Assembly (NCBI RefSeq): GCF_038561965.1
Contig: NZ_CP139348.1
Coordinates: 1,546,340-1,610,339 of the forward strand
Direction: 5' to 3'
DNA length: 64,000 nt
Source of the DNA: Stutzerimonas stutzeri
GTDB taxonomy: Bacteria; Pseudomonadota; Gammaproteobacteria; Pseudomonadales; Pseudomonadaceae
A program made the position numbers and the translations under genes. How positions within the stretch are numbered: the stretch's first letter is position 1; every line of letters starts with the position of its first letter. The notes beneath the pieces were generated by a model, which was not told where the DNA came from, searched no databases, and saw nothing but the letters and a program-made list of their open reading frames with translations. Below are positions 1 to 64,000 of the stretch, one piece after another.

Positions 1-789
1 GCCAGCCATCTGGTCGAGTTCTTCAAGAGCGAAGTCGATGCCGGGCGTATGGCGAAGAATCTTGGCCCGATGCAGGTCGGTATCGGCAACATCGCCAACG
101 CCGTAATGTGTGGTCTGATTGACTCGCCGTTCGAAGACCTGGTCATGTACTCCGAAGTGCTGCAGGACTGCACCTTCGAGCTGATCGATGCCGGCAAGAT
201 GACGTTCGCCTCCGGCTGCTCGATCACTCTGTCCGAGCGTTGCAATGATCGCGTGTTCGGTAATCTGGCGATGTACAAGGACAAGCTAATCCTGCGTCCG
301 CAGGAAATCTCGAACCATCCTGAACTGGTGCGTCGTCTAGGCATCATCGGTATCAACACCGCGCTCGAGTTCGACATCTACGGTAACGTCAACTCCACTC
401 ACGTGGGTGGCACCAAGATGATGAACGGCATCGGTGGTTCGGGCGACTTCGCACGTAACGCTCACCTGGCCATCTTCGTGACCAAGTCGATCGCCAAGGG
501 CGGCAATATTTCCAGCGTCGTACCCATGGTCGCGCACGTCGACCATACTGAACATGACGTCGAGATTCTGGTTACCGAGCAGGGTCTGGCTGACCTGCGT
601 GGTCTGGCTCCGCGTGAGCGTGCGCGAGTCATTATCGACAACTGCGTACACCCGTCCTACCGTGACGTGCTGAACAAGTACTTCGACGACGCCTGCAAGA
701 AGGGCGGTCAGACGCCACACCTGCTGGGCGAAGCCATGCAGTGGCACATCAACCTGGAAGAACGTGGACACATGCTCAAAGGCGAGTGA
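1..789 (+). CDS. acetyl-CoA hydrolase/transferase family protein (succinyl-CoA:acetate CoA-transferase-like), C-terminal part; 5' end lies outside the window
   Basis: Frame 1 is open from base 1 with no stop and joins the listed ORF 49..789. The translated C-terminal domain matches the Ach1/ScpC CoA-transferase family (GGSGDF region). A stem-loop terminator follows. Confidence 0.8.
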   Translation, partial: ASHLVEFFKSEVDAGRMAKNLGPMQVGIGNIANAVMCGLIDSPFEDLVMYSEVLQDCTFELIDAGKMTFASGCSITLSERCNDRVFGNLAMYKDKLILRPQEISNHPELVRRLGIIGINTALEFDIYGNVNSTHVGGTKMMNGIGGSGDFARNAHLAIFVTKSIAKGGNISSVVPMVAHVDHTEHDVEILVTEQGLADLRGLAPRERARVIIDNCVHPSYRDVLNKYFDDACKKGGQTPHLLGEAMQWHINLEERGHMLKGE

Positions 790-798
790 TCCAACAAA

Positions 799-829
799 AC
801 CGCCGGCTTCCAGCCGGCGGTTTGCTTTT
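799..829 (+). terminator. rho-independent terminator after the CoA-transferase gene
   Basis: Inverted repeat accgccggc / gccggcggt with loop ttcca, followed by tttgctttt. Confidence 0.5.
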
Positions 830-1031
830 GCGGGGTGCAATGCCCTGCTTCGCTCGAATCCCGCCACGCTTTCCCTTTTGCAAAGGCTTCGGCTAGTATT
901 CCTGCCCCGTTCAACGGCAGGAGGCGTGTCTGAATCCTGCACCTCCCGTCCCTACGACAAGCCCGAACAGGCTGGCTAACGCCGCTGGACTCGGCGCATC
1001 GTGCAATCCCGTGCTGGCAGGACCCGCGACC

Positions 1032-2090
1032 ATGACGCAGATACCCGAACGCATACTTGTGCAGGCTCACCTGGCGGCCAAGCAGCCCAGGCCTCTGACG
1101 CATGAAGAGGAGGCGCAGTTGCGCAGCGAGATCGCTGTTGAATTGAAGCGCCAGAATGCAGTGTTGGTTGCTCATTACTACACCGATCCGGTGATTCAGG
1201 CATTAGCCGAGGAGACCGGCGGCTGCGTATCTGATTCCCTTGAGATGGCGCGTTTCGGCAATGAGCATCCAGCGCAGACGGTGCTGGTGGCTGGCGTCAA
1301 GTTCATGGGGGAGACGGCGAAGATCCTCAACCCGGAGAAGCGCGTGCTGATGCCCACGCTTGAGGCTACCTGTTCGCTTGATCTGGGTTGCCCGGTCGAG
1401 GAATTCTCGGCGTTCTGCGATCAGCATCCTGAACGCACTGTGGTGGTCTACGCCAATACCTCGGCCGCAGTTAAGGCGCGCGCTGATTGGGTGGTGACAT
1501 CCAGTTGCGCACTGGAGATTGTCGAAAGCCTGATGGATAACGGTGAGAAGATCATCTGGGCCCCGGACAAACATCTGGGCAATTACGTGCAGCGTGAAAC
1601 CGGCGCGGACATCCTGCTTTGGGATGGCGCCTGCATCGTTCATGAGGAGTTCAAGGCCAAGCAGTTGGCCGACATGAAGGCGCTGTACCCTGATGCGGCG
1701 ATCCTCGTGCACCCTGAGTCCCCTCAAGCTGTGGTCGAGCTCGCCGATGCGGTAGGTTCTACCAGTCAGCTGATCAAGGCGGCACAAACGCTGCCGCAGC
1801 AGACGCTTATCGTCGCAACGGACCGCGGCATCTTCTACAAGATGCAGCAGCTATGTCCCGAGAAGACCTTCATTGAGGCACCGACTGCCGGGCAGGGCGC
1901 GAGCTGCCGTAGCTGCGCGCATTGCCCATGGATGGCCATGAACACGCTTGAGCGAACCCTGGAATGCCTGCGTGCGGGGAGCAATGAAATCTTCGTCGAT
2001 CCGGCGCTCATTCCGCGTGCCGTCAAGCCGCTGAAGCGGATGCTCGATTTCACTCAGGCTGCGCGACTCAGGCAAGCCGGCAACGCCTGA
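1032..2090 (+). CDS. nadA: quinolinate synthase NadA
   Basis: The translation [19 protein letters not shown]... and the C-terminal cysteine cluster are typical of NadA. Start chosen at the internal ATG by family alignment from memory. Confidence 0.9.
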
Positions 2091-2131
2091 GGTCGAATCA
2101 GCGCTGAGGGTGCCTCAGCGCCTTGGCCTAA

Positions 2132-3562
2132 TCAGCGCAGCATTTCCTCGACCATGCGTTTTTCGTCCATTAGCTGCTTCTGCCGTGCGTCTATCCGTGC
2201 AGAAATCTGGAAATTGCTGGCGCGGCGTTTGGCGAGGTTGAGCTGCTCGATGCCCTGGTCGTAATCACCAACCAGCGCGAAGTATTCGGCACGCGCCTGG
2301 TGCAGGCCGACGATATTGCCACTCAGTCCGCGGACTTCCGCGACCTGGTACCAGATATCAGGGTCTCGACGGCGCTGTTCTGCAAGTTTGTCCAGCTCAC
2401 GTTCGGCTTGCTGCGTTTCGCCCTGTTCCATCAATAGATCAATGTGCATCTGGCGCACTGGATAGTTACCCGGGTACAGCTGCAGCAGCCGCTGTACGCG
2501 CGTCTGTGCCTGCTGAAGGCGATTGGAGGTAATGTCCAGTTCGATCTGGGCGAGGTTGTAAGTGAGGTCGTCCGGCGCCTTGGCTAGTAGGGGGGCGAGG
2601 CTGCTACTCGCGTCTGCGAGCTGGCCTGCCTTGATCTGGGCCAGCGCCAGGCCATAGCGGGCTGCGTCCATCTCCGGGTTTTCATTGAGCATCGCGCGGA
2701 AACGTTTCGCTCCAACGCCGGGGGTGCTTTCAAACTTGAGTTGCGTGCGGGCACGCATCAACTGGTAACGCAGGCTGTCCTGAGCGCCGCCCTGCGGATA
2801 TTGCTCCGCCCGATTGGTGGTATCGGCAATGCGCGACTCGCTGACCGGGTGGGTCAAGAGAAACTCCGGCGGCTTTTGATCGTAACGATACTGGCGCATG
2901 AGGCGGCCGAACATTGACGGCATCGCGCGTGGGTCGTAACCGGCCCGCTCTAGGTTGACGATGCCGATGCGGTCCGCTTCCTGTTCATTCTGCCGGGAGA
3001 AACGGCGCTGTGCCTGAATCGCAGCGGCCTGCGTGGACACGATAGCGGCGATACCGGCATCGCCTGCGCCTGCTGCCGCGGCGACGACGCCGGCCAGCAT
3101 GGCTGCCATCAGCGGCAGCTGCATGCGCTGCTGCGCTTCAAGGCCGCGGGCGAAATGACGTTGTGAAAGGTGCGCCAGTTCGTGAGCCATCACCGAGGCG
3201 TACTCGGCCTCGGTCTGGGCGTGGATAAACAGGCCGCCATTGACCCCGATGATGCCTCCCGGTGCGGCAAAGGCGTTCAGTTGGGGGCTGTCCAGCAGTA
3301 CGAACTCCAAGCGGCGGTCTTGCAGCTGACTGGTCTCGGCCAGGCGATAAACGCTGTTTTCGACGTAGTCCTTGAGCTGCGGATCGGAAAGCTGCCTGAC
3401 CTGGCCACGGAGCAGGCTGAGCCAGGCGCGCCCGAGTTGATGTTCCTGTTCCGGTGAAACGATGCCTGAACTGGCATCGCCGAGCGATGGCAGGTCGTTG
3501 GCCAACACCGGTTGGACAAGCAGGCAGGTGAGCGTGAGCAGGGCAGGGCGCAGCAGTTTCAT
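2132..3562 (-). CDS. bepA: M48-family periplasmic metalloprotease with TPR repeats (BepA/YfgC-like)
   Basis: Signal peptide MKLLRPALLTLTCLLVQPVLA, HEXXH zinc motif HELAHLSQRH, and a C-terminal TPR-rich region. Start placed at the ATG of MKLLRP, internal to the longer ORF. Confidence 0.85.
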   Translation of the reverse strand: MKLLRPALLTLTCLLVQPVLANDLPSLGDASSGIVSPEQEHQLGRAWLSLLRGQVRQLSDPQLKDYVENSVYRLAETSQLQDRRLEFVLLDSPQLNAFAAPGGIIGVNGGLFIHAQTEAEYASVMAHELAHLSQRHFARGLEAQQRMQLPLMAAMLAGVVAAAAGAGDAGIAAIVSTQAAAIQAQRRFSRQNEQEADRIGIVNLERAGYDPRAMPSMFGRLMRQYRYDQKPPEFLLTHPVSESRIADTTNRAEQYPQGGAQDSLRYQLMRARTQLKFESTPGVGAKRFRAMLNENPEMDAARYGLALAQIKAGQLADASSSLAPLLAKAPDDLTYNLAQIELDITSNRLQQAQTRVQRLLQLYPGNYPVRQMHIDLLMEQGETQQAERELDKLAEQRRRDPDIWYQVAEVRGLSGNIVGLHQARAEYFALVGDYDQGIEQLNLAKRRASNFQISARIDARQKQLMDEKRMVEEMLR

Positions 3563-3673
3563 CCAGACAGGCTCGTTGAAGTGAGAACGGCTACTGTAGC
3601 CTTGACCTTGGCCGGCTGGCCAGAGCCCTGGTGTGCTAGGTATGCTGCGAGGCTTTTCTGTGGAGGGCGAACC

Positions 3674-3925
3674 ATGACTGACGAACAATCGCAGTCGCTC
3701 GTATTCGATGCCGAAGTGGATGCTGTAGGCCTCGACTGTCCGATGCCGCTGCTCAAGGCCAAGCTGGAGTTGAACCGCTTGGCTAGTGGTGCGGTGCTCA
3801 AGGTCATCGCCAGCGATCCCGGTTCGCAGCGAGATTTTCGCAGTTTTGCCAAGCTGGCCGGCCATGCGTTGCTGCGTGAGGAGGCCGAGGATGGTCTTTA
3901 TCGCTACTGGCTGCGCAAGGCCTGA
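3674..3925 (+). CDS. TusA-like sulfurtransferase (YeeD/YedF family)
   Basis: CPxP motif (LDCPMPLLKAK) in an ~84-aa protein. RBS ggaggg lies 6 nt upstream of the ATG at 3674. Confidence 0.7.
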   Translation: MTDEQSQSLVFDAEVDAVGLDCPMPLLKAKLELNRLASGAVLKVIASDPGSQRDFRSFAKLAGHALLREEAEDGLYRYWLRKA

Positions 3926-3946
3926 CGATTCGCTTCGAGGAAATAC

Positions 3947-5017
3947 ATGATCAAGGTACTACGCGGTTGGATGCAGCGTTACTTCTCCGATGAGGAGGCG
4001 GTTGTTCTCGCGGTTCTGCTGTTCCTTGCCTTTGCGGCCGTGTTGACGCTCGGCAAGATGCTCGCGCCGGTGTTGGCCGGGCTGGTGCTAGCCTTCCTGA
4101 TGCAGGGGCTGGTCGGTGCGCTGCAGCGCCTGCGTGTGCCGCACCTTCTGGCGGTCTGGCTGGTGTTCCTGATGTTCATCGGGGTCATGGTGGTGTGCAC
4201 GCTATTCATCGTGCCACTGCTGTGGCAGCAACTGTTGACCTTGTTCAATGAGCTGCCGCGCATGCTGGTCGAATGGCAGTCTCTGCTGTTGCTGCTGCCA
4301 GAGCGCTATCCGCAGTTGGTAACCGAAGAGCAGGTGCTACGCGGCATCGATTTCATGCGCGGCGAGATCGGTCGTTATGGCCAAGTGGTGCTGACCTCCT
4401 CGCTGTCCAGCCTGCCATTGCTGATCGGGTTGATGATCTACCTGGTACTGGTCCCGATCCTGGTGTTCTTCTTCCTGAAGGACAGCGAGCAGATCAGCGG
4501 CTGGATCAAGGGCTACCTGCCACGCGAGCGTGGCTTGATCACCCAGGTTTCCCAGGAAATGAACCTGCAGATCGCCAATTACATCCGTGGCAAGGTGATC
4601 GAGATACTGATCGTGGCCGTCGTGTCCTACGCGGTCTTTGCTGCTCTGGGGCTCAACTACGCGGCGCTGATGGCGATGCTGGTGGGGATATCGGTCGTGG
4701 TGCCCTATATCGGCGCGACTGTTGTCACCATCCCTATCGCGCTGATTGGGATATTCCAGTGGGGGCTGGGCGACCAGTTCTTCTACTTGATGGTGGCGTA
4801 CGCAATCATCCAGACGCTGGACGGTAACGTGCTGGTGCCGCTGCTGTTCTCCGAGGCGGTGAACCTGCACCCGGTCGCGATCATTTGCGCGGTTCTGTTG
4901 TTCGGCGGTCTCTGGGGCTTCTGGGGCGTGTTCTTCGCTATCCCATTGGCGACCCTGTTCAAGGCTGTTCTCTACGCCTGGCCACGCGAGCCTGCGGTGG
5001 TTACTCCCAGCGAATGA
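3947..5017 (+). CDS. AI-2E family transporter (PerM/YdiK-like)
   Basis: Polytopic membrane protein with the AI-2E family pattern. It follows the TusA-like gene by 21 nt. Confidence 0.85.
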   Translation: MIKVLRGWMQRYFSDEEAVVLAVLLFLAFAAVLTLGKMLAPVLAGLVLAFLMQGLVGALQRLRVPHLLAVWLVFLMFIGVMVVCTLFIVPLLWQQLLTLFNELPRMLVEWQSLLLLLPERYPQLVTEEQVLRGIDFMRGEIGRYGQVVLTSSLSSLPLLIGLMIYLVLVPILVFFFLKDSEQISGWIKGYLPRERGLITQVSQEMNLQIANYIRGKVIEILIVAVVSYAVFAALGLNYAALMAMLVGISVVVPYIGATVVTIPIALIGIFQWGLGDQFFYLMVAYAIIQTLDGNVLVPLLFSEAVNLHPVAIICAVLLFGGLWGFWGVFFAIPLATLFKAVLYAWPREPAVVTPSE

Positions 5018-5027
5018 GCTAAGCGAG

Positions 5028-5052
5028 GGGCTGGCTGAGCCAGCCCTTTTTT
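5028..5052. terminator. bidirectional terminator between the AI-2E transporter gene and bcp
   Basis: Stem gggctgg / ccagccc with loop ctgag, followed by tttttt; it overlaps the bcp stop codon. Confidence 0.5.
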
Positions 5053-5524
5053 ATGCTTCGTTCAATGCCTGTGCTGCTTGAAGCACCGCTTCCACATGGC
5101 CTGGCACTTTCACGCCACGCCATTCCCGACGCAACACGCCGTTGCGGTCGATGAGGAAGGTGCTGCGGTCCACGCCGAGATACTCCTTGCCGTAGAGCTT
5201 CTTCTGCTTGATCACGTCGAACAGCTGGCACAGCTGCTCGTCCTTGTCGCTGACCAGCTCGAACGGGAAGCCTTGCTTGGTGCGGAAGTTCTCGTGAGTT
5301 TTCAGGCTGTCGCGCGAGACGCCGAAAATCAGCGTGTTGGCGGCCAGGAAGGCTGGGTGATGATCGCGAAAGCCTTGTCCTTCGGTCGTACAACCTGGCG
5401 TGTTGTCTTTCGGATAGAAGTACAGCACGACTTGCCTGCCATCCAGCGATGCGAGATCGATCAATTGGCTGCTGGTGGCCTGGACTTGGAAGGGCGGAAC
5501 GGGGTGATCGATTTCAACGGCCAT
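5051..5524 (-). CDS. bcp: thiol peroxidase / peroxiredoxin Bcp
   Basis: MAVEIDHPVPPF... with the conserved YFYPKDNTPGCTTE peroxiredoxin active-site region. Start at the internal ATG of the longer ORF. Confidence 0.85.
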   Translation of the reverse strand: MAVEIDHPVPPFQVQATSSQLIDLASLDGRQVVLYFYPKDNTPGCTTEGQGFRDHHPAFLAANTLIFGVSRDSLKTHENFRTKQGFPFELVSDKDEQLCQLFDVIKQKKLYGKEYLGVDRSTFLIDRNGVLRREWRGVKVPGHVEAVLQAAQALNEA

Positions 5525-5541
5525 ATTGGCTCCTGTTTCGG

Positions 5542-6102
5542 CTATGGGTTCTGCGGACGCCATGGCTCGATCAGCGCATCGAGATTGAGTGCGTCGGCGA
5601 AATCCAGGAACTGGTCGCGCAGCCAGCTGATCTGCGTGCCGGCCGGCAGCGTGACGGTTAGCGTGGCGTTGAGCATGGTCCCGCCAGTTTGCGGTGCCTG
5701 ATAGGTATCGCAAGTCAGGCTCTCCAGCTCGACGAGGTGGTCGATGAAGAACTGACACAGTTCATTGAGGATGTCGGGACGAAAGGCGGCGCTCACATAA
5801 GCCACGTACGGCAGCGCTTGCGGCCGGATTTCCAACGCTTCGCTGCGTACGACGTTGGCGGTGAAGGCGTGCTTCTTCGCCAAGCCTGGCAGGGTGGTCT
5901 CCATCCGGGCCAGCGCGTCCCAGCTGCCAGTGACTTCCAGAACCAGCGCACTGCATTCACCGTGACGGGTCAGTCGCGTGCTGACGACAGCGCAGCGGTT
6001 CTCGTTGGCGGCCCGGCAGAGCACATTGGTCAGCTCCATTGGGTTGGCGCCGAGAGCGCTGATGACGAGAAATTGTTCGCGGGGTAGAGGGGGGGTGGAC
6101 AT
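5542..6102 (-). CDS. gcvR: glycine cleavage system transcriptional repressor GcvR (tandem ACT domains)
   Basis: Two-ACT-domain protein, ~186 aa. It keeps the bcp-gcvR-dapA neighbourhood seen in enterics and pseudomonads. Confidence 0.75.
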
Positions 6103-6317
6103 GCAGCATTCCTGGCGGTGGTGAATCGGTCGGCCAGCCAAGCCGAAAACGGCTAAGGGTAGCGAAAAGTGAGGGCGGAGGGAATGCGCGCTGCCCGATG
6201 GAGGCCTTTTCGGGTGGCGTCGATATGCTTCGTGCGGCGTGCTTCACGCTACTCGCAAAGCGCTGGGGAGCCTTGTACCATTACGCCTCTTTTTATCTAT
6301 CCGGCAGGAGTGGTTGC

Positions 6318-7196
6318 ATGATTGCGGGCAGTATGGTGGCGCTGGTCACGCCCATGGATGCGCAAGGCGGTCTGGACTGGGACAGCCTGAGCAAACTGGT
6401 GGACTTCCATTTGCAGGAAGGCACCAATGCAATCGTTGCTGTCGGAACTACGGGTGAGTCGGCCACGCTGAGCGTCGCCGAGCACATCGAGGTGATCCGG
6501 CGCGTTGTCGATCAGGTCAACGGCCGTATCCCGGTCATCGCCGGAACGGGTGCCAACTCTACCAGTGAAGCCGTCGAGCTGACCGAAAACGCCAAGACTG
6601 CCGGTGCGGATGCCTGCCTGCTGGTGACCCCGTACTACAACAAGCCGACCCAGGAAGGCCTGTACCTGCACTTCAAGCATATCGCTGAAGCCGTGGCGAT
6701 TCCGCAGATCCTCTACAACGTGCCCGGTCGTACTGTGTGCGACATGCTGCCGGATACGGTCGAGCGACTGGCCAAGATAGCCAACATCATCGGTATCAAA
6801 GAGGCCACGGGCGACCTCAAGCGCGGCCAGGAAGTGCTGGATCGCGTCAGCAAGGATTTCCTCGTCTATTCGGGCGATGACCCCACCGCTGTCGAGTTGA
6901 TGCTGATGGGCGGCAAGGGCAACATTTCGGTCACGGCGAACGTGGCGCCGCGCGCCATGAGCGACCTCTGCGCTTCGGCGATGGCAGGCGATGCCGCCAC
7001 TGCCCGTGCGATCAACGAGCGTTTGATGCCGCTGCATCGCGCTCTGTTCCTGGAAGCCAACCCGATCCCGGTCAAGTGGGCATTGCACGAGATGGGCCTG
7101 ATGGGCAATGGCATCCGTCTGCCACTGACCTGGCTTAGCCAGAGCTTCCAGGAACCGCTGCGCCAGGCGATGCGCCAAACCGGCGTGCTGGCTTAA
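6318..7196 (+). CDS. dapA: 4-hydroxy-tetrahydrodipicolinate synthase DapA
   Basis: [14 protein letters not shown]... with the typical DapA TIM-barrel sequence. RBS ggcaggag upstream. Confidence 0.9.
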
Positions 7197-7212
7197 CAAC
7201 AAAGGAATACGC

Positions 7213-8310
7213 ATGAAGCGACTGGCCGGATTCTCGACCCTTGCCCTGATGATCTCTGCAACCAGTGGCTGCGGCTGGCTGTGGGGCGACGATGGATATT
7301 TCCGCGACCGCGGCAGCGACTACCTTTCGGCCCGCCAGACTGCTCCGATGCAGGTTGCCGTGGATGGTGAGGTCCGCCCGCTCGATCCGCTGCTGCCGGT
7401 CCCTCGTCAGGTTGCCGACAGCAGCCATGCTGGCAAGTACGAAGTGCCGCGTCCCCAGCGCTTGCAGGTTGCTGCGGATATCAGTGATTTCAGCGTGCAG
7501 TCCTCCGCTGATTCCCGTTGGCTGGTAGCGCAATACGCACCCGCTCAGGTGTGGATCGCCGCGCGGCAGTTCTTCACCGATAAGGGCTTCAGCATCGCTG
7601 ACGAGCGCCGCCAGACCGGCGAGTTCGCCACGGCCTGGCAGGCCGCCGCGGGGCTGGACGAAGCGTTGGTGCGTAACCTGGGCATTCAGGATGGCGAAAC
7701 ACGCGTGCGAGTTCGCGTCGAGCCCGGCGTGCAGCGCAACACCAGCGAGATCTTCGTGGTTAGCGTCAAGCGTCCTGCCGGCAGCACTGCCGATGTGGCG
7801 TGGCCTGAAACCTCAAGCAACAAGGAGCTCGATCGGGTGCTGCTCGATGAGCTGCAGGCGAGCCTGAACCGCAGTGCCCGCCAGGGTGGCTCCGTATCGC
7901 TGCTGGCCGAGCGCGACTTCGACGCACCAAGCCGCGTTAACCTGACCCAGGACGGTAGCGGCAATCCGCTGCTGCAGCTCGACAGCGATTTCGACCGAGC
8001 CTGGTCGAGCATCGGTCGTGCGCTCCAGGCGGCAGACGTGCGGGTCGACGACCTGGACCGCAGCCTGGGTGTTTACTACGTGAATTTGAGCGAGCGGGCC
8101 AACGATCCAGACGACAAGCCCGGTTTCTTCAGTCGCCTGTTTGGCGGCGCGGACAAAGACGACATCGAGGCGCGGGCCGAGCGCTATCAGGTGCGCCTGA
8201 CACGTGCCGGTAATGGCGTCCAGGTAACCCTGGACAAGAGCATCGACACCGTCGCGCCAGCTGACGTAGCTCGCCGAGTGCTCGGTCTGATCAAGGACAA
8301 CCTGGGCTGA
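7213..8310 (+). CDS. bamC: outer membrane protein assembly factor BamC (NlpB) lipoprotein
   Basis: Lipobox SGC in the signal peptide. It sits in the conserved dapA-bamC-purC position. Confidence 0.75.
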   Translation: MKRLAGFSTLALMISATSGCGWLWGDDGYFRDRGSDYLSARQTAPMQVAVDGEVRPLDPLLPVPRQVADSSHAGKYEVPRPQRLQVAADISDFSVQSSADSRWLVAQYAPAQVWIAARQFFTDKGFSIADERRQTGEFATAWQAAAGLDEALVRNLGIQDGETRVRVRVEPGVQRNTSEIFVVSVKRPAGSTADVAWPETSSNKELDRVLLDELQASLNRSARQGGSVSLLAERDFDAPSRVNLTQDGSGNPLLQLDSDFDRAWSSIGRALQAADVRVDDLDRSLGVYYVNLSERANDPDDKPGFFSRLFGGADKDDIEARAERYQVRLTRAGNGVQVTLDKSIDTVAPADVARRVLGLIKDNLG

Positions 8311-8340
8311 GCGAAAGCCGCCCTGCAACACGACACGGAT

Positions 8341-8375
8341 AGGCGAAACCTCAAGGTTTCGCCTGTTTCGTTTCT
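8341..8375 (+). terminator. rho-independent terminator after bamC
   Basis: aggcgaaacc / ggtttcgcct stem with loop tcaa, followed by gtttcgtttct. Confidence 0.5.
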
Positions 8376-8405
8376 GCCGACCTGCCAACCCGCGGAAGTT
8401 TTCGT

Positions 8406-9275
8406 ATGACCACTCCCACCGCCCTCAGCCTGAAGAAGATCTATTCGGGCAAGGTACGTGATCTCTACGAGATCGACGATAAACGCATGCTCATGGTCGC
8501 CACCGATCGCCTTTCGGCCTTCGACGTGATTCTTGCTGAGCCGATTCCGGAGAAGGGCAAGATCCTCACCGCCATCTCCAACTTCTGGTTCGACAAGCTT
8601 GCGGGCTTGATCCCCAATCACTTCACTGGCGACAAGGTCGAAGATGTGGTGCCGGCTGCCGAGTTGCCGCTGGTGGAAGGGCGTGCCGTAGTGGCCAAGC
8701 GTCTCAAACCGGTAGCGGTGGAGGCGATTGTGCGTGGCTACATCGTCGGCTCCGGCTGGAAGGAATACCAAAAGAGCGGCACGGTTTGCGGCATCCAGCT
8801 CCCGGCCGGTTTGAAGGAAGCTGCCAAGCTGCCGCAGCCGATCTTCACACCTTCGACCAAGGCTGCCGTGGGCGACCACGACGAGAACATCTCGTTCGAG
8901 CAGTGCGAAGCGATCATCGGCAAGGAGCTCGCTGCTCAGGTGCGCGACGTATCCATCGCCCTGTACAGCGCTGCGGTCGAATACGCGGCCACGCGGGGCA
9001 TCATCATCGCCGACACCAAATTCGAATTCGGTCTGGATGAAGATGGCACACTGACGCTGATGGACGAAGTGCTGACGCCCGACTCCAGCCGCTTCTGGCC
9101 GGCCGACAGCTACGAAGAAGGTAAGAACCCGCCGAGCTTCGACAAGCAGTTCGTCCGCGATTGGCTGGAATCCACCGGCTGGAACAAGCAGCCGCCGGCG
9201 CCAGCCGTTCCGGCAGACGTCGCGCAGAAGACTGCGGACAAGTACCGCGAAGCGCTTACCCGACTGACAGCCTGA
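8406..9275 (+). CDS. purC: phosphoribosylaminoimidazole-succinocarboxamide synthase PurC (long form)
   Basis: SAICAR synthetase motifs (YSGKVRDLY..., LSAFDVIL). Confidence 0.9.
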
Positions 9276-9359
9276 TCGGGACAAGTGAACGGACTCGCCA
9301 GTGCCTGTCACGGTAAGCGCAAGAGATTGAAAACGGATAAAAATCTGTGCAGTTGGGGT

Positions 9360-9387
9360 TCGACAAACTCAATCCAGCTGCTATGAT
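9360..9387 (+). promoter_or_regulatory. sigma70-like promoter for tRNA-Ser
   Basis: -35 tcgaca (9360-9365), 16-nt spacer, -10 tatgat (9382-9387), about 10 nt before the tRNA 5' end. Confidence 0.4.
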
Positions 9388-9397
9388 GCGCGCCGCT

Positions 9398-9487
9398 GGA
9401 GAGATGCCGGAGTGGCCGAACGGGACGGATTCGAAATCCGTTGTACCCTCGCGGGTACCTAGGGTTCAAATCCCTATCTCTCCGCCA
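9398..9487 (+). tRNA. tRNA-Ser (anticodon CGA)
   Basis: 90-nt cloverleaf: acceptor ggagaga/tctctcc, anticodon loop ttCGAaa, long variable arm, T-loop ggttcaaatcc, discriminator g and encoded CCA. Confidence 0.9.
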
Positions 9488-9503
9488 TTACATAAAGCCT
9501 AAA

Positions 9504-9540
9504 CCCTCGAACTCGCCAGAGTTCGGGGGTTTTTGCTTTT
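9504..9540 (+). terminator. rho-independent terminator after tRNA-Ser
   Basis: ccctcgaactc ... gagttcggggg hairpin followed by tttttgctttt. Confidence 0.6.
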
Positions 9541-9666
9541 AGGTGCCGCCAATTGCTCTGCAATGGGCTGGCTTGTCCCAGGTCTATGCTCGACGAGCGT
9601 CCGCGAACTACCTGCAGACGGCACAGGGACCATTGCATTGCGCGAAGCAAAGCGAAGAGGAGGGTG

Positions 9667-12033
9667 ATGTCGCAGGAACAGCGGGGCTTCATCCTGACCC
9701 GGCACTGGCGCGATACGCCAGACGGCACCGAGGTCAGTTTCTGGCTTGCTACTGATGAAGGGGCACGGCTGGTGCGTGTGCCGCATCAGCATTCGGTTGC
9801 GTTCATTCCCGAGGAGCAGCGCGCGCTCGCAGAGTCGCTCTTGCGTCGCGAGCGTGACGCCGAGCTGCGGCCGCTGACACTATGCGACTTCCGCCATCGG
9901 CCGGTGATGGGGTTGTATTGCCGGTCATACCGACGCTTGCTGGATTGTGCTCGGTTGCTGCGTGAGGCTGGGATTGATGTCTACGAGTCTGATATCCGTC
10001 CGCCCGAACGCTATTTGATGGAGCGGTTCATCACCGCGCCGGTGTCGTTCACGGACACGCCTGTTGGTGGCGGCGCTCCGATCAATGCTCCACTCAAGCC
10101 GGCGCCGGACTACCGCCCGGCGCTCAGACTGGTCTCGCTGGATATCGAAACCACATCCCGTGGCGATCTCTATTCCATTGCCCTGGAGGGCTGCGGTCAG
10201 CGCCAGGTCTATATGCTCGGACCGGAAAACAGCCAGGGCAGCGCCGTCGATTTTTCGCTGGAATACTGCGAAACCCGAAGCCAGTTACTCGAACGGCTGA
10301 ACGCCTGGTTCGCCGAGCACGATCCCGACGCCGTGATTGGCTGGAATCTGGTGCAGTTCGATCTGCGCGTGTTGCACGAGCATTCTCAGCGGCTGCAGGT
10401 CCCATTGCGCCTGGGTCGGGGTGGCGAAGAGGTGGAATGGCGCGAGCATGGCGGGCGCGGCAATCACTTTTTCGCCGCAGCAGCGGGGCGGTTGATCATT
10501 GATGGCATCGAGGCGCTGCGCTCAGCGACCTGGAGTTTTTCCTCGTTCAGTCTGGAGAACGTCGCGCAAACACTGTTGGGCGAAGGGAAAGCGATCGACA
10601 ATCCCTATCAGCGAATGGCGGAAATCGATCGCATGTTCGCCGAGGACAAGCCGGCCCTGGCGCGTTACAACCTCAAGGATTGTGAGCTGGTAACACGCAT
10701 TTTCGCCCACACGGAATTGCTGACGTTTCTTCTCGAGCGCGCCACCGTGACCGGCTTGGCCGCGGATCGCAGTGGCGGCTCAGTCGCTGCGTTCGAACAC
10801 CTGTACATGCCGCTGATGCACCGCCAAGGCTTCGTGGCGCCTAATCTCGGTGAACGTCAGGCCGAAGCCAGCCCAGGCGGCTTCGTGATGAACTCGCAGC
10901 CGGGGTTGTACGAGTCCGTATTGGTGCTTGATTACAAGAGTCTCTATCCCTCGATCATTCGCACCTTTCTCATTGACCCGGTGGGGTTGATCGAGGGGCT
11001 GCGTCACCCGACCGACGAGGAGTCGATCCCCGGCTTTCGCGGGGCGCACTTCTCACGCACCCGGCACTGCCTGCCGGCAATCGTGGAGCGCGTCTGGGAA
11101 GGTCGCGAAACGGCGAAGCGTGAGCACAACAAGCCGTTGTCGCAGGCCCTGAAAATCATCATGAATGCGTTCTACGGGGTGCTTGGTTCTAGTGGCTGTC
11201 GCTTCTTCGATACGCGGTTGGCCTCGTCCATCACCCTGCGCGGCCACGAGATCATGCGGCACACGCGGGAATTGATCGAGGCGCAGGGGCACGCGGTGAT
11301 TTATGGCGATACCGATTCCACGTTCGTCTGGCTGCGCAAGGCGCATTCGGATGACGAGGCTGCGAGGATCGGCCAAGAGCTGGTGCGGCACATCAACGGC
11401 TGGTGGCGTAAACATCTGCAGACCGAGTTGGGCTTGGCCAGCGCATTGGAGCTGCAGTACGAAACCCATTTCCGGCGTTTTCTGATGCCGACCATTCGTG
11501 GCGCGGAGGAGGGCAGCAAGAAGCGCTATGCCGGCCTGGTCACGCGCCCGGACGGCAGTGACGGCATGGTTTTCAAGGGTCTGGAGACCGTACGCACGGA
11601 CTGGTCACCCTTGGCGCAGCGCTTTCAGCAGGAGTTGTACCAACGCATCTTTCACCGCCAGCCGCACCAGGATTACGTCCGTGATTATGTGCGGCGCACG
11701 CTGGCCGGTGAGCTGGATGAGCTGCTGATCTATCGCAAGCGCCTGCGCCGGCGGCTCGATGACTACCAGCGCAACGTGCCGCCGCATGTGCGGGCAGCGC
11801 GCCTGGCGGATGACTACAACGACCGCCAGGGCCGGCCGCGGCAATACCAGAACGGCGGCTGGATCAGCTATCTGATCACGGTCGCAGGGCCCGAACCGTT
11901 GGAGACGCGGTCATCGCCCATCGACTATGACCATTATGTGTCGCGACAACTGCAGCCGGTGGCGGACGCGATACTGCCATTCGTGGGCGATAACTTCGCT
12001 TCGCTGGTCGATGGACAGCTCGGGTTGTTCTGA
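9667..12033 (+). CDS. polB: DNA polymerase II (family B)
   Basis: N-terminal 3'-5' exonuclease motifs (LDIETT), polymerase motifs (YGDTDS, KKRYAG). RBS gaggaggg before the ATG at 9667. Confidence 0.9.
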
Positions 12034-12105
12034 CTTCGTCGGGCCGCGGCATCGATGTCGTGTCGGGTCGGTCGTATGTGGAGTGACCATCGACGGAGCT
12101 CCGAC

Positions 12106-12414
12106 ATGTATCTGATCCAGCTGCTGCTACCGCTCTATGACAATGATCAGCAAGCGCTGCCGAAATCGCTGTTCGGCATGGTGAGCGATGAGCTCATCGA
12201 GCACTTCGGCGGCCTGACCACATATTCGCGAGCGCCGGCGAGTGGTTACTGGCTGGAGGACGGAGACAATGCCGTTCACGACGAATCGGTGGTCTACGAG
12301 GTCATGGTCGATGAGCTGGACAGGAGCTGGTGGGCCGATTACCGCGCCGAGCTGGAGCGCCGGTTTCGGCAGGAGATGCTGGTGATTCGGGCACATGCTC
12401 TGATGCTGCTGTAG
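12106..12414 (+). CDS. hypothetical protein (102 aa)
   Basis: ORF with GGAG RBS 8 nt upstream and host-like codon usage. No family recognised. Confidence 0.5.
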   Translation: MYLIQLLLPLYDNDQQALPKSLFGMVSDELIEHFGGLTTYSRAPASGYWLEDGDNAVHDESVVYEVMVDELDRSWWADYRAELERRFRQEMLVIRAHALMLL

Positions 12415-12463
12415 GCACTGTCGCCAACAGCTATGGCCGGCGGGCCCGGCCATCGGTGTTTAG

Positions 12464-12808
12464 TTACTTGCGGATCCAGTTACCGTTGAGCTGGATGATC
12501 TGTCCCGGTGGTGTTTTCTCGATGGCCTTCTTGCCTGCAATGGCTTCCACGTCGCTGACGCTGATGCCGTTCTGCTTGGCAACACGGTGGTATTCCGCGC
12601 GGCGCGCCTGGTTGATCTGGCTGGCGATGTCCTCGGCGTTCTGGCTGGAGCGAACCACTCCAAGGTAGCCGTCGGGCCTCTCGCCAAGCAGACCGCTGGC
12701 CTTGGCGTCGCCCAGGGCGGACATGGCTTCGTTGAGTGTCATGGCTGCTGCGGGCAGGGCCAGGGCGAGCGCGAACAGCAGGCTCGCCAATTTGAGATAG
12801 GTTTTCAT
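12464..12808 (-). CDS. ydbL: YdbL family periplasmic protein (DUF1318)
   Basis: Signal peptide plus ~90-aa conserved body. It is the last gene of the ydbH-ynbE-ydbL arrangement. Confidence 0.75.
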   Translation of the reverse strand: MKTYLKLASLLFALALALPAAAMTLNEAMSALGDAKASGLLGERPDGYLGVVRSSQNAEDIASQINQARRAEYHRVAKQNGISVSDVEAIAGKKAIEKTPPGQIIQLNGNWIRK

Positions 12809-12816
12809 CGTCGTCC

Positions 12817-13008
12817 TCAGAACAGTCCGCTGTCTTGGTTGATGATTGAGTCGAGCTGCTTGTCTACCCGGATGTAAATCTCGTGTTCGATCTTCACGTT
12901 CAGGTTGATGTTGATCGGCTCGTTCGGCACGGCCAGTTCCACCCTCGGCGTACAGGCGCTGGCAAACAGGGCCAGCAACAGAATGATCAGCGATTGGCGC
13001 AACCGCAT
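12817..13008 (-). CDS. ynbE: YnbE family lipoprotein
   Basis: Lipobox LFASAC and ~60-aa length. Start placed at MRLRQSLIILLL, internal to the longer ORF. Confidence 0.7.
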   Translation of the reverse strand: MRLRQSLIILLLALFASACTPRVELAVPNEPININLNVKIEHEIYIRVDKQLDSIINQDSGLF

Positions 13009-13045
13009 GGCGGTCTCTCCTGTGTCGGCTTGCGGTTGCATGGCC

Positions 13046-15607
13046 TCAGCGAAGCCGTTCCTGCACCCGCCGTTGAATGGTTTCGCTTACCCGGTCGCTC
13101 AGCTGCAAGCTGGTTAGTAGCGCCGGAATGTCCTCTTCAAGGTTGATAGAGAAGTTGATAGGTCTACCGCCTTCCAAAGCCGGGTTGCGGCCATTCAGAC
13201 GTAGCCCGAGGTTCAGCTTGCCGCTCTCATCATAGCGGACGTCGCTGCTCAGCAGATCATAATGAAAATCGTGCAAGGCCTCGCTGACGATTCGCATGGC
13301 TGGGTTCGCCTGGGCGAGGGCTTCGATCTTCGGTGAGCGAAAGCGCAGTACGCCACCCGGTGCGCGTGCTGCGAGCTGCCCCTGATCCACGCTTAGCCCC
13401 GTGGCGCTGCGATGGATTTCAAAGCTGCCGTCGATATGGCCGCTGCCACTGAGGCCTTCGGTTGGATAGGCTGCCAGCAACTCGCTTAGCTGCACGCCCT
13501 GCAGATGGGCGTTGAGCTGCTGTTGCGCTGCGGCCAGATCAAGGCTTGCCGGCTCCAGCGAGAACCGGCCGCCGAGGATTTGCGTTTCGGCAGTTTGCCA
13601 GCTCAGGCGCCCTTGTCCCGGTTGGTCGAGGCTGGCGTTGTAAGCACCACGCAGCAGGAGCGGGCCGAAGGTGAAGCCGGGATTGAGCTGCGCCAGGCGG
13701 AGTTCGGTGATGTCCATCTGCAAACGATTGTGCTGCAGGCTGCCGGCAAGGCGCGCATCGAGCCCGGATATCTCGGTGCGGTCGTAGATGCCCGCCAGGC
13801 CTCTTGCCTCAAGGGCGAGACTGGCCGATAGCACACCGCTGCCGGTCGGCAACGAAAACTTGCCATCGCCCAGCAGCCGCCCGCTGTTCAGCTCAAGCGC
13901 TGCCGGCCAGGCAGTGAAGCTGCGGGCGAATGGATTGCCGGCGCGCAGGAATATCTCTTGCAGCTTGCCGCTTACCTGCAACGAGCCATTCCAGGCGTTG
14001 TTCAGGCTGGTTGCCAGTGCCAGCCCGGCGTCATTGCTTAGCGGGCCGGTTGCATTCAATCGCGTTGCGTCGACATCCAGCTGGCTGCTCCAGCGCCAGC
14101 CTTGGCTGATCAGCTGCGGATGCTCCAGTGTGCCCAGGCGCAGCTCTACCGGGCCGCGTAGGCGCCATGTAATGGGTTCGGTCCCGCTGCGCTCGATTTG
14201 CAGGCTGAGCGGCTGCGGCAGCTCGGCACGTAACTGGCTGGCCGCAAACTCTGCGCTGGTCATTCGGGCGAGGGTTACACGCGATGTCTTATCGACCTGC
14301 AGAGCGATCCGCTCGAAGTCAGCTCGGCCCGAAAAGCTCAGTGCGGCCTCCAGTCCTTGCAGTGAAAGCGCATCCAGCTGCAGCTTGCTGCTGCGCAGTT
14401 GCAGGCGTGCTTGCTCGACATCCAATGTGTAAGGCGGCGCGGTGGCCAGCTGCACGCGCGCTTGCAGCGTTGCCGGGGTGCTGCCCTGGGATTCCAGGCG
14501 AAGCTGCAAGGGCAGCCGGCCTTGAGCCGTCTCGGCTTCCATCGGGACGATATCGAGATTCAGCAGAGTGGGGCGCAGGCTTTTCGGCAGTTCGGCAACC
14601 ATCGTTGGTTCAGGGCGTAGTTTGAGGCTGGCTTTCAGTTCGGTGGGCAGCCACAGACCGTTCTGCCCATTGGCCGCCAGGTCGATCTCGCCTTGTAGCT
14701 CGCCAAGGCCGATGACGGGCCAGAAGGCGGGCAGATGAGCAGACAGGCGCAGATCGCCGGCGGCATCGCGCCAGTCGAAACCTGCGCCCGGTGCCTGCGG
14801 CAACGCCAGTGCCCAGCCTGCGCCCAGTCGCATGTCTGTCGGCATGTCCGGCAGCGTGGCAGGTTGGTAGCTTGTCCATTCCCCTAGCCATTCCAGCAAC
14901 CAGGGCGCTTCCGGCAGGCTGCCCATCGACAGCGTGCCGTTCCACAGCAGTTCATTGGTACTGTCCAGCTGGTGGCGGGTTTCCAGGCGCGGTTGCCCAT
15001 CGATCAGCAGCTTCGCTTCGATCAGGCTGTGAAGTTCATCGGAACGCTGCGCACTGATGGTCAGCGATAACTGGTGCTGGTTGCGTCGTAGATCCAGGCG
15101 GGCTTCAAGCGGCAGCAATGATTCGCCAGCATGTTGCAGCTGCAGTGCGCCCCGTTCGTCGCAACGGCCGTTGGCACAGGGGAGGTCCAGCTGCAGATCG
15201 TCTATGGTCAATCGCTGCGGTAGCCAGGCCGCCCACCGTTCATATTGTTCAAGGTCCGGTGCTGGAGAGTGGTCTTCGGGAGCGTCTGGCAGTGAAAGTA
15301 GTGTGAACTGGATTCGATCGATATGTAGGGATCGTGCTGGCAACGGTTTTGAAAGGCTGGGTATCCGCAAGGCAACGTTGTCAGCCTGTGCGGCCATGGC
15401 CAAGCCGTCCACAGTTCGCTGTTCGTAGTTCAAACGGCTAACGGTTATGCCTTGAGTCGAGACGCGCAGGTTTTCCCATTCGAGGCGCTCAATGCCCTGT
15501 TCCCGCTTGAACATATTCCACTGATACCAGGCGAAGCCGCCGGCAAGCGATGCAAGCCCCAGCAGTCCTAGCAACAGCCAGAGCAGGATTCTCGACGGTT
15601 TTGTCAT
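13046..15607 (-). CDS. ydbH: YdbH-like AsmA-family protein (intermembrane lipid transport-type)
   Basis: N-terminal transmembrane anchor MTKPSRILLWLLLGLLGLASLAGGFAW, then ~850 aa of repetitive beta-rich sequence. Operon context with ynbE and ydbL. Confidence 0.8.
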   Translation of the reverse strand: MTKPSRILLWLLLGLLGLASLAGGFAWYQWNMFKREQGIERLEWENLRVSTQGITVSRLNYEQRTVDGLAMAAQADNVALRIPSLSKPLPARSLHIDRIQFTLLSLPDAPEDHSPAPDLEQYERWAAWLPQRLTIDDLQLDLPCANGRCDERGALQLQHAGESLLPLEARLDLRRNQHQLSLTISAQRSDELHSLIEAKLLIDGQPRLETRHQLDSTNELLWNGTLSMGSLPEAPWLLEWLGEWTSYQPATLPDMPTDMRLGAGWALALPQAPGAGFDWRDAAGDLRLSAHLPAFWPVIGLGELQGEIDLAANGQNGLWLPTELKASLKLRPEPTMVAELPKSLRPTLLNLDIVPMEAETAQGRLPLQLRLESQGSTPATLQARVQLATAPPYTLDVEQARLQLRSSKLQLDALSLQGLEAALSFSGRADFERIALQVDKTSRVTLARMTSAEFAASQLRAELPQPLSLQIERSGTEPITWRLRGPVELRLGTLEHPQLISQGWRWSSQLDVDATRLNATGPLSNDAGLALATSLNNAWNGSLQVSGKLQEIFLRAGNPFARSFTAWPAALELNSGRLLGDGKFSLPTGSGVLSASLALEARGLAGIYDRTEISGLDARLAGSLQHNRLQMDITELRLAQLNPGFTFGPLLLRGAYNASLDQPGQGRLSWQTAETQILGGRFSLEPASLDLAAAQQQLNAHLQGVQLSELLAAYPTEGLSGSGHIDGSFEIHRSATGLSVDQGQLAARAPGGVLRFRSPKIEALAQANPAMRIVSEALHDFHYDLLSSDVRYDESGKLNLGLRLNGRNPALEGGRPINFSINLEEDIPALLTSLQLSDRVSETIQRRVQERLR

Positions 15608-16077
15608 GGCCACTTCCAGAAGGCGAGGGAGACAGCATAGCTGCAGAACAGACGTAGCGACCGTGCTCTGGCGTGGTGCAGGAAGCGACAGCGCGAGGCT
15701 TGAAAGGTTCACTCGAAGCCCGCGTAGGCCGTTGTGTCAAGGGCTTCTGAGCGACGTGCGCCGAACTTGTGCACATTTGTGCGGTGGCCCTGTCAAGGCC
15801 TTATGACAAACTGTCGCAAATCAATTGAATCCATAGAACGTTAATAACCAATTGAAAAATAAGCACTTTTTTCGTTGGCGAAAAAAGCGCCAGTTTAAGC
15901 GCAGCCCCCATGAGACGTGGCGTTCGACGATTTGTCTGCTGTTTGTCCACTGAGTTATCCACAGCTTCTGTGGATTAAAAACTGATGTGATCCGGATCTA
16001 CTTTTTTCGTTTTTGACAAGACTTTAACTCTCAGAAAAAAGGAGTAGAGTGCGCGACCTTATCCATCCAGCCCCCTG

Positions 16078-16500
16078 ATGTGCATGAGAACGCGTACCTC
16101 CGTTTCCGCCTCCTTTGCTACTTCCACTCCATCGGCACGTCTGCCGCTGCGTATGGCGCTGTGGTTGCTCGACAGCCAGCACCTGGGCACAAACCAGGGC
16201 GTCAAGCGCATCGCCGGCCGTCTGCTCAAGCAGCCTGCGCGCGAGGGCGTGGTAGAAGCACAGAGCCGCCTCGGCCGCTTGCTGTGCTGTGAGTGTGAAA
16301 GTCAGCGCGATCGCCGCATCGGTTTCGAACTGCTGCGTCAGGCGGCGCGTGCTGGTGATTGCCAGGCTCAGCTGGAACTTGGCCGCCGGTATGGCGAGCC
16401 GGATCATCCCGAGCCTGCCAAGGCGCGCCTCTGGCTCGAACAGGCCGCGGCGCAAGGCTCTCAGGAAGCGGTGCGCTTCCTCCAGCGGGTCAAGGCCTAA
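16078..16500 (+). CDS. Sel1-repeat (TPR-like) protein; start codon uncertain
   Basis: Two to three Sel1-type repeats (AQ..LG..Y..G, W...AA.QG..A). High GC3. No convincing RBS at either candidate start (16078 or 16153). Confidence 0.5.
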   Translation: MCMRTRTSVSASFATSTPSARLPLRMALWLLDSQHLGTNQGVKRIAGRLLKQPAREGVVEAQSRLGRLLCCECESQRDRRIGFELLRQAARAGDCQAQLELGRRYGEPDHPEPAKARLWLEQAAAQGSQEAVRFLQRVKA

Positions 16501-16563
16501 ACGGCCCCGCACCCGTCTATCTGCGGGTCGCTATACTGCCCGGCAATTTCGCCGGAGCCCTTC

Positions 16564-18036
16564 ATGTCCTTTGATCCTCTTCATCTATTGATCGGTTTGG
16601 CGCTCGGCGCAGTCGCCCTGGCCGTGCTTAGCGTCTATCTGCAGCGCCGCCTGTCTTGCGCCGAAGCCGAACAGGCAATGCTCGACGAGCGGCTCAGGCA
16701 AGCGGCGTTGGCTCAGCAAGGGCTGACCGCCCAGCTGGAAGGCTGCCGGATCGAACTCGCCGAATTGAATGGCATCAAGTCCGAGCAGCAGGCAGAGCTG
16801 GCCGCGCTGCGCCGCGAGACCGAGCTGCTGCGCACGCAGCGCGACGGCAACATGGAAACCATCGCTGATCTGCAAGCCGAGCGTGACGCCCAGATGGGAG
16901 AGTTGCGTCGATTGAGCGCAGCGCATGCAGCGCTCGAAGCCGAGCTGCGCGAACAGCACAGCGCGCATCAGCAGCGATTGACGGATCTGCAGGCGGCGCG
17001 GGATGACTTGCGCGCACAGTTCGCCGAGCTTGCCGGGAAGATCTTCGATGAGCGTGAGCAGCGTTTCAGCGAGTCCAGTCATGAGCGTCTGGGGCAGCTG
17101 CTCGATCCGCTGAAAGAACGTATCCAGTCGTTCGAGAAGCGTGTCGAGGAAAGCTACCAGAACGAGGCGCGTGAGCGGTTTTCCCTGGCCCGTGAACTGG
17201 AGCGGCTGCAACAGCTGAACCAGCGCCTGGGCGACGAGGCGACCAACCTCACCCGCGCGTTGCAGGGTCAGAAGACGCAGGGCAACTGGGGTGAGCTGGT
17301 GCTGGAAAAGGTGCTGGAGCACGCCGGGCTGGAAAAAGGCCGCGAGTATCATACGCAGGTCAGCCTGAAGAGCCCGGATGGTGAGCGTTTCCAGCCGGAT
17401 GTACTGATACATCTGCCAGGTGACAAGCAGGTCGTGGTGGACGCCAAGGTAAGCCTGACCGCCTACCAGGCGCTGACCTGCGCCGAGGACGATAGCAGTC
17501 GGGCGCTGGCGCTCAAGCAGCATGTGCAATCGCTGCGCAGCCACCTCAAGGGCCTCTCGCTCAAGGATTATCAGCGCCTGGACGGGCTGCAGAGCCTCGA
17601 CTTCGTGTTGCTGTTCGTCCCAATTGAAGCGGCTTTCGCCGCAGCGCTGCAGGCCGACCCCGATCTATTTCAGGAGGCATACGGCCGACACATCGTGATC
17701 GTCAGCCCGACCACCTTGCTCGCTACCCTGCGGGTCATCGACAGCCTGTGGCGGCAGGAACGGCAAAGCCAGAACGCACGGGAGATCGCCGAGAAGGCCG
17801 GCGGGCTGTACGACAAGTTCGTCGCTTTCATCCAGGACCTCGATGAAATCGGCAGCCGGTTGCAGCAGGTGGATCGCGCCTACCTTTCTGCGCGCAACAA
17901 GCTCAGCGATGGCCGCGGCAACCTGGTCGGTCGCGCTGAGCAGCTGAAGTCACTTGGCGCGCGGGCCAGCAAGCGGTTGCCGGGGGATTGGCTGGAGCGC
18001 GCCGGCGCTGAAGAACTCAGTGAAGCTGGCGACTAG
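16564..18036 (+). CDS. rmuC: DNA recombination protein RmuC
   Basis: N-terminal transmembrane segment, long coiled coil, and a C-terminal RmuC nuclease-like domain (GNWGELVLEKVLE...). Confidence 0.9.
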   Translation: MSFDPLHLLIGLALGAVALAVLSVYLQRRLSCAEAEQAMLDERLRQAALAQQGLTAQLEGCRIELAELNGIKSEQQAELAALRRETELLRTQRDGNMETIADLQAERDAQMGELRRLSAAHAALEAELREQHSAHQQRLTDLQAARDDLRAQFAELAGKIFDEREQRFSESSHERLGQLLDPLKERIQSFEKRVEESYQNEARERFSLARELERLQQLNQRLGDEATNLTRALQGQKTQGNWGELVLEKVLEHAGLEKGREYHTQVSLKSPDGERFQPDVLIHLPGDKQVVVDAKVSLTAYQALTCAEDDSSRALALKQHVQSLRSHLKGLSLKDYQRLDGLQSLDFVLLFVPIEAAFAAALQADPDLFQEAYGRHIVIVSPTTLLATLRVIDSLWRQERQSQNAREIAEKAGGLYDKFVAFIQDLDEIGSRLQQVDRAYLSARNKLSDGRGNLVGRAEQLKSLGARASKRLPGDWLERAGAEELSEAGD

Positions 18037-18039
18037 GTA

Positions 18040-18390
18040 GCACTTTCAGCGCAGCAGCAGCACCGCTAGGCCCGTCAGCAAGCCGGCGAACATGACTGGC
18101 AAGGTGCGTAGCGCCAGCGCGCGCCCACCGATCAGGTGATCAGCAGCGCACTGACCAGGCTGTTGCTCAGGGCAGCGAAGACGATGCCGCGTATCGCGAC
18201 CTCAGTCTGGTGGTTGCTGAAATCCGGGCGCTGGCCGCCCGCGGCCGCTCCAGATGCGTTCGATGCCGATCAGCAGTCCTGCTGCAAGCGCCGTGGCGAG
18301 GTTGAGAACAACTTGAGTGTCATCGTCCGCCCCGCTGGCGATTGCGCAAATGGCCATCAGCGTAGCCGGCCACTGACAGCAGCATTGCAA
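18040..18390 (-). pseudogene. possible frameshifted remnant of an MgtC/SapB-family membrane protein gene
   Basis: Three consecutive minus-strand frames translate to MgtC-like segments: MAICAIA...LLIGIERIWSGRGRPAPGF, then ...EVAIRGIVFAALSNSLVSALLIT, then IGGRALALRTLPVMFAGLLTGLAVLLLR, separated by stops or frameshifts. Confidence 0.35.
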
Positions 18391-18428
18391 GGCGGGGCGG
18401 CCTCACTATGCAGGCCCGGATATGCGAG

Positions 18429-21400
18429 CTATCGCAAGGTCAGATGCCGGCTCATCAGTGCGCGGAGCGCGGCTGGTTTGACTGGCTTGGGCAGGAAGTC
18501 CAGGCCGCTTGCATGTATCGCCGCCACCAGTTCCGGACGTCCATCGGCACTGATCACCACGCCCGGCACCGGCTCACCGAGGCGGGTGCGTAGCCAGGCC
18601 ATTAGCTCCGTACCGGTCTGGCCTTCATCCAGGTGATAGTCGACCAGAACCAGTTGTGGGCGAATGTCTTCTGCCAGCAGGTCTTCGCAGTCGGCGCGGT
18701 TGCTGGCGGTCCATACCTGACAGCCCCAGCGTGTAAGCAGGCTGTTCATGCCGACCAGAATGCTGTCTTCGTTGTCGATGCACAGGACTTGGGTACCGGT
18801 CAGTGCGGTGTGTTGCGGTTCGCCGCGTTTAACTACCGGTCGTGGCTGGCTGAGCGCGCGGGCAATCGGCACGGTGACACTGAACACGCTGCCTTTGCCC
18901 GGCCAGGAGCGTACCTCCAGTGGATGTTCGAGTACGTGGCAGAGGCCATCGGCGATGGCCAGCCCAAGGCCCAGGCCCTTCTCGGCGCGCGTCTGGTGGC
19001 TGTCCAGGCGTTTGAACTCCTCGAAGATCACTTTCAACTTGTCCTGCGGAATACCAGGGCCACGATCCCAGACCTCGAGCCGCAGCGATGCACCTTGCCG
19101 GCGCACGCCGAGTACCACTCGGCCCTTGGCGTAGCGGAAGGCGTTGGTGAGGAAGTTCTGCAGTACTCGGCGCAGCAGGCGGATGTCGCTATCGACGCGC
19201 AGCTTGCTGCTGTACACGCGGAAGTTCACACCCTGCTCGCGAGCCAGCACAGTGAACTCGGTGCTCAGGGTGTCGAACAGCGTGGCCAGCGGGAAGGGGT
19301 TGCGATCAGGGGTGACCCGGCCGCTTTCCAGGCGCGAGATGTCCAGCAGGTCGGTGATCAGGTCTTCGGCCGAACGCAGCGAGCTGTCAAGATGCTGCAC
19401 CAGTTCCTGGGCTTCAGCGGGCAACGCGCTTTGCTGGTGCGACAGCGCTGCGGAGAACAGGCGGGCAGCGTTGAGCGGCTGCATCAGGTCGTGACTGACT
19501 GCGGCGAGGAAGCGTGTTTTCGACTGGTTGGCCGCTTCCGCCGTGCTCTTGGCTTCGATCAGCGCCTGGTTGAGCTGCGACAACTCCTGAGTTCGCTCGC
19601 TGACCCGTTGTTCGAGGCCTTCGTTGGCGTCTTTCAAGGCGCGCTCGGCTTCACGGTAGGCGGTAATGTCACTGAAGCTCATGACGAAGCCGCCGCCGGG
19701 CATCGGGTTGCCGATCAGCTCGACCACCCGGCCGTTGGGGAACAGGCGCTCGGACGTATGTGCGCGGCCCTGGCGCATCCAGTACAGCCGCTTGGCCACG
19801 TGGGTGTCAGGGTCGCCCGGGCCGCATAGGCCGCGCTCGGCGTTGTAGCGGATGATGTCGGCGATCGGTCGGCCGATATAAACCAGCCCGTCTGGGTACT
19901 CGAACAGCTCGAGATAGCGATGGTTCCAGGCCACTAGCCGCAGCGACTGATCAACCACGCTGATGCCCTGGGTGATGTTTTCGATCGCGCCTTGCAGCAG
20001 TGCGCGGTTGAATTGCAGCACTTCCGAGGCTTCGCCGACGATGCGCACCACGTCGTCGACCTGCATGTCGCGTCCTTCGAGCGCCGCCTTGACCACCGCG
20101 CGGGTGGAGGACGCACCCAGCACGCCGGCGAGCAGGCGTTCGGTATGGGCAATCCATTGGCCATCGGCCTGCAGTTTGGGCGAGAAGTCCTGGCCATGGC
20201 GCCGGGCGAAGCGCTGGAAGCTCTGCTCGGCGCGTTCGGCACCGACGAAGCGCGATGCCAGCGTCAGCAGGTCTTCGACCCGTACGGCGAGCAGGCGGCG
20301 TGCGCCGGTCGGAGAGGTGATTTCCTGGCCAATGAAACGACTGGCCTGCCAATGCTCGGCTACGTGGGTTTGCGTCAGAATCGATACCCAGAAGAACAGT
20401 GTCGCGTTGCCTACCAGGGAAAGGGTCACGCCCAGGGTGAGCCCGCTGAGGCCGAAACCGAGGCCGCCGTTGTACATCCAGCTCAGGCCCGGGAACATGT
20501 CCAGCGGCCAGCCCAGCAGGGGCAGAATCAATGTGTAAAACCAGATGGCGGCACCGGCGGTCAGGCCGGCAAACACGCCGCGGCGGTTGGCCTGCTTCCA
20601 GTACAGCGCACCGACCATTGCCGGTGCCAGCTGGGTAATGGCGGCAAAGGCGATCTGCCCGATGGTGGCCAGCGACGCCGTGGAGCCGAGCAGTCGGTAG
20701 CTGACATAAGCCAGCAGCAGGATTACCACGATGCTGATACGGCGCACCGAGAGCATCCAATGGCGGAACGCCTCGAATGGGCGTTCGGTTTCCTGGCGGC
20801 GCAGCAGCCAGGGCAGCAGCATGTCGTTGGAGACCATGGTCGACAGCGCCACGCTGGCGACGATGACCATACCGGTTGCCGCCGAAGCGCCGCCGATAAA
20901 GGCGAGCAGGGCGAGCCATGGGTGCAGCTCCGCCAGCGGCAAGCTGATGACGAACGAGTCCGGTGTTACGCCTGCCGGGAGCAACATCTGCCCAGCCAGG
21001 GCGATGGGGATGACGAACACTGCGGCCAGTACCAGGTAGAGCGGGAATACCCAGCGCGCTAGACGGAAGTCGCGCGGTTCGATGTTTTCCACGACCGCAA
21101 CGTGAAATTGCCGCGGCAGGCAGACGATCGCCATCATCGCCACGGTGGTTTGCACCAGCATCGCTGACCAATTGATGTTCTCGCCCCAGAAATCCGCGAG
21201 CAGGGGAGAGTCATGGGCCTGGTTGAACAGGTCGCCGAAACCGTTGAACAGGCCGAAGGTGACGAAGGCGCCGACCGCCAGAAATGCCAGCAGTTTGACC
21301 AGCGACTCGAAGGCGATCGCCAGGACCATGCCGCGGTGGTGCTCGGTGACGTCGAGGTTGCGCGTGCCGAAGAGGATGGTGAAAAGCGCCAGAACGATCG

Positions 21401-21896
21401 AGACGATCAGGGCCGTGTCGCGTGTCCCGGTGCCCGCTGTGTCGATGTTGATACCGCTCAGCAGGTTCACGCCCAGCACAATGCCTTTCAGCTGCAGGGC
21501 GATATAGGGCAATACCCCGACCAGGCAGATCAGGGTGACCACCACTGCCAACGTCTGCGACTTGCCGTAGCGCGCGGCAATGAAGTCGGCGATCGAGGTG
21601 ATGTTCTCCTGCTTGCTGATCATGATCATCTTCTGGATCACGTGCGGGGCGAACAGCATCAGCAGGATCGGGCCAAGATAGATCGGCAGGAACGCCCACA
21701 GCTGCTCGGCGGATTGACCGACTGCGCCGAAGAACGTCCAGCTGGTGCAATACACCGCCAGCGACAGGCTGTAGACCCAGGGGCGCAAACGCGGCGACAT
21801 GGAGTCGCGATTGCGGTCGCCGTAGAAGGCGATGGCGAACAGAATGGCCATATAGACGAGGGCGACCGCAGCGATCAGCCCGCCTGACAGCGTCAT
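18429..21896 (-). CDS. hybrid sensor histidine kinase with N-terminal sodium:solute symporter (SSF) domain, PAS, HisKA/HATPase and C-terminal receiver domain (CrbS/MxtR-type)
   Basis: ~13 transmembrane segments of SSF type at the N-terminus, H-box AVSHDLMQPLN, G-boxes, and a receiver domain VLVDYHLDEG. Start at the ATG of MTLSGGLIAAV, internal to the longer TTG-initiated ORF. Confidence 0.85.
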   Translation of the reverse strand: MTLSGGLIAAVALVYMAILFAIAFYGDRNRDSMSPRLRPWVYSLSLAVYCTSWTFFGAVGQSAEQLWAFLPIYLGPILLMLFAPHVIQKMIMISKQENITSIADFIAARYGKSQTLAVVVTLICLVGVLPYIALQLKGIVLGVNLLSGINIDTAGTGTRDTALIVSIVLALFTILFGTRNLDVTEHHRGMVLAIAFESLVKLLAFLAVGAFVTFGLFNGFGDLFNQAHDSPLLADFWGENINWSAMLVQTTVAMMAIVCLPRQFHVAVVENIEPRDFRLARWVFPLYLVLAAVFVIPIALAGQMLLPAGVTPDSFVISLPLAELHPWLALLAFIGGASAATGMVIVASVALSTMVSNDMLLPWLLRRQETERPFEAFRHWMLSVRRISIVVILLLAYVSYRLLGSTASLATIGQIAFAAITQLAPAMVGALYWKQANRRGVFAGLTAGAAIWFYTLILPLLGWPLDMFPGLSWMYNGGLGFGLSGLTLGVTLSLVGNATLFFWVSILTQTHVAEHWQASRFIGQEITSPTGARRLLAVRVEDLLTLASRFVGAERAEQSFQRFARRHGQDFSPKLQADGQWIAHTERLLAGVLGASSTRAVVKAALEGRDMQVDDVVRIVGEASEVLQFNRALLQGAIENITQGISVVDQSLRLVAWNHRYLELFEYPDGLVYIGRPIADIIRYNAERGLCGPGDPDTHVAKRLYWMRQGRAHTSERLFPNGRVVELIGNPMPGGGFVMSFSDITAYREAERALKDANEGLEQRVSERTQELSQLNQALIEAKSTAEAANQSKTRFLAAVSHDLMQPLNAARLFSAALSHQQSALPAEAQELVQHLDSSLRSAEDLITDLLDISRLESGRVTPDRNPFPLATLFDTLSTEFTVLAREQGVNFRVYSSKLRVDSDIRLLRRVLQNFLTNAFRYAKGRVVLGVRRQGASLRLEVWDRGPGIPQDKLKVIFEEFKRLDSHQTRAEKGLGLGLAIADGLCHVLEHPLEVRSWPGKGSVFSVTVPIARALSQPRPVVKRGEPQHTALTGTQVLCIDNEDSILVGMNSLLTRWGCQVWTASNRADCEDLLAEDIRPQLVLVDYHLDEGQTGTELMAWLRTRLGEPVPGVVISADGRPELVAAIHASGLDFLPKPVKPAALRALMSRHLTLR

Positions 21897-22171
21897 GCAA
21901 ACTCCAGAAAACGAAGGACAAGTGCCAGGTTGGCTTCGGGGGCCGTGGGCCGCGCCGAATTTAATCAGCCCTGGTGACTCATTAATATGCTGAATTGGCG
22001 AAGTTTCGCAGCAATGGTGCGCTCGTGTGCAGGGTTGCGACCAAGGTCGCATGTGTCTAGGACGGGCGCGCCAGCAGCATCGCCGATCGTCTGTGAAGCC
22101 CACATGTCGCAAAGCATCGGTTACTGTCTGGGCATCCGGCAGTCGCTCGCAGCCAATAACAGGAGAATGTC

Positions 22172-22732
22172 ATGCTCATCCCGCATCCGGTAACCCTGCA
22201 GCGTGGGGCGTTACGCCTGGAGCCGCTGATGGAGGCGGACATTCCAGAGCTGGTTACGTTGGCTGAACGGAACCGCGACGAGCTGGCATTCATGAGCGGT
22301 CCGCTGCGTCCCGATTGGTATCGCCACGCTCTGGCTGAGCAGCGTGACGGGCGTGCCGTCGTGTTCAGCGTGCGGATGGCAGAGCGACTGATCGGCACAA
22401 CCCGCTTCGCCGATTTCGTCAGCAGCTTGCCGGCAGCCGAGCTGGGCTGGACCTGGCTGGATAAGGCGGAGCATGGCACCGGGCTCAACGCTTCGATCAA
22501 ATTCCTGTTGCTGCGCCATGCGTTCGAGGAATGGCAGCTGGTGCGGCTGCAGCTGAAGACCGCGGCCAGCAACCTGCGCTCGCAGCGAGCCATCGAGAAG
22601 CTCGGCGCCGCTCGCGAAGGCGTGTTGCGCAATCATCGCCGGCTTGCGGATGGCCGTTTGGACGATACCGTCCTCTATAGCATCACCGACCGCGATTGGC
22701 CGCAGGTTCGGCAACGCCTCGCGGCCGATTGA
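22172..22732 (+). CDS. GNAT family N-acetyltransferase (RimJ/RimL-like)
   Basis: GNAT fold motifs. RBS aacaggaga upstream. Confidence 0.8.
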   Translation: MLIPHPVTLQRGALRLEPLMEADIPELVTLAERNRDELAFMSGPLRPDWYRHALAEQRDGRAVVFSVRMAERLIGTTRFADFVSSLPAAELGWTWLDKAEHGTGLNASIKFLLLRHAFEEWQLVRLQLKTAASNLRSQRAIEKLGAAREGVLRNHRRLADGRLDDTVLYSITDRDWPQVRQRLAAD

Positions 22733-22892
22733 CTATCGGCAAGGCGGCGCTCCGCATCGCCTGGTCCGCCCAGTTCGGTTATCGTGCGGTGCTTTGCCGC
22801 ACGGTCCGCTCAATTTGTCCGTCGTCGCTGCCGTGCCGTTCCACTCGGCTGGCGGCTGATGGTCATCGTGATGAGGGTTACAAGGAGTTCTG

Positions 22893-23609
22893 ATGTCCCG
22901 CTCGCAAGAGTTCGTCTGCGGTTGCCGCGACATATTGCCGTTGATCCTCGGCGCTATTCCGTTCGGGGTGATCTTCGGCACGCTGGCGATAGGCGCCGGA
23001 TTGTCTGGTTGGCAAACCATGGGCATGTCCGCGCTGGTTTTCGCCGGCTCCGCCCAGTTCATAGCCGTCACGCTGATCACCGGCGGGGTAGGGGCTGCAG
23101 TGGTGCTGCTGACGACCTTCGTCGTGAACTTGCGGCATGCGCTGTATAGCGCCGCGCTGCAGCCATTCGTTCGTCATTTGCCCGGACGCTGGCGAGCGCC
23201 GTTGGCCTTCTGGCTGACTGACGAGGCGTTCGCCGTGGTACAGAACCGCTACGCCCGTGACGATGGTTCGCCCTACAAACACTGGTTCTTCCTAGGAGCC
23301 GCCTTGACGATGTACATCAGCTGGCAGCTTTCGACGCTGGTGGGTGTCGCCTTTGGTCGGGCCGTTCCGGATATCGCCCGCTGGGGCCTGGACTTCGCCA
23401 TGATCGCCACCTTCATCGGTATCGCCGTGCCGATGATGCGCACCCGGCCGCAAGTGGCCTCGGCACTGGTTGCCGGTGCGGTGGCGCTGTTGACCTGGGA
23501 GATGCCTTACAAGCTCGGTCTGATCGCCGCTGCGATGGCTGGCATCGTTGTCGGCGTCTGGCTGGAGCGCCGGGCCGAGATAGATGCGCGACTGCAGGGG
23601 GCGTCATGA
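22893..23609 (+). CDS. azlC: AzlC family branched-chain amino acid permease subunit
   Basis: AzlC family membrane protein. RBS caaggag. Its stop overlaps the azlD start (ATGA). Confidence 0.8.
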
Positions 23610-23932
23610 GCACCTGGCTGCTGATCCTTGGCATGCTGGCGATCACCTTCGTGACTCGCTACAGCTTCTTTGCCTGGCCCAATCTGCGTTTTCCCCGCGC
23701 CATCGAGCAGGGGCTGCATTACGTGCCAGTGGCAGTGCTTACCGCCATCGTGGTGCCTGGCATGCTGATGCCGGAAGGGGAGTGGGCCCTGCACTGGAAC
23801 AATGCCTACCTGCTTGCAGGCCTCCTGGCTATCGCTATCGCTACCTTAAGCCGCAATCTGCTGGCGACAATCGCCGGCGGGCTGCTGAGTTTCTTCCTGC
23901 TGCGCTGGGCCTTTGGGCAGTTACCGATATGA
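23606..23932 (+). CDS. azlD: AzlD family protein
   Basis: 108-aa four-TM protein translationally coupled to azlC. Its stop overlaps the next start (ATGA). Confidence 0.75.
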
Positions 23933-25341
23933 GCCAGATATCTCCTGATGCGGATTTGCGCCGGCCGACGCTGGCTGACGGGCCGGCTGCCACGCATTCG
24001 CAGTTTCGCTTGCTCGGCAAGCGCCGCTTCTTGCCATTTTTCTGCACCCAATTGCTTGGCGCATTTAACGACAATGTGTTCAAGCAGGCGCTGATCCTGG
24101 CGATTCTGTTCAAGCTTGGCACTGCCGCGGACACCAGCCTGCTGATCAATCTCTGTGCGCTGCTTTTTATCCTGCCGTTCTTCCTGTTCTCTGCGCTCGG
24201 CGGGCAGTTCGGTGAGCGTTTCGAGAAAGCCTGGTTGATTCGCCGGATCAAGTTCGCCGAGATCTTGATCATGCTCGTCGGCGCCGTCGGCATGTTGCTT
24301 GGCAATCTGCCGATGCTGCTTGTAGTGCTGTTCTGCATGGGCACGCAATCGGCGCTGTTCGGACCGGTCAAGTATTCGATCCTGCCGCAGCAGCTCGCCG
24401 AAGATGAGCTAGTCGGTGGCAACGCGCTGGTGGAGATGGGCACCTTTCTGGCGATTCTCGGCGGCACCATCGGCGCCGGTGTGTTGATGGCGAACGAAGC
24501 CTATGCCGAACTGGTGGCGGTCAGCGTCGTGCTGATCGCGCTGGCCGGGTATCTGGCAAGCCTTGCTATTCCCGGCGGAACGGCCGCCCTGCCGACCCTG
24601 CATATGGATTGGCACGTACTGCGCCAGTCATGGCGAATCCTGCGGCTCGGGTTCGGTCAGCAGCGTGCCGTGTCGCGTGCGATGCTCGGCAACTCGTGGT
24701 TCTGGTTTCTCGGCGCGACTTATCTGACGCAAATTCCAGCGTTCGCCAAGGAGCATCTGAGCGGCGATGAAAGCGTCGTGACGCTGATCCTTACGCTGTT
24801 CTCGGTCGGCATTGCGCTGGGTTCACTGCTATGCGAACGGCTGTCACGACATCATGTGGAGATCGGTCTGGTGCCATTCGGTGCTATCGGGCTGAGCCTG
24901 TGCGGCGTGTTGCTGTGGTGGCATGCGGGCGGCCATGTGGCGCCAGCGACAACCGTTAGCTGGCTGGCTTTGCTCGGCGAGCCATCAGCCTGGTGGATAC
25001 TGGCGGACATTCTTGGGCTGGGTATTTTCGGTGGGCTGTATATCGTCCCGCTGTTCGCCCTGATTCAGTCGCGTAGCGTGGTTCATGAGCGTTCGCGGGT
25101 GGTCGCGGCGAATAACATCCTCAACGCTTTATTCATGGTTATGTCAGCCATCATCGCAATCGTGTTGCTGGTGCTGCTTGAACTGTCGATACCGCAGCTT
25201 TTCCTCGTGGTCTCGCTGCTCAGCGTACTGGTCTGTGGCGCGCTGTTCATCGATGCGCCGGAGTTTATCGAGCGTTTTCTCATCTGGTCGCTGGGGGAGC
25301 GGCTGGGCGGGGCGGTGCTGGTGCGGCTGACGTTGCGCTGA
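23929..25341 (+). CDS. MFS transporter (LplT-like lysophospholipid transporter-type)
   Basis: 12-TM MFS protein. The ATG at 23929 overlaps the azlD stop. Confidence 0.8.
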   Translation: MSQISPDADLRRPTLADGPAATHSQFRLLGKRRFLPFFCTQLLGAFNDNVFKQALILAILFKLGTAADTSLLINLCALLFILPFFLFSALGGQFGERFEKAWLIRRIKFAEILIMLVGAVGMLLGNLPMLLVVLFCMGTQSALFGPVKYSILPQQLAEDELVGGNALVEMGTFLAILGGTIGAGVLMANEAYAELVAVSVVLIALAGYLASLAIPGGTAALPTLHMDWHVLRQSWRILRLGFGQQRAVSRAMLGNSWFWFLGATYLTQIPAFAKEHLSGDESVVTLILTLFSVGIALGSLLCERLSRHHVEIGLVPFGAIGLSLCGVLLWWHAGGHVAPATTVSWLALLGEPSAWWILADILGLGIFGGLYIVPLFALIQSRSVVHERSRVVAANNILNALFMVMSAIIAIVLLVLLELSIPQLFLVVSLLSVLVCGALFIDAPEFIERFLIWSLGERLGGAVLVRLTLR

Positions 25342-25380
25342 TGCAGGAGTAGGGGCGCTGATTAGCGCCCCGAGCGGGTA

Positions 25381-26301
25381 TCAGACGCCCTGCGGAACCT
25401 CCTCGCCGCCGAACGCTTCGAACAGTGCCGGCAGGAACTCGCGGAAGGTCATCATCATCAGCAGGAAGCTGGCGTCCTGCTGAGCGAGCGCATCGTCACC
25501 GCCATCCTGTTCGGCCTGGTCTTGCAGCAATTCCTCGAAGCGCAGGCGCTTGATGATCAGCTTGTCGTCCAGTACGAACGAGAGCTTGTCCTGCCAGGCC
25601 AGGGAAAGCTGAGTGACCTGCTTGCCGGCTTCCATATGCTGCTGAATTTCGTCGCTGGTCAGATCCTGGCGCTTGCAGCGCACCACGCCACCGTCTTCAT
25701 GGGTATCACGCAATTCGCATTCGTCGAGCACGAAGAAGTCATCCGCAGCCTTTTGCGTCTTCACCCAGTCGGTGAGTGTGGCGCTTGGTGCGATCTTCAC
25801 CGTCAATGGGCGCACCGGCAGCGAGCCAATGGCTTCGCGCAGGGTGGATAGCAGATCTTCGGCTTTCTTCGCGCTGGCGGAGTTCACCAGGATCAGGCCG
25901 CGCTCGGCGTCGATAGCGGCAAAGGTGCCGGATTTGCGAATGAAGGCGCGGGGCAGGAAGGCCTGGATGATCTCGTCCTTGATCTGGTCGCGCTCCTTCT
26001 TGTAGACCTTGCGCATCTGCTCCGCTTCGATCTCGTCGATCTTGTCCTTTACAGCGTCCTTGACCACGCTGCCCGGCAGGATGCGTTCTTCCTTGCGCGT
26101 TGAGATCAACAGAAACCCCTGGCTGACATGCACCAGCGGGGCGTCTTCGCCTTTTCCGAAAGGTGCGACGAAGCCGTAGGTGCTCAGCTCCTGGCTGGCG
26201 CAGGGGCGGGCGGGTTTGGCGGCCAGTGCAGCTTCGAGTGTCTCGGCATCTAGAGCGACATTTTGGGTGAGACGGTAAACGAGCAGATTACGAAACCACA
26301 T
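25381..26301 (-). CDS. rdgC: recombination-associated protein RdgC
   Basis: [11 protein letters not shown]... a typical RdgC N-terminus, 306 aa. Confidence 0.9.
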
Positions 26302-26464
26302 GGCGGGGTAGATCTCCGGAAAGCAAAGGGGTGCATTATTCCTGCCTGGCTACTTAAGGCCAACCCTGGATGAAGTGAATGGGCTGTGAGCTGTAAAAAA
26401 CACCGGTTTAACGAGGGTTTTCCTAAGTCTTTGGAACTTCTGCAATTTTTTTTTCGAAAGGGGG

Positions 26465-26493
26465 TTGCCAAGGTGCAGAACCCTCTCTAGAAT
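26465..26493 (+). promoter_or_regulatory. strong sigma70-type promoter for the tRNA-Val/tRNA-Asp operon
   Basis: -35 ttgcca (26465-26470), 17-nt spacer, -10 tagaat (26488-26493). An AT-rich UP-like tract (ctgcaatttttttttcgaaa) lies upstream. Confidence 0.5.
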
Positions 26494-26515
26494 GCGCCCC
26501 ACTTCGAGAGCAAAC

Positions 26516-26591
26516 GGGTGATTAGCTCAGCTGGGAGAGCATCTGCCTTACAAGCAGAGGGTCGGCGGTTCGATCCCGTCATCACCCACCA
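26516..26591 (+). tRNA. tRNA-Val (anticodon TAC)
   Basis: 76-nt cloverleaf: acceptor gggtgat/atcaccc, anticodon loop ccttacaag, T-loop ggttcgatcc, CCA encoded. Confidence 0.92.
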
Positions 26592-26604
26592 CTCGAGGTT
26601 TAGC

Positions 26605-26681
26605 GCAGCGGTAGTTCAGTCGGTTAGAATACCGGCCTGTCACGCCGGGGGTCGCGGGTTCGAGTCCCGTCCGCTGCGCCA
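26605..26681 (+). tRNA. tRNA-Asp (anticodon GTC)
   Basis: 77-nt cloverleaf: acceptor gcagcgg/ccgctgc, anticodon loop cctgtcacg, T-loop gggttcgagtccc, CCA encoded. Confidence 0.92.
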
Positions 26682-26720
26682 TATTCGCTTTATGGGTCCA
26701 CTGAACACCTTGAAGCAACG

Positions 26721-26749
26721 AAAAAACGGCCTTTTAGGCCGTTTTTTTT
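26721..26749 (+). terminator. rho-independent terminator of the tRNA operon
   Basis: aaaaaacggcc tttta ggccgtttttttt. Confidence 0.6.
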
Positions 26750-26938
26750 GCCTGATTTTTTACTGGGGTGGCCGTTGCCTCCCCAGTCCGGTCCTCGCGG
26801 CGGAAATGTTACGTGCTTCCTTTCTTTGCCATCTCTTTACGATCCTTGCCGGGAGGCGCGGTAGCCACTGCCGGTGTGCGCTGCTAAGCTCGGGCACTGA
26901 TTTTTTCGATATGCCCACAGCGTAATTAAGGAAACAGC

Positions 26939-27688
26939 ATGAGACTGAGACACCATCGTTTGGCACCTGCGGTTGCGCTGGTTGGCCTGGTACTGGCCGG
27001 CTGCGACTCGCAGACCAGTGCCAAGCTCGACACTCCGGCGCAGAAGGCGTCCTACGGCATCGGCCTGAACATGGGCAAGAGCCTCGCGCAGGAGGGTATG
27101 GATGATCTCGATTCCCAAGCTGTGGCGCAGGGCATCGAAGACGCCATCGGCAACAAAGAGCAGAAGCTTACCGATGAGCAGCTGATGGAAGCATTCACCT
27201 TCCTGCAGACTCGCGCCGAAGAGCGCATGACTGAGATGAACGCCAAGGCGGTCGAGGCCGGCAAGAAATTCCTCGAAGACAACGCCAAGCGTGACGGTGT
27301 GAAGACCACAGAGTCGGGGCTGCAGTACGAAGTTGTCAAAGCGGCCGAAGGTCGTCAGCCGACCGAGAGCGACGTGGTGACCGTGCACTACGAGGGCAGC
27401 CTGACTGACGGCACCGTCTTCGACAGCTCGATCAAGCGCGGCAGCCCGATCGACCTGCCGGTCGGCGGCGTGATCCCTGGTTGGGTCGAAGGTCTGCAGC
27501 TGATGCACGTCGGCGAGAAATACAAACTCTACATCCCGAGCGAACTGGCCTACGGCGAGCAGAGCCCGAGCCCGCTGATTCCAGCCAATTCGGTGCTGGT
27601 GTTCGATCTCGAGCTGCTGGATATCAAGGGCGAGGCGGCTGAGCAGCCATCAGCCGAGCAGCCTGCTGAAGCGGCAGAGCAGCAGTAA
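26939..27688 (+). CDS. fklB: FKBP-type peptidyl-prolyl cis-trans isomerase (FkpA/FklB-like) lipoprotein
   Basis: Lipobox LAGC, an N-terminal dimerisation helix and a C-terminal FKBP domain (VTVHYEGSLTDGTVFDSS...). RBS aaggaaacagc. Confidence 0.85.
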   Translation: MRLRHHRLAPAVALVGLVLAGCDSQTSAKLDTPAQKASYGIGLNMGKSLAQEGMDDLDSQAVAQGIEDAIGNKEQKLTDEQLMEAFTFLQTRAEERMTEMNAKAVEAGKKFLEDNAKRDGVKTTESGLQYEVVKAAEGRQPTESDVVTVHYEGSLTDGTVFDSSIKRGSPIDLPVGGVIPGWVEGLQLMHVGEKYKLYIPSELAYGEQSPSPLIPANSVLVFDLELLDIKGEAAEQPSAEQPAEAAEQQ

Positions 27689-27714
27689 TAAGCGGACATT
27701 GCGTCGCTTGAAAC

Positions 27715-27748
27715 AAAAACGCCCCTACTCGATCGGGGCGTTTTTGTT
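27715..27748. terminator. bidirectional terminator shared by fklB (+) and bfr (-)
   Basis: aaaaacgcccc tactcgatc ggggcgttttt, with an A-run upstream and a T-run downstream. Confidence 0.6.
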
Positions 27749-27763
27749 TGATGCCTAACCGAA

Positions 27764-28234
27764 TCAGTCGTCCATCTGCGACTGCAGGTAGTTTTCCATT
27801 CCAACCTTGTCGATCAGGCTCAGTTGGGTTTCCAGCCAGTCGATGTGTTCTTCTTCCGACTCAAGGATGTCTTCCAGCAGCTCGCGGCTGCCGTAATCGC
27901 CAATGCTTTCGCAATAGGCAATGGCGACCTTAAGGTCTTGTACGCCGCCATGCTCCAGCCTCAGGTCGCACTCAAGCATCTCGCGGGTGTTTTCACCGAT
28001 CTGCAGCTTGCCCAGGTCCTGCAGGTTCGGCAGACCTTCGAGGAAGAGGATGCGCTTGATCAGCTTGTCCGCATGCTTCATCTCGTCGATGGATTCTTCG
28101 TACTCATGCTTGCCGAGCTTGCCGAGACCCCAGTCCTCATACATGCGCGCGTGCAGAAAGTACTGGTTGATGGCTACCAGCTCGTTGCCGAGAATTTTGT
28201 TGAGGTGCTGAATGACCAGCTTGTCGCCTTTCAT
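27764..28234 (-). CDS. bfr: bacterioferritin
   Basis: [36 protein letters not shown]... the classical Bfr sequence. Start at the internal ATG of the longer ORF. Confidence 0.9.
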
Positions 28235-28384
28235 GTAATTAGCCTGCCTGGAGCGGTGGGAATAGAACCAGTCTGGCCACGGCAAGGCGGGCTGTCAAAC
28301 CTAAGTCTTTGAATGCAAAAGCTAAAATCTAGCGAGAATGGTTGCGTTCCGCATCCTGGATGGCAACTGACTGATTTGCAGGCA

Positions 28385-28409
28385 TAAAAAAGCCGGGCAT
28401 CGCCCGGCT
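28385..28409 (-). terminator. terminator-like hairpin after bfd (minus strand)
   Basis: gccgggc atc gcccggc hairpin with a T-run on the minus strand (A-run on the plus strand). Confidence 0.4.
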
Positions 28410-28425
28410 ATACGGCTTCAGTCTG

Positions 28426-28644
28426 TCAAGCCTGAACGAAACTTGCTGGGTGGGCGAGGGATGCCTGGGCGTTCTGTACGTTGCTGAGTGTCTCGCGAAC
28501 GACCTGCTTGGCAACGCAAGCGCACTTGCCGCACTGGGTTGCGACACCAGTCGTTTCCCGTACTTCACGATAGCTGCAGCAGCCTTCGTAGATTGCATCG
28601 CGAATCTGGCCGTCGGTTACACCCTGGCAGAGGCAGACGTACAT
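28426..28644 (-). CDS. bfd: bacterioferritin-associated ferredoxin Bfd ([2Fe-2S])
   Basis: MYVCLCQGVTDGQIRDAI...CGKCA, the Bfd cysteine pattern. It lies directly upstream of bfr. Confidence 0.85.
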   Translation of the reverse strand: MYVCLCQGVTDGQIRDAIYEGCCSYREVRETTGVATQCGKCACVAKQVVRETLSNVQNAQASLAHPASFVQA

Positions 28645-28685
28645 AAGCACTACCCGTTAAGTTCGTTGTTGGTAGCGATGCTAAT

Positions 28686-28704
28686 CAGAATGAGAATAAT
28701 TGTC
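28686..28704. promoter_or_regulatory. Fur-box-like operator in the bfd promoter region
   Basis: cagaatgagaataattgtc matches the 19-bp Fur consensus GATAATGATAATCATTATC at 14 of 19 positions. It lies 40-60 nt upstream of the bfd start. Confidence 0.45.
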
Positions 28705-28861
28705 AAAGCTCGTTCGTCGCCTTGACGAATTTCAGCCGCGTGCTGTGGTTGGCGGCGGCGTGTAACGGCTTGAGCGACAATGTTCGAAGCTTTCGTCGCG
28801 CTTCTCTGTGTGCCGTGACTCGGCTCCGCGTCACGTTTCTAGAAAATTACATGTGAGCTTG

Positions 28862-28889
28862 TTGCGCTTATCACATGTGCTGATATTCT
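28862..28889 (+). promoter_or_regulatory. putative promoter of the DUF2170/PspA/flotillin cluster with flanking palindromes
   Basis: -35 ttgcgc (28862-28867), 16-nt spacer, extended -10 TGaTATTCT (28881-28889). Palindrome CACATGTG at 28873-28880, related acatgtg at 28849-28855, and a further inverted repeat cgtgac(N10)gtcacg at 28814-28835. Confidence 0.4.
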
Positions 28890-28895
28890 GGCGGC

Positions 28896-29516
28896 ATGGA
28901 AACGAAATCGTCCGCACATTATCAGCGCCTTTTTCGGCAGCGCCTGCGTGATCAGGGGTTGGTGAAAAAGGAAGTCTGGATTTTGCCCGAGCATTCAGTA
29001 CGGCTTGCGGCCTTGGAGAAGAGAATGCGCCAGCCGCTTCAGGGGCTGGCTTCATGTGAGATGGAAGAAGGTATGAATATGCCGCAGCTATGGACCGCCC
29101 AAGCGTTGCATGACGCTATTGAAACCACGGAACTGTGTAAGAACGGTCAGATTGCAATCGAGCTGATCCAAGGGGCTGACGCCAGCCTGCGCGTCACGAT
29201 GCGCGAGTATGGCGACCTGCCGATCTATGTGGCAGTGGTCGGCGAGCAAATCATCGTCGAGGCGCTGCTTTGGCCGGTTTCTGATGTGCAGGATCCGACC
29301 GCATTCAATGAACAGATATTGCGCACTCACAAGCTGTTTCCACTTTCGTGCATCGGCATCGAGTCGCTTCCAGATGGCCAGCCTTGCTACACCATGTTCG
29401 GTGCATTGAGTTCGGCGTCCACGCTTTCGGATGTGGTGCTGGAGATCCAGTTGCTTGGCGATAACGTGATCAAGGCTACCGAGGCGTACGAAGGCTTTCT
29501 CAAGGCCGGCATTTGA
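28896..29516 (+). CDS. DUF2170 (YjfI-like) family protein; N-terminal extent uncertain
   Basis: The C-terminal ~145 aa resemble YjfI, the E. coli gene partnered with yjfJ. The longest ORF starts at an ATG at 28896 with no RBS, right at the predicted transcription start. In-frame ATGs at 29061, 29073 and 29079 are alternative starts, and GC3 is lower upstream of them. Confidence 0.6.
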   Translation: METKSSAHYQRLFRQRLRDQGLVKKEVWILPEHSVRLAALEKRMRQPLQGLASCEMEEGMNMPQLWTAQALHDAIETTELCKNGQIAIELIQGADASLRVTMREYGDLPIYVAVVGEQIIVEALLWPVSDVQDPTAFNEQILRTHKLFPLSCIGIESLPDGQPCYTMFGALSSASTLSDVVLEIQLLGDNVIKATEAYEGFLKAGI

Positions 29517-29535
29517 GCTCTAAAGGAGATCTGAG

Positions 29536-30231
29536 ATGAATGTATGGAGCAAGCTGCTTACCGCTCTGCGCGGTGGTGTCAATGAGGCGGGCGAAGCGGT
29601 AGTGGATAGCCAAGCGCTGCGTATTCTTGATCAGGAAATACGCAATGCCGATTCCGAGTTGCGCAAAGCCAAGGAAGCGCTGGCCGAAATAATGGCCAAG
29701 CAGAAGTTGGCTGCTGAGCGTGTCAACAAGGCTACTACAGCGATCAGCGAATACGAACAGTATGCGTTGAAGGCCCTTGAGGCCGGTGATGAGCCGTTGG
29801 CCAAAGAAGTTGCCGCAAAGATTGCCAATCTTGAGGCTGAGCAGATAGCCGAGCGCGAACAGGCCGATAACTATGCTGAGAGCGTGGCGCAACTGCGCAA
29901 GGCCGTCAGTCAGGCGGAAGCACATATCAAGCGGCTCAAGCAGCAGGTTGATACGGTCAAGGCTACGGAGAGTGTGCAGAAGGCCCAGATGGCCGTCGCC
30001 CAGCGCTACGGCGGCTCGCAGGCCAAGTTGCACACCGCGGTTGAGTCGCTCGAGCGGATCAAGCATCAACAGGCCGAGCGCGCAGCGAAGATGGAGGCAA
30101 CGGCCGAGCTGGCGCAAGCGTCCAGCGTCGACGAATCACTTGACGCCAAATTGCGCGCCGCGGGGATCGTTGCCGACAACGCCAGTGCAGACAGCGTGCT
30201 CGCACGCTTGAAGGACAAAGCCAAGGGCTGA
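29536..30231 (+). CDS. PspA/IM30 family protein (YjfJ-like)
   Basis: 231-aa all-helical coiled-coil protein with a PspA-type N-terminal amphipathic helix (MNVWSKLLTALRGGVNE...). RBS aaggag upstream. Confidence 0.85.
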   Translation: MNVWSKLLTALRGGVNEAGEAVVDSQALRILDQEIRNADSELRKAKEALAEIMAKQKLAAERVNKATTAISEYEQYALKALEAGDEPLAKEVAAKIANLEAEQIAEREQADNYAESVAQLRKAVSQAEAHIKRLKQQVDTVKATESVQKAQMAVAQRYGGSQAKLHTAVESLERIKHQQAERAAKMEATAELAQASSVDESLDAKLRAAGIVADNASADSVLARLKDKAKG

Positions 30232-30307
30232 TCCGGCCATCAGCGACTACGAGAGCTTAGTCGCGCGGAATCGGCGAGAGTCGCGGCACAACACAAGGAT
30301 GTGATCG

Positions 30308-30952
30308 ATGGATTTGTTCATACAGACTGCTTTGAGCTTTCCGGTGGTGCTACTCAGCTTTGTGCTGGGTATATCCATTCTGTACTGGTGTGTGGCGGCC
30401 CTCGGTATGGTCGACGTGGACGTACTCGACGTCGAGATGGAGTCTTCTCTGGAAGATACGTCGTTTCAGCCGGAAGGCCTGGCTGGCCTGCTGCTCAAAT
30501 TCGGTCTGTCCGGGGTTCCAGTCACGCTGGTGCTGACCCTGCTGTTCTTCTTTTCCTGGTTGTTCTGTTATTTCGCCCAGCTGTTGGTGCTGCGCTTCTT
30601 GCCGCTCGGCATTTTGCGTTACCCACTAGGCCTGGTGCTGACCGTGGTTGCGCTGCTGCTGGCAGTGCCGATCTGCGGCGCGCTTGTCCGTCCACTTCGC
30701 CCGCTGTTTCTGAAGCTTCACGCACCCACTCATCGCTCCTTGCTCGGCCAGGTAGCTGTCGTGCGCAGCGGTACGGTTACGTCGAGTTTTGGCGAGGCCA
30801 CTCTGGAGGATGGCGGTGCTGGGCTGATCCTGCGAGTCAGAGCGGATGAGCAGGCCGGGTTCAAGCGCGGTGACCGCGTGGTTTTGCTGGAGTACCTGGA
30901 GGCTGAGAATGCCTATCGGGTCATTACCGAAAGTGAATTCAAGGGCATCTAA
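30308..30952 (+). CDS. YqiJ-like inner-membrane protein (DUF1449; short NfeD-like with C-terminal OB-fold)
   Basis: Several N-terminal transmembrane segments and a C-terminal soluble beta-domain. It is the usual partner gene upstream of a YqiK-type flotillin. Confidence 0.75.
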   Translation: MDLFIQTALSFPVVLLSFVLGISILYWCVAALGMVDVDVLDVEMESSLEDTSFQPEGLAGLLLKFGLSGVPVTLVLTLLFFFSWLFCYFAQLLVLRFLPLGILRYPLGLVLTVVALLLAVPICGALVRPLRPLFLKLHAPTHRSLLGQVAVVRSGTVTSSFGEATLEDGGAGLILRVRADEQAGFKRGDRVVLLEYLEAENAYRVITESEFKGI

Positions 30953-30979
30953 GCCCGCTTTTTAAAAGGAGTTGATGTA

Positions 30980-33022
30980 ATGAGCCTCGAACTGGTGATG
31001 CCTTTCCTGATCGGATTGGGCGTGTTCTTCCTCTTGATCATGGGCTTCTTTGTCCTGTTCAAAGCCTTCTATATCAAGGTCCCGCAAGGCACGGCGCTGA
31101 TCGTCAACGACATGTCGTCGATGCCCAAGGTCCACTTCACAGGTGCCCTGGTCTATCCGGTGATCTACAAAAAGGAGTTCATGAAGATCTCCTTGCTGAC
31201 GCTGGAAGTCGATCGCCGCGGCAAGGATGGTCTGATCTGCCAGGACAACCTGCGTGCCGATATCACCGTCGCTTTTTATCTACGGGTAAACGAGACCCAG
31301 CAGGACGTGCTGAAGGTCGCCAAGGCGATCGGCGTGGATCGTGCCTCCGATCGTGCAGCGGTGAATGAGCTGTTCAATGCCAAGTTCTCCGAAGCACTTA
31401 AGACCGTGGGCAAGCGCTTCGATTTCGTCCAGCTGTTCGAAGAACGCCAGAGCTTTCGTGACCGTATCGTTGAGGTGATCGGCAACGATCTGAATGGCTA
31501 CGTGCTTGAAGACGTCGCGATCGATTACCTGGAGCAAACGCCCAAAAGCTCCCTGGATCCAAACAATATTCTCGATGCCGAAGGTATTCGCAAGATCACT
31601 CAGCTGACGGCTGCGCAGAACATCATCACCAACGACTTCGAGCGCAACGAAGAGTTGGCTATTAAGAAGAAGAACGTCGAAACCCGTGAGGCTACTCTGG
31701 CGCTTGAGCGTCAGGAGGCTGATGCGGTGGCTAGGCAGAAGCGGGAGATCGAGACCATTCGTGCGCGCGAGCATGCTGAAACGCTCAAGGTGCAGGAAGA
31801 GGAGCGGTTGAAGGCCGAACAGGCCCGCATTCAAACCCAGCAGGAGCTGGATATCCGCGCAGAGAACCACCAGCGTGAAGTCGAGGTGGCGCAACAGAAC
31901 CGCCAGCGCGCTGTGGTCATCGAAGTCGAGAAAGTGACGCGTGCCAGGGATCTGGAGATCGTGGCTCGCGAGCGTGAAGTCGAACTGCAGCGAATCGAAA
32001 AGGAAAAGGCGCTGGAAGAAGAGCGCAAGAATATTGCTTCAGTCATTCGTGAGCGTGTGGCGGTCGAGAAAACCGTTGCTCAGGAAGAAGAGCGCATCAA
32101 GGAAGTTCGCGAGGTCTCCGAGGCCGAGCGAATGAAGCAGGTCGTGGTACTCAATGCCCAGGCGGAGGCAGAGCAGGAGCTGGTGCGTCAGGTCAAGCAG
32201 GCCGAAGCGGACGAAACGCGCTCCAAGCACAAGGCTGTGGAAATCAATACGTTGGCCCAGGCCGAGCTGGAGGCAGCTGCCAAGCAGGCGGAGGCCAAGA
32301 AGAAGCTTGCCGAGGGCGTCGAAGCCGAGCGTGCAGCACCTGGCCTGGCTGATGCGCGGGTGCGTGAGGTCACCGCGGCAGCGAAAGAGAAGGAAGGGCT
32401 GGCCGAAGCGCGTGTGCAAGCGGAGCAACTGATCGCAGCTGCCAAGGGCGAGCAGGAGAAGGGCCTCGCCGAGGCACGGGTGATTGAGGCCAAAGCAGGC
32501 GCCAAGGAGAAGGACGGTCTGGCCGAGGCCAAGGTGCTGGAAGAAAAACTCATAGCCCAGGCCCGCGGCGAGGAGCAGTTGGGCAGTGCCAAGGCCAAGG
32601 CGGCCCAGGATTTGGGTATGGCCGAGGCGCACGTGCTATTGGAGCGTCTGAACGCCGAGGCCGAAGGCTTGGGCAAAAAGTTCGGCGCGCTGGACTCGCT
32701 CAGCGACGGTGCGCGTCAGCACGAAGAGTTCCGCATGCAGCTGGAGAAGAGCTTCGAAGAGGCGATGGCCTCGATCGCGGCGAACAAGGACATCGCCAAG
32801 GACCAGGCAGAGGTGCTGTCGGCGGCGCTGTCGAAAGCCAAGATCGAAATCGTCGGGGGCGAAGGCGACTTCTTCAATTCGTTCGCCAAGTCGTTGTCGG
32901 TGGGCAAGGCGATCGAAGGTGTGGTTGGCAAGAGTCCGGTAGTTCAGGACGTGCTCGCGCGCTTGCTCAATGGCCGCGCTGCTGAAGCCAAACCGATGCG
33001 CGCTGACGCCAGCGAAGTTTGA
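30980..33022 (+). CDS. flotillin-like SPFH/band-7 protein (YqiK family)
   Basis: N-terminal transmembrane hairpin, an SPFH domain, then a ~400-aa E/A/K/R-rich coiled coil containing three tandem ~21-aa repeats (EKxGLAEARV...). RBS aaggag upstream. Confidence 0.85.
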   Translation: MSLELVMPFLIGLGVFFLLIMGFFVLFKAFYIKVPQGTALIVNDMSSMPKVHFTGALVYPVIYKKEFMKISLLTLEVDRRGKDGLICQDNLRADITVAFYLRVNETQQDVLKVAKAIGVDRASDRAAVNELFNAKFSEALKTVGKRFDFVQLFEERQSFRDRIVEVIGNDLNGYVLEDVAIDYLEQTPKSSLDPNNILDAEGIRKITQLTAAQNIITNDFERNEELAIKKKNVETREATLALERQEADAVARQKREIETIRAREHAETLKVQEEERLKAEQARIQTQQELDIRAENHQREVEVAQQNRQRAVVIEVEKVTRARDLEIVAREREVELQRIEKEKALEEERKNIASVIRERVAVEKTVAQEEERIKEVREVSEAERMKQVVVLNAQAEAEQELVRQVKQAEADETRSKHKAVEINTLAQAELEAAAKQAEAKKKLAEGVEAERAAPGLADARVREVTAAAKEKEGLAEARVQAEQLIAAAKGEQEKGLAEARVIEAKAGAKEKDGLAEAKVLEEKLIAQARGEEQLGSAKAKAAQDLGMAEAHVLLERLNAEAEGLGKKFGALDSLSDGARQHEEFRMQLEKSFEEAMASIAANKDIAKDQAEVLSAALSKAKIEIVGGEGDFFNSFAKSLSVGKAIEGVVGKSPVVQDVLARLLNGRAAEAKPMRADASEV

Positions 33023-33100
33023 TGATCCCAGGGCGCCTGAATCTGAAAGCAGAGTGCCCGTTCTGGCTCACCTGATGAGCCGCTGCAGCAAGGAGTGTTT

Positions 33101-33340
33101 ATGTCTGAACCAAGGGATTATCTGGAAATGTCCTTCCGCTCGATTCAGTGCTTTGCCAATGATGGCCGCCTGGACGTGAACGAGCTCGGTGCTCTGCTGG
33201 ACATCGCCGAGCGCGACGGTGATATCGATGAAAACGAAGCTCGTGTGCTGACAAAGATCATCGAACGTATCCGGCCCGAGGAAATCGACCAGCCAATGCG
33301 CGACAAGCTCGCCGAGGTGGCCAAGAAAATCGGAGCTTGA
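33101..33340 (+). CDS. small acidic hypothetical protein (79 aa)
   Basis: ATG 5 nt after an aaggag RBS. Helical, Asp/Glu-rich (DIAERDGDIDENEARVL). Sits between the flotillin gene and the giant ATPase gene. Confidence 0.5.
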   Translation: MSEPRDYLEMSFRSIQCFANDGRLDVNELGALLDIAERDGDIDENEARVLTKIIERIRPEEIDQPMRDKLAEVAKKIGA

Positions 33341-33444
33341 GGCATCCTCCAGATCACCAGCCATTCGGCGTTCCCCGCTACTTAGTGCAGCCCCGTGCGA
33401 CCGGGGCTCGTTGCTTGCAGACCGCATAGATTCAAGGAAGACCC

Positions 33445-36400
33445 ATGATGTCGGACGTCCAAGCCGAAAATACCCAGGACATTCTCGATAAAGCCGTCGC
33501 GCAAGGCGGTGCTTACGAGGTGCTGCACAAGCGACTGCAGGAGCAGGGATTACGTCTTCGGCATATCACCGAGAGCTTGAACGAAGAGCGCCTGGAGGCC
33601 TTCGGCAGCAGCCGAATGGAGGTGGTGGGGCGCGTCCGTATCCGTACCGAGAATAACTGCACGGCACGTGATATCGTCCAGGTTGGCGACAGCTTGCTGT
33701 TTGGCTACAACGTTTTTCTCGGGCTCAAGAAAGAAACCCGTGTCGAGGACGTATTTTCGATCTATCGATTGAGCGAGCAGGCCGAGGGCTACGAAGCCCA
33801 AGCCGTGTCGCTTGAGGGCAGCTTTCTTGCCCAAACCAGCTTCGTAAACGACTTCAACGAGCTGTACACCTACTACAAAAACACCCGCTTGCTGCAACTG
33901 ATAGTGCGTGACGGCAAGCTGCTGGCCAGCTTCCAGATCGGCGAGCGGGTCACTGACATCCGGGTATTCCGCTGGTCAATCTCCAATGACGGCAAGGATG
34001 TCCGGTATATCGACAACCGCGGTGAACGCGATATCGCGTTGCCGGCACCATTCGATTTCGAATGGCAGAAGACTTCTCGTGAGATGGCGGTCAACGGCCG
34101 CCATCCGCACCTGAATATCCTCGACACATTGTTCGTCGAGACGATTGGCGGCGACCTGACCGTTAAGGTGGAAAACAATACCGACGACGGCCTAGGCATC
34201 TACCGTGAGGCGGTGCTGGACAAGACCCAGTCCCTCGACGATGCACAGATCGAATACGCCAGGCTCGGTAGCCTGATTCTGCTCAAGGTGCTGCCGTATC
34301 GGGAAGAGCAGTGGCGCTATCTGGTCTTCAACAGCCTGACGCGCTCGGTTGAGCGCCTTGATGCAATCGGGCTCGCCTGCGTTCAGTTGCCAGAAGACCA
34401 TGGAATCATCTTCCCTGGCGGTTATTACCTGCAGAACGGAGAGTCGAAGGCGTTCGAGCAGTCGATGGACGGCATGCGCTTCAAGCGCGCGGTGCGCTCG
34501 CCTAACGGTGAGGATGTGCAGTACATCTTCTACCACCCGGAAGAAGGGCGATCGGCGTTGTTTACCTACAACATGATCGACCGCCAACTGCAGAATCCGA
34601 TTTTCGGTCATGGCTATGCCCGGCTCGAAGACGGGCGCATGGTGATCTTTTCTGCCGAAGGCAGCGAACCCACACGCATCCACCCGATGCAGATCTGGCA
34701 GACGCCATTCTGTACCGATGACTTCGCCGCACGGCAGCCTGCGCGCAGCGGGTTCTTCGGGCGCATCGGCAACGCCGAGTTGGTGCGAGGCGTATCCGAC
34801 CTGTTCAACCTGAGTCGCGAGATCGATGCGCCGCAGATATCGGTGCAGCGTTATACCCAGCTCTGCCAGAATACCCGCCGTCTGTTCGATGCCTACCATT
34901 GGCTGGGCGATGCCCAGTGCCAGGGGCTTGCCCTGCTCCTGCGCGAGATTGCAGCAACCGGCGAGCTGGTACTCGATGAGTTCGAGAAGGTCGAGAGCAT
35001 TCGTCAGCAATCGAGCCGTGCGATGGCCGAAGCCCAGACCCGCCAGAAGGCATTGCTCTCCGGGTTGTTGACCGACAGCTGGGACAGGGTGCAGCAGTTC
35101 GTCGAGGCGCTTAACGCGATCAACTCACAGCGCGGCCAGCTGCTGACCATTCGTGACTACCGCTATATCGATGTCTCGCGCATCGATGCCATGGAGGCCG
35201 AACTGCTCGAGGCGCAGGAACGGGCCAGTTTGGCGACTTCGAGGTTCCTCGCCAGCGATGCGGCGCTTGAGCCTTATCTGCTGGAACTCAGTGACCACGA
35301 TGCGGCGGCGCAGAAGGCGGAAACCGTCACCCAGCTCAATGAGCCCTTGGCCGGTATGCAGGATATGGCTGCAGGGCTGGACATGCTTTCGGGCCTGATG
35401 GCGTCGTTGTCGATCGATGATGCCACCGAGCGCACCCGCATCGTTGAATCGATCTCGGAAGTGTATGCCCTTCTCAACCAGGCCAAGGCGCGAGCGGAGC
35501 AGCGCCGCAAGGGGCTCGGTTCGGCGGAAACAGTGGCCCAGTTCGGTGCTCAGTTCAAATTGTTCAGCCAGGGCATCACCAACGCTCTGGCCCAGGCATC
35601 GGACCCGGAGCGCTGCGACGAGCAGCTCTCACGTCTGCTGGTGCAGCTTGAGGAGCTGGAAAGCCAGTTCGGTGATCACGAACAGTTCCTCGGCGACATC
35701 CTGAGCAAGCGTGAGGAGTTGCTGGAAACTTTCGAGGCGCACAAGCAGAGCCTGCTCGATGATCGCCAGCGCCGCGCCCAGGGCGTCCTCGATGCTGCGT
35801 CGCGCATCCTCGACAGTCTTGGCCGACGTACTGCCCGTCTGAACCTGGCGGAGGAGCTCAACGCCTTTTTTGCCGCCGACCCGCTAATCCTCAAGTTGCG
35901 TGAGATGGTCGGGCGCCTGCGCGACCTCAAGGACAGCGTCAAGGCAGACGATGTAGAGGCGCGCCTGAAGAGCGCCCGCGACCAGGCGGTGCGGGCGATG
36001 CGCGACAAGAGTGAGCTGTTCGAGGCAGGTGGCAATGTCATCCGGCTGGGCCCGCGCCACCGTTTTAGCGTCAACACGCAGGAGTTGGATCTGACCCTGC
36101 TGCCCCGTGGTGATCAGCTCTATCTGCACCTGACCGGGACCGACTTTCTCGAGCCGTTGCGTGATTCCGAACTCGAAGCGTTACGCGAATTCTGGCAGGT
36201 GTCGCTGGAGTCGGAATCGGAGGCGTTGTACCGCGCCGAGTACCTGGCCGGCGAAGTGCTCGCCGCCGCAGACGCCGGACAAGATGGCCTGGATATCAAT
36301 AGCCTAAAGCAGCTACTCGCCGACCGTGAGGCGCTGACCAGACGCATTCGAGATTTTGCCGCCCCTCGTTACCGGGAAGGCTACGAAAAGGGTATCCACG

Positions 36401-44690: not shown

Positions 44691-45394
44691 GCAGCTGTCT
44701 CCTCGAAGGGGCTGTCATCTCCGCCCAGGCGGATGAATTCGGCGCGCTCGATGGGCACGAACCGCACCCGATCCCCTGGCTGCCAGAGGCTGTAGCCGTC
44801 GAGCTCGCGGTCGAACAGACGAACCGGGCTGCGCCCGATCAGATTCCAGCCACCCGGTGAAACCAGTGGATAGATCGCCGTCTGCCGATCGGCTATGCCC
44901 AGGCTTCCCGCCGGCACCTGCTTGCGCGGTGTGGCCAGGCGCGGGCTGGCCAGACGCTCATCGACCAATCCGAGAAAGGCGAAGCCCGGTGCGAAGCCCA
45001 GGGCGAATACCTGATAGATATGCGCGCTGTGTTGCTCGATCACGCCGGTTACGCCCAGCCCGCTGCGTTTGCCCAATGACTCAAGCTCTGGGCCGATGCT
45101 GGTGTCGTACCACACCGGTATGTCGTGCTGGCGAGCACTTTCGGCAGCGGCCGGCTGAAGACCTTCGAGCGCGTGATGGAGGTGCTGGCGGGCCTGCTGG
45201 TCGTCCAGTCGGGTCAGGTCGTAATGCACCAGCAGGGTGGTGTAGGAAGGCACCAGATCGATCAGTGCCGTGCCGAAGGCTTCGCGCACCCGCTGACTGG
45301 CGGCGAGCATCCACGGCATGTTGTCTTCATCGATATGCTCGAACAGGCGCAGCACCAGGCTATCGACGCCGACCACTTCGATCCGCGGCTTCAT
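44687..45394 (-). CDS. pxpB: 5-oxoprolinase subunit PxpB (KipI/allophanate hydrolase subunit 1 family)
   Basis: AHS1 family sequence, with ATGA overlaps to both neighbouring genes. Confidence 0.85.
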
Positions 45395-46140
45395 GCGGGA
45401 AGCGCCTGCAGCGCCTGGCGAATGCGCTGGACCGCGGCGACGGAGCCGGCGTTGTCGCCGTGTACGCAGAGGGTGTCGGCCTGCAGTATCAGCGCGCTGC
45501 CATCACTGGCGGTCAGGGGTTCGCCCTTGGCCAGGCGCAGCGCCTGGTCGGCGACGGTGTCGGCATCGTGGTGGACGGCGCCTGGCAGGCTACGTGACAC
45601 CAGCATGCCCGCCGCGTCGTAGGCGCGGTCAGCGAACACCTCGAACCACAGGCTGATGCCCATTTCCGCCGCCAGCGCCTGGCTTGCGCTGTTGTCGCGT
45701 GTGGACATCAGCATCAGCGGCAGGTTGGCGCTGTAGGCCTTGATGGCGCTCATCACCGCACGCAGCAGCTCGGGCTGGCGCATCATGTCGTTGTACAGCG
45801 CACCGTGCGGTTTGACGTAGCGGACCTGCGTGCCTTCGGCGCGGCAGATGCCGTCGAGCGCGCCGATCTGATAGAGCAGCATGTTCTCCACTTCGGCCGG
45901 GCTGCAGGCCATGGAGCGCCGGCCGAAGCCGACCAGATCCGGATAGGCCGGGTGCGCACCGATACGCACATCATGCTGCCGCGCCAGTACAACGGTGCGG
46001 CGCATGATCTGCGGGTCAGAGGCGTGGAAGCCACAGGCAATGTTGGCGCAGTCGATGAAGGGCATCACCTCGGCGTCCAGGCCCATGCTCCAGGCGCCGA
46101 AGCTTTCCCCTATATCGCAGTTAAGTAACAGACGGCTCAC
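45391..46140 (-). CDS. pxpA: 5-oxoprolinase subunit PxpA (LamB/YcsF family)
   Basis: [15 protein letters not shown]... the LamB/YcsF N-terminus. GTG start 8 nt after an aaaggag RBS; the longer upstream ORF extension is rejected. Confidence 0.8.
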
Positions 46141-46329
46141 GATGGCTGCTCCTTTCGAGATTGGCCGGTGCGTTGCGGCGTGTTTAAGGGCGATACATTG
46201 ATAAAGTATCGATAAATTATCAACGAGTTTTTCCTTTGCTCTGCCGAAGTGACCGATCGGACATTGCTGTATCCTTGCCCGCCACCTCGATACGATCGGC
46301 GCTGCCGCTTCATAAATCAGGAACTCAAG

Positions 46330-46857
46330 ATGGTTGACGCCAAAAGCCCCCGTCCGTTGCGATCTTCGATCGTCGCTTCGGCGCACCTCGCCGAACAGTC
46401 CCAGGAACTGTCCGAACTCGAGTACGGCATCATCGTCGCCAGCGCCGCGCTGATGCGCTGGATGGAGCGCTGCATGCAGGCCTGCGGCACGGTGGAGATG
46501 AACGCGCTGGACGTCATGGTGCTGCACAATCTCACCAGCCGTGGGCGCGCGAAGCGACAGGCGGACATCTGCCTGCTGCTCAATGTGGAAGACACCCACA
46601 CCGTGACTTATGCGCTGAAGAAGCTCGGCAAACTCGGGCTGGTGGAAGGGGCGAAGCAGGGCAAGGAGATGTTCTATCGCACCACCGACAAGGGCCGTGC
46701 GCTTTGTCAGGAATACGCCGACATCCGCCGCGAATGCCTGATCGCCTCGTTCGAGAACCTCAATATCGACCCCGATGAGATCCACCGCCTGGCGGGCATG
46801 CTGCGCGCCATGTCGGGCCTGTACGACCAGGCCGCACGTGCGGCCACCTCCCTGTAA
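46330..46857 (+). CDS. winged-helix (MarR-like) transcriptional regulator
   Basis: wHTH region [43 protein letters not shown]. It is divergent from the pxp cluster. Start placed at the ATG of MVDAKSP. Confidence 0.55.
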
Positions 46858-46885
46858 TCCGTTTCACCGAGTCTGGAATCCAACG

Positions 46886-48601
46886 ATGCGTATCGAACCC
46901 CGCCCCTTGCCCGAGCAGCTGCCTGACCTTGGCGATCTGCCGCCGTTGCTGCAGCGCCTCTATGCTGCCCGGGGCGTGGCCAGCGCGGCGGAGCTGGACA
47001 AGGGATTGGCGCGGCTGATTCCTTATAAGCAGCTCAAGGGCATCGATGCGGCGGTCGAGCTGCTGGTCGAGGCGCTGGAGAAACGTCAGCGCATTCTTTT
47101 TGTCGGCGATTTCGACGCCGACGGCGCGACGGCAAGCACTGTCGGCGTACTCGGTTTGCGCCAGTTGGGCGCCGCGCATGTCGATTACCTGGTACCCAAT
47201 CGCTTCGAATATGGCTACGGCCTGACGCCGGAAATTGTCGCCGTCGCGTTGCAGCGTGAGCCCGATCTGTTGGTGACCGTGGACAACGGCATTTCCAGTG
47301 TCGACGGCGTGGCGGCGGCAAAGGCGGCTGGTTTGAAGGTGCTGGTGACCGACCATCACCTGCCGGGCCACGAACTGCCGGCGGCCGATGCCATCGTCAA
47401 CCCCAATCAGCCTGAGTGTGCCTTTCCCAGCAAGTGCATCGCCGGGGTCGGGGTCATTTTCTACGTGTTGCTGGCCCTGCGCGCGCGCCTGCGTGAGCTG
47501 AACTGGTTCATCCGTCAGGGCTGGGCAGAGCCGAACCTGGCTGAACTATTGGATCTGGTGGCGCTAGGCAGTGTCGCCGACGTGGTACCGCTGGATGCCA
47601 ACAATCGCATCCTGGTCCATCAGGGATTGGCGCGGATTCGCGCGGGGCGGGCGAGGGCGGGCCTGCGGGCGATTCTCGAAGTGGCGGGGCGCGACCATCG
47701 ACGCATCACCTCCACCGATCTGGGCTTCATTCTCGGGCCGCGGCTCAACGCGGCCGGGCGGCTGGATGACATGTCGCTGGGCATCGAATGCCTGCTCTGC
47801 GAGGACGAGGCGCTGGCGCGCGACATGGCGGTCCAGCTCGATGAGCTGAACAAGGACCGCAAGAGCATCGAGCAGGGCATGCAGCGCGAGGCGCTGGCGC
47901 AGCTCAAGGATTTGCCCCTGGAAGACCTGCCGTTCGGCCTGTGCCTGTTCGAAGCCGACTGGCACCAGGGTGTGATCGGCATCCTGGCGTCGCGCCTTAA
48001 GGAGCGCTATTACCGTCCGACCATCGCCTTCGCCGATGCGGGCGATGGCCTGCTCAAGGGCTCTGCGCGCTCGGTGCCGGGCTTTCATATCCGCGATGCG
48101 CTGGATGCAGTCGCCGCTAAGCATCCCGGTTTGATCAGCAAGTTCGGCGGACACGCCATGGCGGCCGGGCTTTCACTACCGCAAGCCAACTTCGGCGCCT
48201 TCGCCGCCGCGTTCGACGCCGAAGTGCGCCGTCAGCTTTGCGAGGACGACCTCACTGGCCGGCTACTTACCGACGGCCAGCTGAGTGTCGAGGAATTTCA
48301 CCTGGAGCTGGCGCGTGCGCTGCGCAATGCCGGGCCCTGGGGGCAGCACTTTCCAGAGCCGATGTTCCATGGTGTGTTCCAGCTGGTGCAGCAGCGCCTG
48401 GTTGGCGAGCGCCATTTGAAGCTGGTACTCAAGAGTGAATGCGGTTCGCTCACCCTTGATGGCATCGCCTTCAACATCGACCGCGAAATCTGGCCGAACC
48501 CGACGGTGCGCTGGGCCGAACTGGCCTACAAGCTGGACGTCAACGAGTACCGCGGCCAGGAAAGCGTGCAGCTGATGGTGGCGCATATCGCCCCGCGCTG
48601 A
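46886..48601 (+). CDS. recJ: single-stranded-DNA-specific exonuclease RecJ
   Basis: DHH motifs (VTDHH, DFDADGA) and a DHHA1 region, 571 aa. Confidence 0.9.
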   Translation: MRIEPRPLPEQLPDLGDLPPLLQRLYAARGVASAAELDKGLARLIPYKQLKGIDAAVELLVEALEKRQRILFVGDFDADGATASTVGVLGLRQLGAAHVDYLVPNRFEYGYGLTPEIVAVALQREPDLLVTVDNGISSVDGVAAAKAAGLKVLVTDHHLPGHELPAADAIVNPNQPECAFPSKCIAGVGVIFYVLLALRARLRELNWFIRQGWAEPNLAELLDLVALGSVADVVPLDANNRILVHQGLARIRAGRARAGLRAILEVAGRDHRRITSTDLGFILGPRLNAAGRLDDMSLGIECLLCEDEALARDMAVQLDELNKDRKSIEQGMQREALAQLKDLPLEDLPFGLCLFEADWHQGVIGILASRLKERYYRPTIAFADAGDGLLKGSARSVPGFHIRDALDAVAAKHPGLISKFGGHAMAAGLSLPQANFGAFAAAFDAEVRRQLCEDDLTGRLLTDGQLSVEEFHLELARALRNAGPWGQHFPEPMFHGVFQLVQQRLVGERHLKLVLKSECGSLTLDGIAFNIDREIWPNPTVRWAELAYKLDVNEYRGQESVQLMVAHIAPR

Positions 48602-48730
48602 CTGCCCCTTCGCCGGTCGATGATAGGCCGGCTGAATCCAGCGCCATTCCCCGTCAAGACGTCTGATTGTTGCCCGCAGCCATGGGGCCTAGAGTGGCTG
48701 GACAACAACAGCGCCATGCGGGAATCCGAA

Positions 48731-50824
48731 ATGAGCGACACGACCGTCCACCACCGTGCCTGTCATCTGTGCGAAGCCATCTGTGGTCTCACCATCCAGA
48801 CCGAAGGCGAGCGAATCCTCTCGATCAAGGGCGACCCCCTCGACAGCTTCAGTCGCGGCCATATCTGTCCGAAGGCTGTCGCGCTGCAGGACATCCAGAA
48901 CGACCCTGACCGCCTGCGCCACCCGATGCGCCGTTGTGGTGAGGAATGGCAGGCGATCAGCTGGGACGAAGCCTACGAACTTGTCGCTGAGCGCCTGGCT
49001 GAAATCCGCGAACGCCACGGTGGCAACGCCGTGGCGATCTATCAGGGCAACCCGAGCGTGCACAACTACGGGTTGATGACCCACAGCTACTATTTCCTTG
49101 GCCTGTTGAAAACGCGAAACCGCTTTTCCGCGACCTCGGTCGATCAGCTGCCGCACCATCTGACCAGCCACCTGATGTACGGCCATGGCCTGTTGTTGCC
49201 GGTGCCGGATATCGACCACACCGATTTCATGCTGATCCTCGGCGGCAACCCGCTGGCTTCCAACGGCAGCATCATGACCGTGCCCGACGTTGAGAAGCGG
49301 CTGAAGGCGATTCGTGCCCGTGGCGGCAAGCTGGTGGTGGTCGACCCACGGCGCAGCGAGACCGCGGCCATTGCCGATCAGCACCTGTTCGTACGCCCAG
49401 GGCAGGACGCCGCGCTGCTGTTCGGCCTGCTCAACACGTTGTTCGAGGAAGGTCTGACCCGTGCCGCGCCGCTTCCAGTGGACGGTCTGGAAGAGGTGCG
49501 CACGGCAATCGCCGCCTTTACCGCCGAAGCGATGAGCGCCCGTTGCGGTGTGCCCGCTGAGCTGATTCGTCAGCTGGCGCGAGATTTCGCCGCGGCGGAC
49601 AAGGCGGTCTGCTACGGACGCATGGGCGTTTCGGCCCAGGCCTTCGGTACACTCTGCCAATGGCTGGTGCAGCTGATCAACCTGGTCACCGGCAATCTTG
49701 ATCGCGTCGGCGGCGCGCTGTGCACCGAGCCGGCGGTGGATCTGGTGGAAAGCACCACAGGCGGGCATTTCGCTGCCTGGCGCAGCCGGGTGTCGCAACT
49801 GCCCGAGTACGGCGGCGAACTGCCGGTGGCGGCACTGGCCGAGGAGATGCTCGAGCCGGGGGACGGGCAGGTACGTGCCTTGATCACCGTGGCCGGCAAT
49901 CCGGTGCTGTCCACGCCCAACGGGCGCAAGCTGGAGCAGGCGCTGGATGGCCTGGAGTTCATGCTCAGCGTGGACTTCTACATCAACGAGACGACCCGCT
50001 ATGCCGACGTGATCCTGCCGCCGACCGCGCCGCTGGAACATGACCATTACGACGCAACCTTCAACCTGCTTGCGGTGCGCAACGTCACCCGCTTCAACCA
50101 GCCGGTACTGCCCAAGCCCGAGGGCGCGTTGCACGACTGGGAGATCTTCATTGGGCTGGCCAAGGCCTATGCCGCACGCACGGGCGTCGAGCTGAGGCCG
50201 ACCATGCCGCCGCAGCAGATGATGGACTTGGCGCTGCGTCATGGTCCCTACGGCGACAAGTCGGAGCGCAAGTTGAGCCTGGCGGCGCTGGAGGGCTATC
50301 CGCACGGGCTGGACCTCGGCCCGCTCAAGCCGAACCTGGCGCGGCGCCTGAAAACCTCGACCCAACGAATTCAGGCGGCACCGTCCTTGATGTTGGACGA
50401 TCTGCAGCGCTTCGCCGCACAGCCCCAGGCGGGCGCAGACGAGCTGCTGCTGATTGGCCGTCGCCATGTGCGCAGCAACAATTCCTGGATGCACAACTAC
50501 CAGCGGCTGGTGAAGGGCAAGCCGCGTCACCAGCTAATGATGAACCCTGCCGACATGGCTGCACGCACCTTGCAGGATGGCCAGCGGGTACGGGTGCGCT
50601 CGCGGGTCGGTATGGTCGAGGTGGAGGCACTGGCCAGCGACGAGATGATGCCAGGCGTGGTCAGTCTGCCCCACGGCTGGGGCCACGGTCGTCCCGGTGT
50701 GCAGATGGACATCGCCCGGCAGCAACCCGGCGTCAGCAGCAATGACCTGACCGACGAACGCGAGCTGGATGTCTCCGGCAATGCGGCGCTCAACGGGGTG
50801 CCGGTGCAGGTCAGCGCCGCCTGA
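48731..50824 (+). CDS. molybdopterin-dependent oxidoreductase (formate dehydrogenase/DMSO reductase superfamily)
   Basis: N-terminal CxxCxxxC [4Fe-4S] motif (CHLCEAICG), then MGD-binding domains. Start chosen at MSDTTVHH. Confidence 0.75.
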   Translation: MSDTTVHHRACHLCEAICGLTIQTEGERILSIKGDPLDSFSRGHICPKAVALQDIQNDPDRLRHPMRRCGEEWQAISWDEAYELVAERLAEIRERHGGNAVAIYQGNPSVHNYGLMTHSYYFLGLLKTRNRFSATSVDQLPHHLTSHLMYGHGLLLPVPDIDHTDFMLILGGNPLASNGSIMTVPDVEKRLKAIRARGGKLVVVDPRRSETAAIADQHLFVRPGQDAALLFGLLNTLFEEGLTRAAPLPVDGLEEVRTAIAAFTAEAMSARCGVPAELIRQLARDFAAADKAVCYGRMGVSAQAFGTLCQWLVQLINLVTGNLDRVGGALCTEPAVDLVESTTGGHFAAWRSRVSQLPEYGGELPVAALAEEMLEPGDGQVRALITVAGNPVLSTPNGRKLEQALDGLEFMLSVDFYINETTRYADVILPPTAPLEHDHYDATFNLLAVRNVTRFNQPVLPKPEGALHDWEIFIGLAKAYAARTGVELRPTMPPQQMMDLALRHGPYGDKSERKLSLAALEGYPHGLDLGPLKPNLARRLKTSTQRIQAAPSLMLDDLQRFAAQPQAGADELLLIGRRHVRSNNSWMHNYQRLVKGKPRHQLMMNPADMAARTLQDGQRVRVRSRVGMVEVEALASDEMMPGVVSLPHGWGHGRPGVQMDIARQQPGVSSNDLTDERELDVSGNAALNGVPVQVSAA

Positions 50825-50919
50825 GCCGGCCCACCTCTGTGATGTCAGGCTGGGCATGAGGGTGGAAACGGTCTCTACTGACGGATGTCCAATCTGCATC
50901 CACGACAGTAGAGGCCGTC

Positions 50920-52029
50920 ATGTCCCAGCTTTTCCAGCCGCTCACCCTGCGCCAGCTCAAACTGCCCAATCGCATTGCCGTATCCCCGATGTGTCAGTAC
51001 TCGGCGAAAGCCGGTATGGCCAACGACTGGCATCTGGTGCATCTGGGCAGTCGTGCGGTGGGTGGCGCCGGGCTGGTGATCATCGAGGCGACAGCAGTCA
51101 GCCCTGACGGGCGGATTTCGCCTGATGACCTGGGCATCTGGTCCGACGATCATGTAGAGCCGTTGCGGCGCATCACCCGCTTCATCGAGGCGCAGGGCTC
51201 GTTCGCCGGCGTGCAGCTGGCCCACGCCGGGCGCAAGGCGAGTACATGGCGGCCCTGGCTCGGCAAGCACGGCAGCGTACCGATCGCCGCTGGCGGCTGG
51301 ACGCCGGTCGGCCCTTCGACCATTGCCTTCTCGCCCGAGCATGCTGTGCCTACGGCTTTGGACGAGGCCGGTATCGCGGGAATAGTGCAGGCGTTCGTCG
51401 AGGCCGCCGAGCGTTCGCTGGCGGCGGGTTTCAAGATTGCCGAAGTGCACGCCGCGCACGGCTACCTGCTGCATCAGTTCCTCTCGCCACTGTCCAACCA
51501 GCGTCAGGATCGCTATGGCGGTTCGTTCGAAAACCGCATTCGTTTACTGCTCGAAGTAACGACTGCGGTGCGCGAGGTCTGGCCGCAGGAGTTGCCGCTG
51601 TTCGTCCGGCTGTCGGCGACCGATTGGGTCGATGACGGCTGGAATGCCGATGAAACCGTCGAGCTTGCGCGGCGGCTCAAGGATGTCGGTGTCGACCTGA
51701 TCGATGTGTCATCCGGCGGCACCGCAGCCAACGCCGATATCCCGGTTGGGCCCGGCTACCAGACCCAGTTTGCCGAGCGCGTGCGCAAGGAAGCGGGTAT
51801 CGCCACCGGCACGGTCGGCATGATTACCGAAGCGGTGCAGGCCGAGCACATCCTGCGCACCGGCCAGGCCGATCTGATCCTGCTCGCCCGCGAACTGCTG
51901 CGTGATCCGTACTGGCCGCTGCACGCCGCCGAAGACCTGCGCGACAATTCCGTGGCCTGGCCGGCGCAATACGTGCGTGCCGCGCATCGCGATACGCCTA
52001 TTCGCCAAGTGTCTGAGTCGTTCGACTGA
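50920..52029 (+). CDS. NADH:flavin oxidoreductase of the Old Yellow Enzyme (OYE) family (NamA/NemA-like)
   Basis: OYE TIM-barrel motifs (HAAHGYLLHQFLSP, RLSATDW). Confidence 0.85.
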   Translation: MSQLFQPLTLRQLKLPNRIAVSPMCQYSAKAGMANDWHLVHLGSRAVGGAGLVIIEATAVSPDGRISPDDLGIWSDDHVEPLRRITRFIEAQGSFAGVQLAHAGRKASTWRPWLGKHGSVPIAAGGWTPVGPSTIAFSPEHAVPTALDEAGIAGIVQAFVEAAERSLAAGFKIAEVHAAHGYLLHQFLSPLSNQRQDRYGGSFENRIRLLLEVTTAVREVWPQELPLFVRLSATDWVDDGWNADETVELARRLKDVGVDLIDVSSGGTAANADIPVGPGYQTQFAERVRKEAGIATGTVGMITEAVQAEHILRTGQADLILLARELLRDPYWPLHAAEDLRDNSVAWPAQYVRAAHRDTPIRQVSESFD

Positions 52030-52070
52030 GTACTCGGTCCAATCCTGATTCAATCCGTTTGGGGACTTCG

Positions 52071-52820
52071 ATGAAAACCAGTGGCCTTCTCGATCAACTG
52101 CTGAGGTCCGGTCAGGACCTGTTGCAGAAGCAACAAGCCTCAGTGTCGCGTTCGACACCCTCGAAAAGCGGTGGCTCGCTCGGCGATATGCTCTCAGGTG
52201 TGGGCGGCCCGCTTGGCAGCATTCTTGGTGGTGGCGGCGGTGCCGGAAAAGGTGCGTTAGCGACCGGGGCGCTCGGCATGCTGCTGGCGAGTCGGAGTGG
52301 GCGCCGGATGGGTGCCAAGGCGGTCACCTATGGTGGTCTCGCAGCACTTGGTGTACTTGCCTATAAAGCCTATGGCAACTGGCAGGCACAGCAAGGCGTT
52401 GCGGCGCAGCCTGACGCGTCTCAGCCTGAACCCAAGACTGTGGATCGGCTGCCGCCCGATCAGGTCGAGGAACACAGCCGAGGCATCCTCAAGGCGCTGG
52501 TCGCGGCGGCCAAGGCGGACGGTCACGTCGACGATCAGGAACGCAAAATGATCGAAGCCGAACTGGCCCGGCTGACTGAAGATCCAGAGTTGCAGCATTG
52601 GCTTGATGCCGAGCTGAACAAACCACTGGATCCTGTCGACGTGGCGGCGGCTGCAACCACCCCTGAGATGGCATCGGAAATGTATCTGGCCAGCGTGTTG
52701 ATGGTCGACGAGGAGCAGTTCATGGAGCGCGCCTATCTGGATGAACTGGGCCGCCAGCTAAAGCTTGATCCTCAGCTGAAGGCCGAACTGGAAAGCCAGG
52801 TCCGCGGCGTTTCCGGCTGA
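52071..52820 (+). CDS. DUF533 (YebE/TerB-like) inner membrane protein
   Basis: Gly-rich N-terminal region, one transmembrane segment, and a C-terminal TerB-like helical domain. Confidence 0.65.
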   Translation: MKTSGLLDQLLRSGQDLLQKQQASVSRSTPSKSGGSLGDMLSGVGGPLGSILGGGGGAGKGALATGALGMLLASRSGRRMGAKAVTYGGLAALGVLAYKAYGNWQAQQGVAAQPDASQPEPKTVDRLPPDQVEEHSRGILKALVAAAKADGHVDDQERKMIEAELARLTEDPELQHWLDAELNKPLDPVDVAAAATTPEMASEMYLASVLMVDEEQFMERAYLDELGRQLKLDPQLKAELESQVRGVSG

Positions 52821-52976
52821 AATCAGAGGTTGTGGTCTGCACCTCGCGCTTTCGTTTAGTGCTGGTCAATTTGCTTGACATTCGCCGTGCCGACGGTCCC
52901 GCGTGGGCTGTCAGCCGCGGTCAGCTGCGCTATAATCGCCGGCTTTTCGCACCGTCCGATTGAGAGCTGCCTACTT

Positions 52977-54072
52977 ATGGAAATCAACCCGATCCTCAAC
53001 AGCATCAAGGACCTGTCCGAGCGCACCCTGTCAATTCGGGGGTATCTTTGACTACGATCAGAAGCATGATCGCCTCGTCGAAGTAAACCGCGAACTCGAA
53101 GACCCTAACGTCTGGAACAACCCCGAATACGCCCAAAACCTGGGCCGCGAGCGCGCCACCCTGGCGCAGATCGTCGAGACCATCGACGACCTCGACGGCG
53201 GTCTGGCCGATTCCCGCGACCTGCTCGAGATGGCGGTCGAAGAAGATGATCAAGGCGCCGTTGATGACGTGGCCGCCGAGCTGGACCGTCTGCGCGGAAT
53301 CCTCGAAAAGCTTGAATTCCGCCGCATGTTCAGCCACGAGATGGACCCGAATAACTGCTACCTGGACATCCAGGCCGGCTCCGGCGGTACCGAGGCGCAG
53401 GACTGGGCCAACATCCTGCTGCGCATGTACCTGCGCTGGGCCGACAAGCGCGGCTTCACTGCCGAGATCGTCGAACTGTCCGAGGGCGAAGTCGCCGGTA
53501 TCAAGGGCGCTACCGTTCATATCAAGGGTGAATACGCTTTTGGCTGGTTGCGCACCGAGATCGGTGTGCACCGCCTGGTGCGCAAGAGCCCGTTCGACTC
53601 TGGCGCGCGTCGCCACACCTCGTTTTCGGCAGTGTTCGTCTCGCCCGAGATCGACGACAGGGTCGAGATCGAGATCAACCCGGCCGACCTGCGCATCGAT
53701 ACCTACCGCTCCTCCGGTGCCGGTGGTCAGCACGTCAACACCACCGACTCGGCAGTGCGTATCACCCACGTACCGACCAACACCGTAGTGGCCTGTCAGA
53801 ACGAGCGTTCCCAGCACGCCAACAAGGACACCGCCATGAAAATGCTGCGGGCCCGGTTGTACGAGCAGGAAATGCAGAAGCGCAATGCGGCGTCCCAGGC
53901 GCTGGAAGACACCAAGTCCGATATCGGCTGGGGCCATCAGATCCGCTCGTATGTGCTTGATGACTCGCGCATCAAGGACCTGCGCACTGGCATAGAACGT
54001 AGCGACTGCAACAAGGTGCTGGACGGCGACCTCGACCAGTACTTGGAAGCCAGTCTGAAGCAGGGCCTGTAA
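52977..54072 (+). CDS. prfB: peptide chain release factor 2, translated with a programmed +1 ribosomal frameshift at codon 24 (join 52977..53048, 53050..54072)
   Basis: ORF0 [24 protein letters not shown] ends at an in-frame TGA within the classical shift site CTT TGA C at 53046-53052. An internal SD gggggt lies 3 nt upstream. The +1 frame continues [13 protein letters not shown]... through the SPF and GGQ motifs. Confidence 0.9.
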
Positions 54073-54141
54073 GCCTTGCCGGGCGCAGTAGTGGCACGAC
54101 CGTAGACTGGTCTTTGGCCCGCCGCAACAGAGCAGTGCGTC

Positions 54142-54243
54142 GGTGGGCTGAAGCCCGCCCTGCTTGAGTTCCACGTGTCAGATGTAGGGTGGGCTTCAGC
54201 CCACCAAAATAGGGCAGGTCCCTGGTGGGCTGAAGCGAAACGC
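54142..54243. repeat. three REP-like palindromic elements (gtgggctgaagccc-type) between prfB and lysS
   Basis: ggtgggctgaagcccgcc (54142-54159), the inverted copy gggtgggcttcagcccacc (54187-54205, a perfect 8-bp stem), and a degenerate third copy ggtgggctgaagcgaaacgcc (54224-54244). Confidence 0.45.
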
Positions 54244-54298
54244 CTTCCGGCGCACCCTACCCAGGATTCATCCATTCGATTCCAGGCATTTTGAAACC

Positions 54299-55801
54299 AT
54301 GAGCGAACAACCGCTGAACCAGCACGCCATCCAAGAGGAAGAAAACAAGCTAATTGCCCTGCGCAAGGAAAAGCTTGCTGCCGTGCGCGAGCAGGGCAAC
54401 GCCTTCCCCAATGACTTCCGTCGCGACCGCTATGCAGGCGATCTGCAGAAACAGTACGCCGAGAAGACCAAGGAAGAGCTGGAAGCGGACGCCATCCCGG
54501 TCAAGGTCGCCGGGCGCATCATGCTCAACCGCGGACCATTCATGGTCCTGCAGGACATGAGCGGGCGCATCCAGGTGTATGTCGATCGCAAGACGCTGCC
54601 AGCCGAGCAGGTCGAGGCGGTCAAGCACTTCGACCTGGGCGACATCATTGCCGCCGAAGGCACCCTGGCGCGTTCCGGCAAGGGTGACCTCTACGTCTAC
54701 ATGAACAGCGTGCGTCTGCTGACCAAGTCGCTGCGTCCGCTGCCGGACAAGTTCCACGGCCTGACCGACACCGAGCAGCGCTATCGCCAGCGCTACGTCG
54801 ATCTGATGGTCAACGAGGAAGTTCGTGAGACCTTCCGCGTGCGTTCCCAGGTCATCGCGCATATCCGCAAGTTCCTCGCCGAGCGTGACTTCCTCGAAGT
54901 GGAAACGCCGATGCTGCAGACCATCCCTGGCGGCGCCGCGGCCAAACCGTTCGAGACCCACCACAACGCGCTGGACATGCCGATGTTCCTGCGTATTGCA
55001 CCGGAGCTGTATCTGAAGCGTCTGGTGGTTGGTGGCTTCGAGCGCGTATTCGAGATCAACCGCAACTTCCGTAACGAAGGCGTTTCGACCCGGCATAACC
55101 CCGAGTTCACCATGCTCGAGTTCTACCAGGCCTACGCCGATTACGAAGACAACATGGACCTGACCGAGGAGCTGTTCCGCGAGCTGGCCCTGGCGGTACT
55201 CGGCAGCACCGACGTTCCCTACGGCGACAAGGTGTTCCATTTCGGCGAACCGTTCGTGCGGCTTTCGGTGTTCGACTCGATCCTCAAGTTCAACCCCGAA
55301 ATCAGCGCCGATGATCTCAACGACCTGGAAAAGGCCCGTGCCCTGGCCAAGAAGGCTGGCGCCAAGTTGTTCGGCCACGAAGGCCTGGGCAAGCTGCAGG
55401 TGTTGATTTTCGAGGAGTTGGTCGAGCACAAGCTGGAACAGCCGACCTTCATCACTGAATACCCGTTCGAAGTCTCGCCGCTGGCGCGCCGCAACGACCG
55501 CAACCCCAATGTCACCGATCGCTTCGAGCTGTTCATCGGTGGTCGTGAAATCGCCAACGCCTATTCCGAGCTCAACGACGCCGAGGATCAGGCCGAGCGT
55601 TTCCACGCCCAGGTGGCGGACAAGGACGCTGGCGACGACGAAGCCATGCATTTCGACGCTGATTTCGTCCGCGCTTTGGAGTACGGCATGCCGCCGACCG
55701 CGGGCGAGGGGATCGGTATCGACCGTCTGGTTATGCTGCTGACCAACTCGCCGTCGATCCGCGACGTGATCCTCTTCCCGCACATGCGACCGGAAGTCTG
55801 A
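54299..55801 (+). CDS. lysS: lysine--tRNA ligase
   Basis: Class II aminoacyl-tRNA synthetase motifs in the classical prfB-lysS arrangement, 500 aa. Confidence 0.95.
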
Positions 55802-55896
55802 TCCACTGACTGTGAAGGTCACCAACCCGCAGTGTGCTGGCGCAGGCATCTGCGGGTATAACCTCAACGGTACGGATCTTCCGTGAAGAGGTAGCG

Positions 55897-57192
55897 ATGA
55901 ATACCCGTAACAACCTGGACGAATACCAGAGCATCGTGCGTGCGCTATCCGACCGCATCGTCGAGGCACAAACCCCGGTGCGCGTGCTGGATGCGGTCAA
56001 GTGGGACGAAAACACCCGCCAAGGCTTCTTCGCTGCCCAAGGGCGCGAGTTGCCGAAGATCGATCGCGGTTATTACGAGGGCCGGCCACTGGCCTTCGAT
56101 TCCAGCGCGAAGAAACAGGAATTCCAAGACATCGAGCGCGACATCACCCGCCAGCTCGGCCAGTTCAACCCGGTCGGGCAGATCATGCGGCGTATGTGCA
56201 AGGAATACCGCATGGTGATTCGCATGCTCGAGGCGCGCGGCACGCCGGACTTCGGCATGATCTCGCAGGAGCTCTACGGCGCGGCGTCTGACGCCTTTCA
56301 CGCCGGCGATCCAACCCTGGCCGATCTCGGGCTGATGCTTTCGGATTACCTGAACAACATTGCCGATCGTGGCGATTTGCGCGACGAACCGAAGAACCTC
56401 ACCGCACCGCAGGCGGTCGAGCTGCTGCAGAAACGCCTCGACGTGGTGTTCGGCGAAGGCGAGGGCGTGATCCGCGTGTTCGAGTCCGATGGCATCCTCG
56501 CCGATGCGGCGGCTGGCGCCGACTACATCAAGATTCGCAGCGATGCGCTGTTCAACGAGCGCGACGTGCGTGCGCTGGAAGTCCATGAAGGCCTGGTGCA
56601 TGTGGGCACCACGCTCAACGGCCAGAACCAGCCGATCTGCACCTTCCTGGCCAAGGGGCCGCCATCCTCAACGGTGACTCAGGAAGGTCTGGCGATTCTG
56701 ATGGAAGTGATTGCCTTCGCCTCCTACCCGACACGTTTGCGCAAATTGACCAACCGCACCCGCGCCATCCACATGGCCGAGGAGGGCGCGGATTTTCTCG
56801 ACGTTTTCGCCTTCTTCCGCGAGCAGGGCTATGCCGACGACGACTGCTACAGCAATGCCAGCCGCGTATTTCGAGGCTCGACACCGGATGGCTTGCCCTT
56901 CACCAAGGATCTGTCCTACCTGAAGGGTTTCATCATGGTCTACAACTACATCCAGCTCGCCGTACGCAAAGGCCAGCTCGAGCAGATTCCACTACTGTTC
57001 TGTGGCAAGACCACCCTTGAAGACATGCGCACGCTGCGCCAGCTGGTGGACGAAGGCATGGTGGTACCGCCCAAGTACCTGCCGCAGCAGTTTCAGGATC
57101 TCAACGCACTATCGGCCTGGATGTGCTTCTCCAACTTCTTGAATCATCTGAGCCTGGATCGCATCGAAGCCGATTACGCCAACATTCTCTGA
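55897..57192 (+). CDS. flavohemoglobin expression-modulating QEGLA-motif protein (DUF1704)
   Basis: Contains the diagnostic TQEGLAILMEV motif. RBS gaagagg. Start at MNTRNNLDEY. Confidence 0.75.
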   Translation: MNTRNNLDEYQSIVRALSDRIVEAQTPVRVLDAVKWDENTRQGFFAAQGRELPKIDRGYYEGRPLAFDSSAKKQEFQDIERDITRQLGQFNPVGQIMRRMCKEYRMVIRMLEARGTPDFGMISQELYGAASDAFHAGDPTLADLGLMLSDYLNNIADRGDLRDEPKNLTAPQAVELLQKRLDVVFGEGEGVIRVFESDGILADAAAGADYIKIRSDALFNERDVRALEVHEGLVHVGTTLNGQNQPICTFLAKGPPSSTVTQEGLAILMEVIAFASYPTRLRKLTNRTRAIHMAEEGADFLDVFAFFREQGYADDDCYSNASRVFRGSTPDGLPFTKDLSYLKGFIMVYNYIQLAVRKGQLEQIPLLFCGKTTLEDMRTLRQLVDEGMVVPPKYLPQQFQDLNALSAWMCFSNFLNHLSLDRIEADYANIL

Positions 57193-57235
57193 TCCCGAAC
57201 AACCGGATACACCTCACGCAAGGAAGCGTAACGAC

Positions 57236-57895
57236 ATGGAAAACCCCGTTTTTGCCCGCCGTGCGAGCCCGATGGATCGCACGTTATCGCCCGCCGCATA
57301 CAACCTCGTCATCGGCCTCACCCTCTGTTGGGGGTTCTGGGTCAATTGGTGGATGGTTGGCAACATTCCGGTCGAGGCTATCCGCAGCATTCACCCGTGG
57401 CTGTTCTTCGGTGGCTATTTCGCCAGCTGCATGACCGGTGCCTGGCTGTTTCACCGTTCGAACAAGCCCTCGGTGAGTTTCCTCGGTTACAACCTGGTCG
57501 TGGTGCCGTTCGGGCTCATTGTCAATCTGGTGGTCAGTCGCTACGACGCTGCACTGGTTCACGACGCCATCCGCATCACGGCGCTCGTCACAGTGGGCAT
57601 GATGGTGCTGGGTACGCTGTTTCCGAAGTTTTTCGCCAGCATCGCCAGTGCCCTGACGGTGGCGTTGCTGTTGGTGATCATCGTGGAACTGGTCGAGCTG
57701 TTCATCCTCGGCATCCACCATGGCGTGATCGACTGGATCGTCGTGGCGATCTTCTGCGGTTACGTTGGCGTCGACTGGGGCAGGGCGAACCAGATTCCGA
57801 AGACCCTGGATAACGCCATCGACAGTGCTGCGGCGCTCTATATGGACATCATCAATCTGTTCCTGCGTATCCTGCGCATTCTTGGTCGTAAATAG
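57236..57895 (+). CDS. inner membrane protein, Bax-inhibitor-1 (BI-1)/YccA family-like
   Basis: Seven predicted transmembrane segments and a C-terminal ...LYMDIINLFLRILRILG motif typical of the BI-1/YccA family. Confidence 0.6.
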   Translation: MENPVFARRASPMDRTLSPAAYNLVIGLTLCWGFWVNWWMVGNIPVEAIRSIHPWLFFGGYFASCMTGAWLFHRSNKPSVSFLGYNLVVVPFGLIVNLVVSRYDAALVHDAIRITALVTVGMMVLGTLFPKFFASIASALTVALLLVIIVELVELFILGIHHGVIDWIVVAIFCGYVGVDWGRANQIPKTLDNAIDSAAALYMDIINLFLRILRILGRK

Positions 57896-57955
57896 GCGGG
57901 GCGGAGCAGCTGTGTCCTTGCCGTGCCGCCATCCAGTCGCTTTCAGGAGCCTCCT

Positions 57956-58702
57956 GTGTCCAGCCATGAACTCGAATACGAAATCCTCGGCCAGTCTGCG
58001 CAAAGCGTGGAGATCATCCTCGACCCCGGCGAGACGGTGATCGCCGAGGCCGGGGCGATGAACTACATGACCGATGGCGTGCGTTTCGAGGCGCGCATGG
58101 GGGATGGCTCCAGCAGCGGCGTGCTCGGCAAGCTGTGGGGCATGGGCAAGCGGATGATCACCGGTGAGTCGCTGTTCCTCACGCATTTCACCAATCAGGG
58201 CAAAAGCCAGGCCCGCGTGGCCTTTGCTGCGCCATATCCCGGCACGGTAGTGCCGGTGGACCTCGCAGCGCTCGGTGGGCAATTGATCTGCCAGAAGGAC
58301 GCCTTTCTCTGTGCGGCCTACGGCACCCGTATTGGCATCAGCTTCAGCAAACGCATCGGCGCCGGCTTCTTCGGTGGTGAGGGATTCATTCTGCAGCGCC
58401 TGGACGGCGACGGGCTGGCCTTCGTTCACGCCGGCGGTACGGTGATCCGCAAGGAACTGGACAACGAAACCCTGCGGCTGGATACCGGCTGCCTGGTGGC
58501 GTTCACGCCTGGTATCGATTACGACATCCAGTTGGCTGGCGGTCTGCGTAGCATGTTGTTCGGCGGTGAAGGATTGCTGCTCACCACCCTAAAGGGCACC
58601 GGTAGCGTCTGGATTCAGAGCCTGCCGTTCTCGCGTCTTGCCGAGCGGGTCTACGAGGCGACCTATCAGGCCCGCGGAGAAACCCGCGCCGGAGGTAAAT
58701 GA
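57956..58702 (+). CDS. TIGR00266 (DUF124/AIM24-like) family protein
   Basis: Matches the TIGR00266 family pattern. GTG start 7 nt after an aggag RBS. Confidence 0.65.
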
Positions 58703-58750
58703 TCGGCCTGGGTCACGTCTGAATTTGCCACAATAGGCCTCTTTGCCTCG

Positions 58751-59089
58751 ATGAGATCGTCCATGTCCGAACGCAATCCCATTCCCTTGATCCTCACTGC
58801 CATAGGCAGCGTGTTCGCTACGGTCGCCGTACTGACCTACTACGGCTACGTGCATATCGCCAAGCCTGAAGATGCGCTGCTGCTGGCTGACTACACCATG
58901 CTCAAGACCGTTCCCGGAGACGACTACCGGGTTTCGCTGAAGCCGGCCTCACAGGTGGCACAGTGCATTGACGGTGTGCTGGTGCTGTTCGATACCGAGC
59001 AGAAGGGCTTGACCGGCGTACTGGTGGACAACAAGAAGCGCGCCGTACGCTGCATGGAAGAACAGGTCCCGGCTGGTCTGTTGCGTTGA
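58751..59089 (+). CDS. hypothetical small membrane-anchored protein
   Basis: One N-terminal transmembrane segment (PLILTAIGSVFATVAVLTYYGY), no recognised family, weak RBS. Confidence 0.4.
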   Translation: MRSSMSERNPIPLILTAIGSVFATVAVLTYYGYVHIAKPEDALLLADYTMLKTVPGDDYRVSLKPASQVAQCIDGVLVLFDTEQKGLTGVLVDNKKRAVRCMEEQVPAGLLR

Positions 59090-59137
59090 GCGCCTGGCCG
59101 TGGTGCCGGCGCTTAAAGGCGGCGGCCTGAAACAGAA

Positions 59138-59176
59138 ACGCTCCCGACGCGTTGATGGCGTCGGGAGCGTTCGTTC
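59138..59176. terminator. bidirectional terminator hairpin between the small hypothetical gene and the OmpA-family gene
   Basis: acgctcccgacgc gttgatg gcgtcgggagcgt, with T-rich flanks on both strands. Confidence 0.5.
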
Positions 59177-59194
59177 AGCTCTCGGGGTGCTGGA

Positions 59195-59977
59195 TCAGCG
59201 CATCGAAGAGCGTGGTGCTACCGGCTTGTTGTCGTCAGAAATGGTCACTTCCACGCGACGATTCATGGCACGGCCAGCTGAATCGCTGTTGCTTGCTACC
59301 GGATACTCCTTGCCATAACCCTGCGAGACGATGCGCTGTGGGTCGACACCCATCTTCACCAGTGCGGTGCGCACCGAGTTGGCACGGCGTTCAGAGAGGC
59401 GCTGGTTGTATTCGGCGGAACCGGTGCTGTCGGTGTAGCCCTCGACGATCACCTTGCGCTCGGTGTTTTCATTGAGGAAGTCAGCCAGCTTCTGCACGCT
59501 GCGCATGCCACCCGGTTTCAACTCGGCGCGGTCGTAATCGAACAGCACATCACCGAAGGTCACCAGCGTACCGCGCTCGGTCTGCTTGGCCTGCATGTCT
59601 TCCTGCAGCTTGCGGATCTGTGCGTCGCGGGATTCCAGGCGCGCCTCGGCACGCTGCGCCGAGGCTTTACCCAGATCCGCTTCAGCGGCGCGCAGGGCAA
59701 TGGTCTGCTCGGCCAGTTCGATACGGCGCTTGGTCAGGTAGGCCAGCTGATCGACTGTCTCTTTGTCGGCATCGTTGAGGTAGGCCTTGTTCGCCTTGTC
59801 CAGCATGTTGCTGGCGTCCTGGGTTTCCAGAGCGGCGACTTGGCTGGCACGCGAGTCGCTTTGCAGCGCAGAGAAGCTGCTGCGTACCTCTTCGAGGTTT
59901 TCGTTGGGCTGGCTGGCGCAGGCCACCAGGCCGATGCTCAGGGCTAGCATGGTAGGTAAGGTTACGAGCTTGTGCAT
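59195..59977 (-). CDS. OmpA-family peptidoglycan-binding lipoprotein
   Basis: Lipobox LVAC, a coiled-coil region and a C-terminal OmpA-like domain (NQRLSERRANSV, RRVEV). Confidence 0.85.
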   Translation of the reverse strand: MHKLVTLPTMLALSIGLVACASQPNENLEEVRSSFSALQSDSRASQVAALETQDASNMLDKANKAYLNDADKETVDQLAYLTKRRIELAEQTIALRAAEADLGKASAQRAEARLESRDAQIRKLQEDMQAKQTERGTLVTFGDVLFDYDRAELKPGGMRSVQKLADFLNENTERKVIVEGYTDSTGSAEYNQRLSERRANSVRTALVKMGVDPQRIVSQGYGKEYPVASNSDSAGRAMNRRVEVTISDDNKPVAPRSSMR

Positions 59978-60026
59978 GACGAGTTCATCCTATGGCTTTG
60001 AATGGAATGGCGGGCGAGTGGGGAAA

Positions 60027-60419
60027 TCAGCGAACGTTGCGCATGCCTTCTTCGCGTAGTTCCTTGATTCCCTGCTGGGCGTCGTCGACGGCTTTCTGAG
60101 CCTTGGCCGCTTCAGCCTTGCGTTCGGCGACACGGGCATCCCATTCGGCCTGTTCGGCCAGCTTGCGGGCTTCTTCGTAGTTTTCCTTTTGCATGGCCAT
60201 TTCGGCCTGCTTCCATTTTTCCTGCGCGGCACGCATTTCCACCGCAGCGTGCTCTGGGCCACCGGCGCTGACGGCGCTGCGCACTGCCGATTCAGTCACG
60301 GCGAACTGCTCGGTCGGCGGATTGCCCGCACATGCCGTCAGCAGCAGGCCACCAAGTGCAATGGCTGCCAGCTTGGGTAGCTGAAATCTCGAAGCGTGGG
60401 TTGCGACAGCTTTGTTCAT
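60027..60419 (-). CDS. DUF4398 family lipoprotein
   Basis: Lipobox LLTACAG and the helical A/E/K-rich body common to OmpA-associated DUF4398 proteins. Start at the ATG of MNKAVATH, with a GGAG RBS. Confidence 0.65.
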   Translation of the reverse strand: MNKAVATHASRFQLPKLAAIALGGLLLTACAGNPPTEQFAVTESAVRSAVSAGGPEHAAVEMRAAQEKWKQAEMAMQKENYEEARKLAEQAEWDARVAERKAEAAKAQKAVDDAQQGIKELREEGMRNVR

Positions 60420-60704
60420 GGTCAGTCTCCAGTTCGAATTGCATGACGGATAGCTACCGTCCCTGGCCGGGCAGCGTCTGATTAGGGCGCTACCGATGTC
60501 GGGACATATTTTTGTGAGGGCAAACGGCGTCATTCGTTCATTTGCGATTGGCGAGCTAGAGCGGTTGTCATGCACGCAGAGGGCTAAGATTCGAGCATCG
60601 GGAGCCTGGTGAACAGGCCACTGGGAGAGGGTTTGCCAGGCAAGGGTGGATCAGTTCGGGCGCCCTGGTCGGGCGCCGTCGAGGTGCAGATCGCGCTTAG
60701 TCGA

Positions 60705-61055
60705 TCAGGCGGAGGGAGGGGGCGGCGCATCTTCCTCGAGCATGCGCTTGAGATGCTTGCGCGACAGTTCGAGGAAGCGCGGTGTGGGGCCAGCGTCCTC
60801 GTAAACCGGGTCACCTTGTTCATCAGTGGCAATCACTTGCGTGCCACGCACGTACGGCAGGCTGGTTTCGACGGCCTCCAGCGCCGCGCCGACCAGTTCG
60901 CCCAGCAGTGCCTCGGTGCTGCGCTTGGGGTACATCTCGGCGAGAGCCGCGAGCCGCGCGGCGCTTTCAACGTCCAGCGGAATGCTGTAACGGGTCTGGC
61001 TCATGTGGCCTTTGGCGTCCCGTTCCCAATGGCTGACCAGCTCGGAAAGTCTCAT
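60705..61055 (-). CDS. hypothetical protein (116 aa)
   Basis: ATG 7 nt after an aggag RBS (MRLSELVSHWERDAKGH...). No family recognised. The longer ORF extension lacks an RBS. Confidence 0.45.
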   Translation of the reverse strand: MRLSELVSHWERDAKGHMSQTRYSIPLDVESAARLAALAEMYPKRSTEALLGELVGAALEAVETSLPYVRGTQVIATDEQGDPVYEDAGPTPRFLELSRKHLKRMLEEDAPPPPSA

Positions 61056-61304
61056 GATTACTCCTTTGCCCGCGCTTACGAGCGGTAATGACGTGTAGCT
61101 TTCATGTCGCTGCCCAATTGATGCCGGCACTGACGTCTTGTCATGGCCCGGCGTGGTGGGCACTCTGGTTGGAGATATTTTCAGCGTAGCCGTTCAGGAT
61201 CGTTTTCCCAGCGGAGCGTCTGATGCAATGCGGCGCGCCGGTCGCACAAGCCGGGCGAGGCGCGCGAAACTCATTGGTCGTATCGGCGGGAGAACAACAA
61301 GGTC

Positions 61305-63944
61305 ATGGCGAAAATCATCGATGCACGCCTGCGCGACAACGTACACCTGCTCGGCGAACTGCTCGGCAACACCATCCGTGCACAGCACGGCGACCAGTTC
61401 TTCGACAAGATCGAACGCATCCGCAAGGGTGCCAAGGCGGCACGCAAGGGTTCGGCCGACGGGGCGAGACTGCTGACCGAAACGCTGGACAGCCTGGATG
61501 AAAATGAACTGCTGCCTATGACTCGGGCATTCAACCAGTTTCTCAATCTGGCCAATATCGCCGAGCAGTATCATCAGGTCCGCCGCCGCACGGCTGGCGA
61601 GCCGGTACCTTTCGAGACGAGCGTGTTTGCCGATCTGATCGAGCGCCTCAAGGCGGCTGGGCATGGCGATGAGTTTATTGCACGGCAGGTCAGCCGCTTG
61701 GAAATCGAGCTGGTGCTGACCGCGCATCCCACCGAGGTGTCTCGCCGTACGCTGATTCAGAAGTACGACGCTATTGCCGAGCAACTGGCGGCGCGCGACC
61801 ACACCGACCTTTCCGATGCCGAGCAGGCGAAGATCGCGCTGCAGTTGCAGCGTCTGGTCGCCGAGGTCTGGCATACCGAGGAAATTCGGCGCAACCGGCC
61901 CACACCGGTCGAAGAAGCACGGTGGGGCTTCGCTGCGATCGAAAACTCGCTGTGGAAGGCCGTGCCCAACGTACTGCGCCAGACTGATGCGACGCTCAGG
62001 CGAGCGACCGGGCTGCATTTGCCGCTGGAGGCTGCGCCGATCCGCTTCGCGTCCTGGATGGGCGGTGACCGAGACGGCAACCCGAACGTGACGGCAATGG
62101 TGTCTCGCGAGGTCCTGCTGACGGCACGCTGGATGGCTGCGGACCTGTATCTCCGCGAGATCGAGGGACTGATCACCGCGTTGTCCATGAGCGAAGCCAG
62201 CGACGAGCTGCTGCGCCAGAGTGGTGATTCGGCCGAGCCGTATCGAGTGCTGCTCAAGCCGTTACGGCAACGCTTGCGGGCGACGCGCGACTGGGCACGT
62301 GCAGCCATCCAGCACGGCCAACCGGCACCGGTCGATGTACTGCAGGATTGTGCGGAACTGCGCCGGCCGCTGGAGCTGTGCTATCGATCGCTGCATGCCT
62401 GCGGCATGGGCATGATCGCCGATGGCGCACTGCTCGACTGTTTGCGGCGCCTGGCGGTGTTCGGGCTGTTCTTGGTGCGTCTCGATATTCGCCAGGACGC
62501 GGCTCGACATGCCGCTGCGCTGGCGGAAATCACCGACTACCTGGGTATGGGCGATTACCAGCAATGGGACGAACAGCGCCGGCTGGATTGGCTGCAGCTC
62601 GAGTTGAGCAATCGCCGTCCGTTGTTGCCGGCCCACTATCACCCTTCGGCCGATACCGCCGAGGTACTGGCCACCTGTTCGGTAATCGCCGAGGCGCCTG
62701 CCACCTCGCTGGGGTCCTACGTCATTTCCATGGCCCACGCGGCGTCAGACGTGCTTGCGGTGCAACTGCTGCTCAAGGAGGCCGGTCTGCAGCGACCGAT
62801 GCGCGTGGTGCCGCTGTTCGAAACCCTGGACGACCTGAACAACGCTGCGCCGATCATCGATCGGCTGCTCGCCTTGCCAGGGTATCGCCAGCGTCTGCAG
62901 GGACCGCAGGAGGTGATGATCGGCTACTCGGACTCCGCCAAGGACGCCGGCACCACGGCCGCCGCCTGGGCCCAGTACCGTGCCCAGGAGCGCCTGGTGG
63001 AGGTGTGCCGAGAGCACGATGTCGAACTGCTGTTGTTCCATGGCCGCGGTGGCACCGTGGGACGTGGCGGCGGCCCAGCGCACGCGGCGATTCTTTCACA
63101 GCCGCCGGGCTCGGTGGCGGGGCGTTTCCGTACCACCGAACAAGGCGAGATGATCCGCTTCAAGTTCGGCCTGCCGGATATCGCCGAGCAGAACCTCAAC
63201 CTGTATCTCGCGGCAGTGCTCGAAGCGACCCTGCTACCGCCACCGATGCCCGAACCCGGCTGGCGCGAAACCATGGACCGGCTCGCCGCCGAAGGCGTGG
63301 CGGCCTACCGGGGCGTCGTGCGTGAACATCCACTGTTCGTCGACTACTTCCGCCAGGCGACACCGGAGCTTGAGCTCGGACGCCTTCCGTTGGGCAGCCG
63401 ACCATCCAAACGTCGCGAGGGTGGGGTGGAAAGCCTGCGAGCAATTCCCTGGATCTTTGCCTGGACGCAAACGCGGCTGATGCTGCCCGCCTGGCTGGGT
63501 TGGGAGCAGGCATTGCACAACGCGCTGCAGCGCGGGGAAGGCGATTGCCTGGCTGAGATGCGAGCACGCTGGCCCTTCTTCACCACGCGAATCGACATGC
63601 TGGAAATGGTGCTGGCCAAGGCCGATGCGGATATTGCGCGGCGTTACGACGAGCGTCTGGTACAGCCGGAACTGCTTGCACTCGGCAGCGATTTGCGTGA
63701 CCGATTGTCGCAGGTGGTCGGTGCGGTACTGAGCGTGACCGGCCAAGTCGATCTGCTCGACCACAGCCCCAAGACTCAGGAAGCGTTCAGCCTGCGCAAC
63801 ACTTACCTCGATCCGTTGCACCTGCTGCAGATCGAACTGTTGGCGCGTTCAAGGCAGCAGCAGAACCCAGCAGACAGCCCGCTCGAGCAGGCCCTGCTGG
63901 TCAGTGTTGCTGGTATTGCGGCCGGCTTGCGCAACACTGGCTGA
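61305..63944 (+). CDS. ppc: phosphoenolpyruvate carboxylase
   Basis: [21 protein letters not shown]..., the VLTAHPTE and [14 protein letters not shown] motifs, and a C-terminal ...NTG, 879 aa. Confidence 0.95.
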
Positions 63945-64000
63945 GGTCGCGCAGCACTCTGGCTGACGGCTTTATGCGTGTCGCGCCGTTAGCGCCCAGT

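Follow-up and report, generated by a model that had tools for sequence, protein, structure and literature searches.

BacE of Stutzerimonas stutzeri, an AAA+ protein constantly linked to NfeD- and flotillin-like genes, as a possible remodeller of bacterial membrane scaffolds

Introduction

In Pseudomonas aeruginosa, bacE (PA14_16190) is the fifth gene of the bacABCDEF "biofilm-associated cluster" (Mace 2008, PMC2587700; Wallart et al. 2024, PMC10948618). The operon was described experimentally by Wallart et al., with bacE co-transcribed with bacA-D by RT-PCR and upregulated 8.9-fold in a bacA mutant (PMC10948618). Phage infection induces PA3728-PA3732 jointly (PMC12041424), and their joint induction is also seen in a further stress proteome (PMC13637947). 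PA3728, entered as "ATPase" in one study (PMC8190622), is recurrently mutated in cystic-fibrosis isolates, and the operon affects biofilm formation, rhamnolipid production, and virulence (PMC8190622, PMC4199492). Comparative work by Ravi et al. 2024 (PMC11237479) described the architecture of BacE and its operon, including a PLD/HKD gene "in some Proteobacteria", and proposed ATP-dependent, ESCRT-like membrane dynamics for the system. The BacE family and its genomic setting are already published, and nothing essential in the present work differs from that account; what is added here is residue-level conservation, structure models, and counts that make the NfeD-like and flotillin-like proteins the constant partner.

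BacE bears on the question of how the building and dismantling of PspA/Vipp1 (ESCRT-III-like) polymers and flotillin/SPFH cages are controlled in bacteria. A 2025 review considers a Vps4-like ATPase to be apparently absent from bacteria, and the same review cites a Bacillus subtilis SPFH protein that ties PspA to the membrane (PMC7619361). SPFH cages are also known to organise AAA+ machines, as with HflK/C and FtsH (PMC13220708). If these scaffolds have an ATP-driven regulator, the BacE family is its most obvious candidate. Here, we analyse a bacE orthologue in 64,000 nucleotides of S. stutzeri DNA ("the window"), whose value lies in a sharper target rather than in discovery: the NfeD/flotillin partner and the catalytic residues are defined, and the "DNA repair ATPase" label carried by the family is set aside.

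The bacE locus of S. stutzeri

The reading frame, originally predicted from the nucleotide sequence as a 1748-aa protein, is a genuine gene (Table 1). Homologues occur in more than 6000 clusters at 90% with E = 0, so the ORF is not a product of chance, and the family comprises ~420 clusters at 50% identity. The product is the orthologue of P. aeruginosa BacE (PA3728/PA14_16190), with 77% identity at 100% coverage to the P. aeruginosa protein (P0035) and a common domain set. It possesses DUF3686, DUF7902, and a single C-terminal AAA+ module, and its gene lies directly downstream of NfeD-like and SPFH genes. Gene order is likewise that of P. aeruginosa (DUF2170, PspA, 213 aa, 688 aa, 1746 aa, PLD), but the S. 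stutzeri cluster possesses two extra genes, a 79-aa ORF before bacE and a rhomboid gene between bacE and the PLD-like gene.

Table 1. Features of the bac cluster and of the BacE protein in the window
Feature	Coordinates	Strand	Remarks
Palindrome ACATGTGA-N14-TCACATGT	28849..28878	+	18 nt upstream of bacA start
bacA-like; DUF2170/CesT-Tir-like chaperone-regulator, 206 aa	28896..29516	+	Pfam DUF2170, E 1.4e-51
bacB-like; PspA/IM30 (ESCRT-III superfamily), 231 aa	29536..30231	+	Pfam PspA_IM30, E 7.8e-53
bacC-like; short NfeD/YqiJ-YuaF-type membrane protein, 214 aa	30308..30952	+	C-terminal beta domain
bacD-like; flotillin-like SPFH, 680 aa	30980..33022	+	PaFlo3 orthologue
79-aa acidic helical ORF	33101..33340	+	Between bacD and bacE; weak TerB-like match, E 0.013
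bacE orthologue; DUF3686-DUF7902-AAA+ protein	33445..38691	+	ATG start, 1748 aa
BacE N-terminal module, aa 1-520	33445..35004	+	Helices 4-53 and 425-519 form bundle around beta-rich domain
BacE beta-rich propeller-like domain, aa 59-419	33619..34701	+	~26 strands, roughly seven 4-stranded meanders
BacE long helical/coiled-coil-like arm, aa 521-860	35005..36024	+	Includes DUF7902, aa 607-689 (nt 35263-35511)
BacE helical domain, aa 919-1239	36199..37161	+	High-confidence model; carries GIHDHD
BacE AAA+ alpha/beta core, aa 1245-1440	37177..37764	+	
Walker A SPPGYGKTT, aa 1296-1304, K1302	37330..37356	+	At least 97% of 73 sequences, except T1304
Walker B MLYVDDIQH, aa 1360-1368	37522..37548	+	D1364-D1365 conserved; DD, usual is DE
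Predicted beta-hairpin, aa 1386-1399	37600..37641	+	AF2 model residues 547-560, pLDDT ~63-76
Candidate sensor-1 Asn N1412 (GNPYT)	37678..37680	+	At least 97% conserved; role from position after strand beta4
Candidate arginine finger R1430 (PDMLANRAD)	37732..37734	+	At least 97% conserved
Helical lid and extension, aa 1441-1640	37765..38364	+	Conserved LQGSYR motif
Candidate sensor-2 R1546 (LQGSYR)	38080-38082	+	Conserved in aligned family sequences
Rhomboid-family intramembrane protease, 181 aa	38688..39233	+	Pfam Rhomboid, E 4.7e-18
PLD-like single-HKD protein, 230 aa	39249..39941	+	BacF (PA14_16200) orthologue; PLDc_2, E 2.6e-30

The PspA and flotillin-like neighbours that were originally predicted are real, with the former assigned by its own Pfam match and the latter through its orthologues. 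BacD carries an N-terminal TM segment, an SPFH/Band-7 region, a long E/A/K/R-rich helical region, and a flotillin-like C-terminus. Pfam gave no direct match to the window protein, and a profile of BacD orthologues searched against the PDB gave zero matches. Band_7 was matched in two BacD homologues, one from Streptosporangium and the other from Ilumatobacter (E 1.4e-11; 44% identical to the window BacD), and together with the literature these matches are the basis for its SPFH identity. The single N-terminal TM segment of BacD is followed by Lys residues, so that the bulk of the protein is probably cytoplasmic and would be reachable by BacE. Its neighbour, BacC, has been named a short NfeD (PMC13086221) and described as YqiJ/YuaF-like (PMC11237479), while the bacA-like product scores above the cut-off for the NCBIfam "biofilm formation regulator BacA" (E 4e-100).

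Comparison of related loci has revealed which of these partners are constant. Homologues of BacC and BacD lie directly upstream of bacE, on the same strand, in all 68 of the proteobacterial loci with enough flank. A BacD homologue is also found upstream in six of seven loci from outside the genome-scan set (Ilumatobacter, Streptomyces, Streptosporangium, a Polyangiales MAG, a Pirellulales MAG, and Pseudoalteromonas); in the seventh, a "Deltaproteobacteria" locus (L089), the upstream genes of 649 aa and 999 aa had no BLAST similarity to BacD. PspA, on the other hand, is a neighbour in only 36 of 67 related loci, and the seven outside loci that were examined all lack it. NfeD-like BacC and flotillin-like BacD are the tightest partners of BacE, with a linkage that is obligate across several phyla, whereas the linkage of BacA/BacB, the PLD-like protein, and the rhomboid is facultative.

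The remaining genes are variable companions. The 79-aa ORF is annotated as a gene on the source contig, is absent from P. aeruginosa, and has tblastn matches in 15 loci, where its position within the cluster varies. The rhomboid, whose start overlaps the bacE stop by 4 nt, possesses the GASG serine and TM6 histidine motifs and occurs in 17 of 80 loci, with none in P. aeruginosa. The PLD-like gene, directly 3' of bacE in P. aeruginosa, occurs in 19 of 80 loci and encodes a visible HxKx4D...GSxN motif. It is conceivable, though very doubtful, that the cluster is an inducible anti-phage or abortive-infection system in which BacE would serve as sensor or motor and the PLD-like HKD protein as a nuclease or phospholipase effector. 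Two virulent phages upregulate PA3728-PA3732 (PMC12041424), the PLD-like protein resembles NucT, DrmC, and DpdK, the distribution is patchy in a manner that looks like horizontal transfer (PMC13086221), and the G+C content of the cluster is slightly below that of its flanks. However, the PLD gene occurs in a minority of loci, and it is membrane scaffolds that stay constant as partners. Induction of the cluster also accompanies biofilm growth and osmotic stress, much as in a generic phage-shock-type envelope response (PMC10948618). Moreover, PADLOC defence models gave no system-level match for the cluster: the PLD-like protein alone matched HKD models of the DrmC/Mko/DpdK type, BacE and BacB had only coiled-coil-type matches (the latter to LmuB, JetC, and PbeC), and BacA, BacC, BacD, and the rhomboid had none.

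Domain architecture of BacE

BacE was initially considered unrecognisable outside its Walker motifs, and this does not hold, as Pfam matches DUF3686 (PF12458) at aa 38-485 (E 1.2e-206, profile positions 2-448 of 448) and DUF7902 (PF25472) at aa 607-689 (E 1.5e-26). The protein is laid out as a helical bundle with a propeller-like domain, a helical arm, a helical domain, and one C-terminal AAA+ module. The beta-rich N-terminus that was predicted is upheld by an AlphaFold2 model (pLDDT 85.7) that places ~26 strands between aa 59 and 419. Internal repeats were likewise expected for this region; self-BLAST gave no off-diagonal match, so they are not apparent in the sequence, but they do appear in the model as blade-like beta-meanders, and all Foldseek matches to the model were beta-propellers. 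The domain is accordingly called propeller-like, and it is presumed to be a partner-recognition domain. The AlphaFold2 alignments were shallow (35 sequences, 62-92% identity), and aa 521-839 were left out of the models.

The ~900 aa of helical sequence originally predicted to follow were largely recovered, with aa 421-1240 mostly helical apart from a few small beta elements, although the models omit much of the arm. The latter is rich in A, E, L, K, R, and Q (58% of residues) and gave a coiled-coil-type PADLOC match to LmuB (E 5.7e-5). In the helical domain beyond it, for which a recognisable relative was not found, the GIHDHD residues G983, H985, and D988 are conserved across the family. The highest Kyte-Doolittle 19-residue average in BacE is 1.54 and a TM segment is absent, so the protein is predicted to be soluble and cytoplasmic. 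Neither the full-length sequence nor an AAA+-region profile matched anything in the PDB beyond short P-loop stretches (RuvB, p97, Rix7, and midasin), pointing to no solved structural relative.

Homologues of BacE are indeed labelled "DNA repair ATPase" in NCBI and UniRef, as had been anticipated, and both the NCBI name and the Pfam description of DUF3686 would make the protein a DNA repair enzyme. Beyond the name, this idea can draw upon the weak RuvB P-loop matches, a nuclease-like PLD neighbour, and the presence of recJ ~1.4 kb downstream in P. aeruginosa. It is nonetheless extremely unlikely. The RuvB matches score 18-19 bits against cut-offs of 282-299 and are confined to ~45 residues in the vicinity of Walker A (42 at the P-loop for the PDB match), a DNA-binding or nuclease domain was not found in any of the 1748 residues, and the SMC/LmuB-type match reflects coiled-coil composition only, with an ABC-type head domain not found. 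In all lineages examined, the genes conserved next to bacE encode membrane proteins. A literature search found no paper linking PA3728 to DNA repair, and searches for DUF3686 and for "flotillin" with "DNA repair ATPase" returned nothing. With sub-cut-off RuvB scores and membrane-protein neighbours, the label is without support, and the original view that nothing in the sequence indicates DNA repair stands.

The AAA+ module

A single C-terminal AAA+ module was predicted and is found, with Pfam matching AAA_5 at aa 1292-1419 and AAA at aa 1293-1337. Both Walker motifs were read exactly, but they lie somewhat differently from the residues 1330-1420 first given (Table 1). The AAA+ core is the most conserved part of BacE in an alignment of 73 sequences (72 diverse full-length representatives plus the window protein), with SPPGYGKT, DDIQH, GNPYT, PDML.NR, and QGSYR each at least 97% conserved. 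The sensor and arginine-finger residues, whose loss would have spoken against a working module, thus have conserved candidates in N1412, R1430, and R1546. For R1430, we take this role to be analogous to that of the (L/S)(D/N)RF motif of MoxR, midasin, and MCM. That the residues for binding and hydrolysing ATP are nearly invariant predicts a catalytically equipped module, although the DD Walker B could make hydrolysis very weak. In the model, the predicted hairpin at aa 1386-1399 would lie between helix alpha3 and strand beta4, the position of a pre-sensor-1 hairpin. Confidence in the core is moderate (pLDDT ~65-84), falling below 50 around the sensor-1 and arginine-finger loops. Beyond strand beta2, the alignment shows no aromatic pore-loop that is conserved, which argues against a classical substrate-threading unfoldase.

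Among known classes, the core is closest to the AAA_5/MoxR-type ATPases (NorQ, CbbQ), although it is neither a MoxR nor a Vps4 in the strict sense. Over the whole core, the best profile is AAA_5, which matches at 28-32 bits (cut-off 22) over positions 2-127 of 139 in 16 of 16 family members, while AAA_3 matched only 4 of the 16, at E 0.035 or weaker. The MoxR/AAA_5 class also takes in RavA and the modules of midasin and dynein. The predicted description of the module as MoxR-like therefore fits the profile but not several other features. Walker B reads LYVDD where hhhhDE is canonical, helix alpha2 (aa 1340-1355) appears uninterrupted in the model by the MoxR helix-2 insert, with a long loop before it (pLDDT 63-84), and BacE is a 1748-aa protein, whereas MoxR proteins are of ~300-500 aa and have a VWA-adaptor gene as partner. 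No VWA domain was found in any neighbour in the window or in 11 annotated loci. A 90-residue query extending from just past Walker B through the arginine-finger region had zero matches in the PDB, and a regex scan of the window and fetched loci found no reference MoxR gene.

One could suppose from the AAA_5 match that BacE helps some other membrane complex to mature, as a MoxR-type chaperone, with the propeller replacing the VWA protein and flotillin/NfeD serving only as a work-bench. This seems improbable: there is no conserved neighbourhood client besides BacC and BacD, no VWA gene lies nearby, Walker B is DD, and the helix-2 insert was not seen. The idea also overlaps with scaffold remodelling by BacE, from which it differs solely in the client.

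Another comparison, originally offered as an analogy, is with Vps4 and CdvC. Like these, BacE would have a distal recognition module at its N-terminus that a linker joins to a single AAA+ ring module, and its gene adjoins one of the ESCRT-III superfamily (PspA). Unlike them, it lacks an MIT domain and an aromatic pore loop, and PF00004 aligns at profile positions 2-69 only, so that a classical second region of homology is also lacking. The resemblance is a functional analogy at most. Taken further, BacE might be a functional Vps4 analogue that recognises BacB and disassembles or recycles PspA polymers, with flotillin as a membrane anchor only. Its appeal lies in the co-directional PspA and CesT-like genes of the cluster (found in 36-38 of 67 related loci), in the co-regulation of the whole cluster in P. 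aeruginosa (PMC10948618, PMC12041424), and in the open niche of a bacterial PspA that is without a known Vps4-like ATPase (PMC7619361). We consider it unlikely, as about half of the proteobacterial loci and all seven outside loci lack PspA, while BacC and BacD do not vary within the proteobacterial set, and as none of the three Vps4 hallmarks is present. Since PspA may be encoded elsewhere in genomes whose locus lacks it, these absences weaken the reading without disproving it. Adjacency to PspA thus speaks for the original analogy, and the absence of an MIT domain, of the second homology region, and of constant PspA coupling speaks against it.

A possible mechanism

Our preferred reading, which we hold with roughly even confidence, is that BacE serves a conserved envelope-stress cluster as its AAA+ component and is an ATP-driven remodeller of the flotillin/NfeD scaffold and of recruited PspA. 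BacE would assemble into a ring through its AAA+ module, since an arginine finger acting in trans is conserved, and the N-terminal propeller-like domains, on their long arms, would reach the cytoplasmic part of the flotillin/NfeD assembly at the inner membrane. ATP binding and hydrolysis could then remodel the scaffold by assembling it, opening it, or extracting its subunits. Where present, a recruited PspA polymer might be remodelled as well when the envelope is under stress, for instance in biofilm growth, osmotic shock, or phage infection. The conservation of a DD Walker B suggests that hydrolysis is slow, switch-like, or stimulated by a partner, unlike that of a fast threading motor.

This proposal has parallels in HflK/C-FtsH and other pairs of an SPFH cage with an AAA+ protein, and in the NfeD-SPFH pairs QmcA-YbbJ, YqiJK, and YuaF-FloT. 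In the bac cluster, an SPFH scaffold with an NfeD partner is coupled genetically to an AAA+ machine. In contrast to HflK/C-FtsH, BacE is without a protease domain or membrane anchor, and it would act at the cytoplasmic face of a flotillin-type scaffold instead of inside a periplasmic cage. From gene context, Ravi et al. 2024 had arrived at this prediction in general terms (PMC11237479). The constancy of the membrane-scaffold partners and this agreement are in keeping with the mechanochemical, membrane-associated machine originally envisaged, which may hold by analogy, although PspA, to which it was tied, is found in only about half of the loci.

Several observations weigh against the remodelling role. 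Deletion of paFlo3 (bacD) in PA14 costs only ~20% of biofilm, as opposed to the marked phenotypes of bacA and bacB mutants (PMC13086221), so flotillin may not be the main effector. To this can be added the missing aromatic pore-loop, the moderate AlphaFold2 confidence of the core, and the one outside locus without BacD.

More tentatively, and as a possibility that we would not call probable, the BacE family could be the missing ATP-driven motor for bacterial scaffolds, an AAA_5-like ring with six long arms that opens, disassembles, or recycles flotillin/NfeD cages and PspA polymers. If so, BacE would correspond to Vps4 in function without being homologous to it, and SPFH assemblies would have their first dedicated AAA+ machine.

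Regulatory sequences

A sigma-54 promoter has been proposed for P. aeruginosa bacA, but its consensus (TGGCAC-N5-TTGCW) was not found within 2 mismatches upstream of S. stutzeri bacA, and window-wide counts were at chance level. A promoter and terminator scan of the cluster gave nothing exceeding the shuffle background. The bacA gene is, however, preceded by the palindrome listed in Table 1, which recurs ~20 nt before the gene in 28 of the 39 fetched bacA-carrying loci as well as in the window. All 28 matches in 1.75 Mb of loci fall at the bacA position, and the window holds a single match. This sequence is a candidate operator or 5'-UTR hairpin of the cluster.

The bac cluster and its conserved core

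The gene for the 1748-aa protein, BacE, opens with ATG. Its homologues make up more than 6000 90% clusters in a word-indexed search, and the best 120 all match over the full length (E = 0, 64–98% identity), so that a chance ORF is excluded. The gene set around it in the window is the Pseudomonas bac cluster. P. aeruginosa encodes, in order, DUF2170, PspA, 213-aa, 688-aa, 1746-aa, and PLD proteins, corresponding to PA3732 through PA3727 (bacA-F), and its BacE is 77% identical to the window protein.

Features of the bac cluster in the window
Feature	Position	Strand	Remarks
Palindrome ACATGTGA-N14-TCACATGT	28849-28878		perfect; bacA start codon 18 nt downstream
DUF2170 protein	28896-29516	+	NCBIfam equivalog "biofilm formation regulator BacA", E 4e-100
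PspA/IM30 protein	29536-30231	+
214-aa membrane protein	30308-30952	+	beta domain at C-terminus
680-aa protein	30980-33022	+	N-terminal TM segment, globular region, long charged helical region
79-aa acidic helical ORF (MSEPRDYLEMSFRS...)	33101-33340	+	between bacD and bacE
1748-aa protein (bacE)	33445-38691	+
Rhomboid	38688-39233	+	starts within bacE end, 4-nt overlap with stop
PLD-like protein	39249-39941	+	single HKD

In P. aeruginosa, PA14_16190 (bacE) and PA14_16200 (bacF) were shown by RT-PCR to be co-transcribed with bacA-D, and every bac product rises 6- to 13-fold in a bacA mutant (Wallart et al., PMC10948618). PA14_16160 encodes a short NfeD protein and PA14_16180 the SPFH protein PaFlo3 (PMC13086221). 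A list of genes repeatedly hit by mutation in cystic-fibrosis isolates gives PA3728 as an "ATPase" (PMC8190622). PA3728-PA3732 are also induced jointly in a stress proteome, in a 2026 paper that still refers to them as "ORFs of unknown function" (PMC13637947), and phage infection induces them together (PMC12041424); that the cluster is a defence system is nevertheless considered very improbable. The original prediction of an ATPase working with PspA and flotillin is an independent re-derivation of a published one, and the finding was already known. Added here are the residue-level catalytic set of BacE, including a family-wide DD Walker B, structure models, the setting aside of its DNA-repair label, counts that make flotillin/NfeD, not PspA, its obligate partner, and a conserved palindrome 5′ of bacA. 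The family is a good experimental target.

In a scan that took a single genome for each species, 80 loci were recovered, from Pseudomonas and relatives, Lysobacter, Stenotrophomonas, Xanthomonas, Xenorhabdus, Providencia, Gilliamella, Thauera, Lampropedia, Cellvibrionaceae, Thiotrichaceae, and a zetaproteobacterium. Homologues of BacC (NfeD-like) and BacD (flotillin-like) are encoded immediately 5′ of bacE, on the same strand, in all 68 loci with enough upstream sequence, whereas PspA occurs in 36 of 67. BacA is found in 38 of 67, PLD in 19 of 80, and rhomboid in 17 of 80. The family (420 clusters at 50% identity, E <1e-30; always 1600–2100 aa with a constant Pfam set) extends to Acidimicrobiia, Streptomyces and other actinomycetes, Myxococcota, Planctomycetota, and Acidobacteriota. 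In six of seven loci outside the scan set (Ilumatobacter, Streptomyces, Streptosporangium, Pseudoalteromonas, and Polyangiales, Pirellulales, and 'Deltaproteobacteria' MAGs), a BacD-like protein (42–50% identical; ~645–707 aa for complete genes; Pfam Band_7 match in two of the six) lies immediately 5′ of bacE, usually behind a small protein that matches the C-terminal domain of BacC, while PspA is near bacE in none of the seven. What stays constant is thus a functional unit of NfeD-like protein, flotillin-like protein, and BacE, to which particular lineages add the CesT-like/PspA dyad, PLD, rhomboid, TelA, or the 79-aa protein. This pattern with variable additions was noted qualitatively by Ravi et al. 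(PMC11237479). With the PspA counts as they stand, a PspA-specific analogue of Vps4, along the lines of the ESCRT-III comparison first offered, is unlikely.

Domain anatomy of BacE

BacE is soluble, with no predicted TM segment. The protein had been described as otherwise unrecognisable outside its ATPase motifs, and yet Pfam DUF3686 (aa 38–485, E 1e-206) and DUF7902 (aa 607–689, E 1.5e-26) both match, in addition to AAA_5 (aa 1292–1419, over the gathering threshold). In the AF2 model of aa 1–520 (pLDDT 85.7, pTM 0.81), helices 4–53 and 425–519 form a bundle around a domain (aa 59–419) of ~26 strands in about seven four-stranded meanders, bearing out the predicted beta-rich N-terminus; the internal repeats also predicted are not found in its sequence by self-BLAST. 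A Foldseek search, proposed earlier to look for a beta-propeller, gave only beta-propellers among its best 50 PDB matches (E down to 6e-9, probability 1.0), yet with TM-scores of just 0.2–0.3; the modelled domain is therefore best called propeller-like but non-canonical. The arm that follows (aa 521–860) is 58% A/E/L/K/R/Q, holds DUF7902, and gives only a coiled-coil-type match, to LmuB. In the model of aa 840–1748 (mean pLDDT 69), a helical domain is predicted with very high confidence (aa 919–1239, pLDDT 90–96), followed by the AAA+ core at moderate confidence, a helical lid, and a poorly conserved tail.

The AAA+ module

The motifs SPPGYGKTT and MLYVDDIQH are exactly as first quoted, albeit at aa 1296–1304 and 1360–1368 rather than around 1330–1420. 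In an alignment of the window protein with 72 diverse full-length representatives (49–75% identical to it in this region), the AAA+ core is the best-conserved part of BacE, with a mean column conservation of ~0.75 versus 0.3–0.55 elsewhere. S1296-P-P-G-Y-G-K-T1303, D1364-D-I-Q-H1368, G1411-N-P-Y-T1415, P1424-D-M-L-x-N-R1430, and Q1542-G-S-Y-R1546 are each kept in at least 97% of the 73 sequences. They supply a candidate sensor-1 (N1412, from its position just after strand beta4), a candidate sensor-2 (R1546), and a candidate Arg finger, R1430, which presumably corresponds to the arginine of the (D/N)RF or SRF motif in MoxR, midasin, and MCM. Loss of the Arg finger and sensors had been named as evidence against the first interpretation; given the conservation of these residues, no such loss is seen. 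Throughout the family Walker B reads DD instead of DE, a form shared with switch ATPases of the DnaA and DnaC types, and this may mean that hydrolysis is slow or stimulated by a partner. After strand beta2 the alignment shows no conserved aromatic residue of a pore loop.

AAA_5 is the only profile to span the whole core (positions 2–127 of 139; 16 of 16 members match); the PF00004 match ends at position 69, and a classical second region of homology is therefore lacking. The AF2 model places a beta-hairpin (aa 1386–1399, moderate confidence) in the pre-sensor-1 position and has no visible helix-2 insert. Clade assignment is loose, and BacE is best described as its own AAA_5-like lineage, neither MoxR nor Vps4; a MoxR-like chaperone for a different client is unlikely. 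The "DNA repair" label goes back to the Pfam description and NCBI names, and a ~45-residue RuvB match does exist at the P-loop. However, that match reaches 18–19 bits against cut-offs of 282–299, the remaining signal is coiled-coil composition, and no literature linking PA3728 to DNA repair was found. The label is unsupported, as originally argued, and a repair function is exceedingly improbable.

Proposed role of BacE

One end of BacE holds a presumed partner-recognition domain, the other a fully equipped AAA+ module. Its gene lies beside those of a flotillin/NfeD membrane scaffold and often that of PspA, and in P. aeruginosa they are expressed together under envelope stress. A link between SPFH proteins and PspA is known from B. 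subtilis (PMC7619361), and a known SPFH-AAA+ partnership is that of HflK/C and FtsH (PMC13220708). In the most likely reading, the AAA+ modules would assemble as a ring, as the conserved Arg finger suggests, and the long arms would set the propeller-like domains on a cytoplasmic flotillin/NfeD assembly; the bulk of BacD should be cytoplasmic because its single N-terminal TM segment is followed by lysines. Nucleotide-dependent motions would then remodel this scaffold and the PspA polymer recruited to it. The chances of such a ring-forming remodeller seem evenly balanced; against it stand the mild biofilm phenotype of a paFlo3 deletion (PMC13086221), the missing aromatic pore-loop residue, and the DD Walker B.

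Putative control region and accessory genes

When each arm may differ by one substitution, the palindrome is found ~20 nt 5′ of bacA in the window and in 28 of the 39 bacA-carrying loci retrieved, among them those of P. aeruginosa, Lysobacter, Thauera, Cellvibrionaceae, and Nevskia. Neither the 1.75 Mb of loci nor the 64-kb window holds a copy at any other position. It is likely an operator or 5′-UTR hairpin of the bac operon, and no description of it was found in the bac cluster literature. A sigma-54 promoter has been proposed for P. aeruginosa bacA, whereas no -24/-12 consensus (TGGCAC-N5-TTGCW, up to two mismatches) lies upstream of the window bacA (28700-28896), and matches over the whole window are at chance level.

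The rhomboid is minimal (181 aa), with the GASG serine, TM6 histidine, and HxxxN motifs all present, and single-TM BacD or BacC might be its substrates. Rhomboids also occur in the Xenorhabdus and Providencia loci, both without PspA; P. aeruginosa has none, and its published bacF (PA14_16200), directly 3′ of bacE, encodes the PLD-like single-HKD protein instead. The latter is similar to the NucT, DrmC, and DpdK nucleases and may act on either DNA or lipid. The 79-aa ORF (weak TerB-like match, E 0.013) is kept in 15 related loci, variously 5′ of bacE, 3′ of bacE, or 5′ of bacA, and is absent from the P. aeruginosa locus; it probably belongs to the bac system as a genuine accessory gene. In Stenotrophomonas maltophilia (locus L026, 12856-14699), the cluster lacks bacA and PspA, and bacE is followed by a 234-aa ORF overlapping its stop and a TelA (toxic anion resistance) gene; TelA may stand in for PspA here as another helical partner in membrane stress.

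G+C at the start of the window cluster (26000-34000) is 0.55–0.59 versus 0.60–0.66 in the flanks, in agreement with the horizontal-transfer history suggested for paFlo3 (PMC13086221). Finally, BacE from two assemblies, one labelled as Phytomonospora (actinomycete) and one as a Longimicrobium (Gemmatimonadota) MAG, is 63–66% identical to the gammaproteobacterial protein, far above the 35–48% of genuine actinobacterial homologues, which points to recent transfer or to assembly/binning contamination.
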